IMG/VR virus record: IMGVR_UViG_3300031857_011362
Location: 60,443-124,442 of that record
Strand: one strand, 5' to 3'
DNA: 64,000 nucleotides
Source of the DNA: a virus
Of this stretch, positions 1 to 64,000 are shown one piece after another. Positions within the stretch are counted from its first letter, which is position 1. Each line of letters starts with the position of its first letter. The notes under the pieces were generated by a model. That model did not search any database and had not been told where the DNA came from. It saw only the letters and a list, made by a program, of their open reading frames with translations. The position numbers were made by a program, and so were the translations under genes.

Positions 1-1797
1 ATCGCGGCCGCCACTGCCTTCCACAATGAACCCAAAGAAAAAAGATTAAAATATGTTAAAGAATATTATGAATGTGCGTCTGATGGTCATTTTACTCTCG
101 CTACTCCTGTGCTCGCTGGCCTCGGTACTACAACTAAACAGTTCAGCAGTTGTGTGCTTATTAGCAGTGACGATACCCTTGATTCGATATTCGCCTCAGG
201 AGAAATGATGGCAAAGTATGCTAGCAAACGTGCTGGCATTGGATTAGAGTTAGGGCGCATTCGCCCACTAGGAGCCGCCATTCGTAATGGAGAAATCAAA
301 CACACAGGCATGATTCCTTTCTTAAAGAAGTGGTTTGGTGATCTACGTAGTTGCAGTCAAGGTGGTGTTCGCAATGCATCCTGCACAGTTACATTCCCAG
401 TATGGCACTATCAATTTGAAGACCTTATTGTGTTAAAGAACAATCAAGGCACAGAAGAAACACGTGTGCGTCAAATGGATTACTCTGTTGTAGTCAACAA
501 GATGTTCTGGAATCGTTATCGTAACAACGAAAATATTACATTGTTTGATCCACACGAAGTTCCTGATTTGTATGAAGCATATTACAGAGACAGTGAAGAA
601 TTTGAGAAACTGTATAAAAAATATGAACAAGATAAGACAAAGAAAAAGAAGGTACTACCCGCGGTTGAAATATTCAAAAATGGAATACTTAAAGAACGCA
701 CTGATACTGGCAGAATTTATCTTGTCAATATCGACAACGTTATCAATCAGGGCCCGTTCGACACAAAACTTGATCCAATATATCAATCAAACCTATGCCA
801 AGAGATACTTTTACCCACCCGTCCTTTCCAGAGAATTGAAGACGAAAAGGGCAGAATTGCTCTTTGCACTCTTGGTAGCATAAACTGGGGAGCATTCAAA
901 ACCCCACAAGAAATGCGTAAAGCATGTCGTGTATTAGTACGTAGCTTAAGTAATTTGTTAACCTATCAAGACTTTCTATCAATACAAAGTAAACTGGCTA
1001 ACTTAGATTTTGAACCGTTAGGTGTTGGTATTACTAACTTAGCTTACTGGCATGCACGTAAGAGTTTCAAGTATGGTGAAGCAGATGCACTAGCAGAAGT
1101 CAAGCGTTGGATGGAACATCAAGCATACTACCTCACTGAGATGAGCGTAGAACTAGCACAAGAAAAAGGTGCGTGTAAACGCAGTGAACATACGTATTAT
1201 GGCAAGGGAGTATTTCCTTGGGAACGTAGAAATCCCGGAGTCAATGAACTAACAGATTTTACTCCTAGTGCAAATTTAGACTGGGAAGTCTTGCGCCAAA
1301 ATCTATTGAAGTATGGCATTAGAAATGCTACACTAATGGCAGTAGCACCAGTTGAAAGTTCAAGCGTTGTATTGAATAGTACAAATGGTATTGAGATGCC
1401 AATGGAATTGATTAGTGTTAAGGAAAGCAAAGCTGGATCGTTTGTACAAGTAGTACCAGAATACAGACGATTAAAGAATCGATATCAACTAATGTGGGAT
1501 CAAAAAGACTGTGTAGAGTATTTAAAAACTAGTGCAGTATTGGCAGTATACATTGACCAATCACTATCAACAAATACGTTCTATAACCCTGCATTCTTTG
1601 ATCAAGGTAAAGTACCTGGCACATTGATTGCTAAGAACTTGATGCTAGCATATAAGTGGGGAATCAAAACTATATATTATAGTTTGATTAACAAAGTAGG
1701 TAGCAAAGCGTCCCTACAAGAAGAAAATAATATTATTCCTTTTGTAAAGTTAGATGCAATAGAAGATGAAGAATACTGTGAAAGTTGTGTATTATGA
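1..1797 (+). CDS. nrdA: Ribonucleoside-diphosphate reductase class Ia alpha subunit (5'-truncated)
   Basis: Frame open from base 1; FSSC, GGVRNASC, QSNLCQE active-site motifs, PVESSS, KTIYY and C-terminal CESC. Confidence 0.97.
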   Translation: MAAATAFHNEPKEKRLKYVKEYYECASDGHFTLATPVLAGLGTTTKQFSSCVLISSDDTLDSIFASGEMMAKYASKRAGIGLELGRIRPLGAAIRNGEIKHTGMIPFLKKWFGDLRSCSQGGVRNASCTVTFPVWHYQFEDLIVLKNNQGTEETRVRQMDYSVVVNKMFWNRYRNNENITLFDPHEVPDLYEAYYRDSEEFEKLYKKYEQDKTKKKKVLPAVEIFKNGILKERTDTGRIYLVNIDNVINQGPFDTKLDPIYQSNLCQEILLPTRPFQRIEDEKGRIALCTLGSINWGAFKTPQEMRKACRVLVRSLSNLLTYQDFLSIQSKLANLDFEPLGVGITNLAYWHARKSFKYGEADALAEVKRWMEHQAYYLTEMSVELAQEKGACKRSEHTYYGKGVFPWERRNPGVNELTDFTPSANLDWEVLRQNLLKYGIRNATLMAVAPVESSSVVLNSTNGIEMPMELISVKESKAGSFVQVVPEYRRLKNRYQLMWDQKDCVEYLKTSAVLAVYIDQSLSTNTFYNPAFFDQGKVPGTLIAKNLMLAYKWGIKTIYYSLINKVGSKASLQEENNIIPFVKLDAIEDEEYCESCVL

Positions 1798-2894
1798 GTA
1801 AAGAACAATATAATTTAAGTAAGCAAACAAACTACCTCAAGCGTACAATGTTTTTAGACCCAGCCGGTCCTGTAACAGTACAACGTTTTGAAGAAGTTAA
1901 GTACCCTCGCATTGCCAAGTATGAAGAAACAGCACGTGGCTTCTTTTGGGTGCCCGAAGAGATTTCGTTGACTAAAGATAAAATGGATCACAAAGATTCC
2001 AGTGATGCTATCAAGCATATTTTTACTAGCAACCTACTAAGACAAACAGCCTTAGACAGTATTCAAGGTCGTGCACCTAGTCAAGTGTTTAGTCCTGTAA
2101 TCAGTATACCTGAACTTGAAGCACTAGTGGGTAACTGGAGTTTCTTTGAGACTAACATTCACAGTAAGTCATACAGTCATATCATTCGCAATGTATATGG
2201 TGTACCTAAAGAAGAATTCAACAAGATACATGATACAAAAGAGATTATTGACATGGCTGCTAGCATCGGTAGATACTATGAAGCACTACATCAACTTAAT
2301 TGTTTAAAAGAAACAGGTTCTGAAGTATCAGAACGTGAACACATTAAAGCTATTTGGATGGCACTACATGCAAGTTATGCATTAGAAGCATTTAGATTTA
2401 TGGTAAGTTTTGCAACAAGTCTTGCTATGGTAGAGAATCGAATTTACATTGGTAACGGAAACATTATCTCCTTGATCCTGCAAGATGAGTTGCTTCACGC
2501 TGAGTGGACAGCATGGTTGATTAATAACGTGACTAAGGATGATACTAGATTTGCTTCTATTGTAGAAGAATGTCGTGTCGAAGTGTATGCATTGTATATG
2601 GAAGTTATTAAAGAAGAAAAAGAGTGGGCCGAGTATCTATTCAGTAAGGGTGTAGTAATTGGCTTGAATGCAGAGATATTAAAAGACTTTGTAGACTTTA
2701 CTGCATTTACTCGTTTGAAAGAAATTGGTATCAAGTACACGGAAAACTATCCTAAGCATAGTCCTATCCCATGGTTCAACAAGCACGTTAATTTAAATAA
2801 AAAACAGGCCGCGCTCCAGGAGACAGAAAGTACATCCTATGTAATAGGGGTAATGTCAGATACAGTTAATTATGATGAGTTGCCAATTCTATGA
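1794..2894 (+). CDS. nrdB: Ribonucleotide reductase beta subunit
   Basis: [19 protein letters not shown] (radical Tyr), EAFRF, QDELLH di-metal ligands, C-terminal QETE..SY. Confidence 0.97.
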
Positions 2895-3430
2895 CGACAA
2901 TTATCAAAATGATACCTCTTCATTGCATTTGAGCCACCTTCTAGCTCACAGTGTGGGCAAGTAGTTTTAAGTTTTGACCCTAATTTTTTGCCCTTCAATA
3001 TATTAGGCAACCCTTTATTCCAAGCAACATATCCTCTAGCCTTAGGACTAGCTAATCTAGCAGCCACAACATTCGCAATGTGCTCTGGTGATTTTTTACG
3101 GCCAGTAAGTTGTTTACTTGCATTGGATTTAAATTCATCGGACCTAATACATCCGGTACCTCCTTCGCCACCGTCTGTCATATTGTGAAGTATCCCGTTA
3201 CCCAAGTCTTTACGACCGTACCATTTGATATAACGTCTTTCTAATGCAAAAGCGCCTAGCTCAGATAGATTTTTCTCTAAAAAAACAATCCTACGTAGAT
3301 CCTTAGGTGTATGTACTCCACCTCTCTTGGTACGATGTGATTGAAATGCTCTGCTATCTTTACCCTTACCAATGTAGTAGGGTTTGCCGTCTTTTCTTAT
3401 ATAGGCGTAGACATAATATGCTAAATACAT
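2870..3430 (-). CDS. GIY-YIG homing endonuclease with basic NUMOD-like tail
   Basis: [28 protein letters not shown]; paralog of 39472..40008. Confidence 0.85.
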
Positions 3431-3559
3431 TGCTGATTGCTCCCTTAAAGCGTTAGAGTAGTTAGGAACTCCAATTCCGTGAACTACACTAATATTTATG
3501 CCATTATCATTGATAATGATAGGTATATCGTGTATAATATAAAATTATAAAGGAAAAAT

Positions 3560-3790
3560 ATGACAGCAATCATATGGAGTAAGTACCACTGCCCTTATTG
3601 CGACCAAGCAAAGGCATTACTAACTAGTAAGGGTATCCAATTTGAAGAAAAGAAAATTGGTGATGGATACACCAAAGAAGAATTATTAGAAGCTGTACCA
3701 ACAGCCAGAACAGTCCCGCAGATTTTCCTAGACGGAGAATTGATCGGTGGGTTCAATGAACTCAAAACAAAATTAAAAGAAAGCGCATAA
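3560..3790 (+). CDS. Glutaredoxin
   Basis: CPYC, TVPQIF, IGGF motifs; next to nrdAB. Confidence 0.92.
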   Translation: MTAIIWSKYHCPYCDQAKALLTSKGIQFEEKKIGDGYTKEELLEAVPTARTVPQIFLDGELIGGFNELKTKLKESA

Positions 3791-4098
3791 TGCTACAAAT
3801 AGCCCTAGAACCAAATACAGTATATACATTTAAATTAAACAGCGGAGAAGAACTTATTGCTAAAGTAAGATTGTCCGGTGGTGATTGGATTCACATTGAA
3901 GAACCCGTTTCTATTGCACCAATGCAACAGGGTATGCAAATGATCCCTAGCGTGTTTACCGCAGATCCGAAGGCTGAATTCAAGCTAAATACTAATAGTA
4001 TTGCAATAGTTGCAACTACAGATGATAGCTTAAAGATGAAATATTTAGAAGCTACAACAGGTATTAAAGTACCTGACAAGAAAATTGTATTAGGATAA
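3790..4098 (+). CDS. Hypothetical protein (possible Sm-like fold)
   Basis: Coupled ORF; FKL.SGEELIAK start. Confidence 0.6.
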   Translation: MLQIALEPNTVYTFKLNSGEELIAKVRLSGGDWIHIEEPVSIAPMQQGMQMIPSVFTADPKAEFKLNTNSIAIVATTDDSLKMKYLEATTGIKVPDKKIVLG

Positions 4099-4099
4099 T

Positions 4100-4381
4100 A
4101 TGCCAGCATTAAGTCGTGTAGGAGATCAGAATCAGCCCGGTGGAGCAATTGTCCGCGGCGCCGATTCAGTGTATGCGAATGGAATCCGTGTTGGATTACA
4201 TGTTAGCACCATCACTCCTCACGCACCCTGGGGTAGACCACATCCACCACACAAATCAGCAACCACTACCGAAGGTAGTCCTACTGTGTTTGCAGAAGGT
4301 GCACCTGTTCTTAGAGTAGGGTCAGGAAACAGTTGCGGTCATAGTATCGTACAAGGTAGTCCTGATGTATTTGTGCCATGA
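4100..4381 (+). CDS. PAAR-domain spike tip protein (T4 gp5.4-like)
   Basis: SRVGD, VYANG, His residues, VLRVG..SCGH..GSPDVF. Confidence 0.85.
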   Translation: MPALSRVGDQNQPGGAIVRGADSVYANGIRVGLHVSTITPHAPWGRPHPPHKSATTTEGSPTVFAEGAPVLRVGSGNSCGHSIVQGSPDVFVP

Positions 4382-7014
4382 GTTTAACCGGTAAATATTC
4401 TCCCCTTAACTTAAACAGTTTAGGGTCTTTTGTTCAGAACCAAGGCTTACGCATCAACGCAGTTGCACAAAGTCATATGGGAACTAGTAACTCCCTATCT
4501 AATTATGTAATGGGATCTACTACACAAGGTACTGTATTGCGTATGTTGGTGTTGAGTATTAGAGCAGGATTCTTAAACAGTAACCTGACTGTCTATAATA
4601 ATTTAATTTCAATAGGCTCTACTTCTATCCCAGCATTGGGTGACAGCAAACCACCTGAATATACTAGAACAGCATCACTTAATCCTTACCCTAATGCAGT
4701 ACCTTACACAAGTGAGTATACTAGTTTCGGATGGTTACGTATTATACCGTTACAAGCACATTATGAATTTTATATAAACAACGGATCATACACTGATTTC
4801 TTGTTCACGTTTAATATGGCTCATGGATTTATTAGTCAGTCAAACAAAGCGATTGATGCAATGAATGCATCAGATACATACTTAGATGGTGCATATAGCA
4901 ATATGAACGACCTAGTAACTGCTGATTTTTCGGGAGTTACCTTAGCATTGTTCTTTTGGGGGCAAGACTTAATTGCATCCGGTAGAAGTATTGACTTGCA
5001 TAATATCGATAAGTTCGGTAGCCCTGTAGTATTATTAAGAACGTTATTTAAAACTAAGTCACTTACTAAAGCGGTAAATCTAGCATTACTAGCAGCCGGT
5101 TTTTCTTCTGATGAAATAGATTCTCTTGTTGCAGGGGCAGAGCCTAGTACTGACCAGCAGAAAAAACTATATAGCGCATACTGTATTGTTATGGGTATAG
5201 ACCTTGTTGAAGTTATGATAGGTTTGAATTGTCAAACCAAAGGAGTAAGAACACTTGCAGATTTATTAGATCCAAAGTATTTGTTCCCAAATAGTTATGC
5301 TACACTAACGTCACCTACATACAATGGTGTACCGGGCCCTACTAATAGTAAAACTTATTACCTAATATATACTGCCGGCGAAGTAACTTCTTACATAGTA
5401 AACAACTATGGTGAGAGCTTAAAAATAATTTTACCAGAGTCATTAGCTTCTGCGTGTGATGCATTTTCTACGACAATGTTACAAATTAAAAACATCAAGT
5501 CAATGGATATTGAAAGATTTAGTCAAGTAGTACAAAATTTAGAAACAGTATCTGATCTAGGAGTTAATGGTACAAATGTCCCTGCAAATCAACCTATTAG
5601 AAATACCACACTGCCACTTATTGCATTAGGCAATGGCGAAAAAGGTAGATATACTACTTGTGATTTCTTTGGAGCAATGTCAGGTCTCTCGTATGATTGG
5701 CGAATATTAGAAGGGTATATTAAGAGTTTACAAACTGCAAAGTTGTTTAAAATATACAATGAACTGTACTTAGCAATAACTTGGAAACAAGCTACATTCA
5801 ATGTAACTACGGAACAAAGAGCAGTTGAAACAAGTCCTGATTCAGGCGTATACACATGGCAGTATAGAATCAACAGCACTACTATAACTGATTCAGGCGG
5901 CGGTTATGGAAGAAACGGAGCCCCGGGCCCGGGTGGCGATTACACCTTCTCTGATGGTACTCTTGCTAGTTCCGGTGGTGCACTTCTTACTTGTAATCCT
6001 GACACTAATCCTAGTAATGCACCAAGTACATATGGTAGAATAGTAAATTTAAATTTATCATCCATACCCGGATCATGGGTGACTTATGGTACAGGTGGAT
6101 CAACTCCTGCTAATCCCGGAATTCAATATCGTTTACAGGCACCACCTGTAACATATATTAGTTATCCTTATACTGGTGGAACTAACTCTCCTTTTGGTAC
6201 AGCTGGATGGCCTACTATGAACAGTGTGGTTCAATCTTTAATAAATGATGCTAACACTGAGATTGCATCTATTGCAACCAACAATCCTGCATTAATGGTA
6301 ACAGCTAATAACTTATACAATGTATTCGGCAAACACATGAGATTAGAACAGAATGCTAGAAGTCTAGGATTAAGACAAGAAAAATATTTACCTGACCTAG
6401 ATACTACTGTCACTGAGATATATGGATTCATGGAAAGTTTGAATGGCTATGCTACTCAGACAGAAAAATGGGGTCCTGTACAAAACTTAGAAGCCATAAC
6501 TGATACTTCTAAAGTGGGAGGTAACAGTATGATTGGTAGTATGCGTGAAGTACGTAATGCGCATAGACTAGGATTGACCGGAGCTGAACAAGACAATGAG
6601 GTTGGTATTGAGAAATTATCATTGCCTAGAGTCAACGGTTCAATACCAACCACTACCAAAACAGATCCTGTAACAGGTAATACTATTACAGTACCACTAA
6701 TCACTACTAGCCCTCTGATTGGTCTGCCTATCATAACGGGCGGTCCTGGACCAGTTGGTCCACCGTGGGGAGATGTTATAACAGGTTCAAGCAATAATGA
6801 AACAACACCAAATGATTCAGACATTGCTTCACCGTATCCGGTCATTAACCCAAATACAGGTAATCCGAATACATCGCCGTGGACTACATTAGTCCCATCA
6901 TCGATAGATTTAATTAATATTACTGATATCGTAAAACCGTCAATTATTACGCCGTCTCAGGCAATCGATGAAGTTGTGTTATGTAACTGCGATTGCTGGG
7001 ATCATATAATCTAA
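4378..7014 (+). CDS. Large hypothetical protein, probably virion structural
   Basis: 878-aa ORF coupled to PAAR gene; Gly/Thr/Pro/Asn-rich segments. Confidence 0.55.
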   Translation: MSLTGKYSPLNLNSLGSFVQNQGLRINAVAQSHMGTSNSLSNYVMGSTTQGTVLRMLVLSIRAGFLNSNLTVYNNLISIGSTSIPALGDSKPPEYTRTASLNPYPNAVPYTSEYTSFGWLRIIPLQAHYEFYINNGSYTDFLFTFNMAHGFISQSNKAIDAMNASDTYLDGAYSNMNDLVTADFSGVTLALFFWGQDLIASGRSIDLHNIDKFGSPVVLLRTLFKTKSLTKAVNLALLAAGFSSDEIDSLVAGAEPSTDQQKKLYSAYCIVMGIDLVEVMIGLNCQTKGVRTLADLLDPKYLFPNSYATLTSPTYNGVPGPTNSKTYYLIYTAGEVTSYIVNNYGESLKIILPESLASACDAFSTTMLQIKNIKSMDIERFSQVVQNLETVSDLGVNGTNVPANQPIRNTTLPLIALGNGEKGRYTTCDFFGAMSGLSYDWRILEGYIKSLQTAKLFKIYNELYLAITWKQATFNVTTEQRAVETSPDSGVYTWQYRINSTTITDSGGGYGRNGAPGPGGDYTFSDGTLASSGGALLTCNPDTNPSNAPSTYGRIVNLNLSSIPGSWVTYGTGGSTPANPGIQYRLQAPPVTYISYPYTGGTNSPFGTAGWPTMNSVVQSLINDANTEIASIATNNPALMVTANNLYNVFGKHMRLEQNARSLGLRQEKYLPDLDTTVTEIYGFMESLNGYATQTEKWGPVQNLEAITDTSKVGGNSMIGSMREVRNAHRLGLTGAEQDNEVGIEKLSLPRVNGSIPTTTKTDPVTGNTITVPLITTSPLIGLPIITGGPGPVGPPWGDVITGSSNNETTPNDSDIASPYPVINPNTGNPNTSPWTTLVPSSIDLINITDIVKPSIITPSQAIDEVVLCNCDCWDHII

Positions 7015-7075
7015 TCCAAAACAATTGACATTAACCCTTACATAGTGTATTCTATGTATAGAAAAAGGAGTGTAT

Positions 7076-7696
7076 ATGAAAAATATAGCCCTAAATCCCA
7101 CTAAGATATTTGCAATATTATTAGTCGTATTTACACTTATCGTAGTGCTTAGTAACACCAGTATAGAACCAGAACCAGAACCAGAACCAGAAAAAATTGC
7201 AGAAGTTGTAGAAGCCAAACCAGTTGACAACAAACAATTAAAATGTTTAGCTGAAAATATATTCTATGAAGCCCGAGGCGAAAGTATTACTGGAAAGGCA
7301 GCAGTAGCTAGAGTAGTAATGAATAGAGTAAACCACGGTTTTGCTAGTACTCCTTGCAACGTGATATACCAAGTAACAATGGTAACCAAGATTAATGAAG
7401 AAACATTAGATGAATACAAAGTTAGACTTTGCCAGTTTAGTTGGGTATGCGAGAACAGACAAAAAATAAACGTCAACGACCCTAAATATATACAAGCAAT
7501 GGATATTGCATATCAAGTGTTAGCGTATGATGCATACCATGATGTATTACCTAGAAGTGCATTATTCTTTCATAACTTGACCGTTGATCCGTTCTGGCCA
7601 TATAAACAAGTAGCAAGAATAGGTAATCATATTTTTTATAGTAAACAGAAAGTAAAACAAAATGATAAGCAGAAGTCCTCAGAGAGGAACATTTAG
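7076..7696 (+). CDS. SleB/Hydrolase_2-family cell wall hydrolase with N-terminal membrane anchor
   Basis: CLAENIFYEARGES, VA.VVMNRV, CQFSW, IGNHIFY; RBS AAGGAG; hydrophobic N-terminus. Confidence 0.88.
   Translation: MKNIALNPTKIFAILLVVFTLIVVLSNTSIEPEPEPEPEKIAEVVEAKPVDNKQLKCLAENIFYEARGESITGKAAVARVVMNRVNHGFASTPCNVIYQVTMVTKINEETLDEYKVRLCQFSWVCENRQKINVNDPKYIQAMDIAYQVLAYDAYHDVLPRSALFFHNLTVDPFWPYKQVARIGNHIFYSKQKVKQNDKQKSSERNI
7166..7192 (+). repeat. (GAACCA)4 tandem repeat encoding an (EP)n linker
   Basis: Direct reading. Confidence 0.9.
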
Positions 7697-7697
7697 T

Positions 7698-8228
7698 ATG
7701 GAACGTTATGAGAAAAAACTCATAGAAGATCCACAGGATGAAACTGCACGTTCTATGATAGAGTATTTTAAAACTAGTACTCAACATAAACTAGATTTAG
7801 AAGAAACTGATGAGTGGCGCATTGATAATATGGAATATGATTTGCGAACCAGCGAACTTATCATAGAGAAGTGCAATGATAGTATCTATGCGCAACATCT
7901 CTATGCCGCAATGTGCAACAATGAATTTATTAAAAACGATGTGTGGCCTATATTATCAGACAAACGATGGGGTTGTTCATGGAGATACGCTGGTGGAATA
8001 GTTGCTGACATACGACAAGAGGGTGATTATATTGACTGGTACTGTAGCGGCATACGTAACAACGAAGACCTAACTGACGAAGAATATAACCAGCTTAGTA
8101 GAGAAGCACAAGAAAAGTATTTGGAAACTAAAGCCAGTGTAGCCGAAAGCGTAGTGACTGATGAAATACGAAAAGATTTGTTATCAATTGGGTGGCTTGT
8201 AGTAGATTCGGACAACCAAGACTACTAA
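7698..8228 (+). CDS. Hypothetical protein
   Basis: Acidic ORF with SWRYAGG.VAD..EGDY.DWYCSG motif. Confidence 0.65.
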   Translation: MERYEKKLIEDPQDETARSMIEYFKTSTQHKLDLEETDEWRIDNMEYDLRTSELIIEKCNDSIYAQHLYAAMCNNEFIKNDVWPILSDKRWGCSWRYAGGIVADIRQEGDYIDWYCSGIRNNEDLTDEEYNQLSREAQEKYLETKASVAESVVTDEIRKDLLSIGWLVVDSDNQDY

Positions 8229-8239
8229 ATATAGTTATG

Positions 8240-8271
8240 TGTCAACGGAAACGTCCTCTGAGGCGTTATAT
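8240..8271 (+). promoter_or_regulatory. Conserved regulatory motif, copy 1 (TGTCAACGGAAACGTC-N6-GGCGTTATAT)
   Basis: 26 of 32 nt identical to 63385..63416; both copies precede secreted small proteins. Confidence 0.6.
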
Positions 8272-8292
8272 TAGTATGACTAGGAGAATGTT

Positions 8293-8598
8293 ATGAAAAA
8301 ATTTATATTTGCACTATTGTTATTATTGGCTAGCGTTCCCGCTTTTGCTCAACATCATTTTCGCTATCATGGTCACGGACACGGCCATCAGCGTGGTGGA
8401 TGGGGTTTGGGACAAGTTGTTGGTGGTGCTATAGTGGGTGCAGTCATATACGATATCTACAATAGACCTCTCGTAGTTCAACAACCACAAGTAGTTATTC
8501 AACAACAGCCTGTAATACAAAGTCAAAACTGTACGCCGTGGACTGAAACTTATCACTCTGATGGCACTATCACACGTACTAGAACTTGTCAGCAATAA
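8293..8598 (+). CDS. Small secreted His/Gly/Gln-rich protein
   Basis: Signal peptide ending PAFA; HGHGHGH, glycine-zipper-like GGAIVGA; RBS AGGAG. Confidence 0.75.
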   Translation: MKKFIFALLLLLASVPAFAQHHFRYHGHGHGHQRGGWGLGQVVGGAIVGAVIYDIYNRPLVVQQPQVVIQQQPVIQSQNCTPWTETYHSDGTITRTRTCQQ

Positions 8599-8651
8599 AT
8601 ATTTTGGTTACTGTATTTTGCTATAAATTATAGTAACTGAGAGATTTTTTA

Positions 8652-9506
8652 ATGTCAACTGAAGAAGAAATTCAACAAACCATCGATTCAATGAAGGATT
8701 CACTGCTACTTACTGATAGTAGAGTGGGAGTCTTTTTGGTATATAGAAATGATAACACTGTAAGTAAGTCAATTGACATGTACGGTGAATACTGCCAAGC
8801 AGAAATTAACATAATTAAGCAATACTTACCCGATGATACTAGTCAATATATCGATATAGGTACTAACGTTGGATATCATTTAGTAGCGGTGCATAAAGAA
8901 ACAAACTGTAATGCACTGGGATTTGAACCCAATCCTAAGCATTTTGCAGTAGCATCTTACAACAGCAAAGACTACCCTAAAATTCAAATTATCAACGCTG
9001 GCGCTAGTAATAAAAAATCTGAACGTGTTTTAAAAGATTTCGACCCCGAAGTAAAATCTAACTACGGTGATATACATATCACTAATAGTAGCGAAGGCAT
9101 TCCTGTTAGAATGCTTACCTTAGATAATGTAGAACTTGCCCACTGTAACGTTATCAAAATTGACGTAGAAGGGCATGAGTTTGAAGCACTACAAGGATGT
9201 GTTAAGACTATCAGCAAATTCAGACCTGTTATCTTTTATGAAGCAATGGAATGGGATGTTTGGAATAACTGCCAACAGTTTTTAGAAGCTAGAAAATACA
9301 AACAATATTGGGTAGCTTGCAGAACTAAGCCTATTGCAGAAACATTTAAACATAGTGATGAAAACCCATTTGAAGACAGCACCGTAGCTAACATTTTAGC
9401 AGTACCGGCTGAATTAGCACAACCAGACTACTTAGTTGAAGTAGTCCCGGGTGAGGGATTTATGACATGTTTCGAACGCTATAAAAAAATTAAGATACTA
9501 TTTTGA
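8652..9506 (+). CDS. FkbM-family methyltransferase
   Basis: IDIGTNVGY, FEPNP, IKIDVEGHE..L.G..KTI..FRP. Confidence 0.88.
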   Translation: MSTEEEIQQTIDSMKDSLLLTDSRVGVFLVYRNDNTVSKSIDMYGEYCQAEINIIKQYLPDDTSQYIDIGTNVGYHLVAVHKETNCNALGFEPNPKHFAVASYNSKDYPKIQIINAGASNKKSERVLKDFDPEVKSNYGDIHITNSSEGIPVRMLTLDNVELAHCNVIKIDVEGHEFEALQGCVKTISKFRPVIFYEAMEWDVWNNCQQFLEARKYKQYWVACRTKPIAETFKHSDENPFEDSTVANILAVPAELAQPDYLVEVVPGEGFMTCFERYKKIKILF

Positions 9507-9519
9507 TATAGTAACTACC

Positions 9520-10134
9520 ATGCAAATAGACACAGACCATTTACATCATTGGATGAGAGCTATTCGTGGTAGTAAAGATCCTTTAAGAACAATGGATGCG
9601 TTTTGGAACGGTCAAATAAAAAGCAAAGAGTGGTTAATAGATAGTTTAGATTTTGTCATTCGACCCTATATCAATAAAACAGTACTGTCAATAGACATTC
9701 ACGGCGGCTGGGTTGGAGTACTAGCCAGCATGTTGTTTCAAAGTAACCTACACATATCAACTATTCGTAATATAGATATTGACCCTGATTGTCAAGATAT
9801 AGCTCACACTATGAATCAGCTAGAAACTCATGCAGGAAGATTTCGTGCTATTACTGCTGATATGTGTGTAATTAGGTCAGATGCAGATATTGTCATAAAC
9901 ACTAGCTGTGAACATATATCACAAGATGCGTATGAATTATGGTTGTCTGGAATTAGGAACGACAGTTTGATAGTTCTGCAAAGTAATAATTACTCAATAC
10001 CAGAACATGTTCGGATTGCTAATAGCCTGGCAGAATTTAAGAGGCAGGCATGTATAGAAAATATATTATATACCGGTGAACTTGATTTGCCCCTGTATAA
10101 AAGATACATGATTATAGGAAAAAAGTATGTTTAA
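9520..10134 (+). CDS. Class I SAM-dependent methyltransferase-like protein
   Basis: IHGGWVG, IDIDP, DIVINTSCEH. Confidence 0.65.
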   Translation: MQIDTDHLHHWMRAIRGSKDPLRTMDAFWNGQIKSKEWLIDSLDFVIRPYINKTVLSIDIHGGWVGVLASMLFQSNLHISTIRNIDIDPDCQDIAHTMNQLETHAGRFRAITADMCVIRSDADIVINTSCEHISQDAYELWLSGIRNDSLIVLQSNNYSIPEHVRIANSLAEFKRQACIENILYTGELDLPLYKRYMIIGKKYV

Positions 10135-11218
10135 ATTCTCTGAGTTAAAAACTTTGCACATAGAGCTAACATCACGTTGTCAAGCTAGTTGCCCTATGTG
10201 TGCAAGAAACTATCATTCGGGACAAGAAAATACAAACTTACCTTTAGATGAAATTTCCGTAGATGATTTCAAAAGTATAGTTAATACAGAAGTGCTTTCT
10301 CAAATAGAATACATTTATTTTTGTGGTAACTACGGAGATCCGATAATATCTAACAACTTATTAGAGATAGTCTCTTATTGCAAAAGTCAGAAAGAAAACA
10401 TCAAGTTAGGAATACACACTAATGGTAGTGCAAGAACACCTGACTGGTGGAGTAAATTAGCAACGATATTGCCAACGGAACACAGTGTGCATTTTGCCTT
10501 AGATGGACTTGCTGACACTCATCACTTATACAGAGTAGGTACTAGCTTTGATAAAATTTTAGAAAATGCTAAGGCATTTATATCTGCAGGTGGACGTGCT
10601 GAATGGGTTTTCTTATCCTTCAAGCATAACGAACATCAAGTTGAAACAGCCAGACAGATGGCAAAAGATTTAGGGTTTGAAAAATTTACTCATAAAGCAA
10701 CTAGTAGATTTTTAGAAAAGCCGTGGTTAGATGTTATGAATGCGCAGGGTGAAGTATTATATAAAATTGAACCACCATCTGAGCATAAGATAACTTTCAT
10801 ACACCCTGATATTATCAAGTCTTATAAAAAGGTAGTCGAGACGGCATCCATCAACTGCAAAGCAATAAATACTAAATCATTGTATATTGATGCATTTAAG
10901 AATTTATGGCCCTGTTGTTGGATAGGAATGATACCGTATACTTATAGTAAGCCTGCAGATATTGTACATGAATATCAAACTGAACAGGCTAATGTTATTA
11001 ATGAACTAGTAACATCTATTGGGGGTTATGATTCAATAGACCTTCTTAAAAATTCAGTGAAGACAATTTTAGAAAACCCTGATTGGTCAACCGTGTGGGA
11101 GAAGTATTGGAATACACATAGTCTAGCAACATGCGCTAAGATATGTGGTACATTCCCAGAAAAAATAATCACACAATATGACGAACAATTTATCAAAGTA
11201 GAATCATTTAATGAGTAA
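10127..11218 (+). CDS. Radical SAM protein with C-terminal SPASM/twitch-like Cys
   Basis: CQASCPMC, GNYGDP, WPCCW, CAKIC. Confidence 0.9.
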   Translation: MFKFSELKTLHIELTSRCQASCPMCARNYHSGQENTNLPLDEISVDDFKSIVNTEVLSQIEYIYFCGNYGDPIISNNLLEIVSYCKSQKENIKLGIHTNGSARTPDWWSKLATILPTEHSVHFALDGLADTHHLYRVGTSFDKILENAKAFISAGGRAEWVFLSFKHNEHQVETARQMAKDLGFEKFTHKATSRFLEKPWLDVMNAQGEVLYKIEPPSEHKITFIHPDIIKSYKKVVETASINCKAINTKSLYIDAFKNLWPCCWIGMIPYTYSKPADIVHEYQTEQANVINELVTSIGGYDSIDLLKNSVKTILENPDWSTVWEKYWNTHSLATCAKICGTFPEKIITQYDEQFIKVESFNE

Positions 11219-12623
11219 CATATATTGGCTACAACCAGAAGATAACCTGTTAGGTAAATGGCAACGCAAAGTCGCAGACATATCAGGCAGCAATACCTTT
11301 TGTATCCTGCCCTGGATTCATTTTGCCACACGACCTAACGGCGATATGAGGCTGTGCTGTGGTTCTAATTCTAGTGGTGCAGGGTCAGACCATGAGATTG
11401 GATTAGTAAAGAATGAGGCCGGATCTCCTGCTAACTTTGGCAGCGAGACTCCCATGAGTGCATGGAACAATAGCTATATGCGTTCTGTTAGAACAACAAT
11501 GCTTAACGGTGAGATTCCTAGAAGCTGTACCAAATGCTTTGATGAAGAATCAAACGGTGTGGCTAGCAAGAGAATGTGGGAGTCTGGTACATGGATACAA
11601 GATGGTCTGGATGTTAAAGAACTTATCAAGCAAACAGAAGAAGACGGAACAGTTCCTGAAAAGCTATTATACTTAGACCTAAGATTAGGTCATAACTGTA
11701 ATATCAAATGTATTATGTGTAGCCCGCATGATTCGAGTAGATGGGTACAAGATTACAAAAAAGTGTTTCCTATACTTAAGTCACCTGAAATTAAATCTCA
11801 ACTGAGTTGGAATGAAGAATCATTCAATAACAAGTGGCACGAAAATCCAGACTTTTGGAAAGAGATGTATGCGCAAATCCCTAACTTAAAGCAAGTATAT
11901 TTTGCTGGTGGCGAACCTCTAATGATTAAAGAGCATAAGTTGTTCTTAGAGGAAATTGTTCGTCAAGGTTATGCTGATAAGATTCTAATTAGATACAACT
12001 CTAATGGATTGTTACTAGATGATAGCATTATTAAACTGTGGGAGAAGTTTAGAAAAGTTAAGTTTGCATGTAGTCAGGATATGTTTGGAGACAGAAACCA
12101 CTATATCAGATACCCAACAGAGTGGGACATTGTGGAAGAGAAGCTAGATATACTAGATAACACACAGGACAACATTGAAGTAAGCATTGCTACCGCGATA
12201 CAAATTTTAAACGTCAAGAAACTACCCGAGTTTGCTAAGTGGAAGATTCAAAAGAATTTTAAGAAAATAAACAAAGCAACTGTCATGGACGAGTCTGATG
12301 CAGGTGGTGGAATCTTTAACATGCATTTTGTTTATATCCCCACGTTTCTAAGTGTCAAAATATTGCCCGAAAAAGACAAGCAAGAAGTAAGAGAAATCTA
12401 CTCAGAGTTTAAGACTTGGCTGTGGGATAACTATAGACAAGACGATAACTTTTGGCATCATAACCCATATGGATGGAAACGTTGGCAAGCTGTATTGGAT
12501 TTTATGGACAGTGAAGACCATACTCATTTACTGCCGGCGTTCAAAGAGTATATAGAGACTATGGACAGTGTTAGGGGGAATAGTTTCAAAGAAACGTTCC
12601 CTGAGTTAAGTCACTTGATTTAA
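11211..12623 (+). CDS. Radical SAM protein with N-terminal twitch-like domain
   Basis: CILPW..RLCC..CTKC then CNIKCIMC, FAGGEP. Confidence 0.9.
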   Translation: MSNIYWLQPEDNLLGKWQRKVADISGSNTFCILPWIHFATRPNGDMRLCCGSNSSGAGSDHEIGLVKNEAGSPANFGSETPMSAWNNSYMRSVRTTMLNGEIPRSCTKCFDEESNGVASKRMWESGTWIQDGLDVKELIKQTEEDGTVPEKLLYLDLRLGHNCNIKCIMCSPHDSSRWVQDYKKVFPILKSPEIKSQLSWNEESFNNKWHENPDFWKEMYAQIPNLKQVYFAGGEPLMIKEHKLFLEEIVRQGYADKILIRYNSNGLLLDDSIIKLWEKFRKVKFACSQDMFGDRNHYIRYPTEWDIVEEKLDILDNTQDNIEVSIATAIQILNVKKLPEFAKWKIQKNFKKINKATVMDESDAGGGIFNMHFVYIPTFLSVKILPEKDKQEVREIYSEFKTWLWDNYRQDDNFWHHNPYGWKRWQAVLDFMDSEDHTHLLPAFKEYIETMDSVRGNSFKETFPELSHLI

Positions 12624-13508
12624 CTTTGTCAATGGTATATCTGCCGCGCACGTACAGTAATTCCTATCACAGATAACGGGCCCGGTGGGTATAACGAACG
12701 AGTTGGTATATATATTTCCTAATGTTCCACCAACTCTACACGTAGCCCGATGTACGTCACCGTCCCAGTTAATCATTAAACTTTCTAATCCTGCATTGCA
12801 ATGCCAACCTTTATATTGATTTAAATGCTTTTTAATCACATCATTGGCATGCATCATTAGTTCACGGTCCTTGTATATCAATACAGTATTAGGTTCTACT
12901 GTACTACTCTTACTCAGTATCCAATCTAAGTCGTTTTGGTCATACTTCATATCATCAAACAAATCGTGGTCACCTTCAGTCCAACGTATCCTACGTATAC
13001 CGTGATTAATAGTATGGTGCTCTAATAAGCCCGCCGCCGTCTTTACTTCTCGCATATGATTATGATGAGCCATAACATTAACTAACACGTGAGTGTGCAT
13101 AACAGTTTCATGGACAGCTTTGATAGTGTATAATACATTTAACCAATCATATTCAAAGTGTAGTGAGAACACCCATTGGTCTACTTGCTGAGATGTATAC
13201 CAGCTATCCTTTCTAGTTCCATTAGTAGTAATACTAAGCCAAAAGCCCTTACTCTTAATATATGCTATGAGTTCTTCTATACGAGGATGTACGCATGGTT
13301 CACCACCAGTTAAACTTAAGCGAATAGGTTTTTCTAAGTCACATAATCTATCTACAGTTGCCTTAAGTAGTTCAATATCGGTATGGGGACTAGAATTATC
13401 GTGTATAACTGACGGACAATAACTACAGTCATAGTTACAGCGTTTCCCTATGTTCCATTCAATCTTAATACTGTCCTGATGATTCCATCGACTTTTAACT
13501 TTATGCAT
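12606..13508 (-). CDS. Radical SAM protein
   Basis: CNYDCSYC, TGGEP, C-terminal CNAG..C..C..CTC. Confidence 0.9.
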   Translation of the reverse strand: MHKVKSRWNHQDSIKIEWNIGKRCNYDCSYCPSVIHDNSSPHTDIELLKATVDRLCDLEKPIRLSLTGGEPCVHPRIEELIAYIKSKGFWLSITTNGTRKDSWYTSQQVDQWVFSLHFEYDWLNVLYTIKAVHETVMHTHVLVNVMAHHNHMREVKTAAGLLEHHTINHGIRRIRWTEGDHDLFDDMKYDQNDLDWILSKSSTVEPNTVLIYKDRELMMHANDVIKKHLNQYKGWHCNAGLESLMINWDGDVHRATCRVGGTLGNIYTNSFVIPTGPVICDRNYCTCAADIPLTKLNQVT

Positions 13509-14754
13509 AGGGCTTAAACTCTGGAATCACTGTTAATAAACTTTGGTTACGACTACTATCTAGTTCATAGTTAAATGATAAAAAATCTTGCCACAAGTGA
13601 TGTTGATCCTTTGCACGTAAGTAATTGATATTGTCTTTTATCTGTTGCTGTGTTACCTTTTCTAGTATGGGGTGCTTAACAACATTACTAAATGTGTGGA
13701 CTTTTTTACTGACTGTTTCAAGACGTTGTATAGCTAATTCTTTGAGTTCATGTGGTAACACTTGTGCTGAAAGACAATTGGGATAGCTGACACGATGACT
13801 ATAGAACACAATATTCATCTTATTGATAAAATAGTCAATGCATTCAGCTGCCTGCAGTATATTACCTGCTTGTGCTGTAAACGCACCCACTACACGACTT
13901 ACATTGGTTATTGTTTGAATTTCTTTTATATTTCTTTCTACCTCAGTAAAGTCACCGTTGCCTCTTATGTAGTCATACACATCGTTGATTCCATCTAGAC
14001 TAACATTAACTGCAATGCTTCTAAAGTGTGGCCAATAATCATGTATTGTGCGTCCCTTACTGATACCAAGTGTGGTCCCGTTAGTAGCATATTTGAGTTC
14101 AATGTTTTTACCATATGGTTTTAACATGTCTAGTATCTTATAATGTTGCGGGTCCATTAATGGCTCACCACCTGCAAATTCTACTCGCCTAAAGTGTGGT
14201 AGTAATTTTTCAAAGCTAGCCCACCAGTTGTCAGTGTCATCAAATGCACCTATATACTTGCCGGGCTTGTTTACCAATGATTCAATTGTGGGTACTAAAA
14301 AGTTATTTTCTTTTTTATAAAAGGGTACAACTTTATCCCAATCCGTCCAATTAGTGCTATCTAATGGATTGCACATGCGACATTTCAAGTTGCATAGATT
14401 GTTAAGTTTAATTTCCATCGTAGGAAATGTGAAGGGCAGTATTTCTTGTAGAGGCGTATCTGGATACAAGTTGATTCGTGCTTCGGGAATGACTCCATTA
14501 ATATGTCGCTGACGTAGACTTTCTACGCCCTGATCTTCTAAATCAAAGCAAGGCTTGCATACCTCAGGACGTTCTCCACACAGTACTTGCCTACGAACAA
14601 GTTGCATTGTATCATTATTCCAAATTTCTTCTAGTGTGTTATCTGCTATATTACCAATTGGTGCACTACGACAACAGACTTTAACTGCCCCATCTTCACG
14701 TGTAGCTAGCCCGGTAAAAGGATGCATACAAAACGTTTTACTTTGATTGTTCAA
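13501..14754 (-). CDS. Radical SAM protein with N-terminal twitch-like domain
   Basis: CMHPF..KVCC..CKPC then CNLKCRMC, FAGGEP; TTG start inferred. Confidence 0.88.
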   Translation of the reverse strand: MNNQSKTFCMHPFTGLATREDGAVKVCCRSAPIGNIADNTLEEIWNNDTMQLVRRQVLCGERPEVCKPCFDLEDQGVESLRQRHINGVIPEARINLYPDTPLQEILPFTFPTMEIKLNNLCNLKCRMCNPLDSTNWTDWDKVVPFYKKENNFLVPTIESLVNKPGKYIGAFDDTDNWWASFEKLLPHFRRVEFAGGEPLMDPQHYKILDMLKPYGKNIELKYATNGTTLGISKGRTIHDYWPHFRSIAVNVSLDGINDVYDYIRGNGDFTEVERNIKEIQTITNVSRVVGAFTAQAGNILQAAECIDYFINKMNIVFYSHRVSYPNCLSAQVLPHELKELAIQRLETVSKKVHTFSNVVKHPILEKVTQQQIKDNINYLRAKDQHHLWQDFLSFNYELDSSRNQSLLTVIPEFKPYA

Positions 14755-15439
14755 TTGCCCACTCTCTTTCCTTACACCAAAAACATGTATTACACAACGG
14801 AACATATTGTCCTGTTATGTAATTTTTATAATTTAAATCGTCAAACACGCCTTCACAACTTCTAGTTAGTTCAAACAGTTCTAGTAAGTTTTGCTTTCTA
14901 TACTCAGTTAGTATTTCTTTCTTTTCTAAGAATCTAAAAGGATGAATGGCAAGTTTACCCATATGAGTAGTATACTCTAAATGCTTATTGTACTCCGTGG
15001 GGTCAATGTCTCTAGTATGCATCCCGTCAAATTCTACAGCTTTTGGATTTCGTGTCACCGCGTTATAATATACGTCAATGTCATGTGAATAGCATATGTA
15101 TTCAGCAAAAGAACGTAACTCAATATTATCGCCGCTGACTGTCTTTCCATATTCGTCAGTTAGAGTGGGTCCTAAGGCTCCCCACTCCATTTCTGGCGGG
15201 ATAAAGTTTTCATGCCTAAACATCTTAACGTTAGGAAACTTAATCTGTAACCAATTATATATACCAAGAGCATCATTTCTTTGCCAGGGCTTTGTTTTCC
15301 AGCATCTGACATGTGATATTATATGTAGTTCTTGATTGGTTATTTGCTGACATATGAGAAATGCTAGCAATGCACTATCGGCACCACCACTTAGACTAAT
15401 AGATATCTTGTTCCAACTATTATCAAAGTGAATATTCAT
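14738..15439 (-). CDS. QueC-like PP-loop ATP pyrophosphatase
   Basis: SLSGGADS PP-loop, TRSC..CNTCFWC Zn-type Cys cluster. Confidence 0.75.
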   Translation of the reverse strand: MNIHFDNSWNKISISLSGGADSALLAFLICQQITNQELHIISHVRCWKTKPWQRNDALGIYNWLQIKFPNVKMFRHENFIPPEMEWGALGPTLTDEYGKTVSGDNIELRSFAEYICYSHDIDVYYNAVTRNPKAVEFDGMHTRDIDPTEYNKHLEYTTHMGKLAIHPFRFLEKKEILTEYRKQNLLELFELTRSCEGVFDDLNYKNYITGQYVPLCNTCFWCKEREWAIEQSK

Positions 15440-15478
15440 GTATATATTTATTAGCTACCTTACAGTCTTATAAATAAT

Positions 15479-16165
15479 ATGATGCTTAAAGAATTAAATC
15501 ACACTGTACCAAAAGATATTCTAGATAAAGCCATGGCAGAATTTTCTTATAGTGACTTTAAGACACCTATTAATGAGCCCACTGGTAACTTTTTCTATAG
15601 TCCATGGACTATTAGACCAGAGTTTAAAGATACTGTATGGGAATATATCTTACAAACTCTGCCCTATTCAATTGGGGAAGCAAGATTAATAAACTTAAAA
15701 TACGGAACATGCTATCAAAGTCATGCTGATATAGATGATAGATATCATTTAAACATACAGGGTGACATTTCTGCACTGATTAATTTAGAGACAAACACAA
15801 TGTATCCTGTAACTACAGATGGTAAATGGTACGAAATGGATGCGTCAAATAGACACAGCGCCGCAAACTTTGGATATGTAGAAAGAATACAGTTGGTAGT
15901 TAGAAAGCTGTTAAACAAGAATGATATATCAAATCCAACAATGATTGTTATAAAGAGTAAAACGGATAATGAATTTAGCAATAGATTTCTATTCGATAAT
16001 CAGATAAGCGGAGTTCTCAACAGCTACAACAAAAACAATATTATTACAGATTTCAATCCTACTAGCAAAGAAGTCAGACTCTGTATTAATTCAGATTACA
16101 TTAGTGAATTAGAATCTAAAATGTCTGAAAACTTCTATATAGAACATATCAAGGAACAACAATGA
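15479..16165 (+). CDS. Asp/Asn beta-hydroxylase-like 2OG-Fe(II) oxygenase
   Basis: SHAD..RYHL..HSAAN..R..LV. Confidence 0.7.
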   Translation: MMLKELNHTVPKDILDKAMAEFSYSDFKTPINEPTGNFFYSPWTIRPEFKDTVWEYILQTLPYSIGEARLINLKYGTCYQSHADIDDRYHLNIQGDISALINLETNTMYPVTTDGKWYEMDASNRHSAANFGYVERIQLVVRKLLNKNDISNPTMIVIKSKTDNEFSNRFLFDNQISGVLNSYNKNNIITDFNPTSKEVRLCINSDYISELESKMSENFYIEHIKEQQ

Positions 16166-16854
16166 TTAACAATACCGGATGGGAATATATTTACAAATTA
16201 ACGAACGGCTACCCCTGTTCTACTAATGTACTATATACTCCTACTACGAATGCACAACGTGACCGAATGTGTATGCACTTTTCCACATATTCTCCTGAAT
16301 ATATGACTGGTAGTTGCGTACCACGATCAGATGAGCTTATGGACTCATTCTTTCAACGTGAATTAAAGTATTTAAGTCTATTTCAGGGTCAAGCCTGGTG
16401 TCCTGAAATATATGAAGTTGATGCAACTGAGAGAAAGATTCTAGTAGAGTTTAATGGCGAAAGTTTAAACTGGCCTGTATATACTGAGGGTAGAGATTTA
16501 AATCATGAATTCCCGTCATGGAAAGAAGACTTGTACAATATTATTAAAAGTATTCATGATTTGGGTTATCATAAGGCATCTATATATCCCCATTGCTTCT
16601 TCTATACAAAGACTAACCAGCTTAAAATGGTAGACTATTATGCAACATTAGATAAAAATGACACAAGAATGCATAAAAGCCTTATTGAGCCAATCATTGG
16701 TGTAGATAGTCAGCAACGTTTTATAGAAGTTAAAGACGGTGATTACTATGAAATGGCAGATCACTTTAAGAATTCAATGAAGACTTGGATTAAATGGCCG
16801 GACGATCCTTTACCAGAATTCTATGATAGAATTATTCAAGGAATTTCAACATGA
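16162..16854 (+). CDS. Protein-kinase-like fold protein, catalytic loop degenerate
   Basis: RELKYL, PEIY, IH.LGYH..SIYP, MVDY; paralog of 22336..23019. Confidence 0.5.
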   Translation: MINNTGWEYIYKLTNGYPCSTNVLYTPTTNAQRDRMCMHFSTYSPEYMTGSCVPRSDELMDSFFQRELKYLSLFQGQAWCPEIYEVDATERKILVEFNGESLNWPVYTEGRDLNHEFPSWKEDLYNIIKSIHDLGYHKASIYPHCFFYTKTNQLKMVDYYATLDKNDTRMHKSLIEPIIGVDSQQRFIEVKDGDYYEMADHFKNSMKTWIKWPDDPLPEFYDRIIQGIST

Positions 16855-17402
16855 CACCAGTTAATGCAGAATATATAACAGTCGATGTACCCTTTGACTG
16901 GGCTAGTATATTAGACAGTTTAAAAGATAAAGAGGGTGTTGACATAACACCTGATCCTAGCATTTGGAGAATGGAAGTTCCTGCATACACTGAGATATTA
17001 AATATCTGGAAAGATGCAAATTACAAACTTGATTCTGTCAAATGGACTAACTATTACCCGGGCGAACATTACGATACGGGCGATATTGACGAAACACTAT
17101 GTAAGATACTTAATGTACAATTAAGACGTAGTTGGATAAGTAGAATTGATCCGGGTTATTCAGCACCCTGGCATTGGGATGTTGAAGATGACCCGGAAGA
17201 AGTGGGTGATGCACTACGATATACTGTATTCTTGGGAGACGCTAAATTAGGACATATCTTTATATTAGGTGAAGAAGATTACTTTTTCAATGTTAAACAC
17301 GGAACAATGATTAAGTGGAATAGATATGATGAGTGGCATATAGGAATGAATGCAGGATTAGTTCCTAAATATATGTATCACCTTAAAGCTAAACGTCTTT
17401 AA
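16851..17402 (+). CDS. 2OG-Fe(II) oxygenase-like protein
   Basis: PWHWD..WHIGMN. Confidence 0.7.
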   Translation: MTPVNAEYITVDVPFDWASILDSLKDKEGVDITPDPSIWRMEVPAYTEILNIWKDANYKLDSVKWTNYYPGEHYDTGDIDETLCKILNVQLRRSWISRIDPGYSAPWHWDVEDDPEEVGDALRYTVFLGDAKLGHIFILGEEDYFFNVKHGTMIKWNRYDEWHIGMNAGLVPKYMYHLKAKRL

Positions 17403-17940
17403 GCATTCTCCACTTGCTTAATCTATTGTTATTTACTTTATCTACATAAATTAAAGGTATATCAATATTAGACTCAATGATGAATTTAATTGTTTCAACA
17501 ATATCATCGGGGTCTATTTTGACATCTTCTTCTACTCCAAATCTTTGAAACCCGCTGGTTATTAAGTGTGTAGTTTTTATATGTTCGCTAGCTAATTCTA
17601 AGCTAGCATTTCTTATAGACAGTTTTTCATTACCAGTCACTGGATCAAGGTGTTTCCACTCGTCAAATTCTAATATAGTTCCTATACTAATGATATGTCC
17701 GTTGTCTAATATACTAGCAACATCACGTAATGCTCTTTCTTGAAACCCCAATTCAATCTGTGAATGATTAATAAACACATTAAATTCTTTAACTATATTA
17801 AGAAATCTATTATATCCTTCAACTGTTTTTAAATCATACCCCGTAGTTCTACTGATAAACACTGTGTCAGGGTAATACTTCAACAAACTTTTAGTGATGC
17901 CACCGTGATTAGGATCACCTGTGCATATAATCTTAGTCAT
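17389..17940 (-). CDS. Short-chain dehydrogenase/reductase-like protein
   Basis: N-terminal TG..GG, VFINHS, IISIG. Confidence 0.55.
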   Translation of the reverse strand: MTKIICTGDPNHGGITKSLLKYYPDTVFISRTTGYDLKTVEGYNRFLNIVKEFNVFINHSQIELGFQERALRDVASILDNGHIISIGTILEFDEWKHLDPVTGNEKLSIRNASLELASEHIKTTHLITSGFQRFGVEEDVKIDPDDIVETIKFIIESNIDIPLIYVDKVNNNRLSKWRMLKDV

Positions 17941-18457
17941 ATAATGTAATTTGCAAGGTATATCTTACTGTATAGCTAATGTTAACACACCCGTGAATGC
18001 ATTCAGGGTCACTCCATTCAAAGATATCACCTGCTTTATAGTTAGTTGCTAGAAAGTCATCAAACATGAATATATGCCCGGGTACATAGTCTTGTAAAAA
18101 CATAGAATAACGTACAGGGTTCTTTACGCCTATTAAATGAGGATCAATGTGCATAGTTTGCATTTGTCCGGGTAATAATTTGATAAACCACCAGTGCATA
18201 TGAGTTCTAGACTCGGGTACTATAGGCATAGTAACCGGGAAGTCTTGCATATCTTTGCTTCTAGAATTAAATTGTTGGAAATACGGAGTGCTAGTTTCAA
18301 AGAAAGGTCTAGCAGTTTCTCTGAATATATCTAGTGTTGGGTGCCCCGTCCATCTTTCAGGTTGCCATACGGGAATTGTATCACCCTTTTTATCTGCTAG
18401 ATGATTCATTAAATCACTGGTTATCCAGGCTTTATCATTGTTAACGTAATTGAACAT
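17933..18457 (-). CDS. 2OG-Fe(II) oxygenase-like protein
   Basis: MHID..IHGCVN..RY.LQ. Confidence 0.7.
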   Translation of the reverse strand: MFNYVNNDKAWITSDLMNHLADKKGDTIPVWQPERWTGHPTLDIFRETARPFFETSTPYFQQFNSRSKDMQDFPVTMPIVPESRTHMHWWFIKLLPGQMQTMHIDPHLIGVKNPVRYSMFLQDYVPGHIFMFDDFLATNYKAGDIFEWSDPECIHGCVNISYTVRYTLQITLYD

Positions 18458-18966
18458 TATGTGTAATATTGAAAATTTAGTGTATAGCGTGGAATGCCCA
18501 TACTTATATTAAATGCACCATGACGGTCGGACTCGTTAGTATACTCAAACACATCGCCCGCTTTATAGTCTTTGATAAAATCATGTTCTATGATAAAAAT
18601 ATGTCCTTCAACATAGTCTTGTAACGGCATCCAAAATCGTCTAACAGTCATATCTGCTAAGTGATTCTGCGGTGCATGGTCTTTGTGAAACGGTATGAAA
18701 TTGCCACAACCCATCTTAACAAACCACCAATCAGTGTGTTCACTTAGACCTAGTGGTGGTGTTAGTTTAAACGGAAAGCTACGACTCTCATAACTCTCCC
18801 AAAAGGTATCTTCTAGTTTATATCCATAACCTCTTAGCTTATCTAGTGGATTACCAGATCCATACTCTTTTGGATCAATTCTAGGATGTTTCTCTCCGTT
18901 GTTATTACTTAGATAGTCTATCCACTGTGGATTAATCCAATCTTTAAAATTTCCTATATATTCCAT
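18457..18966 (-). CDS. 2OG-Fe(II) oxygenase-like protein
   Basis: FHKD..RHGAFN..RY. Confidence 0.7.
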   Translation of the reverse strand: MEYIGNFKDWINPQWIDYLSNNNGEKHPRIDPKEYGSGNPLDKLRGYGYKLEDTFWESYESRSFPFKLTPPLGLSEHTDWWFVKMGCGNFIPFHKDHAPQNHLADMTVRRFWMPLQDYVEGHIFIIEHDFIKDYKAGDVFEYTNESDRHGAFNISMGIPRYTLNFQYYT

Positions 18967-19769
18967 TAGTATGTCTCCAAATGATCTATGCCTAATTTTT
19001 TACGAAAGTCTTCAGTAAACTTACCGTCGATTCGTAGTCCATAACTCTGTTCCATAATACGCTCTCCGCCATGCCAGTCTGTATCATTCCACCAGGCTGC
19101 ACGTGTATTCAAATATGTTTTATCTTTGTTCTCTGGATCCCATAGATAAAAGGCTTTCTTAGTGTTAGGGCGTACATGTATAAATTCATTACGATGTGGC
19201 TTAACTATATTAACTCCGTTCTTAGCATCTAAGTCTCTGTGTTCAAATGGGATACCATCATGTTCACAGTGAAAGAATATAACACGACCAATGTCTTCAA
19301 ACACTGGACCAACTAAACTCTCGACCCATTTGACTACGTTAGGAAAGTATTGAGCCTCAGGTGTAAGTTTGCGCACTGCTGTTCTATCATCCCATGAACC
19401 TTCTTCCCATAAATAGTAGTATATATACGGGTCATACGCACCCATACTCATTTTTAAGTATCGTGTAAATATGTTTCGTTCTTGGAAGTTTTTAAAGTCC
19501 TTAGGCATTACTTCTAATCCTGCAATTTTAATAGGGTCAGTGTCGGGTAGCTTCATAAACTCTTGCATTGACTCGTAGATCGGTTTCCAATGAATCCTGT
19601 AGCTCATTTTCTCAAAGGTAAAGCCGGGTTCCATCCACGTTCCTTCTTTTGCAAACATTCTTGCTTCTGCAAATCCTTTGTATATCTCTGGTTGCATTTT
19701 ATCAAATGCATTCATATCTAGATATGAAGTCATATCGATATATGGTTGATTGTTAATACCTTTAATCAT
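18966..19769 (-). CDS. 2OG-Fe(II)/cupin oxygenase-like protein
   Basis: EHRD..WHGG..LRIDG. Confidence 0.55.
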   Translation of the reverse strand: MIKGINNQPYIDMTSYLDMNAFDKMQPEIYKGFAEARMFAKEGTWMEPGFTFEKMSYRIHWKPIYESMQEFMKLPDTDPIKIAGLEVMPKDFKNFQERNIFTRYLKMSMGAYDPYIYYYLWEEGSWDDRTAVRKLTPEAQYFPNVVKWVESLVGPVFEDIGRVIFFHCEHDGIPFEHRDLDAKNGVNIVKPHRNEFIHVRPNTKKAFYLWDPENKDKTYLNTRAAWWNDTDWHGGERIMEQSYGLRIDGKFTEDFRKKLGIDHLETY

Positions 19770-21232
19770 AATTTCCAACTTAATTTTTTATATTTGTAAT
19801 TTGTAATGAATCTATTCATATTGTCAGACTCATCATTACACCATTTAATCTTAATAATATCAGCAACATTATTAGTATTGTGCTCAATAAACCCTGATAC
19901 GAAGTTAAACCCAGTGCAATTAAAATTATCCGAGAACACAATGTCGTAGAAATTCTGCATAATGTCAATAGCAGTTAATTGATCCATACCGTCATGCTCC
20001 CAAATAGTGACTTCTTCTAGTCCGGGATAAAAGCTAATGATATCTGGTTTCTTATCTACCTTTTTCTTTCTTATACCGTACTTTTCTAAGTTCTTAGAAA
20101 ACTCACTTAGATTAGACATTTGTGAATTATACTCTGGTATTTCTAAGTACCATGATGTAACACTTTGATCTTGCCAATTTTGCACACACCAGTCAATACC
20201 ATCTTGAAACGTTTCTGGAGTTTCCTTAGGTAATCCGCAAATAAGACTGACAGTACCTCGATACATATTATGCGGTTCAAAGAAGTTTCTTGCATCAAGT
20301 AGTCCTTGTTTAAGTTTGACAGGATTCATTCCCTTACCTATAATTTTCCCGGCTTGATGATTAAATGTTTCTACTCCGTAAAAATGTCCACCAAGTCCCA
20401 TAGCTAACATTTTGTCCCAGTGACTGCGTTGATTTACTAACAAGTCAGCTCTCATAAATGCCATAAACCATGGTTTAAAATTCAAACTGGATACAGCATC
20501 AGAATACTTTTCAATTTTCTCTATACGGTCATTGAATGTTTCGTCTGCAATAGTATAGTTTTTAACACCCCATTCATCGTAATTAAACATTAATTCATCT
20601 TTAATATCGTCTCTGGATCTAGAAGTATCTTCTTTAACTCCCAATATTGGAAAATTACAGAAATCACATTTGAACTTACAGCCACGACTCGTTTCAATAG
20701 TAAGCATTTCAAACGATTCAATAAAGTCTCGTTTCTCATGTGTGTTTCTGTATGTAGGTAGATTCCATGCAGGAAAGTTATGTAGTGCTCTAATTACTTT
20801 TCTACCTTGATAATCTTCAAACTGTAATCCAGTGTGAAATATCAGATTTCCTGAGATATGTCTACATAACTCTAGCATTGCAACTTCTCCAAAGCTGTCT
20901 ACCCAGTAGTCAATGTTTTGTGCAGGTGTAATTAAACATCCGTGACCACCCAGTATCGTTGGGATGTTTGGATAAGTTTCTTTAAGCCATTTAGTAAAGT
21001 TATTAGTGTCTTCCGGCCACCAATTAATAAACGAACTAAATCCAAAGAATTTAGTATTAGAATTAACTCTGCTACGAACAAATTCTTTTAGTTCATCAAG
21101 TGTAAACTCAATAGCAAAGTCAAGTACTTCAATATCCCAGTTACTGGCTCTTAGATAAGAAGCTATACGATGTGCACCGGTCCCCCTGTGCCCACGCTCT
21201 TTTCTGTAACTAAACATTAACCCGTGATGCAT
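19766..21232 (-). CDS. Cobalamin-binding (class B-like) radical SAM protein
   Basis: N-terminal B12-binding-like domain (GFSS..ILGGHG), SRGCKFKCDFC, ADETF, GVET. Confidence 0.8.
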   Translation of the reverse strand: MHHGLMFSYRKERGHRGTGAHRIASYLRASNWDIEVLDFAIEFTLDELKEFVRSRVNSNTKFFGFSSFINWWPEDTNNFTKWLKETYPNIPTILGGHGCLITPAQNIDYWVDSFGEVAMLELCRHISGNLIFHTGLQFEDYQGRKVIRALHNFPAWNLPTYRNTHEKRDFIESFEMLTIETSRGCKFKCDFCNFPILGVKEDTSRSRDDIKDELMFNYDEWGVKNYTIADETFNDRIEKIEKYSDAVSSLNFKPWFMAFMRADLLVNQRSHWDKMLAMGLGGHFYGVETFNHQAGKIIGKGMNPVKLKQGLLDARNFFEPHNMYRGTVSLICGLPKETPETFQDGIDWCVQNWQDQSVTSWYLEIPEYNSQMSNLSEFSKNLEKYGIRKKKVDKKPDIISFYPGLEEVTIWEHDGMDQLTAIDIMQNFYDIVFSDNFNCTGFNFVSGFIEHNTNNVADIIKIKWCNDESDNMNRFITNYKYKKLSWKL

Positions 21233-22293
21233 TACACTAACCTATATTGTTCAGGTACCGTATCTAATAAAGGTAATTTATTATTAACTAATCTATCACG
21301 CAATAACACTTGATGCACCAATGGCGATATTGGCATGCCGGGCAACATATCAGCCCAAGACTCAGTTTGTGTTTCTACTAAGTCAAGTGTTTTGATATCA
21401 GGCCATTGTATTAGTTTAACTAATACTCCGTTGATTTCTACAGGGTAATGAGCACGAATTCCCAGTTCGGGTCTAGGATTAAATGTCCAATTATTCTTTT
21501 CTGCTATGGTACGACTATTTTTCACTAAATCACTCATAAACATCTTATCCTGTACAGGACTTCTTCCAATCTCGGTGCCTACACGTATACGATACATTTT
21601 GCAATATTGTTTTTCTTTGTTAAATTTCTGTATTTCTTCTAAGCAATACTCTAATTGGTGATATCCTTCAAGCGTATAGCTAATGTTCTTTATTGACATG
21701 TTTCTAGCTTTACAATTTTCAATACCTTGTATTTGTTTTCGTCTAACAGTGTGACCCTGATAATCCGGATGATTTAATCCAAATGTAAAGTGAACATTAT
21801 TAAATTCTGTAAATTCATCAATGTATTCTTCTTTACTAAGTCTAACGCCGTTAGTCAAAATCATGATAGGTCTTATAGATACTTCATTGATTGCACGAAT
21901 AAGATCGGGTAAATCTTCTCTAACTGTGGGTTCAGCACCCATTAATACAACAGATTGGTTACCGGGCCAGTTCTTAATCTGAGCTATAATGCTTTCAATG
22001 CTTGGGTCTTTGCTGGTACTGTCGGGCAATTGATAACAATGCGGGCATGTTAAATTGCATCTATTTGTTATATCCAAGCATATAGCATCTAAGAATGTTT
22101 TTAATTCACGTTTTGGATACTGATAATTTAAATAAAATTCTGAGTCAGGATCAACTAAATGTGTCTCTCCGATATGATTTGGGCATTTCTTTTTCAAGTA
22201 CACTCTACCATCTTTTTCAAATAACTCAGCAGGTATATGTTTACTGCATGTAGTACATAAACTAGTGGTGTGGTGTATGTGATTGATTGTCAT
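21232..22293 (-). CDS. Radical SAM protein with N-terminal CxxC..CPxH module
   Basis: CTTC..CPNH, CNLTCPHC, GAEPT, TNG. Confidence 0.85.
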   Translation of the reverse strand: MTINHIHHTTSLCTTCSKHIPAELFEKDGRVYLKKKCPNHIGETHLVDPDSEFYLNYQYPKRELKTFLDAICLDITNRCNLTCPHCYQLPDSTSKDPSIESIIAQIKNWPGNQSVVLMGAEPTVREDLPDLIRAINEVSIRPIMILTNGVRLSKEEYIDEFTEFNNVHFTFGLNHPDYQGHTVRRKQIQGIENCKARNMSIKNISYTLEGYHQLEYCLEEIQKFNKEKQYCKMYRIRVGTEIGRSPVQDKMFMSDLVKNSRTIAEKNNWTFNPRPELGIRAHYPVEINGVLVKLIQWPDIKTLDLVETQTESWADMLPGMPISPLVHQVLLRDRLVNNKLPLLDTVPEQYRLV

Positions 22294-22335
22294 ATATTAT
22301 TTATGTTCTATGTCTAACCTTATAAATATTATGCA

Positions 22336-23019
22336 ATGAACTATCAATATTATTATAACAACGTCCCGGGTGTTGGGTTAACTAGAAACAATTTAATCTA
22401 TACCAGTCTTATTTCTGACGATAAAAAGACATTTGTACAATGGTACTACAATGATTCTGTATATCATGCTGGACAAAATGAAGTAATTGATTCAGATAAA
22501 ATGGAAGAAAAATGGCAACGGGAAGTAAAGTATTTGTCTTTAATGAGAGACCAACACCCTGACTTAGTACCCAAAATCAATGACATAGATTACGCCAATA
22601 AAAAAATCTATTTAAGTATAGATGGTATTGATTTTTGGAATCGTGCTGAATGCTCATCTGATAATTATGATAATGTATTACCTGATTGGCAAGAACAAAT
22701 GCTTGAGATTTTTAATGCTCATAAAGCCTTAGGTGTACACAAATATTCAATGCATCCTAGTAGTTACTTTATAGTAGACGGTCAGCTTAAAAGTTTCAAT
22801 TACTTTTTCACATACCATAATACAGAACCCTGTGTTAGTGTAAAGGATGTTCAAAGTCATATACACAGTAATAGACAAGTAGAAATACGTAAGCATTTAG
22901 AAAGTTTAGGAATTGAATGGGATGTGCCGCAACCATGGCCATTAATGGATAAATTATGTTGGAACAGTTTTAGAACTAATTACCCTGAAGACTTCATTAC
23001 TAAGGCTTTAAATGTATAG
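22336..23019 (+). CDS. Protein-kinase-like fold protein, catalytic loop degenerate
   Basis: REVKYL, VPKI, HK.LGVH..SMHP; paralog of 16162..16854. Confidence 0.5.
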   Translation: MNYQYYYNNVPGVGLTRNNLIYTSLISDDKKTFVQWYYNDSVYHAGQNEVIDSDKMEEKWQREVKYLSLMRDQHPDLVPKINDIDYANKKIYLSIDGIDFWNRAECSSDNYDNVLPDWQEQMLEIFNAHKALGVHKYSMHPSSYFIVDGQLKSFNYFFTYHNTEPCVSVKDVQSHIHSNRQVEIRKHLESLGIEWDVPQPWPLMDKLCWNSFRTNYPEDFITKALNV

Positions 23020-23563
23020 AATTGTTCCTTTTTCGGACGATTTAGATTTAGAAGAATTTTATATTAAAGCTCTTGCCCGAGGCTATAAAAACAACAGTAG
23101 TAAATTCTGGATTAAAGATTGCTTTCGCAACGAACAGAGTAGTCAAACTTGGATACTATATTATAATAGTAACCCGGTTGGGTCTGTCGTAGCACACACG
23201 TTCCCCGAGATGGGCTCTAAATCATACAGAATAGCGGCTAGAACCTGTGTGCTTACTGATGATATACCCACGCCGTCATTAAGAACAAGAAATCAAATTA
23301 TCACACATCAACATGCTACTGCGCAGTTTTTAATTCCGTCATGCATTGAATGGGCAGGTAAAGAAAATGATTTGTATATTACTTCCAACAACCTAGAAAG
23401 TGGAAGTCAAAGACTAGTACACAACATATATTTTCCTTCTATGGCTAAATCAGGGCAAGTAACCCGTATTTGTGAACTAGAGTATCGAGGATCTATGCAA
23501 ACAGTTTGGAAATTATGTGTAGATAGATTCTATGAAGAACTTAACAAACACCCTAGATGGTAG
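23012..23563 (+). CDS. GNAT-like acetyltransferase
   Basis: ILYY..PVG..AH..RIAARTCV topology. Confidence 0.45.
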   Translation: MYRIVPFSDDLDLEEFYIKALARGYKNNSSKFWIKDCFRNEQSSQTWILYYNSNPVGSVVAHTFPEMGSKSYRIAARTCVLTDDIPTPSLRTRNQIITHQHATAQFLIPSCIEWAGKENDLYITSNNLESGSQRLVHNIYFPSMAKSGQVTRICELEYRGSMQTVWKLCVDRFYEELNKHPRW

Positions 23564-24151
23564 TTAGATAGTTAAATTTAGATTATAGATATCGTCAAAT
23601 TGATCGGTATCACACACAATAATTATGTGTGCTCTAGTCACATGACCGCAATTTATAGTTCCGTGTCTTTGCTTAACATCTAGTATATAAGCACTGCCCG
23701 GATACATATGATCGAACCCATAGTCAGTTACCCACCAATGTGTCTCGTCTGCGATAATTGGAATATGTATTTTAATTTTGTTTTCTTGGTCAGTGTGAGG
23801 GGTTACTATGGTAGCTGGCGGGGCAATAGCTACAATACTTCTGTGTGCTGTAGGAAATGACTCAATTGCTTTAGCCGCCCAATCTACGCAACATCCGGTG
23901 TTTTTGTATAGTTTATAATCCCCTACTGTATTGTTTTCAAATGCATGATATGTTTGATTGACGTTCTCATATATAGTTTGAAGTCCCCAGCCGTATGCTT
24001 GATGGTCTGCCCACGGATTTTCACATGCACATCCTCCCATACCCACCCACTTTTGACTTTGAAATTCATTTTCTAAACGCTTGTAGAAGTTTAGTGCGGC
24101 ATCAACGTCAATAACAATGTTTGGTATTTTCGTAATCGTTTTTCTTTGCAT
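23564..24151 (-). CDS. Asp/Asn beta-hydroxylase-like oxygenase
   Basis: PHTD..KIHIPI..RHGTIN..RAHI. Confidence 0.78.
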   Translation of the reverse strand: MQRKTITKIPNIVIDVDAALNFYKRLENEFQSQKWVGMGGCACENPWADHQAYGWGLQTIYENVNQTYHAFENNTVGDYKLYKNTGCCVDWAAKAIESFPTAHRSIVAIAPPATIVTPHTDQENKIKIHIPIIADETHWWVTDYGFDHMYPGSAYILDVKQRHGTINCGHVTRAHIIIVCDTDQFDDIYNLNLTI

Positions 24152-24159
24152 GTTAAATC

Positions 24160-24717
24160 CTAATGTAAATCTACCCAAACTCCGTTTGCATAACCTTGGA
24201 ATTTGTGAGTATCATCATTGTACACAATCATTCCGTTTTTGGGTTGTATACTATTTATAGACAAAGTACTTTGTTCGATGCATTGAACCATTTTAGTTTC
24301 AAACCCACCGTCTTTATTGAATCTCCAGCCCCTATAATCGTCTAATATCTCACCCTGCCCGTCGCCTGCACCAACAAGGATACTTAAACTACTTGCGGGT
24401 GCATTGTCGGTTTTGTCAGCAGTGGGATCCATTCTTGAAAGTAGTGACACTAGACTTTTGCTAATGTCATCGTTATTTTCGTTAGAATAAGTAGTGAAAC
24501 TCAACGTTACGCCATAGTCACCCGGGTGTAGTGCCTCAGGTTCGTCAATAGTTCCACGCACTGCATGTATCTCGACCCTAGGCTTATCGCCTCCTGCAAC
24601 ACCAACCATACGCACTACTCTATTACTATTAGACTGTAATATGACCCCTTTGTCTGTGCTTACAGTCAAATGCTGGTCATTGGCATTAATAACATCTACT
24701 GATATTTCTTTTTTCAT
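24160..24717 (-). CDS. Hypothetical protein with phage virion-type C-terminal motif
   Basis: Ends NGMIVYN..KFQGYANG.W.DLH. Confidence 0.5.
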   Translation of the reverse strand: MKKEISVDVINANDQHLTVSTDKGVILQSNSNRVVRMVGVAGGDKPRVEIHAVRGTIDEPEALHPGDYGVTLSFTTYSNENNDDISKSLVSLLSRMDPTADKTDNAPASSLSILVGAGDGQGEILDDYRGWRFNKDGGFETKMVQCIEQSTLSINSIQPKNGMIVYNDDTHKFQGYANGVWVDLH

Positions 24718-25370
24718 ACCAACACTTCATGGTTATGGTATTTGCCAGTTACATTTTGTTCTATGCAAGCCTTGTCAAACTTTTGTTTCCATTCATCAGT
24801 GCAGTCTAGTCGATGAATGATTAAGTGAAATCTATCCTCATTGCTATTATTGATAACCGAATGAGGGTAATGTATGTTCATCACATACGATTTCCCGGGT
24901 TCCATAAACAATGTTTCTTTATCTCCCCACTGCCATAAACAGTCTACGGGATTACTAAGGCTTATGTTTGTGTTATCTAATAGTGGTACCCTAGAATCCA
25001 TGTGTTCTGAGATATAACCACCGGCTTCTACTAACATAAATCTAACTCTACCAAACATGTTGCTAGGGAAACGATTTTTAACAAAGTCTACAGTGACAGG
25101 ACATTGCTTAGATAATTCTGTCCACTGCATATCTTTCACTACTTCTTCAATATCGGTATATCCGTAGTCTTTCCAATGCCCCGACTTATGTTCATCTAGT
25201 CCGTGTAATACAAGACTGCGCCAGCCTTTATGGTCATAACTTCCGGGTCTGTGTGTCACAAAATGTTCTTTAAGTGCCTTAGCCTCAGCTAGCATACCCA
25301 AATAGTCTATGTCAAAATCTAAGATAAGATATTTGGAATCTGATATGAAATAGTCTTTGAGTAGGGTCAT
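24714..25370 (-). CDS. Asp/Asn beta-hydroxylase-like oxygenase
   Basis: RVRFM..GGYI.EHMD..PHSVIN..RFHLII. Confidence 0.8.
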   Translation of the reverse strand: MTLLKDYFISDSKYLILDFDIDYLGMLAEAKALKEHFVTHRPGSYDHKGWRSLVLHGLDEHKSGHWKDYGYTDIEEVVKDMQWTELSKQCPVTVDFVKNRFPSNMFGRVRFMLVEAGGYISEHMDSRVPLLDNTNISLSNPVDCLWQWGDKETLFMEPGKSYVMNIHYPHSVINNSNEDRFHLIIHRLDCTDEWKQKFDKACIEQNVTGKYHNHEVLV

Positions 25371-25402
25371 TAATTTTATTCTCTTATCAATATTTATTAA
25401 AT

Positions 25403-26809
25403 ATGCGTATGCTACAGAAAATTCACACCAACCACCATGCAAAATCGATATTAATTTGCATACATGATATTTTAAATGATTGTCAATCTGATTGGTCAAG
25501 AGAGATAGCTAAAAATTTATCCGACTATATGGTTAATCGTTTCTTAAAATACGGTTATGATGTGTGTATAGGAACCGATGAAAATGAATTATTGAGCCAT
25601 GGATTAGACCAATATAGTCATGCTGTCATTATAGCTACTGGTACTAGCCCTAAGTTGTCGGATAGACTGATAGGTGCAATAGAAGACAAGTGTATGGAAG
25701 ATTTTTACCTAGCAGGACATGTATTAGATAGAAAAGAAAAGTATTTTGAACTACACCATCAATTCTATATAGTAAATTTAAAAACCCATGCTGAGTTAGG
25801 ATGCCCAATTATTGGTGATGTATCTGATAATACACATACCTTAACTAAACCCATATCAGATAGTAATGATGATTATATTGCCCAAGTACTGAAATGTGGC
25901 ACAGAAGACTACTCATACTCTGGGGTTATGCATGGTTGGAATATATTATCTACTGCATTAGAACATAATAAACCTATTATTGATTTGGGCAATGATATAC
26001 GAAACAACAAGAAATATTTCTATTATGAATACGACCATGTATTTTTAAAAGAGTCTACGTCTTTATATTACAATCAGTATTTCTTCAATAACTTTGTAGT
26101 CCCGTTCAACAGCGATAGATTAAGCGAAAACTTAGTATTTGAAGGACCAATAGAACAATATATAACTTTAGGTACAGGTATTAATTGGGTTGAAAATCTA
26201 CACAAGGTTGGCTTTACAGAATCTACCGTTGTGTATTTTACAGATATCAATCCATTGGTTTTACAATTTATGCAGTCTATGGTAAAAGAATGGGACGGGG
26301 AAGATTATGTAGATTTTTACATGTCAAAGAATTTTATAATCCCAAATAATATTCAGTATGATTATGATAGCTATATGGAACAAACTAGAAGCCAATGGCT
26401 TGCATTCAGAGTTAATAATCCCGACTGGTTGACTAAATGGAATAATATACGCGGTCTTACTTTCAAATTCATATCTATTGATTACATGAGTGAATACAAC
26501 TTTGATTGGTTTGATAGTAACAAAAAAACAATTTTTAATGCCAGTGATATGTTTGACCATGTCCCGGTTATCTTTCAGCAAAGTATGAAGTATAGAATAG
26601 CGGCAGAGAATCGCTTTATTACTAGGCTTCAAGAAAAAGATCCCAACTTATACTTACTTTGGACAAGTCGAGCCTGCACTGAGTTTATGAAAACTAGTGA
26701 TGCCCCTAAGTTTCAAACAATATGTGAAGTTAATGTAGTTGACATAGAACAAATTGTTCGACCATATTGGCATAAGGACGATTGGAATACATTAAGACCA
26801 TTGGTCTAA
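25403..26809 (+). CDS. Hypothetical protein
   Basis: 468-aa ORF; function not recognised. Confidence 0.65.
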   Translation: MRMLQKIHTNHHAKSILICIHDILNDCQSDWSREIAKNLSDYMVNRFLKYGYDVCIGTDENELLSHGLDQYSHAVIIATGTSPKLSDRLIGAIEDKCMEDFYLAGHVLDRKEKYFELHHQFYIVNLKTHAELGCPIIGDVSDNTHTLTKPISDSNDDYIAQVLKCGTEDYSYSGVMHGWNILSTALEHNKPIIDLGNDIRNNKKYFYYEYDHVFLKESTSLYYNQYFFNNFVVPFNSDRLSENLVFEGPIEQYITLGTGINWVENLHKVGFTESTVVYFTDINPLVLQFMQSMVKEWDGEDYVDFYMSKNFIIPNNIQYDYDSYMEQTRSQWLAFRVNNPDWLTKWNNIRGLTFKFISIDYMSEYNFDWFDSNKKTIFNASDMFDHVPVIFQQSMKYRIAAENRFITRLQEKDPNLYLLWTSRACTEFMKTSDAPKFQTICEVNVVDIEQIVRPYWHKDDWNTLRPLV

Positions 26810-26813
26810 TGTT

Positions 26814-27485
26814 TTATATTAGTGAAGACTCAACTAAACATTCTTTAATGTCTTTTGCTATTTGTTCATGTGTTAGTGGACCTGGGTGACAATTATCTAA
26901 TGCGTAATCTACAAAATTCCCTACTATTAACTTAATATCCTTATAAGGTATTTTAACGTATTTGGGTTTATAATCTCTTAAGCTGTCATAATCTACAAAG
27001 AAATTATAATGCGGAACATTTATACTAGATAGATATAAATTAGCATGATGTACATGTAACCAAGTCCTCATTATTAAATCAGTGTCATTGTGGGCCAACA
27101 TCCAGTCTTTTGATAGACCATCATGGGCCCAAGATCCAACATGCACTGCCATATCAGCGTGGTCTATTTTTTTACTAAAAAACTCTAACGTCGGGTTGTA
27201 CTTTTCGTGGAATATCATATCCCTACTATGAAAACTCCACATTACCACACATAGTGAGTCATTATTAAAGTTAGTGTTGAGTATTCTATGCAATATTGCA
27301 AGATTGCTAAACCCCGGCCCACTACGGTTGACCATGTTGTATTCTAAATCTTTTGCTAGTAAAGACGGCCACGCATATTGACTACATACTGAGCCAACCG
27401 TATAATCATTACCCTGCTTCATCCAGCAGTCTTCTAAGCCGTGACCGTATGTATATGAATCTCCAAAAGCAAATAGTGTTCTCAT
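26814..27485 (-). CDS. SGNH/GDSL hydrolase-like protein
   Basis: FGDSYTYG, G.SN, D..HPG. Confidence 0.72.
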   Translation of the reverse strand: MRTLFAFGDSYTYGHGLEDCWMKQGNDYTVGSVCSQYAWPSLLAKDLEYNMVNRSGPGFSNLAILHRILNTNFNNDSLCVVMWSFHSRDMIFHEKYNPTLEFFSKKIDHADMAVHVGSWAHDGLSKDWMLAHNDTDLIMRTWLHVHHANLYLSSINVPHYNFFVDYDSLRDYKPKYVKIPYKDIKLIVGNFVDYALDNCHPGPLTHEQIAKDIKECLVESSLI

Positions 27486-28474
27486 AATTTTTCTTTTGGT
27501 ATCTTACTGTCAGCACTAGAGACACATGAAGGTGTAGTACAAATTACCGGTTTGTCAAAGATAGTAAAACCTTTACTTAGTGACCCTAACGGTGTATCAC
27601 TGCAACTATAACTACGTTTTACTTCATCACTGCGTATCACTATGCCCTGATACCCACTATTACACATCCATCCTTCAAACTTGTTGAATCCAAATGCATT
27701 GAATCGTTCTGCTTGATCTAGCCAGTGCACCTTGTTTGTATCATCTATTAGTTTAACTTGTAGTACAGGCTCATCATTTGCCTGTTGAGGAAATCCATTA
27801 CGCATGATTTGTATCATTTCATCAGTATACCCACTAACAACAAAACTAGCAGTAGGATCACTCTGTGGCTTAAGTGTGACATTGATCCCACGTTTATGAA
27901 AACGTTGTAGTCGTTCATAGCTTTCCCAAAAGAATTCAGGAACCATAACTTGATTGACTGTTACATAGACTTGTTCCTGCATCAATGCTAGAATCTTATC
28001 TCCAAACTCGTTCTCTTTGGCAAACTCTGCATGAAAACTAGCAGTTAGGCTTCTACGTTGTAATAGACTAGTAGCTTTATCCCAACGTAGCCACCAATTG
28101 ATACTGGGCGACAGATTGGTAGTCATGTGGACACTTTGATAACCTTCGACTGGACCTTCATCTAAGTGTTGAGTGAGTTCTAGCAAATGCTTATATGCTG
28201 TGGGTTCTCCACCACTAAAGCTCCAGTGAAACTTGTTAAACCCATTACGTCTAGCTTGTTCTTTGATACTGTCAATAGAGTTCTTGTATATTTGTAAATC
28301 TTGATGGTCTGGCACATTGCTATTAGCATATGGCCAGCAATAGCTACAGCTATAATTACAGAATCTTCCAAGTATCCAGCTAACGGTGAATAAGTCCATG
28401 TCAAGCATATTTGCTTGCCCAAACTTAACTATCCTATCGAATGGAATATCACTGAAGTTGTTTTGTGTACTCAT
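27482..28474 (-). CDS. Radical SAM protein
   Basis: CNYSCSYC, SGGEP, CNSG..SC..C..PSC; paralog of 12606..13508. Confidence 0.9.
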   Translation of the reverse strand: MSTQNNFSDIPFDRIVKFGQANMLDMDLFTVSWILGRFCNYSCSYCWPYANSNVPDHQDLQIYKNSIDSIKEQARRNGFNKFHWSFSGGEPTAYKHLLELTQHLDEGPVEGYQSVHMTTNLSPSINWWLRWDKATSLLQRRSLTASFHAEFAKENEFGDKILALMQEQVYVTVNQVMVPEFFWESYERLQRFHKRGINVTLKPQSDPTASFVVSGYTDEMIQIMRNGFPQQANDEPVLQVKLIDDTNKVHWLDQAERFNAFGFNKFEGWMCNSGYQGIVIRSDEVKRSYSCSDTPLGSLSKGFTIFDKPVICTTPSCVSSADSKIPKEKL

Positions 28475-29990
28475 CGTGTAGCCATTCGTAGTTGTTGATT
28501 AGTTTAAGTTTTTCGTTATCGTTTTTGTTTGCTTCGCCATATAGCTTGCCCATCAATGCACCTCGAATTGTCTCACGACCGTATTGTTCTTCAGCACCAA
28601 CACTGCACCACGTGAACAGTCTGTCTAATGTTTCACTTGATTGTTGCCTGTCAATAACTTGGCTAGATAGTTTGACACATTCACGGAAAGCAGTACGCCA
28701 AGAACTAAACTCATCTGTGTTAAACTTGTGTATGTTGCTTATGATGTGTACAGGCTCATACAGTGTGCTAATGCTGGTAGTCATATCTACTTTATCAGTA
28801 CTCATACGCATGGTAGCAAGACGAGGAAGCAGTTTAATTCCACCGTGACCGTATACTAATTTGTTTACAGGATTGATAGAACGAAATACTCTGACAGTAG
28901 GTTGTTCGTAAAACTTCACATCATTGTATACAAAGTTAAAATCATCGTGTATGATTGCATCACCATCTACTACCCAAAAGTAATCAGTCTGACACATCTT
29001 TGCCGCACGTATGTGTGCATTGTGTATACCCTGAACCCCACTCAATACTTTAGTACGGGGGAAACGTTCTTTAACTTTGTTGAAATTTTCTTCTGCTTCG
29101 GGTTCGTTGTTGTGAATGAATACAATATCATACTTTGGGGTATAGTTTACAGGGCTACGTGTTGGGTTAGTAATACGGGTCCTGTAATCACTACATACCC
29201 AACCTTGTAGTGCTATCCCGATGTTATTATCGTTGGTCTTTTCTTTTATCAATATACCTAGTACATTTACTTCTTCTAATAATGTCCCTGGCATTACATT
29301 TGTCATATGCTCAAACAGTTTATCAAGGAATGAAAAATTCTTAACGTTGTTTGAACCGTCCCAGTAATTGACCTTGAGCATAAAGTAAGCTAGTCTTGCA
29401 CCATAAACAGCGTATAGTCCGTTCTCTATATCTTCGCCAATGTGCATCCAACGCCATATCCTATCATAATTACGCCAGTCTATGTTATCATCACGTGTGA
29501 GTTTTATGACTTCACGGAAGCCTGCACGCCATGCTTGTAGTGGGCTAGCATTAATGTGCAAATCGCTACCTATATTGTTTAGTTCTATGTACTTGTTTAA
29601 CACAAAGTCAATGCTATCGTCATCACCGTTTTCGTGTGTACGCATTTCTATGATATGTTTAACAGGCCAGCATTTGATACCACCATTTCCATAACTAGTG
29701 CCATTGACAATGTTATATCCTGCATAGCTTATAACATCCTCATCCGAATACTCTATATCAATATCAGTTGTATAGAAGTCATCTCTGACCCAATTGTCTC
29801 CGTCAATGATGACAACACGGTCAGTTGTTGCTAGTTTAGCACATTCTTTGTGTGCAGTATCACTACCCTCTACCCCATGCACTCTTAGAGCATTTGGGTT
29901 TAGAGTTAATAAATGTTGATAGTTTTCTTCACAGTTTGGTTCATCATAGCTTAGAAACACTGTGGTATAGTCTGAGGGATTAAATCGCAT
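28449..29990 (-). CDS. Tandem two-domain GT-A glycosyltransferase-like protein
   Basis: Two internal repeats, each with GV.G..AH, DGD, YG.GGIK, WR..FRE..KL. Confidence 0.7.
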   Translation of the reverse strand: MRFNPSDYTTVFLSYDEPNCEENYQHLLTLNPNALRVHGVEGSDTAHKECAKLATTDRVVIIDGDNWVRDDFYTTDIDIEYSDEDVISYAGYNIVNGTSYGNGGIKCWPVKHIIEMRTHENGDDDSIDFVLNKYIELNNIGSDLHINASPLQAWRAGFREVIKLTRDDNIDWRNYDRIWRWMHIGEDIENGLYAVYGARLAYFMLKVNYWDGSNNVKNFSFLDKLFEHMTNVMPGTLLEEVNVLGILIKEKTNDNNIGIALQGWVCSDYRTRITNPTRSPVNYTPKYDIVFIHNNEPEAEENFNKVKERFPRTKVLSGVQGIHNAHIRAAKMCQTDYFWVVDGDAIIHDDFNFVYNDVKFYEQPTVRVFRSINPVNKLVYGHGGIKLLPRLATMRMSTDKVDMTTSISTLYEPVHIISNIHKFNTDEFSSWRTAFRECVKLSSQVIDRQQSSETLDRLFTWCSVGAEEQYGRETIRGALMGKLYGEANKNDNEKLKLINNYEWLHDEYTKQLQ

Positions 29991-30016
29991 GACTGTATTT
30001 ATAATGTAAATATGTC

Positions 30017-31375
30017 ATGCTTAAGATTATTAGTTCGCCACCATTTGATGATTATAGTAAAAAACTGTTCTTTCAATTATTCGGTCAAAAGAAAAAATTG
30101 GGTCTGGATAGTGCTAGTTTTATATACTTGTGGACTGGACCATTAACTAATAACAACACCTATTCATACAGCAATTCTATATCGTTTAATACAAACCCTA
30201 CATCATTGCCCAAATTTGTTGATTTTATGTTATCTCATGCACGGATGCTAGCCGGTAAAAAAAGATTTTTTAACTCACGTGATGAAATGTTTTCTTTATA
30301 TCTTGAGTATGTTGGGGTAGATGTTTCACGTGAAATATTTGACCAGTACTATTCTACCTATGTAGAAAGCATCATAGACCGTAGTACAATGGAAGATATG
30401 ATTCAAGAGGCATGCATAAATGACGTTATAGTATTATTTGTCAAAGATCACTTTAGAATAAATTTTAAAAATTCTTGGATTGATCCAATACCCGAACTGG
30501 TTACTTACTTTGCAAATTTGTGTAATTACTTCCCTGATAAAAAATTTATCATTGTTACTAGTTTGGAAAACTTAGATAAAGAACTAAAATCTAGCAATTG
30601 TAAAATAGTGAACATGGGCGGAGATATAACTAATCAGATATCAAGTTATATGAATTTTACCCCTTTGATAGAAAAATCCGCAACTAAGAATTTTATATCA
30701 TTGAACCGAGGAGATAGACCCCATAGGGTGTATCTGGTTTCAAATTTATATGCTAAAAATTTACACAATCACGGGCAGATTAGTTTATTAACCCCGCAGA
30801 ACCCGAATGCAAAACTCAATGAAGCAATTATCTATAACTATAAAAATGACCAAAATTATGAATTATCAAACATTGGTTTCAGTAAGTATGTGGCCGAACA
30901 TAACCATCAGATAGCCGATAGCTATAATATTTACCCTCAGCGTGGTAATGACAATTTACGAAATTTCCAAGATTCTTTACAGAGTAAGTATCTTAATAGT
31001 TATGTGGAATTTGTTTCGGAAACCAGTTTCAATGAAAAGAGCTTTAACATAACGGAAAAAACACTACATTTCATATACGGTTGCAATTATCCTATAATGA
31101 TTTCTAGTCCCGGCGTAGTCAAATTTCTGCGAGAAATGGGAATAGATATGTTTGATGATATAATTGACCATTCATATGATGATATAGAAGATCCTTGTGA
31201 CCGCATAGTCCAGGCTATAAACAAAAATATAAAAATTTTAACTATGGATCTGAATTCTCTACGGAAACAGTGGGAAAATGATAAATACAGAATGGAGCAA
31301 AATATTAAATTTGTCCAGACCAAATTAGCTAAATTCTATCAGGATAGATTTTGGCAACAGATTAAAGGATTATAA
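30017..31375 (+). CDS. Glycosyltransferase-like hypothetical protein
   Basis: LNR..RPHR, FVSET, ITEKT..I, FD.IIDHSYD. Confidence 0.5.
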   Translation: MLKIISSPPFDDYSKKLFFQLFGQKKKLGLDSASFIYLWTGPLTNNNTYSYSNSISFNTNPTSLPKFVDFMLSHARMLAGKKRFFNSRDEMFSLYLEYVGVDVSREIFDQYYSTYVESIIDRSTMEDMIQEACINDVIVLFVKDHFRINFKNSWIDPIPELVTYFANLCNYFPDKKFIIVTSLENLDKELKSSNCKIVNMGGDITNQISSYMNFTPLIEKSATKNFISLNRGDRPHRVYLVSNLYAKNLHNHGQISLLTPQNPNAKLNEAIIYNYKNDQNYELSNIGFSKYVAEHNHQIADSYNIYPQRGNDNLRNFQDSLQSKYLNSYVEFVSETSFNEKSFNITEKTLHFIYGCNYPIMISSPGVVKFLREMGIDMFDDIIDHSYDDIEDPCDRIVQAINKNIKILTMDLNSLRKQWENDKYRMEQNIKFVQTKLAKFYQDRFWQQIKGL

Positions 31376-31376
31376 C

Positions 31377-31979
31377 ATGGTACATTACACACTGATGCAA
31401 GACGCAATCCCTTCAGTATTCAACATTGATTTTCTACAAGCATGTAGTCAAAAATTAGAATATTTTATAGATACTAAAACCCTATTAGGGGGAGAAGCTA
31501 TTCACCCTATTAATGAAATAGATGAAATATTTGATTTATCAAACTCAGAGGAGTTTAAAACTATTGCAGTCAAAATTAATCCATTCAAGCGAGTAGTACT
31601 ACACTATTTTGCATATAATAACTATCCTGCTGAAGAATACTCTGACTCTGAATATTACACTCAATTTACTGATACTGATGATTTTGATAAGTTTGTGGAA
31701 CATTATTTTTCACCAGATAACCTTGAAGGACCGTTAGTGAACTCAAGTGACTACTACTTCACTGACAAGTTGTCGGTTACGTATTTGTTAGAATTTGACA
31801 CTTTTGCCACCGACATAAAACAAATTCCAGAATTCAGTACAGTAGAAAATACTGATTATTTTCACGTAGCTCAAGACTTATCTGCCGATTACCGTAGCTA
31901 TTACACTACACAAGCTACAATTGATAAGGTCGCTCAAGTTTATGCTAAAGACCTTGCCAAATACGGATATACATTCTAA
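31377..31979 (+). CDS. Sulfotransferase-family-like protein
   Basis: NPF.RVV, acidic core, YRSYY..V..VY..DL..YGY. Confidence 0.55.
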   Translation: MVHYTLMQDAIPSVFNIDFLQACSQKLEYFIDTKTLLGGEAIHPINEIDEIFDLSNSEEFKTIAVKINPFKRVVLHYFAYNNYPAEEYSDSEYYTQFTDTDDFDKFVEHYFSPDNLEGPLVNSSDYYFTDKLSVTYLLEFDTFATDIKQIPEFSTVENTDYFHVAQDLSADYRSYYTTQATIDKVAQVYAKDLAKYGYTF

Positions 31980-32013
31980 CAGTAGTCACCAATGGGTGAC
32001 TGTATAAAGTTAC

Positions 32014-32617
32014 GTGATGCTAAACCAACCCAGTCTGGCAATTCTTATTGATTTTTGGAATCCAATAGCAATCAAAAGGGTTAACAATACTATTGAATTT
32101 TTGAGTACCAATGATACTATCAAAACTGTAGTATTATCAACTTATAATTCCCGCTCTGAGTTATTTTTTAATAATACTATTTGGTACCGTAATCGAAAAG
32201 AATGGTATAAAAAATCACCAACATGGGCCCAAAATAAGTCAACGGTAGAAGACACTGCATATATAAAAAACAACAGTTTAAAAAATGTAACCACTGATAC
32301 GCATATACTTCAGTATTATAATTCAAAACAATATCAAATTGCAATGCTCCAGTTACTGGGAACTAGAGTATTATTTGTCTATGCACCCGGAAATAAAAAA
32401 CGTATATATATTTGGTTGTGCATGGGAGGACTGTGTTAAACATAGACCGATTGGTTATTTGGCACTGTCACAGCTACAAAATGTTAACATATTAACTAAT
32501 ACTACTTTAGTAAGTAACATTGCAATGAAACGTCCCGATTTATCTTTAGATCGTGACTGGATCAATGTAGAGGGAAACGTATATAGGTATTTGGGCAACG
32601 AGAAGGTTGACTCTTAA
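32014..32617 (+). pseudogene. Isochorismatase/cysteine-hydrolase-like gene split by a frameshift near 32347
   Basis: ORF 32014..32439 (ILIDFW) continues in +1 frame 32339..32617 (VYIFGCAW.DCV..RPIG). Confidence 0.5.
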
Positions 32618-32635
32618 TCGATATTCTGTTATACT
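32607..32635 (+). promoter_or_regulatory. sigma70-type promoter at start of RNA island
   Basis: TTGACT-N17-TATACT. Confidence 0.7.
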
Positions 32636-32709
32636 TCACATATGAATTAAAAAGTGTAAATAACATATGTTAATTACACTAATTTGAAACCAGGACTAAA
32701 TAACTTACT

Positions 32710-32847
32710 ATGATGAATAAAACTTGTAACACGCTGAAACATATGGGACTATGGCTGTCAATAGCCAGTGTATCCTTTACGCCAGTGTATCCAACAAGTA
32801 TTCGCGGCTTAAATGATAACCAAGAGAGAGGCCCCGGGACTAGGTAA
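32710..32847 (+). CDS. Putative 45-aa leader peptide
   Basis: MMNKTCN...ERGPGTR*; lies between promoter and a strong hairpin. Confidence 0.4.
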   Translation: MMNKTCNTLKHMGLWLSIASVSFTPVYPTSIRGLNDNQERGPGTR

Positions 32848-32875
32848 CAAGTTAACATCATAACTAAAATTATCT

Positions 32876-32908
32876 AACCCCTGGGAAACTAAAAAGTCTC
32901 AGGGGTTT
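32876..32908 (+). terminator. GC-rich hairpin (attenuator/terminator-like)
   Basis: AACCCCTGGG/CTCAGGGGTT 10-bp stem; short U-tail. Confidence 0.55.
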
Positions 32909-32984
32909 CCAGTTAATGAAAGAAGCAAAATAAAAAACACTTGTTTTTTTACTTTTTTGATAAATAAAATGAAGGAATCATTTT

Positions 32985-33359
32985 ATGAACAAAGAACAAA
33001 AAAGCGAGTATGCGAAAGAAAGATATAAAAAGAATAGAGAAAGGTTACTAGAGTATCAGAACAAACGATACAACGAAACATTGGATATCTTCCAGCAATG
33101 GAGAAAAACTTTGAAGTGTTGTAGATGTGAGGAGAATGATGTTGCTTGTTTAGAGTTTCATCATAGCGATCCAGAGACAAAGGAAAATAATGTCGTAAGG
33201 ATGGTATCTCGCAGTGTGAAGTCTGTTATCAAAGAACTCAAAAAATGTGTTGTAGTTTGTGCTAATTGTCATCGCAGGATACATGCGTATGACATAAAAA
33301 CAGACCCTAACACCGAGGATCTAGGAACAAGTTTTGAAAATTTTTTGAAAGAAATTTGA
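32985..33359 (+). CDS. HNH endonuclease
   Basis: CCRC..LEFHH..CVVVCANCHRRIH. Confidence 0.85.
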   Translation: MNKEQKSEYAKERYKKNRERLLEYQNKRYNETLDIFQQWRKTLKCCRCEENDVACLEFHHSDPETKENNVVRMVSRSVKSVIKELKKCVVVCANCHRRIHAYDIKTDPNTEDLGTSFENFLKEI

Positions 33360-33384
33360 CAATAAATGGACAAAAAGATACAAT
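33356..33384 (+). promoter_or_regulatory. sigma70-type early promoter (TTGACAATAAATGG family)
   Basis: TTGACA-N17-TACAAT. Confidence 0.8.
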
Positions 33385-33679
33385 ACAAAACTTCTGAAAC
33401 AAAACGTGATTGGTATTCTACTCACACATTGACGAAGGAACAATACGCACAGTTGATACAAAATAAGATCGACCGTGTAAAGTCTTATCAAGAGGCTACC
33501 AAGAAAGCTAACAAGCTAGCAGGTATCACTTGATAGGCAGCGTGAACAGGCAACGAGAGCCGTAATACAGCGCAAAATGTATAGAATGGGCGGACAGGAA
33601 ACATGAACGAGTGGCGATAACACTCTTAGTAAGACTCCTGGGTAGGGTATCAACCCTATCATGTCGTGTAGCAATACAC

Positions 33680-33767
33680 GGCATTCTAAAACATACGTAG
33701 TGAAACACTTTAGCTTACAACGCTATACCCACACGACTCGGGAGTACTAGGTGTGTTTTAGAATGCC
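33680..33767 (+). ncRNA. Stem-closed structured RNA candidate A
   Basis: 17-bp stem GGCATTCTAAAACATAC/GTGTGTTTTAGAATGCC enclosing three small hairpins. Confidence 0.55.
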
Positions 33768-33769
33768 AC

Positions 33770-34345
33770 TTAAGTATTTGGTGTATTATAGATTCTTTCT
33801 ATATATTTTTTTATATTGTATATGTTAACAGGCTCTATGATCTTAGCATTATGTGACCCCAACAGATTATTGTTTAACAAATATTCATAAGTTAATTCTT
33901 CGTCAAATTTTATAGCTAAGTCATTGATTAATTTATCATTTTTGTTTATTATATCGATTGATTTTCTAACCGAATCAGCTAGAAATTTTACTGTATATTT
34001 TTCACCTCGGGCAAGACTATTCTTTGAGTTCCATATTGTTGTCATCTCGGCTACATAGTAGCTAGCAATTTGTTCAATTTTATTTTCTCTGGTCAATTTT
34101 ATTTTATAACAATCGCTGTTTAAAATTTCTTGATAAAGTAAATGTTTATCAATTTGGTCAGGCATAAATTTTACTACAAATGGTTCGTTATTTACAAACA
34201 ACTTTTCTAAAAGATTGTATTCTTCTTCATAAAGATGCGGTTCAGGAAAACATTTGGCTTCATTGTCTTTTGATAATTTGAAAGTGTAGTCACTAGAACC
34301 TGTTCTATAATTTGCCAATAGTAATATACGATTTTTTGTTGTCAT
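33770..34345 (-). CDS. Stf0-like sulfotransferase
   Basis: YRTGSS PSB-like loop, F.EP, KLTREN..QIASY. Confidence 0.65.
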   Translation of the reverse strand: MTTKNRILLLANYRTGSSDYTFKLSKDNEAKCFPEPHLYEEEYNLLEKLFVNNEPFVVKFMPDQIDKHLLYQEILNSDCYKIKLTRENKIEQIASYYVAEMTTIWNSKNSLARGEKYTVKFLADSVRKSIDIINKNDKLINDLAIKFDEELTYEYLLNNNLLGSHNAKIIEPVNIYNIKKYIERIYNTPNT

Positions 34346-34383
34346 TCGATATTTAGTTATTGTCTTTCAACCACGTTAATAAT

Positions 34384-34460
34384 GCGACCTTAGCTCAGAT
34401 GGATAGAGCACCAGGCTACGAACTTGGGGGTCAGGAGTTCGAATCTCTTAGGTCGCACCA
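34384..34460 (+). tRNA. trnR: tRNA-Arg(ACG)
   Basis: Cloverleaf, loop CTACGAA, CCA. Confidence 0.95.
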
Positions 34461-34462
34461 AT

Positions 34463-34537
34463 GGATGTATAACACAGCGGTAGTGTATCTCCTTCATACG
34501 GAGCAGGTCAGTAGTTCAAATCTACTTACATCCACCA
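34463..34537 (+). tRNA. trnM: tRNA-Met(CAT), identity uncertain
   Basis: Cloverleaf, loop TTCATAC, CCA. Confidence 0.85.
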
Positions 34538-34545
34538 AACAATAT

Positions 34546-34622
34546 AGCCTCATAGCTCAGTTGGTTAGAGCACCGTCTTGATAAGGCGGGGGTCCTGTGT
34601 TCGAGTCACAGTGAGGCTACCA
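34546..34622 (+). tRNA. trnI: tRNA-Ile(GAT)
   Basis: Cloverleaf, loop TTGATAA, CCA. Confidence 0.95.
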
Positions 34623-34629
34623 AATTTAT

Positions 34630-34703
34630 TCCCGGATTGTGTAATGGTAGCACAACAGACTTTGACTCTGTTAGCCTAGGTTCGATCCCTAGTCCGGGTG
34701 CCA
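34630..34703 (+). tRNA. trnQ: tRNA-Gln(TTG)
   Basis: Cloverleaf, loop CTTTGAC, CCA. Confidence 0.95.
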
Positions 34704-34705
34704 GT

Positions 34706-34864
34706 TTATGGGATAGACGATAGGTTCGAGTCCCTGTCAATCTAGTCACAGTGGGGTTAACTGTGATGACACTATAGTATGATTGATGGGTGTATAAACT
34801 TGCCTATACGAGACAATCTAACGAGGCTTATTAACAATAAGATAGTTAGGCGCCCAATCTATAA
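34706..34864 (+). ncRNA. Multibranched structured RNA candidate
   Basis: TCAATC/GATTGA, TCACAGT/ACTGTGA, GGGTGT/GCGCCC, GTATA/TATAC, CTAAC/GTTAG stems. Confidence 0.45.
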
Positions 34865-34870
34865 GGAGTT

Positions 34871-35242
34871 ATGATGTTAAAACAATTTACTATTGATGAA
34901 AAATTTATATGTGATGTTACTGTTAGAACTGAATTCGATTTAGTCAAAGATAGAAACAATCCCACATATGATGATCTTATCAAAGTCCTTAAAGGATGGG
35001 ATAAGATGACTAGCACTAGTAACAAAGACCACGATGAATTTACCAAGTTACGTAATCAATTAGAAGAACTGGGTTATATCAAAATTGAACGTGGATGGTG
35101 GAACGGTGACAGAGTATTAAAATCGTTCAAGTTAAACGAATGGACTTTTCGTAAAGGACATAAATTTTCTTGTGCGGCAGCAATGAACAACAGTATTCAT
35201 TGTGCTAGAAAATTCGGATGGAAGACTATTTCATCTTTATAA
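34871..35242 (+). CDS. Hypothetical protein
   Basis: RBS AAGGAG, 123-aa ORF. Confidence 0.65.
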   Translation: MMLKQFTIDEKFICDVTVRTEFDLVKDRNNPTYDDLIKVLKGWDKMTSTSNKDHDEFTKLRNQLEELGYIKIERGWWNGDRVLKSFKLNEWTFRKGHKFSCAAAMNNSIHCARKFGWKTISSL

Positions 35243-35245
35243 TAT

Positions 35246-35321
35246 GGTGTTGGTAGCTCAATGGTAGAGCAACGGATTGTGATTCCGTTGGTTGTGGGTT
35301 CGAGTCCCATCCTTCACCCCA
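35246..35321 (+). tRNA. trnH: tRNA-His(GTG)
   Basis: G-1, C73, loop TTGTGAT, CCA; two U-U mismatches in acceptor stem. Confidence 0.92.
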
Positions 35322-35325
35322 ATAT

Positions 35326-35401
35326 GCAACTTTAGCTGATGTGGTCATAGCGGCGGTCTGAAGAACCGTTGAACGTGGTTCGATCCCACGAGGTTGCACC
35401 A
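35326..35401 (+). tRNA. trnF: tRNA-Phe(GAA)
   Basis: Cloverleaf, loop CTGAAGA, CCA. Confidence 0.93.
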
Positions 35402-35406
35402 GACAT

Positions 35407-35493
35407 GCCCCCATAGACAAATTGGCAAAGTCACTCTCCTCAAAAGGGAGTATCTTAAAGGAAATCTGAGTTCGAATCTCAGTGGGGGCACCA
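35407..35493 (+). tRNA. trnL: tRNA-Leu(CAA)
   Basis: Long variable arm, loop CTCAAAA, CCA. Confidence 0.92.
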
Positions 35494-35497
35494 ATAG

Positions 35498-35526
35498 TTG
35501 ACAACAAACACATTTTGTGTTATGAT
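35498..35526 (+). promoter_or_regulatory. sigma70-type promoter
   Basis: TTGACA-N17-TATGAT. Confidence 0.7.
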
Positions 35527-35533
35527 ATATTAA

Positions 35534-35608
35534 GGGTCTTTAGTTCAATGGATAGAATGCCATGCTTCGAACTTGGAGATGTGGGTTCGATTCCTGCAAG
35601 ACCCGCCA
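35534..35608 (+). tRNA. trnR: tRNA-Arg(TCG)
   Basis: Cloverleaf, loop CTTCGAA, CCA. Confidence 0.88.
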
Positions 35609-35654
35609 ATACGTGTTAAATACTAATAGTGACAAAGCAGAAAAGGAGTACATA

Positions 35655-36215
35655 ATGGCTGTTCTAGCACTAGATATCTCAGGAGTTCCCCGGCAGTGGA
35701 TCTCAAATGATGACGCAATTACCTATAAAGCAAAAGATGCCATCGCATGGTCAATGGGGAATATTGTGGCTAGATATCGCGGTGGTATTCAAAATGACGG
35801 CACATTAAGTTACTTAGAAGCATCTAGTATCATTGCTATCAAAGGTCACGGATTTAATCCATACAAACATGCATGTGTCGCACTAAGTAACAAAACATTG
35901 TTTGGTCGTGATAGACATGTGTGTGCTTACTGTGGTGAACAGTTTCCTAATTACCATATGTTAAGTCGTGACCACATTGTTCCGAAGAGCAAAGGTGGTG
36001 AAAACACTTGGATGAACGTAGTTACCGCATGTAAAGATTGCAACAGTAATAAAGGTCATAAAAGTTTGAAGGAAGTGCGTATGGAATTATTGTATGCACC
36101 TTATGTACCTAATCATTACGAGAATATGATTCTACAACATAGAACAATTCTCGCAGACCAAATGGAATACTTGTTAGCAGGTGTTCCCAAGCATAGTAGA
36201 ATTCTCCTAAGCTAG
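35655..36215 (+). CDS. HNH endonuclease (McrA-like family)
   Basis: RD..VCAYCG..DHIVPKSKGG..W.NVVTAC..CN..KG; RBS AAGGAG. Confidence 0.9.
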   Translation: MAVLALDISGVPRQWISNDDAITYKAKDAIAWSMGNIVARYRGGIQNDGTLSYLEASSIIAIKGHGFNPYKHACVALSNKTLFGRDRHVCAYCGEQFPNYHMLSRDHIVPKSKGGENTWMNVVTACKDCNSNKGHKSLKEVRMELLYAPYVPNHYENMILQHRTILADQMEYLLAGVPKHSRILLS

Positions 36216-36234
36216 AAAGATATCACAATGAGGC

Positions 36235-36274
36235 TTGACAAAAAAGTTTTGTTGTGATATACTCTCTATAAATA
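36235..36274 (+). promoter_or_regulatory. Tandem sigma70 promoter plus T4-like late promoter
   Basis: TTGACA-N17-TATACT (36235-36263) then TATAAATA (36267-36274). Confidence 0.7.
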
Positions 36275-36360
36275 TTCAAGTCAGTTCCGAGATGACATTA
36301 AAAATGTCGGCTACTCAATCGTCAACGGAAAGAGTGTAAGGTCACAGTTGAAAGTTTTTC

Positions 36361-36435
<75 letters not shown>

Positions 36436-36442
36436 AAATTAT

Positions 36443-36518
36443 TCTCCTATAGCTCAGTCGGTAGAGCGTTTGACTGTTAATCAAAATGTCCGTGGTTCGA
36501 GCCCACGTAGGGGAGCCA
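36443..36518 (+). tRNA. trnN: tRNA-Asn(GTT)
   Basis: Cloverleaf, loop CTGTTAA, CCA. Confidence 0.95.
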
Positions 36519-36537
36519 AATTTATAATGGAGTAAGT

Positions 36538-36732
36538 ATGTTAGTAAGTAATAACGCAGGTTATAAATTGTATTGTGAAGTGCGCAAACTTGACGTACAC
36601 CCACAAGACAATCATGTACGTATATTCACCACATATGACTGGTCTAAAAATCCGGAAGCAGAACAAAACAAAATTGAGTTGTTCCTTAGTGACATTGAAC
36701 TTGATGCACTTAGGAAGGCACTTGCATCATGA
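36538..36732 (+). CDS. Hypothetical protein
   Basis: RBS GGAG, 64-aa ORF. Confidence 0.55.
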   Translation: MLVSNNAGYKLYCEVRKLDVHPQDNHVRIFTTYDWSKNPEAEQNKIELFLSDIELDALRKALAS

Positions 36733-37314
36733 TTGGATCATTAACTGCCATTCTTCTAAACTAAAGTGGTAGTCTTCTAAGGTTTCTAACATTTTTGCAA
36801 AAACTATCAATGTTCTTCTATGAGTGGTTAATTCATTTTGACGTTGAGTAATTTTTTCTTCTACTAGGGTTTTTAGTAAATTCTCACCCTCTTTTTTCAT
36901 TTTGATTTTTTGAGCAATGGTGTTTAACTTTTTTATTGTGTTATTACATTCTAGTATGACATTGTTTGCTTGATGTTGTGCCTGATGAATGTCAACTTTC
37001 ATTCTTAAAATCAAATCATCAACATCAGGATTTATATGTTGAGTAAAATGAGTTATCATATTAGACAGTCTAGTGTATACCTCATTGTCAATATTTGTAT
37101 CGTCATAATGTTCACCGGTAGAATCGTAATGGGCACGTTTTGTAGGATCACCTAGTGTTTCATAAGCTAATTTAATTCGTTTGAATTTTTCTTCATTTCC
37201 ACCTGGCCTGTCTGGGTGATGAATTTGTGCTAGAATTCTATATTTTTGTTTGATTTCTTCGGAAGTACAATTTTTAGGTAATTCTAGTTCATCATATAAG
37301 GTAGGTTGTTCCAT
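36727..37314 (-). CDS. J-domain (DnaJ-like) protein
   Basis: LY..LEL..EEIK..YR.LA..HHPDR..F..I..AYE.L.DP. Confidence 0.88.
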   Translation of the reverse strand: MEQPTLYDELELPKNCTSEEIKQKYRILAQIHHPDRPGGNEEKFKRIKLAYETLGDPTKRAHYDSTGEHYDDTNIDNEVYTRLSNMITHFTQHINPDVDDLILRMKVDIHQAQHQANNVILECNNTIKKLNTIAQKIKMKKEGENLLKTLVEEKITQRQNELTTHRRTLIVFAKMLETLEDYHFSLEEWQLMIQS

Positions 37315-37326
37315 ACGAATATTTAT

Positions 37327-37401
37327 CTGGGGTTAATATAATGGATAATATAGTTGCCTTCTAAGCAATCAATACAGGTTCGATTCCTGTACCCCGGACC
37401 A
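37327..37401 (+). tRNA. trnR: tRNA-Arg(TCT)
   Basis: Cloverleaf, loop CTTCTAA, CCA. Confidence 0.92.
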
Positions 37402-37405
37402 GAAT

Positions 37406-37434
37406 TTGACAATAAATGGATTTGGCTATACAAT
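37406..37434 (+). promoter_or_regulatory. sigma70-type early promoter (TTGACAATAAATGG family)
   Basis: TTGACA-N17-TACAAT. Confidence 0.8.
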
Positions 37435-37462
37435 AGCATCTTAATTACTTGAAAGGTACTTT

Positions 37463-37996
37463 ATGTTAGATAAAATTCAATCTTTAATTGACGCTGGAAA
37501 CACTGTAGTTTATCAATGCATCAGATACAATTATGCTTTTGTAATTGAACGTGTTATTACACCTGATGACAATGATCTATCTATTGGGTTTAAACATCGT
37601 GGCACTTTTACTAGGCCCGAGCAGTCCGCGGGCAAACAAAGTGTTGGCACTATGAAATCAGTGGCAAAAATGTTCTTAGTTCAAACTGGCGAAAAAGAGT
37701 ATGAAGTATTTGATACTGAAAAAAATTATCGTAGCGGCAAACGCATTGAAAAATGTGCTGACTATGATAAAGTTCGTGCTTTATATGAGACACAAGTTGT
37801 TCACACATTCACATTCAAACACAATGTGGGCCGTAAAGTAATTGATCGTTCAATGTCATATATATGTCTGCCTGATACAAAAATCCCAGACCCACTGAAT
37901 GAAAGCAATTTTACGTCAAACTATAATATCAATGATATCATTGATTTTAAGTATCTGGGCACTAAGTCTATCATTGAGCATGAGAACGAAATTTGA
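37463..37996 (+). CDS. Hypothetical protein flanked by identical promoter repeats
   Basis: 177-aa ORF, RBS AAGG. Confidence 0.65.
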   Translation: MLDKIQSLIDAGNTVVYQCIRYNYAFVIERVITPDDNDLSIGFKHRGTFTRPEQSAGKQSVGTMKSVAKMFLVQTGEKEYEVFDTEKNYRSGKRIEKCADYDKVRALYETQVVHTFTFKHNVGRKVIDRSMSYICLPDTKIPDPLNESNFTSNYNINDIIDFKYLGTKSIIEHENEI

Positions 37997-38021
37997 CAAT
38001 AAATGGAGCCTATGATACAAT
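37993..38021 (+). promoter_or_regulatory. sigma70-type early promoter (TTGACAATAAATGG family)
   Basis: TTGACA-N17-TACAAT. Confidence 0.8.
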
Positions 38022-38085
38022 CATAGCATGAGTTGAGAAAAAGAGTTAGTTGGTGAAGTTAGTGATAACGACACAAACAAAGTTC

Positions 38086-38114
38086 TTGACAATAAATGGT
38101 AAAGGTTTTATAAT
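38086..38114 (+). promoter_or_regulatory. sigma70-type early promoter (TTGACAATAAATGG family)
   Basis: TTGACA-N17-TATAAT perfect consensus. Confidence 0.85.
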
Positions 38115-38153
38115 AGACACATAGCAACAAACGATAGAGTCAGTTGTAAAACA

Positions 38154-38169
38154 GTTCTTTAAAATTTAG
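38154..38169 (+). promoter_or_regulatory. boxA-like antitermination motif
   Basis: GTTCTTTAAAATTTAG downstream of a promoter. Confidence 0.55.
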
Positions 38170-38199
38170 AATTCATATATCCCTGTTAAGTTCAGGGCT

Positions 38200-38412
38200 C
38201 TATATGAAAATACATTAAGGTCACCTAATCCGTTAGGTAGGTCTATGAGGTCAGCCGGTGGACGACGCCGGGTCGCATAGGATACAAGAAGCGTACCGAC
38301 AATAGTAATATTGTTTAACGTGACGGGAAGTTAGGCAGTAATGACAGAAACAACGATCCAGTAGACGGTACTGGTAGATACAGTTTAAGTTCCTTAATGT
38401 TTTTTCATATAG
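38200..38412 (+). ncRNA. Stem-closed structured RNA candidate B
   Basis: 20/21-bp closing stem; internal ACCTAA/TTAGGT, CTATG/CATAG, CCGG/CCGG, ACAAT/ATTGT, CCAGTA/TACTGG. Confidence 0.6.
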
Positions 38413-38415
38413 TGT

Positions 38416-38570
38416 AAAACTATTATTAAGTGTTATCAAGGTATCGTGTATGGACCCATACACTATTCGGGCCTAACTGTGCGAGGAACAGGTCCTGATA
38501 TAACTGCTATTCGCTTGTCAGTGCTAGCTACATTTTTGACAAATTGGTAGATAATACTTAATAATATTTT
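38416..38570 (+). ncRNA. Stem-closed structured RNA candidate C
   Basis: 17+4-bp closing stem; internal GTGTATG/CATACAC, GGGCCT/AGGTCC, TTGTCA/TGACAA. Confidence 0.55.
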
Positions 38571-38573
38571 TAT

Positions 38574-38649
38574 GCTCGGTTCATCTAGCGGCCTAGGATA
38601 GTGCCCTTTCACGGCATTCACACGGGTTCAAATCCCGTACCGAGCTCCA
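38574..38649 (+). tRNA. trnE: tRNA-Glu(TTC)
   Basis: Cloverleaf, loop CTTTCAC, CCA. Confidence 0.94.
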
Positions 38650-38924
38650 GTATCCCGTTACTACTTTCGTTAAAGTAGCGTTTGATTAGCGATAGAGATC
38701 CGGTGGCAGAAAACCGTAAGCGCAAGCGATGAATCACATCCTGCAGGCTCTGATAGGCAGAATCTCAACTGCACACAGACTTTGAATAAATGGAGATGGA
38801 CAGAGTAACTGCTCAATTAAGGGCTTGTGTGGAAACAAGTAGCTTATACTAATTTTTTGAGTTACATCGCCCTGATACTTCTCTCAGTAATGAGACACTA
38901 GGTCTTGCAACCGTAACTCATCTT

Positions 38925-39010
38925 GGAGATGTAGGAAAATTGGTAACCCCAGGAGACTGTAAATCTTCCGCCTTATGGCACTACTGGTTCAACTCCAGTC
39001 GTCTCCACCA
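38925..39010 (+). tRNA. trnY: tRNA-Tyr(GTA)
   Basis: Long variable arm, loop CTGTAAA, CCA. Confidence 0.94.
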
Positions 39011-39017
39011 AGAATAT

Positions 39018-39094
39018 GCACCGTTAGCGCAGTTGGTTAGCGCACCGCCCTGTCACGGCGGGGGTCAGGGGTTCGAGTCCCCTACGGTGCGCCA
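39018..39094 (+). tRNA. trnD: tRNA-Asp(GTC)
   Basis: Cloverleaf, loop CTGTCAC, CCA. Confidence 0.95.
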
Positions 39095-39097
39095 AGT

Positions 39098-39303
39098 TTT
39101 GTTAGAGTGTTAGCAAGAGAAAGACACACTACTATGGATTCTTCGAAGGTCCTTGTAGTGTAGAGCAGAGAGCGGGGTCAGTACCCGTCTAAGAGCATAA
39201 TGGAATGCACTGGTTAAGTATCCCAAGTGACGTACCGAGTCCCGGTCGACTTTATTACACGGGTGAATGATGTCTATAACTATGGAGATATTACTTTAAC
39301 AAA
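39098..39303 (+). ncRNA. Stem-closed structured RNA candidate D
   Basis: 12-bp closing stem TTTGTTAGAGTG/TACTTTAACAAA; internal ACACTAC/GTAGTGT with CTTCGAAG hairpin, GCGGG/CCCGT. Confidence 0.5.
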
Positions 39304-39311
39304 TTTAATAT

Positions 39312-39399
39312 GGAGTATTGGCCGAGCGGTTAAGGCAATGGATTGCTAATCCATCACTGGGCAACCGGTGGGTAGGTTCGATTCCTACATACTCCGCCA
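39312..39399 (+). tRNA. trnS: tRNA-Ser(GCT)
   Basis: Long variable arm, loop TTGCTAA, G73, CCA. Confidence 0.95.
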
Positions 39400-39403
39400 G
39401 AAC

Positions 39404-40194
39404 GTTCTGAGTGTCTCCGGATACTGTGACCCGCAAAGTAGTAGTATGACCCGTTAGGCATAAATAATAGTATGAAAGAATACTATGTTTATGCCTATTT
39501 GAGAGAAGACGGAACTCCTTACTATATTGGTAAAGGTAAAGAAAGACGTGCCTGGGAGCAACATCGTTCTAACGGAAAAGGAGTTCATACTCCATCTGAT
39601 TATAAACGAATAGTGTTATTATATGAAGATTTAGATGAACCCGCCGCATTTAATTTAGAAACTGAATTGATTTCAAAGTATGGAAGACAAGATTTAGGAA
39701 CAGGTATATTAAAAAATATGACCAATGGTGGCGAAGGATCTGCAGGAACTTCACCAGAAACTAATTGGAAAAAAGGTAGTTCGAAAAGAAGTAAAACGAC
39801 TAGTAGTAAAACTAGACAAAAAATAAGCAAAGCAAATAAAAATCGTGATTACCCAAACAATCATACCGAGGAAGTTAGACAAAAGTTAAGCGAGACAACA
39901 AAGAAATCTTGGGAAACAAGACCGAGAACAATGTCCGAAGAACAAAAGAAAAAGATATCAGACGCCGCAAAAGAACGCTGGCGTTTGAGGAAGAACCCGC
40001 CCAGGTAACGCTGGGCTAGTCTGATCCAGACGAAGGAGAAGTAAGTTCGTAACTTACGGGTGGTAGTCTTTAAACCCAAAGGCCGCTGGCAATGCGAGAA
40101 CGGTCCCTGTCGGGAAGCGGGTGGAAGGAGTGTGTGATGGGTATGATAGCGTCATATCTTTCTGTACTATAATTACCGCCGGGGGATGCAGAGC
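39404..40194 (+). ncRNA. Large ornate RNA candidate enclosing a GIY-YIG ORF
   Basis: 5' GTTCTG-A-GTGTCTCCGG pairs with 3' CCGGGGGATGC-AGAGC; many GC-rich hairpins at 39995-40194. Confidence 0.5.
39472..40008 (+). CDS. GIY-YIG homing endonuclease with NUMOD3-like repeats
   Basis: YVYAY..TPYYIGKG, LETELI, NMTNGGEG, repeated S.E.KKKIS; own CATAAATA late motif. Confidence 0.88.
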   Translation: MKEYYVYAYLREDGTPYYIGKGKERRAWEQHRSNGKGVHTPSDYKRIVLLYEDLDEPAAFNLETELISKYGRQDLGTGILKNMTNGGEGSAGTSPETNWKKGSSKRSKTTSSKTRQKISKANKNRDYPNNHTEEVRQKLSETTKKSWETRPRTMSEEQKKKISDAAKERWRLRKNPPR

Positions 40195-40278
40195 ATATTG
40201 AAGCACATTAAAGATAGGGTAGTAGCGGTTCATATGAACCTTAGTACATACCGAGGTAGTTAGTGTGTTTCAATATGC
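40193..40278 (+). ncRNA. Stem-closed structured RNA candidate F
   Basis: 18-bp stem GCATATTGAAGCACATTA/TAGTGTGTTTCAATATGC. Confidence 0.55.
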
Positions 40279-40284
40279 TTTTAT

Positions 40285-40360
40285 GTAGGTGTGTACTGAA
40301 AGGCTAGGTAGCGGATTGCAAATCCGTGCTATGCAGGTTCGAATCCTGTCACCTACTCCA
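40285..40360 (+). tRNA. trnC: tRNA-Cys(GCA)
   Basis: Cloverleaf, loop TTGCAAA, U73, CCA. Confidence 0.93.
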
Positions 40361-40463
40361 AATTTTTTAACAAAGGAAACGATATGAAGCGCAGTAAGCG
40401 ATAGTGTCGTCATAGACTTCCGTAGGTCTATGATTGGCACGTAAAATCAAACATACGACTTAT

Positions 40464-40540
40464 GGAAGTATAGCTCAACTGGCTAGAGCAACCGGCTTTT
40501 AACCGGTAGGTTCAGGGTTCAAGTCCCTGTGCTTCTACCA
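40464..40540 (+). tRNA. trnK: tRNA-Lys(TTT)
   Basis: Cloverleaf, loop CTTTTAA, CCA. Confidence 0.95.
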
Positions 40541-40615
40541 TATAAAAACATATTTGACTAAACTCGGGTTCATCCGTGATAGTAATTGCTACTATATCAA
40601 GTGTGTTTCTATATG
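40539..40615 (+). ncRNA. Stem-closed structured RNA candidate G
   Basis: 16/17-bp stem CATATAAAAACATATTT/AAGTGTGTTTCTATATG enclosing two hairpins. Confidence 0.5.
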
Positions 40616-40629
40616 GTATAAATATTTAC

Positions 40630-40818
40630 ATGATAGTTCAATCGATTCATAGCTCTTGGGATATGGTGTACAACCAATATCGCAATACAGAGTTTAAAAC
40701 TCTTGTAGACCCAGTGTCTCATAAGAAAATAATAGAGATTGTTCAATACCTTTATGATAAGACGGGTCAAATAGAACCCACTAATACTAAAGGAAACAAT
40801 GTTGATACCAAAGCGTAA
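40630..40818 (+). CDS. Small hypothetical protein
   Basis: 62-aa ORF directly after TATAAATA motif. Confidence 0.45.
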   Translation: MIVQSIHSSWDMVYNQYRNTEFKTLVDPVSHKKIIEIVQYLYDKTGQIEPTNTKGNNVDTKA

Positions 40819-40821
40819 TAT

Positions 40822-40897
40822 ATCTCGGTAGCTCAATTGGCAGAGCACTGGTCTCCAAAACCAGGGGTTGTAAGTTCGAGGCTTACCCGGGATGCCA
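40822..40897 (+). tRNA. trnW: tRNA-Trp(CCA)
   Basis: Cloverleaf, loop CTCCAAA, G73, CCA. Confidence 0.94.
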
Positions 40898-40905
40898 AAA
40901 ATATT

Positions 40906-40998
40906 GCCCCTGTAGTTTAATGGTTAAAACGGCGGATTTATATCCCGTAAGCAACAGATAATTGGTTCATGTGGGTTCGATTCCCTCCAGGGGTACCA
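40906..40998 (+). tRNA. Atypical 93-nt tRNA with TAT anticodon (Ile?) and 22-nt variable region
   Basis: Acceptor GCCCCTG/CAGGGGT, D arm GTTT/AAAC, loop TTTATAT, T loop TTCGATT, CCA. Confidence 0.75.
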
Positions 40999-41004
40999 AA
41001 CAGT

Positions 41005-41033
41005 TTGACAACATGTAGCAAGTGCTATATAAT
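41005..41033 (+). promoter_or_regulatory. sigma70-type promoter
   Basis: TTGACA-N17-TATAAT. Confidence 0.8.
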
Positions 41034-41044
41034 AAAAGAATGTT

Positions 41045-41121
41045 GCGCTTGTAGCTCAGTTGGTTAGAGCAGAGGACTCATAATCCTTTGGTCGCGGGTT
41101 CAAGTCCCTCCGAGCGCACCA
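41045..41121 (+). tRNA. trnI: tRNA(CAT), probably Ile2 (lysidine type)
   Basis: Loop CTCATAA, C4:G69, overall resemblance to ileX-type tRNAs. Confidence 0.8.
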
Positions 41122-41124
41122 ATT

Positions 41125-41287
41125 ATAATGAGCGTATGAATTCCATTGCATCATTGACATTAGTGAAAAACTTCATTGTCAATTCGTGATTATAAATATC
41201 ACGTGAAAAGATGTAACAGGCGTCATCACTCATTGATAAGTGAATGTGCAGTCCTGATCTAGTGATAGCGTCATACGTGTGCATTAT
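41125..41287 (+). ncRNA. Multibranched structured RNA candidate
   Basis: ATAATG..CGTATGA / TCATACG..CATTAT closure; TGCATC/GATGTA junction with ATTGACA/TGTCAAT and CGTGAT/ATCACG. Confidence 0.5.
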
Positions 41288-41297
41288 GTATTTATAT

Positions 41298-41371
41298 GCG
41301 GGGTTCGTATAGTGGTAATACCTTAGCCTTCCAAGCTAATGCTGACAGTTCGATTCTGTTACCCCGCTCCA
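41298..41371 (+). tRNA. trnG: tRNA-Gly(TCC)
   Basis: Cloverleaf, loop CTTCCAA, U73, CCA. Confidence 0.95.
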
Positions 41372-41379
41372 ATAACAAG

Positions 41380-41435
41380 GCCCAGACCTCTGTGATAACT
41401 AACCGGTAAATGGTTATCATACGTCTGAGTTTTTC
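41380..41435 (+). terminator. Extended hairpin with U-tail
   Basis: CAGAC/GTCTG and TGATAAC/GTTATCA stems followed by T run. Confidence 0.45.
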
Positions 41436-41449
41436 TTACCCTAATATAG

Positions 41450-41498
41450 TTGACAGATATGTATTTCTCTGTTATACTATAGTCTGTTCTTTAAAAAG
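41450..41498 (+). promoter_or_regulatory. sigma70 promoter followed by boxA-like motif
   Basis: TTGACA-N17-TATACT then TGTTCTTTAAAAAG (41485-41498). Confidence 0.7.
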
Positions 41499-41503
41499 TT
41501 AAT

Positions 41504-41587
41504 GCGCAAGTGGTGGAATGGTATACACGATGGTCTTAGAAGCCATTGCCGAAGGGATTGAGAGTTCGAGTCTCTCCTTGCGCACCA
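41504..41587 (+). tRNA. trnL: tRNA-Leu(TAG)
   Basis: Long variable arm, loop CTTAGAA, CCA. Confidence 0.94.
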
Positions 41588-41592
41588 ATATT

Positions 41593-41757
41593 ATGATAAC
41601 AGAATACAAAGTTATAAACGCTACATATGAAGAATTTCATAAAGAAGTAGCAAAGTTATTGTCTGAAGGCTGGCAACCGCAAGGTGGTGTTAGTGTAGTT
41701 CGTAGTTGGTATAGTAATGATCCAACAACTTATTACTTTCAGGCATTTGTTAGATGA
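41593..41757 (+). CDS. Small hypothetical protein (DUF1737-like)
   Basis: V..LL.EGW.PQGGVS..YFQA motif. Confidence 0.55.
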   Translation: MITEYKVINATYEEFHKEVAKLLSEGWQPQGGVSVVRSWYSNDPTTYYFQAFVR

Positions 41758-41807
41758 TTTTAACTGAAAATTTCGTCTACCGCATAAATACATCATAGGA
41801 GACTATT

Positions 41808-42410
41808 ATGTATTGTGATTATGGATGCGGTCAAGAATCATCTTTCAAATTGAAGAATGGTAAAAATTGTTGTGCTACGAGAACAGCAAGTTGCCCTGAA
41901 CAAAAAAGAAAAAATTCAGAAGCAACAAAGAAAGTTTATGATGACGGTAAGAGATTACCGGCAGCTCTGGTATATGAAAATTTATCAGAAGAAGTTAAAA
42001 AACGAATGAATTGGAATAAGGGAAACTTTTCTAATACATTGTTTGTTTATAATGGTGTAGGTAATCATAAAGCTGTGTTGATTCAAGAAAAAGGTCACCA
42101 GTGTGAAGATTGTAGATTGACTGAATGGAAATCTAAACCTATACCGTTAGAGTTAGAACATGTTGATGGTGACAACAAAAATAACACAAGAGAAAATCTT
42201 AAGTTGTTATGTTGTAATTGTCATGCTTTGACTCCAACTTGGAGAGGTAGAAATATTAATTCAGGTAAAGTTAAAGTAAGTGACCAAGAACTATTGACAG
42301 CATTGCAAGAATGTAGTAATATACGTCAAGCATTGCAGAAAGTGGGGTTATCTCCGAAAGGTGGTAACTACCAAAGAGCAAATAAATTAAATGCGACCTT
42401 GGTGAAATAG
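41808..42410 (+). CDS. HNH endonuclease overlapping tRNA-Leu 5' end
   Basis: CEDC..LELEHVDGD..NN..ENL..LCCNCHA; RBS AGGAG; CATAAATA upstream. Confidence 0.9.
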   Translation: MYCDYGCGQESSFKLKNGKNCCATRTASCPEQKRKNSEATKKVYDDGKRLPAALVYENLSEEVKKRMNWNKGNFSNTLFVYNGVGNHKAVLIQEKGHQCEDCRLTEWKSKPIPLELEHVDGDNKNNTRENLKLLCCNCHALTPTWRGRNINSGKVKVSDQELLTALQECSNIRQALQKVGLSPKGGNYQRANKLNATLVK

Positions 42411-42690
42411 GTAGACACAAGAGACTTGAGAGTAAAATTTGAGTGCCCTAGTGGAAATGCTAGGAGTAGAACCCGTCAAATTCGGTGAAGGCTGTAAAAT
42501 GCTAATACCGAGCGAAGCCTAAGTAGAAATACTTTTGAACGTGTAGAGACTAGACGGCGGGCATCTAAAGCAGTAATGCTATGATGAAGGTATAGTCCAG
42601 ACCACAAAACTGTAAAGGTAGTGAAAACTATAGTGGTAAGAAAATCTCTCGCCGAAAGGCATCCCGGTTCGATTCCGGGAGGTCGCACCA
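42393..42690 (+). tRNA. trnL: tRNA-Leu(TAA) interrupted by a group I intron (exons 42393-42427, 42641-42690)
   Basis: Spliced arm AGAGA-CTT^AAAA-TCTCT, acceptor GCGACCT/AGGTCGC, long variable arm, CCA. Confidence 0.92.
42428..42640 (+). mobile_element. Group I self-splicing intron (trnL-UAA/IC3-like), 213 nt, no ORF
   Basis: P1 CTT/GAG with U-G, P2 CCTAG/CTAGG, P3 CCGTC/GACGG, P4 TTCGGT/ACCGAG, P7 GACTA/TAGTC, terminal G. Confidence 0.92.
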
Positions 42691-42696
42691 GAATTT

Positions 42697-42770
42697 GGGG
42701 GATTGATGTAATGGGAGCCTGGGACCTTTGCAAGGTTTTCGTGGGAGTTCGATTCTCCCATCCTCCACCA
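42697..42770 (+). tRNA. trnA: tRNA-Ala(TGC)
   Basis: G3:U70 pair, loop TTTGCAA, CCA. Confidence 0.92.
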
Positions 42771-42801
42771 AATACGATAAATACTGCATAGAGGAAACAA
42801 T

Positions 42802-42975
42802 ATGCAATTAAAAGTCTTTATCAATGATAAACTGTATAAAACGGTAACAGTACCGGGAGAAACATATAATCCTAATTTCATCTGGCCTGAAATAGAAGCT
42901 GACAGAGATTCAGGATTATTGACAACATTTAATCTAAACAAAGGTTTATCAATTCGCTACGAAAAAGTAGCATAA
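42802..42975 (+). CDS. Small hypothetical protein
   Basis: RBS GAGG, 57 aa, GATAAATA upstream. Confidence 0.5.
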   Translation: MQLKVFINDKLYKTVTVPGETYNPNFIWPEIEADRDSGLLTTFNLNKGLSIRYEKVA

Positions 42976-42982
42976 CAGTTTA

Positions 42983-43058
42983 CGCGGGGAGGGCCCGGTC
43001 ACCACTTCGGTCTCATAAGCCAGGAGCATCGGCAGTTCAAATCTGTCCCCCGCATCCA
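42983..43058 (+). tRNA. trnM: Divergent initiator-like tRNA-fMet(CAT)
   Basis: CGCGGGG/CCCCGCA with C1:A72 mismatch, loop CTCATAA, aberrant D arm, CCA. Confidence 0.75.
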
Positions 43059-43072
43059 AATAGGAAAATTAT

Positions 43073-43222
43073 ATGCCAATGTATGAAACGACAGTTCGCA
43101 CACCACAGGGTGAAATTAAAGATAAAGTCTTTGCACCAAATGTACAAGAAGCTAAAAAGCTACTTGAACAACGTCATGGTCCACGAAACGTTCCATATAT
43201 ACCGCATATAATACCAAGTTAA
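43073..43222 (+). CDS. Small hypothetical protein
   Basis: RBS AGGA, 49 aa. Confidence 0.5.
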   Translation: MPMYETTVRTPQGEIKDKVFAPNVQEAKKLLEQRHGPRNVPYIPHIIPS

Positions 43223-43224
43223 TT

Positions 43225-43301
43225 CGGAGTGTAGAACAGCCCGGTAGTTCGCATCGTTTGGGACGATGAGGTCCAAGGTTCGAATCCTTGTACTCCGACC
43301 A
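43225..43301 (+). tRNA. trnP: tRNA-Pro(TGG)
   Basis: Cloverleaf, loop TTTGGGA, CCA. Confidence 0.95.
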
Positions 43302-43324
43302 ATTTTTTAAAAAGGAAAAATAGT

Positions 43325-43486
43325 ATGACATGTAGAGGTTATGACCCAAAAGCCGTTAAAATCGGTAAGTTAGTAAAGATAGCAGGATCTTCGATTCTTG
43401 ATCCACACAAACGTGGTGATTTTTTTCGTAGCTATACTAAGGTTGCGCAAGAAAATTTGCGTTCCGGTGGTAGAAAAGAAAAGTAA
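43325..43486 (+). CDS. Small basic hypothetical protein
   Basis: RBS AAGGA, 53 aa. Confidence 0.5.
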   Translation: MTCRGYDPKAVKIGKLVKIAGSSILDPHKRGDFFRSYTKVAQENLRSGGRKEK

Positions 43487-43496
43487 TTTTTAAAAG

Positions 43497-43571
43497 GCAT
43501 CGTTAGCTCAGGGGTAGAGCGTCTCCTTTACACGGAGAGGGTCCGCGGTTCGAAACCGTGACGATGTACCA
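43497..43571 (+). tRNA. trnV: tRNA-Val(TAC)
   Basis: Cloverleaf, loop TTTACAC, CCA. Confidence 0.95.
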
Positions 43572-43577
43572 AATACA

Positions 43578-44741
43578 ATGAGTAATTACATACCCTTACC
43601 ACAAACAATATCAGCTTTGCCTATGGCAGGGTGTGAGTGGTATTGGTATGACATTTACGATATAATAAATTCATCTATATACAGAGAGAACTTATTCAAT
43701 AGTGTTGGTAGTTCTGCTAAAGATTATTTTTTGTTTCGAAAAGGAACAACCATGCGTGGATCGTACAGTAGATATGATAGACTTGACTTTCCGCAAAAAT
43801 TACTGACAAACAGTGTTTATTGTATCCAACCTGATTTATCGGATACATGTGCTACATCATTTGAAACCATTACTAATAATAGAGCATTGATACTATTAGA
43901 AGTTGCAAAAAAATACAGGCAAGTTTTTTTATTTTATAGCGGCGGACTTGATAGTACTACTATACTATGCTCTCTGTTAAAAAATTGGGGTAGTCAAGAC
44001 TTAGCTAGAATTACATTGGTTATGAATCAATATTCAATAGATGAAAATAAAAACTTTTATGAAAATTTTATTCAGAATAAATTTACTACCGTTAGCACAA
44101 CTGATTATTTTAGCAATAGATTAATGAACAATGAATCGCTGTATATTACAGGTGACCTCGGTGGTGCTCTAATGAATAGTGATAACTCTGACGTTACTAA
44201 AATATTTTCAAAAACATATAATAAACCCTGGAAGTCTAACGTAGATAGTATACTTAAATATTTTACTGATAATTCTACAACTGCAAACGGCATTAAAACG
44301 TTTGAAAAGATAACACAAACCTTTGACAAGCTACACTATGAAGTTGAATCAATTAACGATTTCTTTTGGTGGGTCAATTTCAATTGGGGTTGGGATATAG
44401 AATTGTATTACGCTATTTGGTACTGGAGACTTTCACCCGAAACTGATACAAAAGATTTTTTAGAAAAAAATCTGTTCTTGTGGTTTAATACTATGGAATA
44501 TCAAGTATGGGCCATCACTAATAGTGAACCGAAGATAGGTGATTTGGTTAGTATGGACAAACTACCTATGAAAAAATATATTTACGATTTTAATAATGAT
44601 CGTGATTATTTTTTGTATAAAAAAGATGAGGCCTCAGTTTCAAAAAATAAATCGTTAATAACTACGAGGCTCTGCGGGGTCGATAGTAATTATAACATTT
44701 ATTATCGCAAGCTAAATAATAGTATACCTTCAAGGAAATAA
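43578..44741 (+). CDS. PP-loop ATP pyrophosphatase (asparagine-synthetase/QueC-like)
   Basis: FYSGGLDST PP-loop, YITGD.GG. Confidence 0.7.
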   Translation: MSNYIPLPQTISALPMAGCEWYWYDIYDIINSSIYRENLFNSVGSSAKDYFLFRKGTTMRGSYSRYDRLDFPQKLLTNSVYCIQPDLSDTCATSFETITNNRALILLEVAKKYRQVFLFYSGGLDSTTILCSLLKNWGSQDLARITLVMNQYSIDENKNFYENFIQNKFTTVSTTDYFSNRLMNNESLYITGDLGGALMNSDNSDVTKIFSKTYNKPWKSNVDSILKYFTDNSTTANGIKTFEKITQTFDKLHYEVESINDFFWWVNFNWGWDIELYYAIWYWRLSPETDTKDFLEKNLFLWFNTMEYQVWAITNSEPKIGDLVSMDKLPMKKYIYDFNNDRDYFLYKKDEASVSKNKSLITTRLCGVDSNYNIYYRKLNNSIPSRK

Positions 44742-44743
44742 TC

Positions 44744-45049
44744 ATGAGCTACCAAATTACAATAACTTTCAAAAAAACTACAGAGACTCCGGAAAATGCA
44801 TTCAGTACTATTCCGATTCGTGAACCTAATGAAAATGTTACACAAGCACAAATTACTGCATTAGATAGTGCTTATCCGCACCAATTTGAAATGCGTATGA
44901 TACAGGATCAACTAACGATCACTTATACATATAACTCAAAAGAAGATTATGACGCAGTAGTTAATCATGCTGTTACTCAGGATTTACGTACAAGACGATT
45001 AGCTTGGGCGGAACTCAATAAAGTTACAATCTCTACAAGAGAAGTGTAA
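44744..45049 (+). CDS. Hypothetical protein
   Basis: RBS AAGGA, 101 aa. Confidence 0.6.
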   Translation: MSYQITITFKKTTETPENAFSTIPIREPNENVTQAQITALDSAYPHQFEMRMIQDQLTITYTYNSKEDYDAVVNHAVTQDLRTRRLAWAELNKVTISTREV

Positions 45050-45055
45050 TTAATT

Positions 45056-45131
45056 GCGGCTGTAGCTCAGTTGGTAGAGCATCACGTTGCCAACGTGAAT
45101 GTCACCGGTTCGAACCCGGTTAGCCGCTCCA
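45056..45131 (+). tRNA. trnG: tRNA-Gly(GCC)
   Basis: Cloverleaf, loop TTGCCAA, U73, CCA. Confidence 0.95.
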
Positions 45132-45156
45132 AATTTTTTAACCAAAGAAAGAAACT

Positions 45157-45390
45157 ATGACAGATACAAGAATACAATATTCAAGTGAAGCAGCCGTTAC
45201 CATGGTCGAAAACAGATTCGACCTAGTACTCATTGCCTCAACAAGAGTTAGAGAATTAAAGAGTGGCCACAAATCTACACTTGGTAGTAAGAGTGGACCA
45301 GTAACTACGGCACTTCAAGAAATTGAACAAGGTCTAATAGGTCGTGAGTATCTAAAACGAGTTAGAGAAAACGCAAGAGCCGGAAAATAA
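45157..45390 (+). CDS. rpoZ: RNA polymerase omega subunit homolog
   Basis: NRFDLVLIAS.R.REL..G..V.TALQEIE.G. Confidence 0.88.
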   Translation: MTDTRIQYSSEAAVTMVENRFDLVLIASTRVRELKSGHKSTLGSKSGPVTTALQEIEQGLIGREYLKRVRENARAGK

Positions 45391-45395
45391 TATAT

Positions 45396-45485
45396 GGAAG
45401 ATAGGCTGCATGGCGCGGACACGGTCTTGAAAACCGTCCCACTTATGATGAATAGGTGACAGTTCGATTCTGTTATCTTCCTCCA
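45396..45485 (+). tRNA. trnS: tRNA-Ser(TGA), atypical D arm
   Basis: GGAAGAT/ATCTTCC, loop CTTGAAA, long variable arm, CCA. Confidence 0.85.
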
Positions 45486-45502
45486 AATTCTATTAATGAA
45501 AA

Positions 45503-46090
45503 TTATTGACTAACTTCGGTTAGTGTCGCTGCAAGCTCGATAAAACCATATTGATAATCTTTTAATAAAACTATCATATGTTCAAGTGTTTCTTTCCGAT
45601 GTTGAAAGTTTTTTAAATCTTTGTTGCGAGTTGATAGTTGAGTTTCTAAAAATCCTAAAAGAAGATTTTCTTCTTGTGGATTTTTATGTATCAATTTTTT
45701 CTTTGCAACATTCAGATTTACAATCTGTTGATTACATTGTGCTATGCTCAATTCATTTCGAGTTAACTCTCCGTTAACTTCATAACGCATAGTGTCTATT
45801 AAATTTGCATGGTGTAAATCAATATTAGCAATTACGGTAAAGAAAACGTTAGCTAGTTGTGAAATTGCCTCAGCCCCTACATTTAGGGATTCTGCGGTAG
45901 AGTTAGTTTCATCATATAATTTCCTGCGACTTGGGTCAATTAAAACCTCGTATGCAAATTTTATTCGTTGAAATTTTTCAGTATTTCCTCCTTTATCGGG
46001 ATGGTGTATATTAGCTAAATGACGATATTGGTGTTTGATTTCTTCAATCGTGCAATTTCTGGGTAATTCTAGTTCTTCATAAAGAGTCAT
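45503..46090 (-). CDS. J-domain (DnaJ-like) protein
   Basis: HHPDKGG..F..I..AYEVL.DP; paralog of 36727..37314. Confidence 0.88.
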   Translation of the reverse strand: MTLYEELELPRNCTIEEIKHQYRHLANIHHPDKGGNTEKFQRIKFAYEVLIDPSRRKLYDETNSTAESLNVGAEAISQLANVFFTVIANIDLHHANLIDTMRYEVNGELTRNELSIAQCNQQIVNLNVAKKKLIHKNPQEENLLLGFLETQLSTRNKDLKNFQHRKETLEHMIVLLKDYQYGFIELAATLTEVSQ

Positions 46091-46253
46091 ACTAGTATTT
46101 AGTTTGTCCAAATAAGTAGTAAACATTAGCGATGAATGTTATAATTTATGTTAACAATAAAGTAAAGTGAAATGACTACAGCAATTTAAAAAATTCTAAA
46201 GTAAAATACCCATAGAAAGCGGTTGTAGAACAGTAGCAGACATTATTAATTAT

Positions 46254-47048
46254 ATGAAAATTTTAATCACAGGCACCACAGGTTTTATAGGCAGTAATGC
46301 AGTAAAGCACTTTGAATCAAATCATACAATTGACTGTTACGAATGGTCAAATGAGAAACCAATCATAAGCAATTATGATTGGGTTCTCCACTTCGGTGCC
46401 ATATCTAGTACTACTGAACGTGATGTAGAAAAGATTATGCGACAAAATCTAGACTTTAGTTGCTGGTTACTAAGCGAATGCAATCGTACAGGAGCCAACT
46501 TACAATATAGTAGTAGTGCTAGCGTATACGGCATGACCAGAAGTTTTGTAGAGACAGATCCAGTTTCACCGCAAAGTCCATATGCATGGAGCAAGTATTT
46601 GTTTGAGCGTCATGTCAAACAAACTAAACTAGACATTATTGCACAAGGATTTAGATACTTCAATGTATATGGGCCGGGAGAAGATCATAAGGGAAAACAA
46701 GCTAGCCCATATCATCAATTCACACAACAAGCAATAAACAACGGTGTCATTAAGTTATTCGAAAACAGTAACCTCTATCTTAGAGATTTTGTGCCTGTTA
46801 GCAGTATAATAGACATACATGAAAAATTCTTGTCTGTTAAAAATTCAGGTGTATGGAATATCGGTACCGGAGTTACTAAGAGTTTTTTAGATGTTGCCAC
46901 TGAAGTTATACAAAAACACCCGGCACGAATAGAATATATACCAATGCCTTATATACTAAAACAAAGCTATCAGACATACACCTGTGCAGACCTAACGCAC
47001 TTACATGAGACATTAAATGAAAACAATATTTGTAAATGGTACATTTGA
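46254..47048 (+). CDS. hldD: ADP-L-glycero-D-manno-heptose 6-epimerase-like
   Basis: TG..GFIG, GAISSTTE.D, YSSSA.VYG, YA.SK, FRYFNVYGP.E..KG. Confidence 0.85.
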   Translation: MKILITGTTGFIGSNAVKHFESNHTIDCYEWSNEKPIISNYDWVLHFGAISSTTERDVEKIMRQNLDFSCWLLSECNRTGANLQYSSSASVYGMTRSFVETDPVSPQSPYAWSKYLFERHVKQTKLDIIAQGFRYFNVYGPGEDHKGKQASPYHQFTQQAINNGVIKLFENSNLYLRDFVPVSSIIDIHEKFLSVKNSGVWNIGTGVTKSFLDVATEVIQKHPARIEYIPMPYILKQSYQTYTCADLTHLHETLNENNICKWYI

Positions 47049-47415
47049 TTTACTACACCCGGGTCACCTTGTACTACTAAATACGGCACGAAGCATGGGT
47101 GACTATCTAATAGTTGCTATTGATAGCGACCGCCGCGTCAAGGAATTGAAGGGAGATGATCGGCCAATAAATTCTCAACAGGACAGACAAACCTTGCTAA
47201 GTAATATAAAAGTAGTAGATTTAGTTGACATATTTGACACTGATGAAGAACTAATTGAATTGATCAAACTATACAAACCTGATATCATGCTTAAGGGCAG
47301 TGATTGGAAAGGTAAGCCTATTATAGGTGAAAGCTACTGCAAGAAGATAGAATATTATGACAGAATTGAAGAATACTCAACCACCAAAACGATTCAACGT
47401 ATTACTAATAGGTGA
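47017..47415 (+). CDS. Cytidylyltransferase-family nucleotidyltransferase (HldE domain II-like)
   Basis: NGTFDLLHPGH, DSD..V..LKG..RPIN, KGSD. Confidence 0.88.
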   Translation: MKTIFVNGTFDLLHPGHLVLLNTARSMGDYLIVAIDSDRRVKELKGDDRPINSQQDRQTLLSNIKVVDLVDIFDTDEELIELIKLYKPDIMLKGSDWKGKPIIGESYCKKIEYYDRIEEYSTTKTIQRITNR

Positions 47416-48136
47416 TAGTTGTGTTGATGAATATTGTTATGGTACAATTGATAGATTAAGTCCTGAGGCGCCTATACCTGTATTAAAGTTTGTCACTACC
47501 GCTAGTAACCCGGGCATGGCGGCAAATGTAAAAGAGAACTTACTGGCATTCGGTTTAGATGTTGACTTTGTAACCAACAACGAGCAAATTACTAAAACTC
47601 GCTATGTTGAAATTAAATCAGGCCAGCACTTGTTGAGGGTCGACACCGATACTGAATTGCTTCCGTGGAGAGGTCACGTACCGTTCCCCCTAACAGATTA
47701 TGATGCAATAGTTATATCAGATTATAATAAAGGCTTTGTTACTTACGAGGTAATTGAAAAATTAAGAATCGATTTTCAAGGCCCTATCTTTGTTGACACT
47801 AAGAAACAAGACTTAGCACGATTCAGTGGTTGTTACGTTAAAATTAATGAATCAGAATACAAGGTAAGCACCAGTCAGTGTGAGACACTGATTGTTACAA
47901 AAGGTGGTAAGGGTGCAATGTACAAAGATATACTATATGCTACGGTTAAACAAGATGTAGTTGATGTATGTGGTGCAGGGGATACCTTTCTGGCTGCATT
48001 GACCTATGAATTCTTAAACACAAATTGCATAGTACAAGCCATAGACTTTGCTAATAAGTGTTCAGCTATTACTGTTGGTCACCGAGGTGTGTATGCATTA
48101 TCATACGAAGACATACAGAAAGTTACATCAAAATGA
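47357..48136 (+). CDS. PfkB-family sugar kinase (HldE domain I-like)
   Basis: GD..VD.Y..G..RLSPEAPIP, ISDYNKG, DVCGAGDTF. Confidence 0.88.
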   Translation: MTELKNTQPPKRFNVLLIGDSCVDEYCYGTIDRLSPEAPIPVLKFVTTASNPGMAANVKENLLAFGLDVDFVTNNEQITKTRYVEIKSGQHLLRVDTDTELLPWRGHVPFPLTDYDAIVISDYNKGFVTYEVIEKLRIDFQGPIFVDTKKQDLARFSGCYVKINESEYKVSTSQCETLIVTKGGKGAMYKDILYATVKQDVVDVCGAGDTFLAALTYEFLNTNCIVQAIDFANKCSAITVGHRGVYALSYEDIQKVTSK

Positions 48137-48489
48137 GATTAGAAGGCTTTGTAGAGAAGGGTTGGGGTTCAGAATTTATTTTTGCTACCAATGACAAGTA
48201 CTGCGGCAAGCTATTGAAATTTAATACTGGTTCTAAATTCAGTATGCACTTTCATGCTGAGAAAGATGAAACGTGGTATGTGTTAAGTGGGAAGTTCCTG
48301 ATAAAGTGGATAGACACTATTAATGCAAAACAGTACGAAGAAGAAATATCAGAAGGCGCGGCTTGGCGTAACATGCCATTGTCCCCGCATCAAGTCATAT
48401 GCATTGAAGAGGGAATATTAATTGAGGTAAGTACACCCGATTCAGTGGAAGACAATTACCGAGTATTGCCCGGAGACAGTCAAGCATGA
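48133..48489 (+). CDS. Cupin-domain protein (sugar isomerase-like)
   Basis: KGWG, SMHFH..KDETWYV, PHQ..EVSTP. Confidence 0.75.
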   Translation: MRLEGFVEKGWGSEFIFATNDKYCGKLLKFNTGSKFSMHFHAEKDETWYVLSGKFLIKWIDTINAKQYEEEISEGAAWRNMPLSPHQVICIEEGILIEVSTPDSVEDNYRVLPGDSQA

Positions 48490-48788
48490 AATATATTGTT
48501 GACATTGACGGAACCATTTGCACCAATACATTTGGAGACTATTCGTCTGCTGAACCATATGTTGAAAGAATCAAACGCTTCAATCAGCTATTCGATGAAG
48601 GCCACGAGATTCACTATTGGACTGCCCGTGGTAGTACCAGCAAAGTAGATTGGACTTCCCTCACACAACAACAGATTGCTAATTGGGAAGTAAAATATAC
48701 AAGTATTAAATTGGGTAAACCATCATACGACATTTGGATAGATGATAAAGCTACCAACTCAGAGATTTTTTTCAAGCAAGCGCCTTAG
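48486..48788 (+). CDS. HAD-family phosphatase-like protein
   Basis: VDIDGTI, WTARG, KPSYD.WIDD. Confidence 0.75.
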   Translation: MKYIVDIDGTICTNTFGDYSSAEPYVERIKRFNQLFDEGHEIHYWTARGSTSKVDWTSLTQQQIANWEVKYTSIKLGKPSYDIWIDDKATNSEIFFKQAP

Positions 48789-48858
48789 ACGAACATTCGC
48801 ATACCTTACGTTCTTTATTATATTACTTAGACTATATTTGAGCAACTAGGGCGTTTAT

Positions 48859-48887
48859 TTGACAAATATCCTACACTATGCTATAAT
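48859..48887 (+). promoter_or_regulatory. sigma70-type promoter
   Basis: TTGACA-N17-TATAAT. Confidence 0.8.
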
Positions 48888-48907
48888 AGTATCAACAGGA
48901 GAAAATT

Positions 48908-49522
48908 ATGCCAGCTGTATTCTTAGTCAGCGACACCCACTTTGGGCATGTAGGCGTTTGTAAATTCACAAACAAAGATGGTGCTAAAATGCGTCCATGG
49001 ACTGATCCGGATGAGATGGATGAAGAAATGGTTAAGCGTTGGAACGAAACTGTTCGACCTAACGACAAAGTTTATCATTTAGGTGATGTGGTTATTAACC
49101 GCAAAGCAATGAAAACACTGTCACGTTTGAACGGTGATAAAGTATTGATTCGCGGTAACCATGATATCTTCCGTGATGATGAGTATAGAGAACACTTCCG
49201 TGAACTACGTGCTTATCATGTAATGAATGGTATGATATTAAGTCATATCCCAATCCATGAGGCATCGTTGGGTCGTTTTGGAACTAACATCCACGGGCAC
49301 TTACATGCAAATCGTGTAATGAAAAAAGCCTGGGTTGACAAAGTTAGTATGCATGATCCTAGACCATACATAATTGAAGAAGAAGTAGTTGACCCAAGGT
49401 ATCATTGCGTATGCGTTGAGCATACTAACTTTAGACCCATACTGTTCGAGGATGTTATCAAACGTATTGAAGCAGAAGGTGGGAGTGTTGGGTTTAAGAA
49501 TGGCAACGGTCCTACTATGTAA
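48908..49522 (+). CDS. Calcineurin-like metallophosphoesterase
   Basis: SDTHFGH, LGD, GNHD, SH.P, HGHLH. Confidence 0.9.
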   Translation: MPAVFLVSDTHFGHVGVCKFTNKDGAKMRPWTDPDEMDEEMVKRWNETVRPNDKVYHLGDVVINRKAMKTLSRLNGDKVLIRGNHDIFRDDEYREHFRELRAYHVMNGMILSHIPIHEASLGRFGTNIHGHLHANRVMKKAWVDKVSMHDPRPYIIEEEVVDPRYHCVCVEHTNFRPILFEDVIKRIEAEGGSVGFKNGNGPTM

Positions 49523-49532
49523 TAAATAATCA

Positions 49533-50294
49533 ATGAAAAACTTTTTAATTTCATTACTACTATCGCCACTGATAGCTATGGCTACTACGAATACAATTGT
49601 TTACAATGTAACTAGTAACCAAGTTATCAGTGGCGACCTCATTGAAAAAAAGGTTAGTATTGCAAGCATTAGTAAATTGATGACTGTTTACACTGTATTG
49701 ACACAAAATCAACCATTGAATGAAAAGTTAACTGTTAAAAGTAACAAAGTACCTAATACTAGAATTAGTAAAGGAATGGTGTTGACCAGACATGACCTTC
49801 TTAAATTAGCACTAGTTGGCAGTGATAATCTAGCGGCAGTAACACTATCTGAAAACTATCCGGGCGGAAGAATCAAATTCATTGAAGAAATGAATCACAA
49901 TGCAAGGGCACTTGGAATGGTCAACAGTGGATTTGTCGAGCCGACCGGACTAAGCCCCATGAACTACAGTACCATCCAAGATGTTATTAGATTAACCACA
50001 GTTGTTAGTAGTTTTGAGATTGTCCAATTAGCGGCACAATCTCACGGGGAAGTAACTCAGTATTCCAAAGGTAAAAAGAATGCTAAATTTTCTAGCAACC
50101 CAACTAGTAAGTACTTTGGGCAACAGGGCATTATTGCTATCAAAACTGGATTCACTAAGGCCGCGGGATTTTGCATTACAATGTTAGTTAACGTTAACAA
50201 TCAGTTATACAACATAACCGTTCTGGGTGCAAAGACAAAACAAGAACGAGAGACACTCATCAACCAATCTTTGGACATTATTTATCGCATATAA
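49533..50294 (+). CDS. Peptidase S11 D-Ala-D-Ala carboxy/endopeptidase
   Basis: Signal peptide; SxxK (SISK), SDN, KTGFT..AG.C. Confidence 0.9.
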   Translation: MKNFLISLLLSPLIAMATTNTIVYNVTSNQVISGDLIEKKVSIASISKLMTVYTVLTQNQPLNEKLTVKSNKVPNTRISKGMVLTRHDLLKLALVGSDNLAAVTLSENYPGGRIKFIEEMNHNARALGMVNSGFVEPTGLSPMNYSTIQDVIRLTTVVSSFEIVQLAAQSHGEVTQYSKGKKNAKFSSNPTSKYFGQQGIIAIKTGFTKAAGFCITMLVNVNNQLYNITVLGAKTKQERETLINQSLDIIYRI

Positions 50295-50332
50295 TATGCG
50301 TATTTAATGCACGAAGTATAAATACATTTACT

Positions 50333-50836
50333 ATGCTACACTTCATCAAAGACCTCACACACCAACTACTTAGCTTTATTAAAGATGATCCTGTACGCCC
50401 TGAAATCCCTGCTGATTTTAGAGTTAGTAATGGTAGAATGGTAGCGGCATTAACTGATGATACCGAAGAGACAAATCCTGAAGCAATGGTGTGTATTAGC
50501 TTTCATGATTTTGTACCACAGGATGTTAATGATTTGAGTAGTACTACAGTAGTTCCAACTACCGCAGTATTCTATACTATCTGGAGTTATAAAGCAGGTA
50601 AGGGCAGAGAGTTATTGATTGGCGCAGTCAGAGAAATTCAAAAATCCCATCCTAGCGTAACACGATTTGTAACACTAAGTCCTAAAACTGAAATGGCCAG
50701 ACGATTCCATTTAAAAAATGGTGCTATTGTTTTCCGTGAAAATATAGATACTGTTAATTATGAATATGCTCAGTCGGTTCATAAGGAAGAAACTGATAAT
50801 GGAAATAAAGTATTATTACCAGAACAATCAGTATAG
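50333..50836 (+). CDS. Hypothetical protein (GNAT-like)
   Basis: FYTIWSY..G.GRELL, VTLSP..ARRFH..NGA. Confidence 0.5.
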   Translation: MLHFIKDLTHQLLSFIKDDPVRPEIPADFRVSNGRMVAALTDDTEETNPEAMVCISFHDFVPQDVNDLSSTTVVPTTAVFYTIWSYKAGKGRELLIGAVREIQKSHPSVTRFVTLSPKTEMARRFHLKNGAIVFRENIDTVNYEYAQSVHKEETDNGNKVLLPEQSV

Positions 50837-51236
50837 TCATAATCACGAAACTATAATAACTCTATTTGCAAATAGAGTATCCAAGATAATAGAGTTACCT
50901 GAATCATTGGAAGTATGTTTATACCCATTACCAAATAATGTTTATGGCGGGATAGATATGAATCATGTTAATCGAATCGGCATTAACTATGATTTACCAT
51001 TAGAGTTAATACCTAAAATACTTACACATGAGTTAATACATGTTAATCAAAAACATACTGGTATATTAACTATTAAGTCAAATGGAATGTGTTATTGGCA
51101 TGGCATTCCCTATACTAAAAAACTACCTGAGGAAATGAGTTATGAAGAATATAATAATCTACCATGGGAACTTGATGTTGCTAAAAAACAACAGGAAATC
51201 TATCTAAAAGCCCTAGACTTAGTTAGTGAACACTAA
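50799..51236 (+). CDS. HExxH metallopeptidase-like protein
   Basis: THELIHV.Q..PWE. Confidence 0.7.
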   Translation: MEIKYYYQNNQYSHNHETIITLFANRVSKIIELPESLEVCLYPLPNNVYGGIDMNHVNRIGINYDLPLELIPKILTHELIHVNQKHTGILTIKSNGMCYWHGIPYTKKLPEEMSYEEYNNLPWELDVAKKQQEIYLKALDLVSEH

Positions 51237-51254
51237 CTTAATAATCTCGAAAAT

Positions 51255-51283
51255 TTGACAATAAATGGGTTCGGGTATATAAT
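51255..51283 (+). promoter_or_regulatory. sigma70-type early promoter (TTGACAATAAATGG family)
   Basis: TTGACA-N17-TATAAT. Confidence 0.85.
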
Positions 51284-51289
51284 ACATAC

Positions 51290-51628
51290 ATGAACTCGAA
51301 AAACAACCGCAAACGTAGAACTGATCGTAATCAAGTTATCTATTACATCCAAGATGTAGTGACACTTGACTACTACATCGGCTTGACTGCTATGTGCTTT
51401 GCAGGCAATGTTCGCAAGACACTTACCCGTCGTATGCAAAAACATATGCAACGTGCCTTGACAGAAAACAAAAACTGGGGTCTGAGTCGTGCTTTGCGTG
51501 AACAAGGCGCCGAGCGTTTTGTATTCGGAGTCGTTGAAGTTGTCCGAGGTAAAAGTCCTGCTCATGCACGTGAGACAGAATTAATCAACAGTTTACAACC
51601 TGCACTTAACACATTTGGAGTAAAGTAA
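51290..51628 (+). CDS. Small GIY-YIG domain protein
   Basis: VIYYI..YYIG..R..H..E..LIN..P.LN. Confidence 0.7.
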   Translation: MNSKNNRKRRTDRNQVIYYIQDVVTLDYYIGLTAMCFAGNVRKTLTRRMQKHMQRALTENKNWGLSRALREQGAERFVFGVVEVVRGKSPAHARETELINSLQPALNTFGVK

Positions 51629-51852
51629 TGAACACACAAATTGAAAAATTAATTAACGATACAGTACAAATTTTGGATCGTGATCCTTTGAGTCAATCTG
51701 AGGACACTTATAGTATTCTACTAAAGTTTACGCAAGCCCTTGCTACTGAACTGGGTGAAATCGTAGTTCAAGATCCTGTCAAAGATGGTGTTCGTATGTA
51801 CTTTGATGAAAAGATCGCCCGTTATGTAATTAAGAAAAGTGTAGGACTGTAA
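51628..51852 (+). CDS. Hypothetical protein
   Basis: Coupled ORF. Confidence 0.55.
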   Translation: MNTQIEKLINDTVQILDRDPLSQSEDTYSILLKFTQALATELGEIVVQDPVKDGVRMYFDEKIARYVIKKSVGL

Positions 51853-51936
51853 AATGCAAGCATATATTAATTTGTGTATCGTAATGTTACCCGTCATTGT
51901 GATGGGTCTAGCAATTATTATAAAGGATGGTTTCTA

Positions 51937-52164
51937 ATGAAGTTGAATGATATCTTACAATGGGTAGGTGCAGTATTCATTATCATTGGACACGTTTGTA
52001 ATTCACTAGGTCCTGATGCATACCCCTACAACATTGTAGCATTCACATTAGGTACTATTATGTTTATGACTTGGACTATTCGTGTAAAGAATCGTCCTCA
52101 ATTGGTTGTCAATATGGTGGCAATCGTAACATGTTTGATAGGTCTTGTTAAGGCTTATAGTTAA
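51937..52164 (+). CDS. Small membrane protein
   Basis: Three hydrophobic segments, RBS AAGGA. Confidence 0.6.
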   Translation: MKLNDILQWVGAVFIIIGHVCNSLGPDAYPYNIVAFTLGTIMFMTWTIRVKNRPQLVVNMVAIVTCLIGLVKAYS

Positions 52165-52174
52165 GGAGTATAGT

Positions 52175-52456
52175 ATGAGAGACGGATATGGAGTATGCCC
52201 TGTTTGTAACGGGACTTGTCAAGTTGAATTGACAGAACAAGAAAAAAGTTATTCTTGGAATAAAGATATGACACATCGTAGTTGTCACAATTGCGGAGGT
52301 CAGTATATGTACAGTACCGCTAAGGGTGAAGTACGATTAAACAATGAAGGTGTGCCTTGTACACATAGTTATACAAGTACCAACGACGGCCGTTGTTTAA
52401 CAGGTTACACGTGTAAACATTGTGGAGATCGTTATCAAATTGACTCAGGAGATTGA
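52175..52456 (+). CDS. Zn-finger protein
   Basis: CPVC, CHNC, CKHC; RBS AAGGAG. Confidence 0.6.
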   Translation: MRDGYGVCPVCNGTCQVELTEQEKSYSWNKDMTHRSCHNCGGQYMYSTAKGEVRLNNEGVPCTHSYTSTNDGRCLTGYTCKHCGDRYQIDSGD

Positions 52457-52460
52457 TCTG

Positions 52461-52889
52461 ATGGAATATAAAATTGAATCATCGAATGTAAAAATACAAA
52501 AGTTTTTAGAATCTCTTATGCCTTCGTTTATTAAACAGTTAGGACTTACTAATAGCAAACGTGCGGTTCTAGTAAAAGTTACCAAAGACTTAGACAAAAA
52601 TTTTCAAGGTTCTACAATGAACATTGAAGTAGCAGACTGTATGATAGTATTAATCAAACCACCAAAACGGCTTACTCCTATGAGCTTGATAGATATGTCG
52701 GGCACACTAGCACATGAAATGGTACACGTTAAACAATTGGCTAAAGGTCAAATGAAACTTCTTCCGAATGAAGTTAGGATGTGGAAAGGTAAACGCTACA
52801 GTAAAAAAACAAAGTACTTAGACATGCCTTGGGAAATTGATGCATTTTCTAAACAAGAACTGCTATTACGTAGAGCACTAGAGCTATAA
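52461..52889 (+). CDS. HExxH metallopeptidase-like protein
   Basis: AHEMVHVKQ..PWEIDA. Confidence 0.7.
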   Translation: MEYKIESSNVKIQKFLESLMPSFIKQLGLTNSKRAVLVKVTKDLDKNFQGSTMNIEVADCMIVLIKPPKRLTPMSLIDMSGTLAHEMVHVKQLAKGQMKLLPNEVRMWKGKRYSKKTKYLDMPWEIDAFSKQELLLRRALEL

Positions 52890-52900
52890 AGGATTATATA

Positions 52901-53083
52901 ATGAAAACTGTTGACACATGGCTTGATGAAAATGATATTGCCCGTTTGTGGAAAGTAATACAGGGGGAACTACCGCATGCGGCAGCATCCTCCGATGAAA
53001 TGGATGAGTTTCTAAAATTGGTAACGCATGTAGCAATGGTAAAGATGGGTGGAGTTGAATATCAAACTTCCACTATACAGTAA
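52901..53083 (+). CDS. Hypothetical protein
   Basis: RBS AAGGA. Confidence 0.5.
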   Translation: MKTVDTWLDENDIARLWKVIQGELPHAAASSDEMDEFLKLVTHVAMVKMGGVEYQTSTIQ

Positions 53084-53091
53084 GGAATGAT

Positions 53092-53511
53092 ATGTTAGAA
53101 TGTTTAATTTTAGGTGATAGTATTGCAGTTGGAGTAGCACAATTTCGTCCTGAATGTGTGGCTTATGCTAAAGGTGGGATTAATTCTCGACAATGGGTAA
53201 ACAGCTACATTACCAAAAACCTGTCAGCAAATACAGTAATTATTAGTTTGGGTAGTAACGACCACATGGGCGTTAAAACTGTAAAGGAGTTGCGTACTAT
53301 GCGGGAACTGACTAAAGCTAAACGTGTGTTTTGGATTTTACCTTCAGGGGTGAACCCAAAGAACAACGTACCAGTGAATGATATTCAACAAATGGTACGG
53401 TTAGTTGCAGACGAATACAGTGATATTGTATTACCTGTTACACGATTACAAGCGGATGGAATACATCCAAGTACAGCTGGCTACAAAGAGTTAGCAAATA
53501 ATACGAGGTAA
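53092..53511 (+). CDS. SGNH hydrolase-like protein
   Basis: GDS, LGSND, DGIHP. Confidence 0.8.
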   Translation: MLECLILGDSIAVGVAQFRPECVAYAKGGINSRQWVNSYITKNLSANTVIISLGSNDHMGVKTVKELRTMRELTKAKRVFWILPSGVNPKNNVPVNDIQQMVRLVADEYSDIVLPVTRLQADGIHPSTAGYKELANNTR

Positions 53512-53516
53512 TTTAA

Positions 53517-53981
53517 ATGTGGATTGAAAATGTAGCGGCGGCAGATATACCTACTAGGTTTCATCATGATGCCGGCGAAAATAGTATGCTAATTAGCATC
53601 GTAGATCCTGCTAGTTGGAGACCAACACCTGCTCACAAGTTTAAAGAAATTCACAATTTTGAATTCTTAGATGTAGAACGTAATGACTTTGTACTTGAGG
53701 AAGCTATGAAATGTAGCCAAGAACAAGCAAACGAATTAGTCCGATTACTACAACATGCCAAAGACAATAGAATGAACGTTGTTGTTCATTGTTATGCAGG
53801 TATATGCCGTAGTGGTGCTGTATGTGAAGTTGGTGTCATGATGGGCTTTGAAGATACCGGAAGATTTCGTAGCCCCAACCTACTTGTCAAGCATCGTATG
53901 ATGAAAGCATTAGGTTGGACATATGATGAAGATGAAAAGCCAAACGTTGATGATTGGCGAACTTTTAGGAATATAGAATGA
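53517..53981 (+). CDS. Protein tyrosine/dual-specificity phosphatase-like protein
   Basis: VHCYAGICRS (CX5R). Confidence 0.8.
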   Translation: MWIENVAAADIPTRFHHDAGENSMLISIVDPASWRPTPAHKFKEIHNFEFLDVERNDFVLEEAMKCSQEQANELVRLLQHAKDNRMNVVVHCYAGICRSGAVCEVGVMMGFEDTGRFRSPNLLVKHRMMKALGWTYDEDEKPNVDDWRTFRNIE

Positions 53982-54286
53982 ACAAGTTTATTAAAGATGG
54001 AATGGTTGCTGTACTAATATCACCCGGCTTCGGTGCAGGATGGTACACATGGAACTATGAGCGTCCTGAAATTCTTTTTGATCCCGGGATAGTAGATTTG
54101 GTTGACCAAAATATGTGGTCTGAATTGGAAACATATGTGACATTGAAGTATCCTGAAATCTACAAAGGTGGTATGGAAGATTTAAGAATAGTGTGGGTAC
54201 CAGAAGGCACTATGTTTAAAATACATGAGTATGATGGTAGTGAATCTATTGAATACAAAGAAAATGACCACTGGATGGTTGCATAG
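53978..54286 (+). CDS. Hypothetical protein
   Basis: SPGFGAGW..I.EYDG.ES. Confidence 0.6.
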   Translation: MNKFIKDGMVAVLISPGFGAGWYTWNYERPEILFDPGIVDLVDQNMWSELETYVTLKYPEIYKGGMEDLRIVWVPEGTMFKIHEYDGSESIEYKENDHWMVA

Positions 54287-54354
54287 AAGTCACTACCCAA
54301 AAGCACTTGATACATAATATCGTTGAGTGCTATAATAGCAATAGAGAAAATCCT

Positions 54355-54633
54355 ATGATCTATTTTAGCTTTAACATTCAAAATCCTCGGTCTAATAAAT
54401 TTAAAAATTTATTTTCTAAAACTGGTCGCCTTATCAAAAATAAATTTTGGGAAATAAGTCTTTACAAAGATCCGGTACTGGTTAGACTAACTGTTGAAAT
54501 TAATTTTCGTAAGGATCATGGCGGAATAGATATGGAAATAGGATTTATGGGATACTCAATCGGTCTACAAATTTATGACAACCGACACTGGGATAATAAA
54601 AAAGCCACATGGGCAAATAATGAAACAAACTAA
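54355..54633 (+). CDS. Hypothetical protein
   Basis: ORF after TTGATA-N18-TATAAT. Confidence 0.5.
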   Translation: MIYFSFNIQNPRSNKFKNLFSKTGRLIKNKFWEISLYKDPVLVRLTVEINFRKDHGGIDMEIGFMGYSIGLQIYDNRHWDNKKATWANNETN

Positions 54634-54853
54634 AGAAGAAATCATTCATATGATGTGTTTGGAGTATAGACATGATTTTGGACTACGAAAATCAGATAAT
54701 TCTAATCCATTAGAATCAGGAATGACTGAAAAGGATGCCAAAGTACTTTACAAAGTAATGGAGTTCATATACAATGAACTTATAAAATTACATGAATCAA
54801 GAAAACTCAAAGGAAAACCAAATGAACCTAAAAGACGTAAACGAAAATTTTGA
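54620..54853 (+). CDS. Hypothetical protein
   Basis: Coupled ORF. Confidence 0.5.
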   Translation: MKQTKEEIIHMMCLEYRHDFGLRKSDNSNPLESGMTEKDAKVLYKVMEFIYNELIKLHESRKLKGKPNEPKRRKRKF

Positions 54854-55334
54854 ACATCGTATCACTGGTGGTAGCGAATACACTTGGAACTGTTATGGTC
54901 CTAACGCCCGTTATTTAGATTACGAAAGTAACTATGGAACGGGATCTTGCATCTTTGATTCTCAGACACAGGAAATTTACGAAGTGTCCGTCGAGGTCAA
55001 GGAGTCAGACAATCGCCCTTATCGATGGTTGAATCCTGACACTAAACAAGTTATGTTTGACGAGGCTTCTTATCGCAATGTGGATTGTGACATGGCATGG
55101 GATAACATCAAGTGGGTTGATCTGGAAACTGAACAAGACTTTTTAGAAAAAGCAAATGCTATTTTTAAAGGTCAACCATATGATACACGTGTTAGTGTAC
55201 CACTAGATTTGAATGATGAGGAGTTGTTTGCTATGATGAAGCTAGCGCATCAACGAGATATCACTCTTAATCAATTGATGGTAGAAGTATTGCAAGCCGC
55301 AATTGATAGTAATAAGCAAGAACAACATGAATAA
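54822..55334 (+). CDS. Hypothetical protein, possible C-terminal ribbon-helix-helix
   Basis: L..AH.RDITLNQL..EVL. Confidence 0.55.
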   Translation: MNLKDVNENFEHRITGGSEYTWNCYGPNARYLDYESNYGTGSCIFDSQTQEIYEVSVEVKESDNRPYRWLNPDTKQVMFDEASYRNVDCDMAWDNIKWVDLETEQDFLEKANAIFKGQPYDTRVSVPLDLNDEELFAMMKLAHQRDITLNQLMVEVLQAAIDSNKQEQHE

Positions 55335-55617
55335 CATTTTAAATGGAATTTTTACTTGGATCAAAGATGATTACAAAACTAACAGATTTCGTTTTTTTAT
55401 TGAAGTTTTGGCTTGGGCAATTTCAATTGGCTGTAGCATTGCGATGGCTTTCACTGTACCCAATCCACCTCTTCTTTACTTGTATCCTGCTTGGATTGCT
55501 GGCTGTGCTATGTATGCTTGGGCTAGTTTTACTAGGAAATCATTTGGGATGCTTGCTAACTACATATTGTTAACAACCATTGATACGATAGGTTTAACTA
55601 GGATGCTAATACAATGA
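55327..55617 (+). CDS. Membrane protein
   Basis: Three hydrophobic segments. Confidence 0.6.
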   Translation: MNNILNGIFTWIKDDYKTNRFRFFIEVLAWAISIGCSIAMAFTVPNPPLLYLYPAWIAGCAMYAWASFTRKSFGMLANYILLTTIDTIGLTRMLIQ

Positions 55618-56081
55618 AAACTTGGACAGTTGAATTACAAGACGATCCCGAAACAGGTGATTGTATTTTAGAGTTTCCGCCCGATATGCTAGCAGAAACG
55701 GGTTGGAAAGAGGGTGATGTATTACAATGGCATGATAACAAAGATGGATCATTTACTATGACAAAAAAAGAAACACAATGGGTATTAGTTGAGGCGATAA
55801 GCACATTCCGTCAACGTTACATGGTTGAAGTTCCAACAGGTACTGATGACTATGGTAAAGATAAAAGTGAGTGGGCACTAGATACTGTCACTATGAATGA
55901 GGCACAGGAATTTAGCCAAGAACACATTGGTGAACAAATCATTAGCCATCGTATCGTCACAAAAGACGAAGCCTTGACTTTATGTGATAAGGATAATGAT
56001 TATTGCAGTTCGTGGTCCGAAGAGCAAAAAGTAAATTCATTTTTTACACCCTGGAAAGAAAAAAATGGCACGAGCGATTGA
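55614..56081 (+). CDS. AbrB/MazE-like N-terminal domain protein
   Basis: L..P..L..GWKEGD.L.W. Confidence 0.55.
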   Translation: MKTWTVELQDDPETGDCILEFPPDMLAETGWKEGDVLQWHDNKDGSFTMTKKETQWVLVEAISTFRQRYMVEVPTGTDDYGKDKSEWALDTVTMNEAQEFSQEHIGEQIISHRIVTKDEALTLCDKDNDYCSSWSEEQKVNSFFTPWKEKNGTSD

Positions 56082-56388
56082 AATGACACATACTAAAACT
56101 GGTATCGTCAAGCAAGGATATATCGGTTTTAGTTATAGTTACTTTTTCTTAGGAATCTTTAGTCTTGGCTGGGTCGTGCCACTCTATCGTGGCAACTTAG
56201 TTATGGCATTGATTTGTCTTATTTTTCACATGTTTACTTTGCCGTTGTGGATGTTAACTGCACTATTGTTTGGTGTGTTATTTAACAAATTTTACACACT
56301 GAGACTTATTGAAGAAGGTTACCGATTCACCGATAGTGACGAAGAATTGGTTGCACGTGCTAAAACAATTTTGGGAGTAACGAAATGA
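56065..56388 (+). CDS. Membrane protein
   Basis: GFS.S.FF..W.VPL.RG, hydrophobic helices. Confidence 0.6.
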   Translation: MARAIEMTHTKTGIVKQGYIGFSYSYFFLGIFSLGWVVPLYRGNLVMALICLIFHMFTLPLWMLTALLFGVLFNKFYTLRLIEEGYRFTDSDEELVARAKTILGVTK

Positions 56389-56720
56389 CAGAAACACTTA
56401 ATTGGATCAACACCGATGTTAAAGTTACCGATGAACTTGAACCAAAATTACACAAGTGGTTGAAGGGTGTATTGGTATCTACGCCAGTAACCGTTACTTT
56501 TACAAAAGTTGATGGTACTGTACGTGTAATGAAATGCACATTGGAATCTGAAAAGATTCCTAAAGTTGAGATTAAAGAAGATGCAAAGCCACGCAAACAA
56601 TCTGACAGTACAAAGGCACTACGTGTGTTTGACTTAGAAAAGAAAGAATGGCGTAGCTTTACAATTAAAAATATTAAACGCATTGAATTTACGATTGGTG
56701 GGGAAGATGGTACGGTATGA
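56385..56720 (+). CDS. DUF2693/WYL-like SH3-fold phage protein
   Basis: VTFTKVDGT.R.M.CT..VFDLEK..WRSF. Confidence 0.65.
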   Translation: MTETLNWINTDVKVTDELEPKLHKWLKGVLVSTPVTVTFTKVDGTVRVMKCTLESEKIPKVEIKEDAKPRKQSDSTKALRVFDLEKKEWRSFTIKNIKRIEFTIGGEDGTV

Positions 56721-56937
56721 TGAAACATGTGCAGTGAAATGCGTTGACAACGGAGAAACAGTTACGGCTGATATCTTAGACCACAAACCACAATTATTGT
56801 TAAGCGTAAGTCTAAACAAAAGTATCAAAATGATCCTCAAATATTCCCCGAAGAATGACGAGTATCAAGGCGATCTATACGGTAGAACTTTTGTTTCTAA
56901 AGGCCCAAAGGGCAAGCACTACACTACCGGACGATAA
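56707..56937 (+). CDS. Hypothetical protein
   Basis: Coupled ORF. Confidence 0.5.
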   Translation: MVRYDETCAVKCVDNGETVTADILDHKPQLLLSVSLNKSIKMILKYSPKNDEYQGDLYGRTFVSKGPKGKHYTTGR

Positions 56938-56939
56938 AT

Positions 56940-56968
56940 TTGACAATAAATACCCATTGTGCTATACT
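56940..56968 (+). promoter_or_regulatory. sigma70-type promoter
   Basis: TTGACA-N17-TATACT. Confidence 0.75.
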
Positions 56969-56975
56969 ATGGGTT

Positions 56976-57131
56976 ATGAAAAGACAAATACTATCATTCA
57001 AAATTGAACAACCCAAACATCGGGTTCATCGTGTGTTGTTTTCTGACAACACACCTTTTAAGCCTAAGGTTGTACAATCTAAGGTTCAGTACCGTCGTAA
57101 AGACAAGCATCCTAACCGCACCGAAATTTGA
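56976..57131 (+). CDS. Small basic protein, ArfA-like
   Basis: LF..PF..KVV..K..YRRK.KH. Confidence 0.45.
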   Translation: MKRQILSFKIEQPKHRVHRVLFSDNTPFKPKVVQSKVQYRRKDKHPNRTEI

Positions 57132-57156
57132 CATTTAATGGTGTTGGCTATACAAT
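57128..57156 (+). promoter_or_regulatory. sigma70-type promoter
   Basis: TTGACA-N17-TACAAT. Confidence 0.78.
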
Positions 57157-57185
57157 AGAGTCTTATTCAATCAAAAGGAGTTCTT

Positions 57186-57473
57186 ATGAACATCAAGCAA
57201 ATTAATACTGCTATCATGCAGGGTGACTTTACTAATGAAGAATTGAACAGCATCACCGATGCAATTCGTTTTGCACGTGCCCAACTAGTGGTGCGTAATA
57301 AATCGGTATTGACAATCGGATCCAAGGTTACGTTTACAAGTTCTACACGGGGCACAATGGTTGGCTCTGTTAAAAAAATCAATCGTAAGTTTATCTTAGT
57401 TGATACGCAAGCCCCCGGCTCATTCACTAGTGGTGTTTGGAAAGTACCCGCTAGTATGTTGACACTTGTATAA
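57186..57473 (+). CDS. Hypothetical protein (possible SH3/KOW-like C-terminus)
   Basis: RBS AAGGAG; G.KV.F..G.V.KIN.K..WKVP. Confidence 0.6.
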   Translation: MNIKQINTAIMQGDFTNEELNSITDAIRFARAQLVVRNKSVLTIGSKVTFTSSTRGTMVGSVKKINRKFILVDTQAPGSFTSGVWKVPASMLTLV

Positions 57474-57482
57474 GGAACAATC

Positions 57483-57695
57483 ATGGAAAAGATTGCAGGT
57501 GTAGTTGGTGTAGTTGTCCTAGGTATTATGGGCTTGCTAGCTCTCAGTTTCTTGTTGAGTTGGCCGGTGTATATGCTTTGGAATGGTTGTTTAGTTGGTG
57601 CTATTGCAGGTGTTAGTGAGGTGTCTTGGTTGCAGGCATGGGGACTGACAGTGCTATGTGGCTTTTTGTTTAAATCTAATGTGAGTAAATCGTAA
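57483..57695 (+). CDS. Small membrane protein
   Basis: Two hydrophobic helices, RBS AAGGA. Confidence 0.6.
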   Translation: MEKIAGVVGVVVLGIMGLLALSFLLSWPVYMLWNGCLVGAIAGVSEVSWLQAWGLTVLCGFLFKSNVSKS

Positions 57696-57859
57696 TGAGT
57701 AAAATGGCAGACTTGGAAATCACAATCGAGGAAATGTTGGAAAAGGGCGACCACCCTGCAACAATCTCCGCAGTACTTAATGTTCCAGTAACTTGGGTGT
57801 ATGCAGTATCAGAATACACTGTAGAGGAATTGAGTCCTTTCATAACTGTCAATTCTTGA
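57695..57859 (+). CDS. Small hypothetical protein
   Basis: 54-aa coupled ORF MSKMADLE... Confidence 0.45.
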   Translation: MSKMADLEITIEEMLEKGDHPATISAVLNVPVTWVYAVSEYTVEELSPFITVNS

Positions 57860-57861
57860 AG

Positions 57862-57890
57862 TTGACAACAAATCCTTTTGGCTCTATAAT
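57862..57890 (+). promoter_or_regulatory. sigma70-type promoter
   Basis: TTGACA-N17-TATAAT. Confidence 0.8.
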
Positions 57891-57922
57891 GGCCATAATG
57901 TTCAACAACTTATAGGTAAAAA

Positions 57923-59734
57923 ATGAAGCGAAATAAAACAGCAGTAGCATTAGCAGTTGACGAAATCTCAATTCCCAGTATTGAACCCCTGCAACAAGAA
58001 TATTTGGTAGATAATATTATTGATGCAATAACTAAGTTTTTAAAATCAGTAACAAAAAAAGCCATCGTTGTACAGGCTCCAACTGGTAGTGGTAAAAGTT
58101 TTACTATTACCAATTACACTGCAATTCTCATTGCACAACATTTTAAGAAAATCAAAAATGTTTTCTTTGCGGCACCATCACAAGAATGTGTTGACGAGCC
58201 TCTAGAAAGCATGATGAAGTACGATGGTACTTACATCGGTAACAAGCTAGTCAAAGTTTACGACAGTAAGCAATTAAAGTATTCATTAGAAAATGATATT
58301 GATTTGCCGGGTGACATTCGTTATTTCTTTATGACTACACAGTACATGTACGGTCTATATGAAAATTATGATCCTGCAAATCCTGATGACTTTGATTTGA
58401 TGTTGCCTGATCTGATTTTTAATGATGAGGCACATCGTGGTTTAGGTGTACCTGATAAGTCAACTACTAAAGATGACCAAGGAACTACTAATAATAACTG
58501 GGAACCCAAATGGTTTGACATGCAGACTGCAATGATGGATAGTGGTACTGTTGTCATTCACTTGACTGCAACACCTACGCAATCTCAACGTATGAAGACA
58601 TTGGTTGGTGCTGACAAGTACATACAATTACCTACAATGCCTAAATTCAAAGAATCAAACGCATTCACTAAGTTTGAATATCACGGCAATCGTGAAGATT
58701 TGTACGAGACATTAGAAGCCGCTTACAAGACATTTGCGTGGCAAGTTAATGAGATTCGCAATCAACAGATTTTGATTCCACAAGACACTTGGGATTCGGT
58801 GTCGGACAAGATGCCTAAAATGATGCCCGGCATCATTATTAGTTTGGGACGCAACAATGCAGTTAATGGTATTCCAATTGATGCAGTAATGAAAGACGTT
58901 AAGGAGTTTGTCAAACGAATCAATGCGGTATTGTTTGTTTCTACATCTAAGGAAAAACATTTTGATGGTAAGACTATCAAGCGCATGAGTGACGGCATTA
59001 AATTGGCTAATAGCCCTGCTTATCTAAATCGACCGCTTGTAATGGTTGTTGTTGATTCAGGTAAGATGGGTATTAATATTCCTCGATTGATTACAGCAGT
59101 AGTTTGCAAAGTCCCTGCACAACAAAAGATTCATAACAGTTATACACAGTTTGTTGCACGTACTTGTCGTTTGCCTTTCTTCCGAGATCATGAACTGGGA
59201 ATTGAGTTTATTCGCAAAATGAAAGTGTCCGATGAGGTGAAATCTTTGGTGTGTTCTTATTATTCATTATTGTCTACCTCGTTTGCTATTCTTCCGCAAG
59301 ATACTGAACTGATGCAATTAGTAGAAGAATTCTACACAGAAGATACATTTGAAATGATTGATGGCATTGATTACATTCTTAAAGGAGTCTTTGGGGGCAA
59401 AGACCCAAAAAAGTTAGTATCGGGCTTGCGGCTCGCTTTCGACAGAGGACAACTAAACTCGTTGTTTCGAAAGGACCACTGCGAAGCCTGCAAAGGTACT
59501 TGCTTTGAACAAGCAATTAAGGGTTACATCAATCAATATGGAGATGATACTTCTAAGCTAGGTGATTTTATCAATGATTGGAAAACTACATTGCAAGTTG
59601 ACCACATTGATGGTAATCGTTATAATAATGACCCATCTAATCATGCAACAGTATGCCCGAACGTTCACATGTTAAAGACACAACGACAAAAGGATTTTCT
59701 AAACACATACACTTTTGGTAAAGCAAAGGATTGA
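57923..59734 (+). CDS. SF2 (DEAH) helicase fused to C-terminal HNH nuclease
   Basis: APTGSGKS, DEAH, LTATP, GINIP, QFVAR..R; CEAC..QVDHIDG..NN..N..VCPN.H. Confidence 0.82.
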   Translation: MKRNKTAVALAVDEISIPSIEPLQQEYLVDNIIDAITKFLKSVTKKAIVVQAPTGSGKSFTITNYTAILIAQHFKKIKNVFFAAPSQECVDEPLESMMKYDGTYIGNKLVKVYDSKQLKYSLENDIDLPGDIRYFFMTTQYMYGLYENYDPANPDDFDLMLPDLIFNDEAHRGLGVPDKSTTKDDQGTTNNNWEPKWFDMQTAMMDSGTVVIHLTATPTQSQRMKTLVGADKYIQLPTMPKFKESNAFTKFEYHGNREDLYETLEAAYKTFAWQVNEIRNQQILIPQDTWDSVSDKMPKMMPGIIISLGRNNAVNGIPIDAVMKDVKEFVKRINAVLFVSTSKEKHFDGKTIKRMSDGIKLANSPAYLNRPLVMVVVDSGKMGINIPRLITAVVCKVPAQQKIHNSYTQFVARTCRLPFFRDHELGIEFIRKMKVSDEVKSLVCSYYSLLSTSFAILPQDTELMQLVEEFYTEDTFEMIDGIDYILKGVFGGKDPKKLVSGLRLAFDRGQLNSLFRKDHCEACKGTCFEQAIKGYINQYGDDTSKLGDFINDWKTTLQVDHIDGNRYNNDPSNHATVCPNVHMLKTQRQKDFLNTYTFGKAKD

Positions 59735-59765
59735 CTTTTTCTAAATATACGTATATAATAGACAC

Positions 59766-60767
59766 ATGACAACATACGCACTCATCGATACGGCAAACAC
59801 TTTTTTTAGAGCACGCCACGTAGCATCACGTGGTGCTTCCGCAGAAGAAAAGGTAGCACAAGCATTGCATATCACCCTCGCTTCAGTGAACCAAGCGGTC
59901 CAGCGTTATAAGATCGATCACGTTGTCTTCTGCTTAGAGGGTAGATCGTTTCGCCGTGATCTGTACGCACCTTATAAGAGGAATCGTGTAGTTGATGAAC
60001 AATCAGTTACTGAAGAAGAATTGGAAGAGTCACGCCAATTTTGGGAAACGTATCAAGTTTTCACAGATTATATTTCACAGAAAACTAATGCAAGTGTCCT
60101 AAGGCATGAACGTGCTGAAGCCGATGACATGATTGCAAGATTTATCGCACTGCATCCAGCAGATAAACATTTTATCATCTCAACGGACACAGATTATGAC
60201 CAATTAATAACCGACAAAGTTTTTAGATACTCGGGCGTGGCCGGAGAACTTGTAACTCTCACTGGTTATCTCAAAGAGAATGGTCGGCCTGTTATTGATA
60301 AGAAAACTAAAGAGCCTAAACTGTTGGAAGATCCTGAGTACGGTCTCTTTAAAAAATTAGTCAGAGGAGATACATCCGACAATGTACATCCATCATACCC
60401 AGGTGCCAGAGAAAAAGGCACTAAAAACAAAATTGGAATCCGAGAGGCGTTCGAAGATCGTCACAAGCAAGGATTTCATTACAATTCGTTTATGCTTAGC
60501 CGATTTATCGACTATGATGGTAAGGAAGTGCGAGTTAGAGATGCATTTGAGAGGAACCGCACCCTGATTGATCTTACTGCACAACCCCAAGAAATCAAAG
60601 ATGCTGTGGATCAACGTATTCGAGAAAGTGTTCGCACAACTATCACCCCGACCGTCGGTGTACATTTCCTTCGCTTCTGTGGCAAGTATGAGTTGGTGAA
60701 GTTGAGCGAAAAGGCCGAGACCTTCAGTGCATGGTTGAACCGCCCTTACACAGGAGTACTAGCATGA
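59766..60767 (+). CDS. RNase H / 5'-3' exonuclease (T4 rnh-like)
   Basis: LID..N.FFR, YK.NR, EADD.I, STD.DY.QL, GD.SDNV. Confidence 0.9.
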   Translation: MTTYALIDTANTFFRARHVASRGASAEEKVAQALHITLASVNQAVQRYKIDHVVFCLEGRSFRRDLYAPYKRNRVVDEQSVTEEELEESRQFWETYQVFTDYISQKTNASVLRHERAEADDMIARFIALHPADKHFIISTDTDYDQLITDKVFRYSGVAGELVTLTGYLKENGRPVIDKKTKEPKLLEDPEYGLFKKLVRGDTSDNVHPSYPGAREKGTKNKIGIREAFEDRHKQGFHYNSFMLSRFIDYDGKEVRVRDAFERNRTLIDLTAQPQEIKDAVDQRIRESVRTTITPTVGVHFLRFCGKYELVKLSEKAETFSAWLNRPYTGVLA

Positions 60768-61000
60768 ACAAACGATTTGAAGACTTGATGTATCATGCGG
60801 GACTTACTGCACAGGGATGCTGGGATGAATTAGGCACCTATGAACAAGAAGCTATCGAAAAGTTCGCCGAGTTGATTCTAATCGAAGTAACGGACATACT
60901 CTCAACTTATCGTGGTAAGGTGGTGTTTACAGACGGTGCTGAATACAACTATGAGCATCCTATCATTGCTATTAGAAAACATTTCGGAGTTGAAGAATGA
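60764..61000 (+). CDS. Hypothetical protein
   Basis: KFAELI..I.KHFGVE family. Confidence 0.6.
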   Translation: MNKRFEDLMYHAGLTAQGCWDELGTYEQEAIEKFAELILIEVTDILSTYRGKVVFTDGAEYNYEHPIIAIRKHFGVEE

Positions 61001-61194
61001 ACGAACAATTAATTAGTGATTTGGTTGTAGAGACACAACGTCATATGACGGGTAGTGGTAGCAGAGAATTTGTTCAAAAGTTTACTGAATTGATAGTGAA
61101 AGAATGTGGTGTAGCGTTAAGTCCTATGTTGCGTGATATGATTAGTAGAGGTGAAGCGTTTGATTTGGTTAAACAACATTTTGGAGTTGAATAA
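60997..61194 (+). CDS. Hypothetical protein
   Basis: KFTELIV.EC..HFGVE; paralog of preceding gene. Confidence 0.6.
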   Translation: MNEQLISDLVVETQRHMTGSGSREFVQKFTELIVKECGVALSPMLRDMISRGEAFDLVKQHFGVE

Positions 61195-61430
61195 TGGATA
61201 TAGATAAATCAGTGGTATTTTTAGCAGGCAGTGTATTGATTATGTTTGGGTTTGTTATAATTGTTGCAGGTTGTGCAGTAATCAATAATATCTTGCACAA
61301 ATACTGGAAACCTGTTAGAATATTCACATCAGACAGTTGGCAACCTTTTAGTGGAATTCCACGCTATGCAACAGAAGAAGAACTTGCAAAGATTGAACCT
61401 CACATTAACAAACTAGATATTAAAAAATGA
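61194..61430 (+). CDS. Small membrane protein
   Basis: One hydrophobic helix. Confidence 0.55.
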   Translation: MDIDKSVVFLAGSVLIMFGFVIIVAGCAVINNILHKYWKPVRIFTSDSWQPFSGIPRYATEEELAKIEPHINKLDIKK

Positions 61431-61654
61431 CATACACTATTGCTAATAAAACTATTAAAACAATACGTAAGGGCGATGTAGATTTTCATATTCACAATGG
61501 ATTTCTTATGTCGCCACGTGCTGGATTTGAAATTAGTAACAAATGTCCAAGTCAGTATAAATTAATGATTGTAGAAGCTATTAGAAATGGTTGGGTAGAA
61601 CCAGTAGCATACATGAAAGATTCTGAGTACATGTGGGAAAAACTGAAAGACTAA
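61427..61654 (+). CDS. Hypothetical protein
   Basis: Coupled ORF. Confidence 0.55.
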   Translation: MTYTIANKTIKTIRKGDVDFHIHNGFLMSPRAGFEISNKCPSQYKLMIVEAIRNGWVEPVAYMKDSEYMWEKLKD

Positions 61655-61655
61655 T

Positions 61656-61868
61656 ATGAAAGATAAAAACATTCGCATTGATTTAGGTGGCATCACTTCA
61701 ATGCTTGACAGAGAGCAATTTGGCCTGCTCATAGATGCTATGGTAGACAAGTACGTTGAGTTATATGGATTAGATAACTTAATGAATGATGAACCGATTA
61801 AGCCTAAGTATGACTGTGAAAACATTACTGAGGCTAGTGTTTATCTTAAGAAATTTCGATTAAAATGA
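61656..61868 (+). CDS. Hypothetical protein
   Basis: Coupled ORF. Confidence 0.5.
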   Translation: MKDKNIRIDLGGITSMLDREQFGLLIDAMVDKYVELYGLDNLMNDEPIKPKYDCENITEASVYLKKFRLK

Positions 61869-61879
61869 AAAGGGATAAC

Positions 61880-62335
61880 ATGAATCTAATAGCCAAACCA
61901 ATAATAAAAAACCAATATTGGGTTGTAACCGATGGAAAGAAAAAAGTCGGTAACGTAACTGCGGAGGGCAACGGGTTCGATGTAAAGATTGGTAATAATA
62001 TTGAACATTACAATACGACTAAAGCCATTCAAAAAACAAAAAACATAGAATTTACTAAGATAGCTAAAGTAAAATCTAGTGAGCCTCCGTTTGCAGTTTT
62101 TCCAACTGATAGAACTATCATTTATAATAGTGTATTAGATGTGCGAAAAAAGCTACATTTGTACACTACCACACCTAAGAGCAAGTGTTACTATGCGGCC
62201 GGATGGTTCGCTATCAAACAAGGCCATGAATTTGTTAGTATTTTTTGCCCTAAGTACATTTTCATACAGCGTTACGAGTACACTGGCCCTTTTAAGACGG
62301 AAAAAGAGGCAAATAGTAGCATAAATAGTGTATGA
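61880..62335 (+). CDS. Hypothetical protein
   Basis: Coupled ORF, CYYAAGW..CPK motif. Confidence 0.6.
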   Translation: MNLIAKPIIKNQYWVVTDGKKKVGNVTAEGNGFDVKIGNNIEHYNTTKAIQKTKNIEFTKIAKVKSSEPPFAVFPTDRTIIYNSVLDVRKKLHLYTTTPKSKCYYAAGWFAIKQGHEFVSIFCPKYIFIQRYEYTGPFKTEKEANSSINSV

Positions 62336-62520
62336 GCAATATAAAGAAGTTTATCGATAAGATTGTAACCGCAGAAGGCCGTCAGGCCCGTGAAGTGATT
62401 ATGACCCTCAACGATGCCAAAGAACTACGTGATGAGCTTTTGAAGATATTGCTAGACCAACGTGAAAACGTTAAAGAGCCCGAAACAATTCAAGTTGTAA
62501 TGTCGGGAGGAAAATGGTAA
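62332..62520 (+). CDS. Hypothetical protein
   Basis: Coupled ORF. Confidence 0.55.
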   Translation: MSNIKKFIDKIVTAEGRQAREVIMTLNDAKELRDELLKILLDQRENVKEPETIQVVMSGGKW

Positions 62521-62524
62521 AATA

Positions 62525-62818
62525 ATGAGCAGAACACAACCGAAAGTCATACTAGAAATAGTAGATAAAACAAGTTATAAATGTGACCAGATCGTTGAAG
62601 CTGCCGGAATTTGGGCGGTATTTTATGACGGTTGTCCCATCAACTTAAAAAGCCAACACTATTTGGATAGTGAAGCCGTGCCTAAGTATAAAAAGACCAG
62701 TTTCAGTAATCCTGGTCATGCAAGAAACCTGTGTCGTAAACTCAACGCACAATTTAAAAGTGATAAATTTAGTGTTGTGTTTATGAACAACGGCACCAAA
62801 GTTTATCCTGATGAGTAA
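62525..62818 (+). CDS. Hypothetical protein
   Basis: YKKTSFSNPGHA.NL motif. Confidence 0.6.
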   Translation: MSRTQPKVILEIVDKTSYKCDQIVEAAGIWAVFYDGCPINLKSQHYLDSEAVPKYKKTSFSNPGHARNLCRKLNAQFKSDKFSVVFMNNGTKVYPDE

Positions 62819-63209
62819 ACCATCCATCAAGGAATTGATAACACAAGCTGTAGTAGGTCAGATGCCAGATGGCTGGAAAGATTGGACTATAGAAACCGCA
62901 ATGAAAAAATGGTGGCAGACTGGATTACGTGGAGACAGTCTTCGCCTAACTGAAATTGGAGACATGGCTTTCCGATTAGGTGAGATAGAATTCTATCAAT
63001 ATGATTTCACTGCTAAGATAGAAGGTAGCTATCACAACTACATTTTGGAACTAAGTAGGAAAATAAAATGCCCCTACTACCTTGGGGTAAGTAAGAATGA
63101 AGGTAAGAAGAATCAACCATACATTCGACTTTATGACAGCAAAATTGCAATCATGGTGTCCTTGTATGGAAATATTGATTCTTATTTAAAATCACTAAAG
63201 GTAAGATAA
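62811..63209 (+). CDS. Hypothetical protein
   Basis: Coupled ORF. Confidence 0.6.
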   Translation: MSKPSIKELITQAVVGQMPDGWKDWTIETAMKKWWQTGLRGDSLRLTEIGDMAFRLGEIEFYQYDFTAKIEGSYHNYILELSRKIKCPYYLGVSKNEGKKNQPYIRLYDSKIAIMVSLYGNIDSYLKSLKVR

Positions 63210-63379
63210 TGACAGAAAAGAAAAGCCCAAATCCATTCATCAATATGGCACGTGAAGCAAAAGCACGTGATACAAAGATTACACTTGAAAAAGCCGCACA
63301 AATACACAAAATAAAAGCACCAAAACCAAGCAAAGGCTTTGGTGGTGCACCAGTTAGAAAAACTGGGCGAGGCGGCTAA
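63209..63379 (+). CDS. Small basic hypothetical protein
   Basis: 56-aa coupled ORF MTEKKSPNPF...KTGRGG. Confidence 0.45.
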   Translation: MTEKKSPNPFINMAREAKARDTKITLEKAAQIHKIKAPKPSKGFGGAPVRKTGRGG

Positions 63380-63384
63380 ATTCT

Positions 63385-63416
63385 TGTCAACGGAAACGTC
63401 TTCCAAGGCGTTATAT
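63385..63416 (+). promoter_or_regulatory. Conserved regulatory motif, copy 2
   Basis: TGTCAACGGAAACGTC-TTCCAA-GGCGTTATAT; matches 8240..8271. Confidence 0.6.
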
Positions 63417-63464
63417 ATATGTAGATTATGAAATCTACTTCATTAAACTTAAAGGAAACTTAAA

Positions 63465-63752
63465 ATGAAAACATTAGCAATCGCAATCATCGCCTCTTTC
63501 AGTATTGGTTCTGCCTTCGCACAAGCTGCCAAGCAACCCGAAGGTATTGCCAAAACAGCTCCAGTAGCAACTGCACCGGCTGCACCTGCTAAAGCAGAAG
63601 CACCAAAGACTGAAATGAAGTTGGCTAAGAAGAAAGAAGATAAAGAAGCAGAAGCAAAGGCTAAAAAAGACGCCACTAAAAGTGCACCTGCCAAAACAGA
63701 AGCGGCACCTGCAACAACTGCTCCTAAAGCAGACGCCAAGCCAGCCAAGTAA
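63465..63752 (+). CDS. Secreted Ala/Lys/Pro-rich low-complexity protein
   Basis: Signal peptide ending SAFA; APAK/KAEA repeats; RBS AAGGA. Confidence 0.75.
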   Translation: MKTLAIAIIASFSIGSAFAQAAKQPEGIAKTAPVATAPAAPAKAEAPKTEMKLAKKKEDKEAEAKAKKDATKSAPAKTEAAPATTAPKADAKPAK

Positions 63753-64000
63753 ATTAGATGATGACGATAACTATGATATAGTCGATTTAGACTTGCATCG
63801 TGGTTATGGTCGATTAAGGCTAATTCATACTAATTTATGGGATGATGATGCGGAATTACCCAAACACATCACCGATAGATTAGCTATGATTAGAGAGCAG
63901 GCTCTACAAAAATATAGAGAAGTTATGTTATAATTACTCTATAGGTGATAAATACTTGTGAAGTTAGGAGTTCTTCATAAAAACTCAATTTTTAAACACA

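Follow-up and report, generated by a model that had tools for sequence, protein, structure and literature searches.

The split tRNA gene described here lies in the tRNA array of an uncultured virus, represented in IMG/VR by a linear record (IMGVR_UViG_3300031857_011362) of 124,442 bp with a CheckV completeness of 35%, which corresponds to about one third of the genome. The window, the whole stretch of DNA that was analysed, is 64,000 nucleotides long and covers positions 60,443 to 124,442 of this record; all coordinates without a contig name are window positions. The genome has a G+C content of 35–39%, and known families are missing for most ORFs of the record. ARAGORN, run with default settings, places 28 tRNA genes on the + strand between 34384 and 45485. 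The array spans about 11 kb, and homing endonucleases are interspersed among its tRNA genes (Table 1); it is a hotspot of homing-type genes. ARAGORN also calls a 93-nt ‘tRNA-Ile(tat)’ at 40906–40998, much longer than a normal class I tRNA-Ile, and the long ‘tRNA-Ile(tat)’ is found again in a related phage array (L184, 10976–11067). Placed within the array, on the strand opposite to the tRNAs, is a paralogous pair of ORFs of about 200 aa each with J-domain-like N-termini (HPD motif), at 36727–37314 (−) and 45503–46126 (−).

Table 1. Features of the split tRNA-Leu(UAA) locus, predicted helices of its intron and endonuclease genes of the surrounding array (window positions).
Feature	Position	Strand	Remarks
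Free-standing HNH endonuclease gene, 200 aa	41808–42410	+	H-N-H motif; PHROG 14736 ‘HNH endonuclease’, E = 2.1e-29
5′ exon of tRNA-Leu(UAA)	42393–42427	+	ARAGORN with introns allowed; 35/35 identical to intronless phage genes
Group I intron, IC3-type, ORF-less, 213 nt	42428–42640	+	ends in G; Rfam RF00028, covariance model, covariation
3′ exon of tRNA-Leu(UAA)	42641–42690	+	ARAGORN cloverleaf; alignment with intronless homologues
Internal guide sequence GAGT	42441–42444	+	pairs with exon ACTT at 42424–42427
P1	42424–42427/42441–42444
P2	42447–42453/42458–42464		GAAA loop
P3	42472–42477/42553–42554 plus 42558–42561
P4	42482–42487/42506–42511
P5	42490–42492/42501–42503
P6	42512–42514/42540–42542
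P7, pseudoknot helix	42546 and 42548–42552/42593–42598		bulged A42547; spans P3 3′ strand and P8
P8	42562–42565/42583–42586
P9	42601–42605/42633–42637
P9a	42618–42622/42627–42631		GAAA loop
ω-G, terminal	42640
Second HNH gene in tRNA array	35562–36215		Pfam HNH_5, 8e-18
178-aa ORF in array, likely homing endonuclease	39472–40008		weak sub-threshold NUMOD3 match, E = 0.002

The 5′ exon of the tRNA-Leu(UAA) gene comprises the acceptor strand GCGACCT, the D arm, the anticodon-stem strand AGAGA and then C32, U33 and U34 (CTT); U34, at 42427, is the splice-site U(−1). The 3′ exon begins with A35, A36, A37 and A38 and continues with the stem strand TCTCT, a long variable arm, the T arm, the acceptor strand AGGTCGC and the discriminator A; CCA is encoded at 42688–42690. 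When joined, the exons form a normal 85-nt tRNA-Leu(UAA), and U(−1) and ω-G lie at the only junction that restores the 7-nt anticodon loop CUUAAAA. In intron mode, ARAGORN reports tRNA-Leu(taa) at exactly 42393–42690 with a 213-nt intron (gactt^...g^aaaat). In default mode it calls no tRNA at these positions, nor does the Rfam tRNA model have a match there. ARAGORN calls of ‘tRNA-Tyr(ata)’ and ‘tRNA-Phe(gaa)’ on split viral genes were rejected as misplaced tRNA-Leu(UAA) junctions.

Four intronless phage tRNA-Leu(UAA) genes share 94% identity with the joined exons; one of them is part of an ordinary phage array of 23 tRNAs. Alignment with these genes leaves one gap, exactly at 42428–42640, and the 3′ exon matches all four over its first 12 bases. 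In addition, at least 119 other viral contigs contain the 30 nt across the ligated exons as an exact, unbroken sequence. The comparison argues strongly for a predicted junction at 42427|42641. The intronless homologues also show that phage genes sharing one anticodon arm are polymorphic for the intron.

The Rfam model RF00028 (Intron_gpI) matches positions 42424–42615 over model positions 1–253 with 57.4 bits, against a gathering score of 50; the E-value is 6e-12 for the whole window and 3e-14 in a local search, and this is the only RF00028 match in the 124-kb record. The modest score is explained by the composition of the Rfam seed, which is without bacterial tRNA introns (10.1101/2020.01.27.920355). 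At the gathering threshold, Rfam has no match in the homologous loci of phages Atu_ph07 and HTVC120P and of the assembly LR756501. Since the general model is weak on these introns, a family covariance model (R1) was built from 24 of the phage introns; the window intron scores 230.7 bits with it, and no other copy turns up in the 124-kb record.

The helices listed in Table 1 were written by hand from the window sequence, and their pairs were then counted on an alignment of 28 phage homologues, pairwise more than 10% different, from a core-motif collection of viral contigs. Standard pairs occupy 97.5% of the 1372 cells (49 pairs in 28 sequences), compared with 30–40% when the 3′ partners are slid by 1–3 columns. 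Both-sided (compensatory) change is found in 26 of the 49 pairs, and none of 500 shuffles matches any of the observed measures. Covariation is heavy in P2, P8, P9a and P3, where 4/4 variable pairs covary; at least one compensatory switch each is seen in P5, P6, P7 and P9. The six pairs of P7 are standard in 28/28 sequences, with the A–U pair 42552/42593 replaced by U–A in seven of them, and a bulged A, as found in this helix, is typical of the group I guanosine-binding helix. The family consensus of P8 contains a CCUAAG...UAUGG-like motif; this motif and the GAAA tetraloops presumably resemble the tetraloop–receptor layout of Azoarcus-type IC3 introns.

At the 5′ splice site, G42441 of the internal guide sequence forms a U·G wobble with U42427. 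The P1 pairs nearest the splice site (U·G, U–A, C–G) are unchanged in 28/28 sequences, the equivalent of U42427·G42441 being U·G in every homologue, and the model-anchored Leu-type introns all end in G before AAAATC. The T run at 42438–42440 could, as judged by eye, form P10 with the leading A residues of the 3′ exon. A single-sequence minimum free energy (MFE) fold recovers P2, P4–P5, P8 and P9 and misses P1 (z = −1.9 versus shuffles); MFE folding cannot show the P3/P7 pseudoknot, and this fold was left out of the evidence. By its predicted fold, the element belongs with the group I introns of bacterial tRNA genes (IC3 ‘Leu.3Ug’).

These results agree with most of what an earlier, sequence-only reading of the locus had proposed. 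Rfam (whose Intron_gpI model it had suggested, and whose match lies above the cut-off), ARAGORN in intron mode and the intronless homologues all indicate that a phage tRNA-Leu(UAA) gene is interrupted by a group I intron. The position of the 213-nt insert after U34, the classic cyanobacterial/plastid trnL site, follows from the intron-mode call and from the gap against the intronless genes, and its junction, 42427/42641, is the one that those genes imply. The core pairings and terminal G, which it had described as complete, are borne out by the support for P1–P9 in 28 relatives, by the invariant wobble and by the ω-G. Its expectation that tRNA scanners would overlook the gene also holds, default ARAGORN and the Rfam tRNA model both being silent at the locus.

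From the conservation of the intron we infer that it splices. The steps proposed here are modelled on established group I introns. After transcription, the intron would fold into P1–P9; free guanosine bound in P7 would attack the phosphate 3′ of U42427, held in its wobble with G42441, after which G42640 would take the place of the free guanosine in the same site. The 3′-OH of U34 would then attack the bond 3′ of G42640, ligating the exons into the 85-nt tRNA. This mature tRNA would read UUA and probably UUG also, and the intron would be a selfish passenger in its gene.

The split gene is the sole tRNA-Leu(UAA) of the 124-kb record according to ARAGORN and to the R1 search; the other leucine tRNAs in the array are Leu(CAA) and Leu(UAG). 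In the 53 window ORFs of at least 150 aa, TTA accounts for 40.6% of leucine codons (466/1149). With the only Leu(UAA) in the record split and TTA the commonest leucine codon, the phage would appear to need this tRNA, although the record is a partial genome and a further tRNA-Leu(UAA) copy may therefore exist elsewhere in it. It is very unlikely that the intron is a decayed, non-splicing remnant and the gene a tRNA pseudogene, with the phage using the tRNA-Leu(UAA) of its host. The host presumably owns such a tRNA, and the Rfam score is just 7 bits over the cut-off; however, all core helices are intact, with compensatory changes across 28 diverged homologues, the wobble and the ω-G are invariant, the exons are as conserved as those of uninterrupted genes, and the score of the family-specific model is 230.7 bits.

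The intron core motif occurs in at least 120 IMG/VR contigs, mostly in tRNA-Leu(UAA). Junctions were set by a U(−1)/ω-G filter with an ARAGORN check and later by model-anchored ends. Among the matches listed, a tRNA-Leu(UAA) split after U34 is compatible with 92 of 123 regions, and about 20 regions have no recognisable surrounding tRNA. Approximate assignments give Thr(UGU) split after U34 in L068 and L096 and Met(CAU) split after U33 in L062 and L072. Since its introns are found in Leu, Thr and Met tRNAs, the family has moved between tRNA genes within phages. Three contigs (L120, L046 and L123) have two to three separate intron matches each, so that a single tRNA array holds several split genes.

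In a set of 50,697 deposited phage genomes, the element is seldom encountered. The Agrobacterium jumbo phage Atu_ph07 (MF403008, about 112.9–113.25 kb, complement; L001) carries the same split tRNA-Leu(UAA), with an intron of 278 nt (in L001, 5′ exon to 1531 and ω-G at 1809); the deposited record has no tRNA feature at this locus, and the 3′ exon is overlain by a CDS annotated as ‘hypothetical protein’. A 735-kb assembly, LR756501, also has a split tRNA-Leu(UAA). A related group I intron, scoring 150 bits with R1, is found in Pelagibacter phage HTVC120P (MH598807; L003, 1449–1659) between gp29 and gp30, which are both annotated as ‘capsid protein’; the major capsid gene of HTVC120P is probably one intron-split gene. 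The window intron is no rarity: far more than a hundred viral contigs carry members of the large, unannotated, phage-borne family to which it belongs. Annotations lack this intron type because tRNA finders at default settings pass over split genes.

Related introns are also found in cellular genomes. A motif scan of species-representative genomes, using a pattern drawn from phage and plastid motifs, detects Leu.3Ug, fMet.2Ug and Arg.5Ug introns in many phyla among the matches listed, the phylum counts being a biased sample and no census. R1 finds Leu, fMet and Arg tRNA introns in Pseudomonadota, Acidobacteriota and Cyanobacteria, and introns in 39 of the 151 sampled cyanobacterial genomes. Its scores on full-length Leu.3Ug introns are 118–196 bits for Pseudomonadota, 152–192 for Acidobacteriota and 102–132 for Cyanobacteria. 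In a model-based alignment, the median identity to the window intron is 79% (maximum 91%) for the other phage Leu introns, 72% for those of Pseudomonadota, 67% for those of Acidobacteriota and 60% for those of Cyanobacteria. In an IQ-TREE phylogeny of 95 rows, all 18 sampled cyanobacterial Leu introns form one long-stemmed clade without phage rows (100/100), and the window intron belongs to a clade of seven consisting of phage introns only. The phage Leu introns are dispersed over an unresolved backbone, 37 of the 91 inner branches having support below 80. According to AU tests, a sister relationship of the window clade to the cyanobacterial clade is not rejected (p = 0.37), and monophyly of the phage Leu introns is marginally rejected (p = 0.049).

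The close likeness to the cyanobacterial trnL intron that had been read from the sequence thus stands for the insertion site, the helices and the ω-G and does not extend to the sequence itself, which is nearer to proteobacterial introns (72% against 60%) and falls outside the cyanobacterial clade. A specifically cyanobacterial origin of the window intron would have no support in these data, and no donor or direction of transfer is claimed. These comparisons also bear on the nature of the contig. It is extremely unlikely that the contig is non-viral, a bacterial (e.g., cyanobacterial) fragment or a prophage remnant whose intron would be an ordinary bacterial trnL intron. In favour of this reading, the record is a linear IMG/VR fragment from an uncultured source, and a domain search of its 124 kb did not find the large-terminase N-terminal domain (PF03237). 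However, 28 tRNAs and a split one lie within 11 kb, interleaved with homing endonucleases, at 35–39% G+C and among ORFs mostly without a known family; the same split gene is present in a cultured jumbo phage (Atu_ph07) and in the 735-kb phage assembly, the nearest introns are all on viral contigs, and identity to cyanobacterial introns is only about 60%.

The HNH gene adjoins the intron-bearing tRNA and lies outside the intron; the sole Pfam match to this ORF is weak and sub-threshold. Its last 18 nt, including the TAG stop (42408–42410), are the first 18 nt of the tRNA. With the stop inside the tRNA, 5′ processing by RNase P would remove the stop codon from the HNH message, which is a possible form of expression control. 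Among the 241 viral loci listed by either motif, there are 10 full-length HNH homologues (44–91% identity), each located directly upstream of a split tRNA-Leu and overlapping its 5′ exon by 17–18 nt. None of the matches listed has a full-length homologue beside any of the at least 119 intronless tRNA-Leu(UAA) genes. More broadly, an HNH-motif ORF lies no more than 900 nt away at 21/73 split loci versus 1/78 intronless ones (Fisher p = 7e-7; the loci are non-independent). At the other 52/73 split loci (about 70%) there is no HNH-motif ORF within 900 nt, so the intron persists there without this endonuclease.

The block 41757–42690, containing the HNH gene and the split tRNA (about 930 bp), is shared between phages as a discrete DNA unit with 77–86% identity. 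Its neighbours differ: the order is Leu(UAG)–ORF–block–Ala in the window, Gly–block–Leu(UAG) in L084, Asp–block–Met–Ser in L073 and block–Gly in L019. L073 and L220 are syntenic over a dozen tRNAs, and, at the place where L073 has both HNH and intron, the Leu(UAA) gene of L220 is uninterrupted and an HNH gene is absent; from the 3′ exon to the end of the following tRNA, the two sequences do not differ. The acceptor stem differs between L073 and L220 on both strands (GCGACCT/AGGTCGC versus GCGACTG/CAGTCGC), a pattern that could mark the boundary of a co-conversion tract.

The shared block and its changing surroundings suggest that the HNH gene and the split tRNA travel together as a cassette of about 930 bp, and the co-occurrence of HNH and intron is what collaborative homing predicts. 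The cassette would spread between co-infecting phages: the HNH endonuclease would cut intronless tRNA-Leu(UAA) genes, and the intron would interrupt the target in the cassette's own genome. Mobility is the least certain part of the explanation, with roughly even-to-good odds of being correct. Somewhat unlikely, in our estimation, is that the HNH gene has nothing to do with the splicing intron and favours the inheritance of the tRNA region as a whole, in the manner of T4 SegB, or just its own, the intron being immobile and inherited vertically. Among the matches listed, full-length homologues occur only at split tRNA-Leu genes, whose 5′ exon they invariably overlap in the same way, and the syntenic L073 and L220 differ by HNH and intron jointly. 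On the other side, the array contains other free-standing endonuclease genes (35562–36215 and 39472–40008), most split loci have no HNH-motif ORF nearby, and SegB reportedly works in an intron-free tRNA cluster (PMC2330249). Taken as a whole, the preferred reading, namely a functional tRNA-Leu(UAA) with an IC3 intron after U34, predicted guanosine-initiated self-splicing and a putative HNH–intron cassette, is given a probability of roughly 0.88.

A broader proposal, which we consider doubtful, is that large phages are a main reservoir and vehicle of IC3 tRNA introns and have been the repeated source of the Leu, fMet and Arg tRNA introns scattered among bacteria. Under this proposal, phage tRNA arrays would hold a diverse intron pool that does not resolve into one clade; cassettes of HNH and split tRNA could destroy rival intronless tRNA-Leu genes in co-infection; and the recipients would be Proteobacteria, Acidobacteria, candidate phyla and perhaps cyanobacteria. 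If true, it would explain how the ‘ancient’ trnL intron spread horizontally, a matter of long debate. For the patchy occurrence of tRNA introns across bacterial phyla, phages become a concrete vector that can be tested.

According to a 2014 review, phage introns had so far all been found in protein-coding genes, despite the many tRNA genes of phages (PMC3984707). Devoto et al. (2019) described ‘enigmatic’ introns in tRNA genes of Lak megaphages and called them the first in phage tRNAs; no intron class was given to these inserts, one of which was tRNA-like and not ribozyme-like (PMC6784885). In a 2025 paper on a group I intron database, phages are unmentioned and tRNA genes appear only for chloroplasts. 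In a full-text literature search of incomplete coverage, no paper was found that describes group I introns within the tRNA genes of phages. The present locus and its many relatives contradict the confinement of phage introns to protein-coding genes: large uncultured phages commonly carry the classic tRNA-Leu(UAA) intron type in their tRNA arrays, and one cultured jumbo phage has it as well. As a consequence of the missed genes, phage tRNA inventories and codon-supply analyses undercount tRNA-Leu(UAA), the decoder of the commonest leucine codon here. An HNH gene that ends within the tRNA also offers a compact system for the study of endonuclease–intron cooperation on an RNA gene.

The mechanism is that of an ordinary IC3 tRNA intron; it is the setting, with phage tRNA arrays, copy number and the overlapping HNH gene, that is little described. 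The window intron shares with the cellular Leu.3Ug introns (cyanobacterial/plastid trnL) the same gene, the insertion point CUU^...g^AAAA, U(−1) and ω-G, the helices and the lack of an ORF, and its homology to them is detectable by the covariance model. It differs from them in residing in a phage tRNA array and not in a cellular genome, and in the overlapping free-standing HNH gene, which is undescribed for the cellular introns. Its identity to them is about 72% for alphaproteobacterial members and only about 60% for cyanobacterial ones. The Azoarcus tRNA-Ile(CAU) intron and other IC3 introns (fMet.2Ug, Arg.5Ug) are likewise about 200 nt long, have GAAA tetraloops on P2 and P9 and cluster in the same tree, but they interrupt another tRNA at another position of the anticodon loop.

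For the proposed cassette, the nearest parallel lies in cyanophage S-PM2, for which Zeng, Bonocora and Shub reportedly described, in 2009, collaborative homing between an ORF-less psbA intron and the free-standing endonuclease F-CphI. In both cases the group I intron lacks an ORF and neighbours a free-standing endonuclease gene, and intron and gene co-occur across genomes. In contrast to S-PM2, the candidate target at the window locus is a tRNA gene and not a protein gene, and the HNH reading frame stops within the tRNA. The Lak megaphages resemble the present case in their interrupted tRNA genes and very large phage genomes; whereas the Lak inserts are without a class, the window element is, by its sequence, a canonical group I ribozyme.
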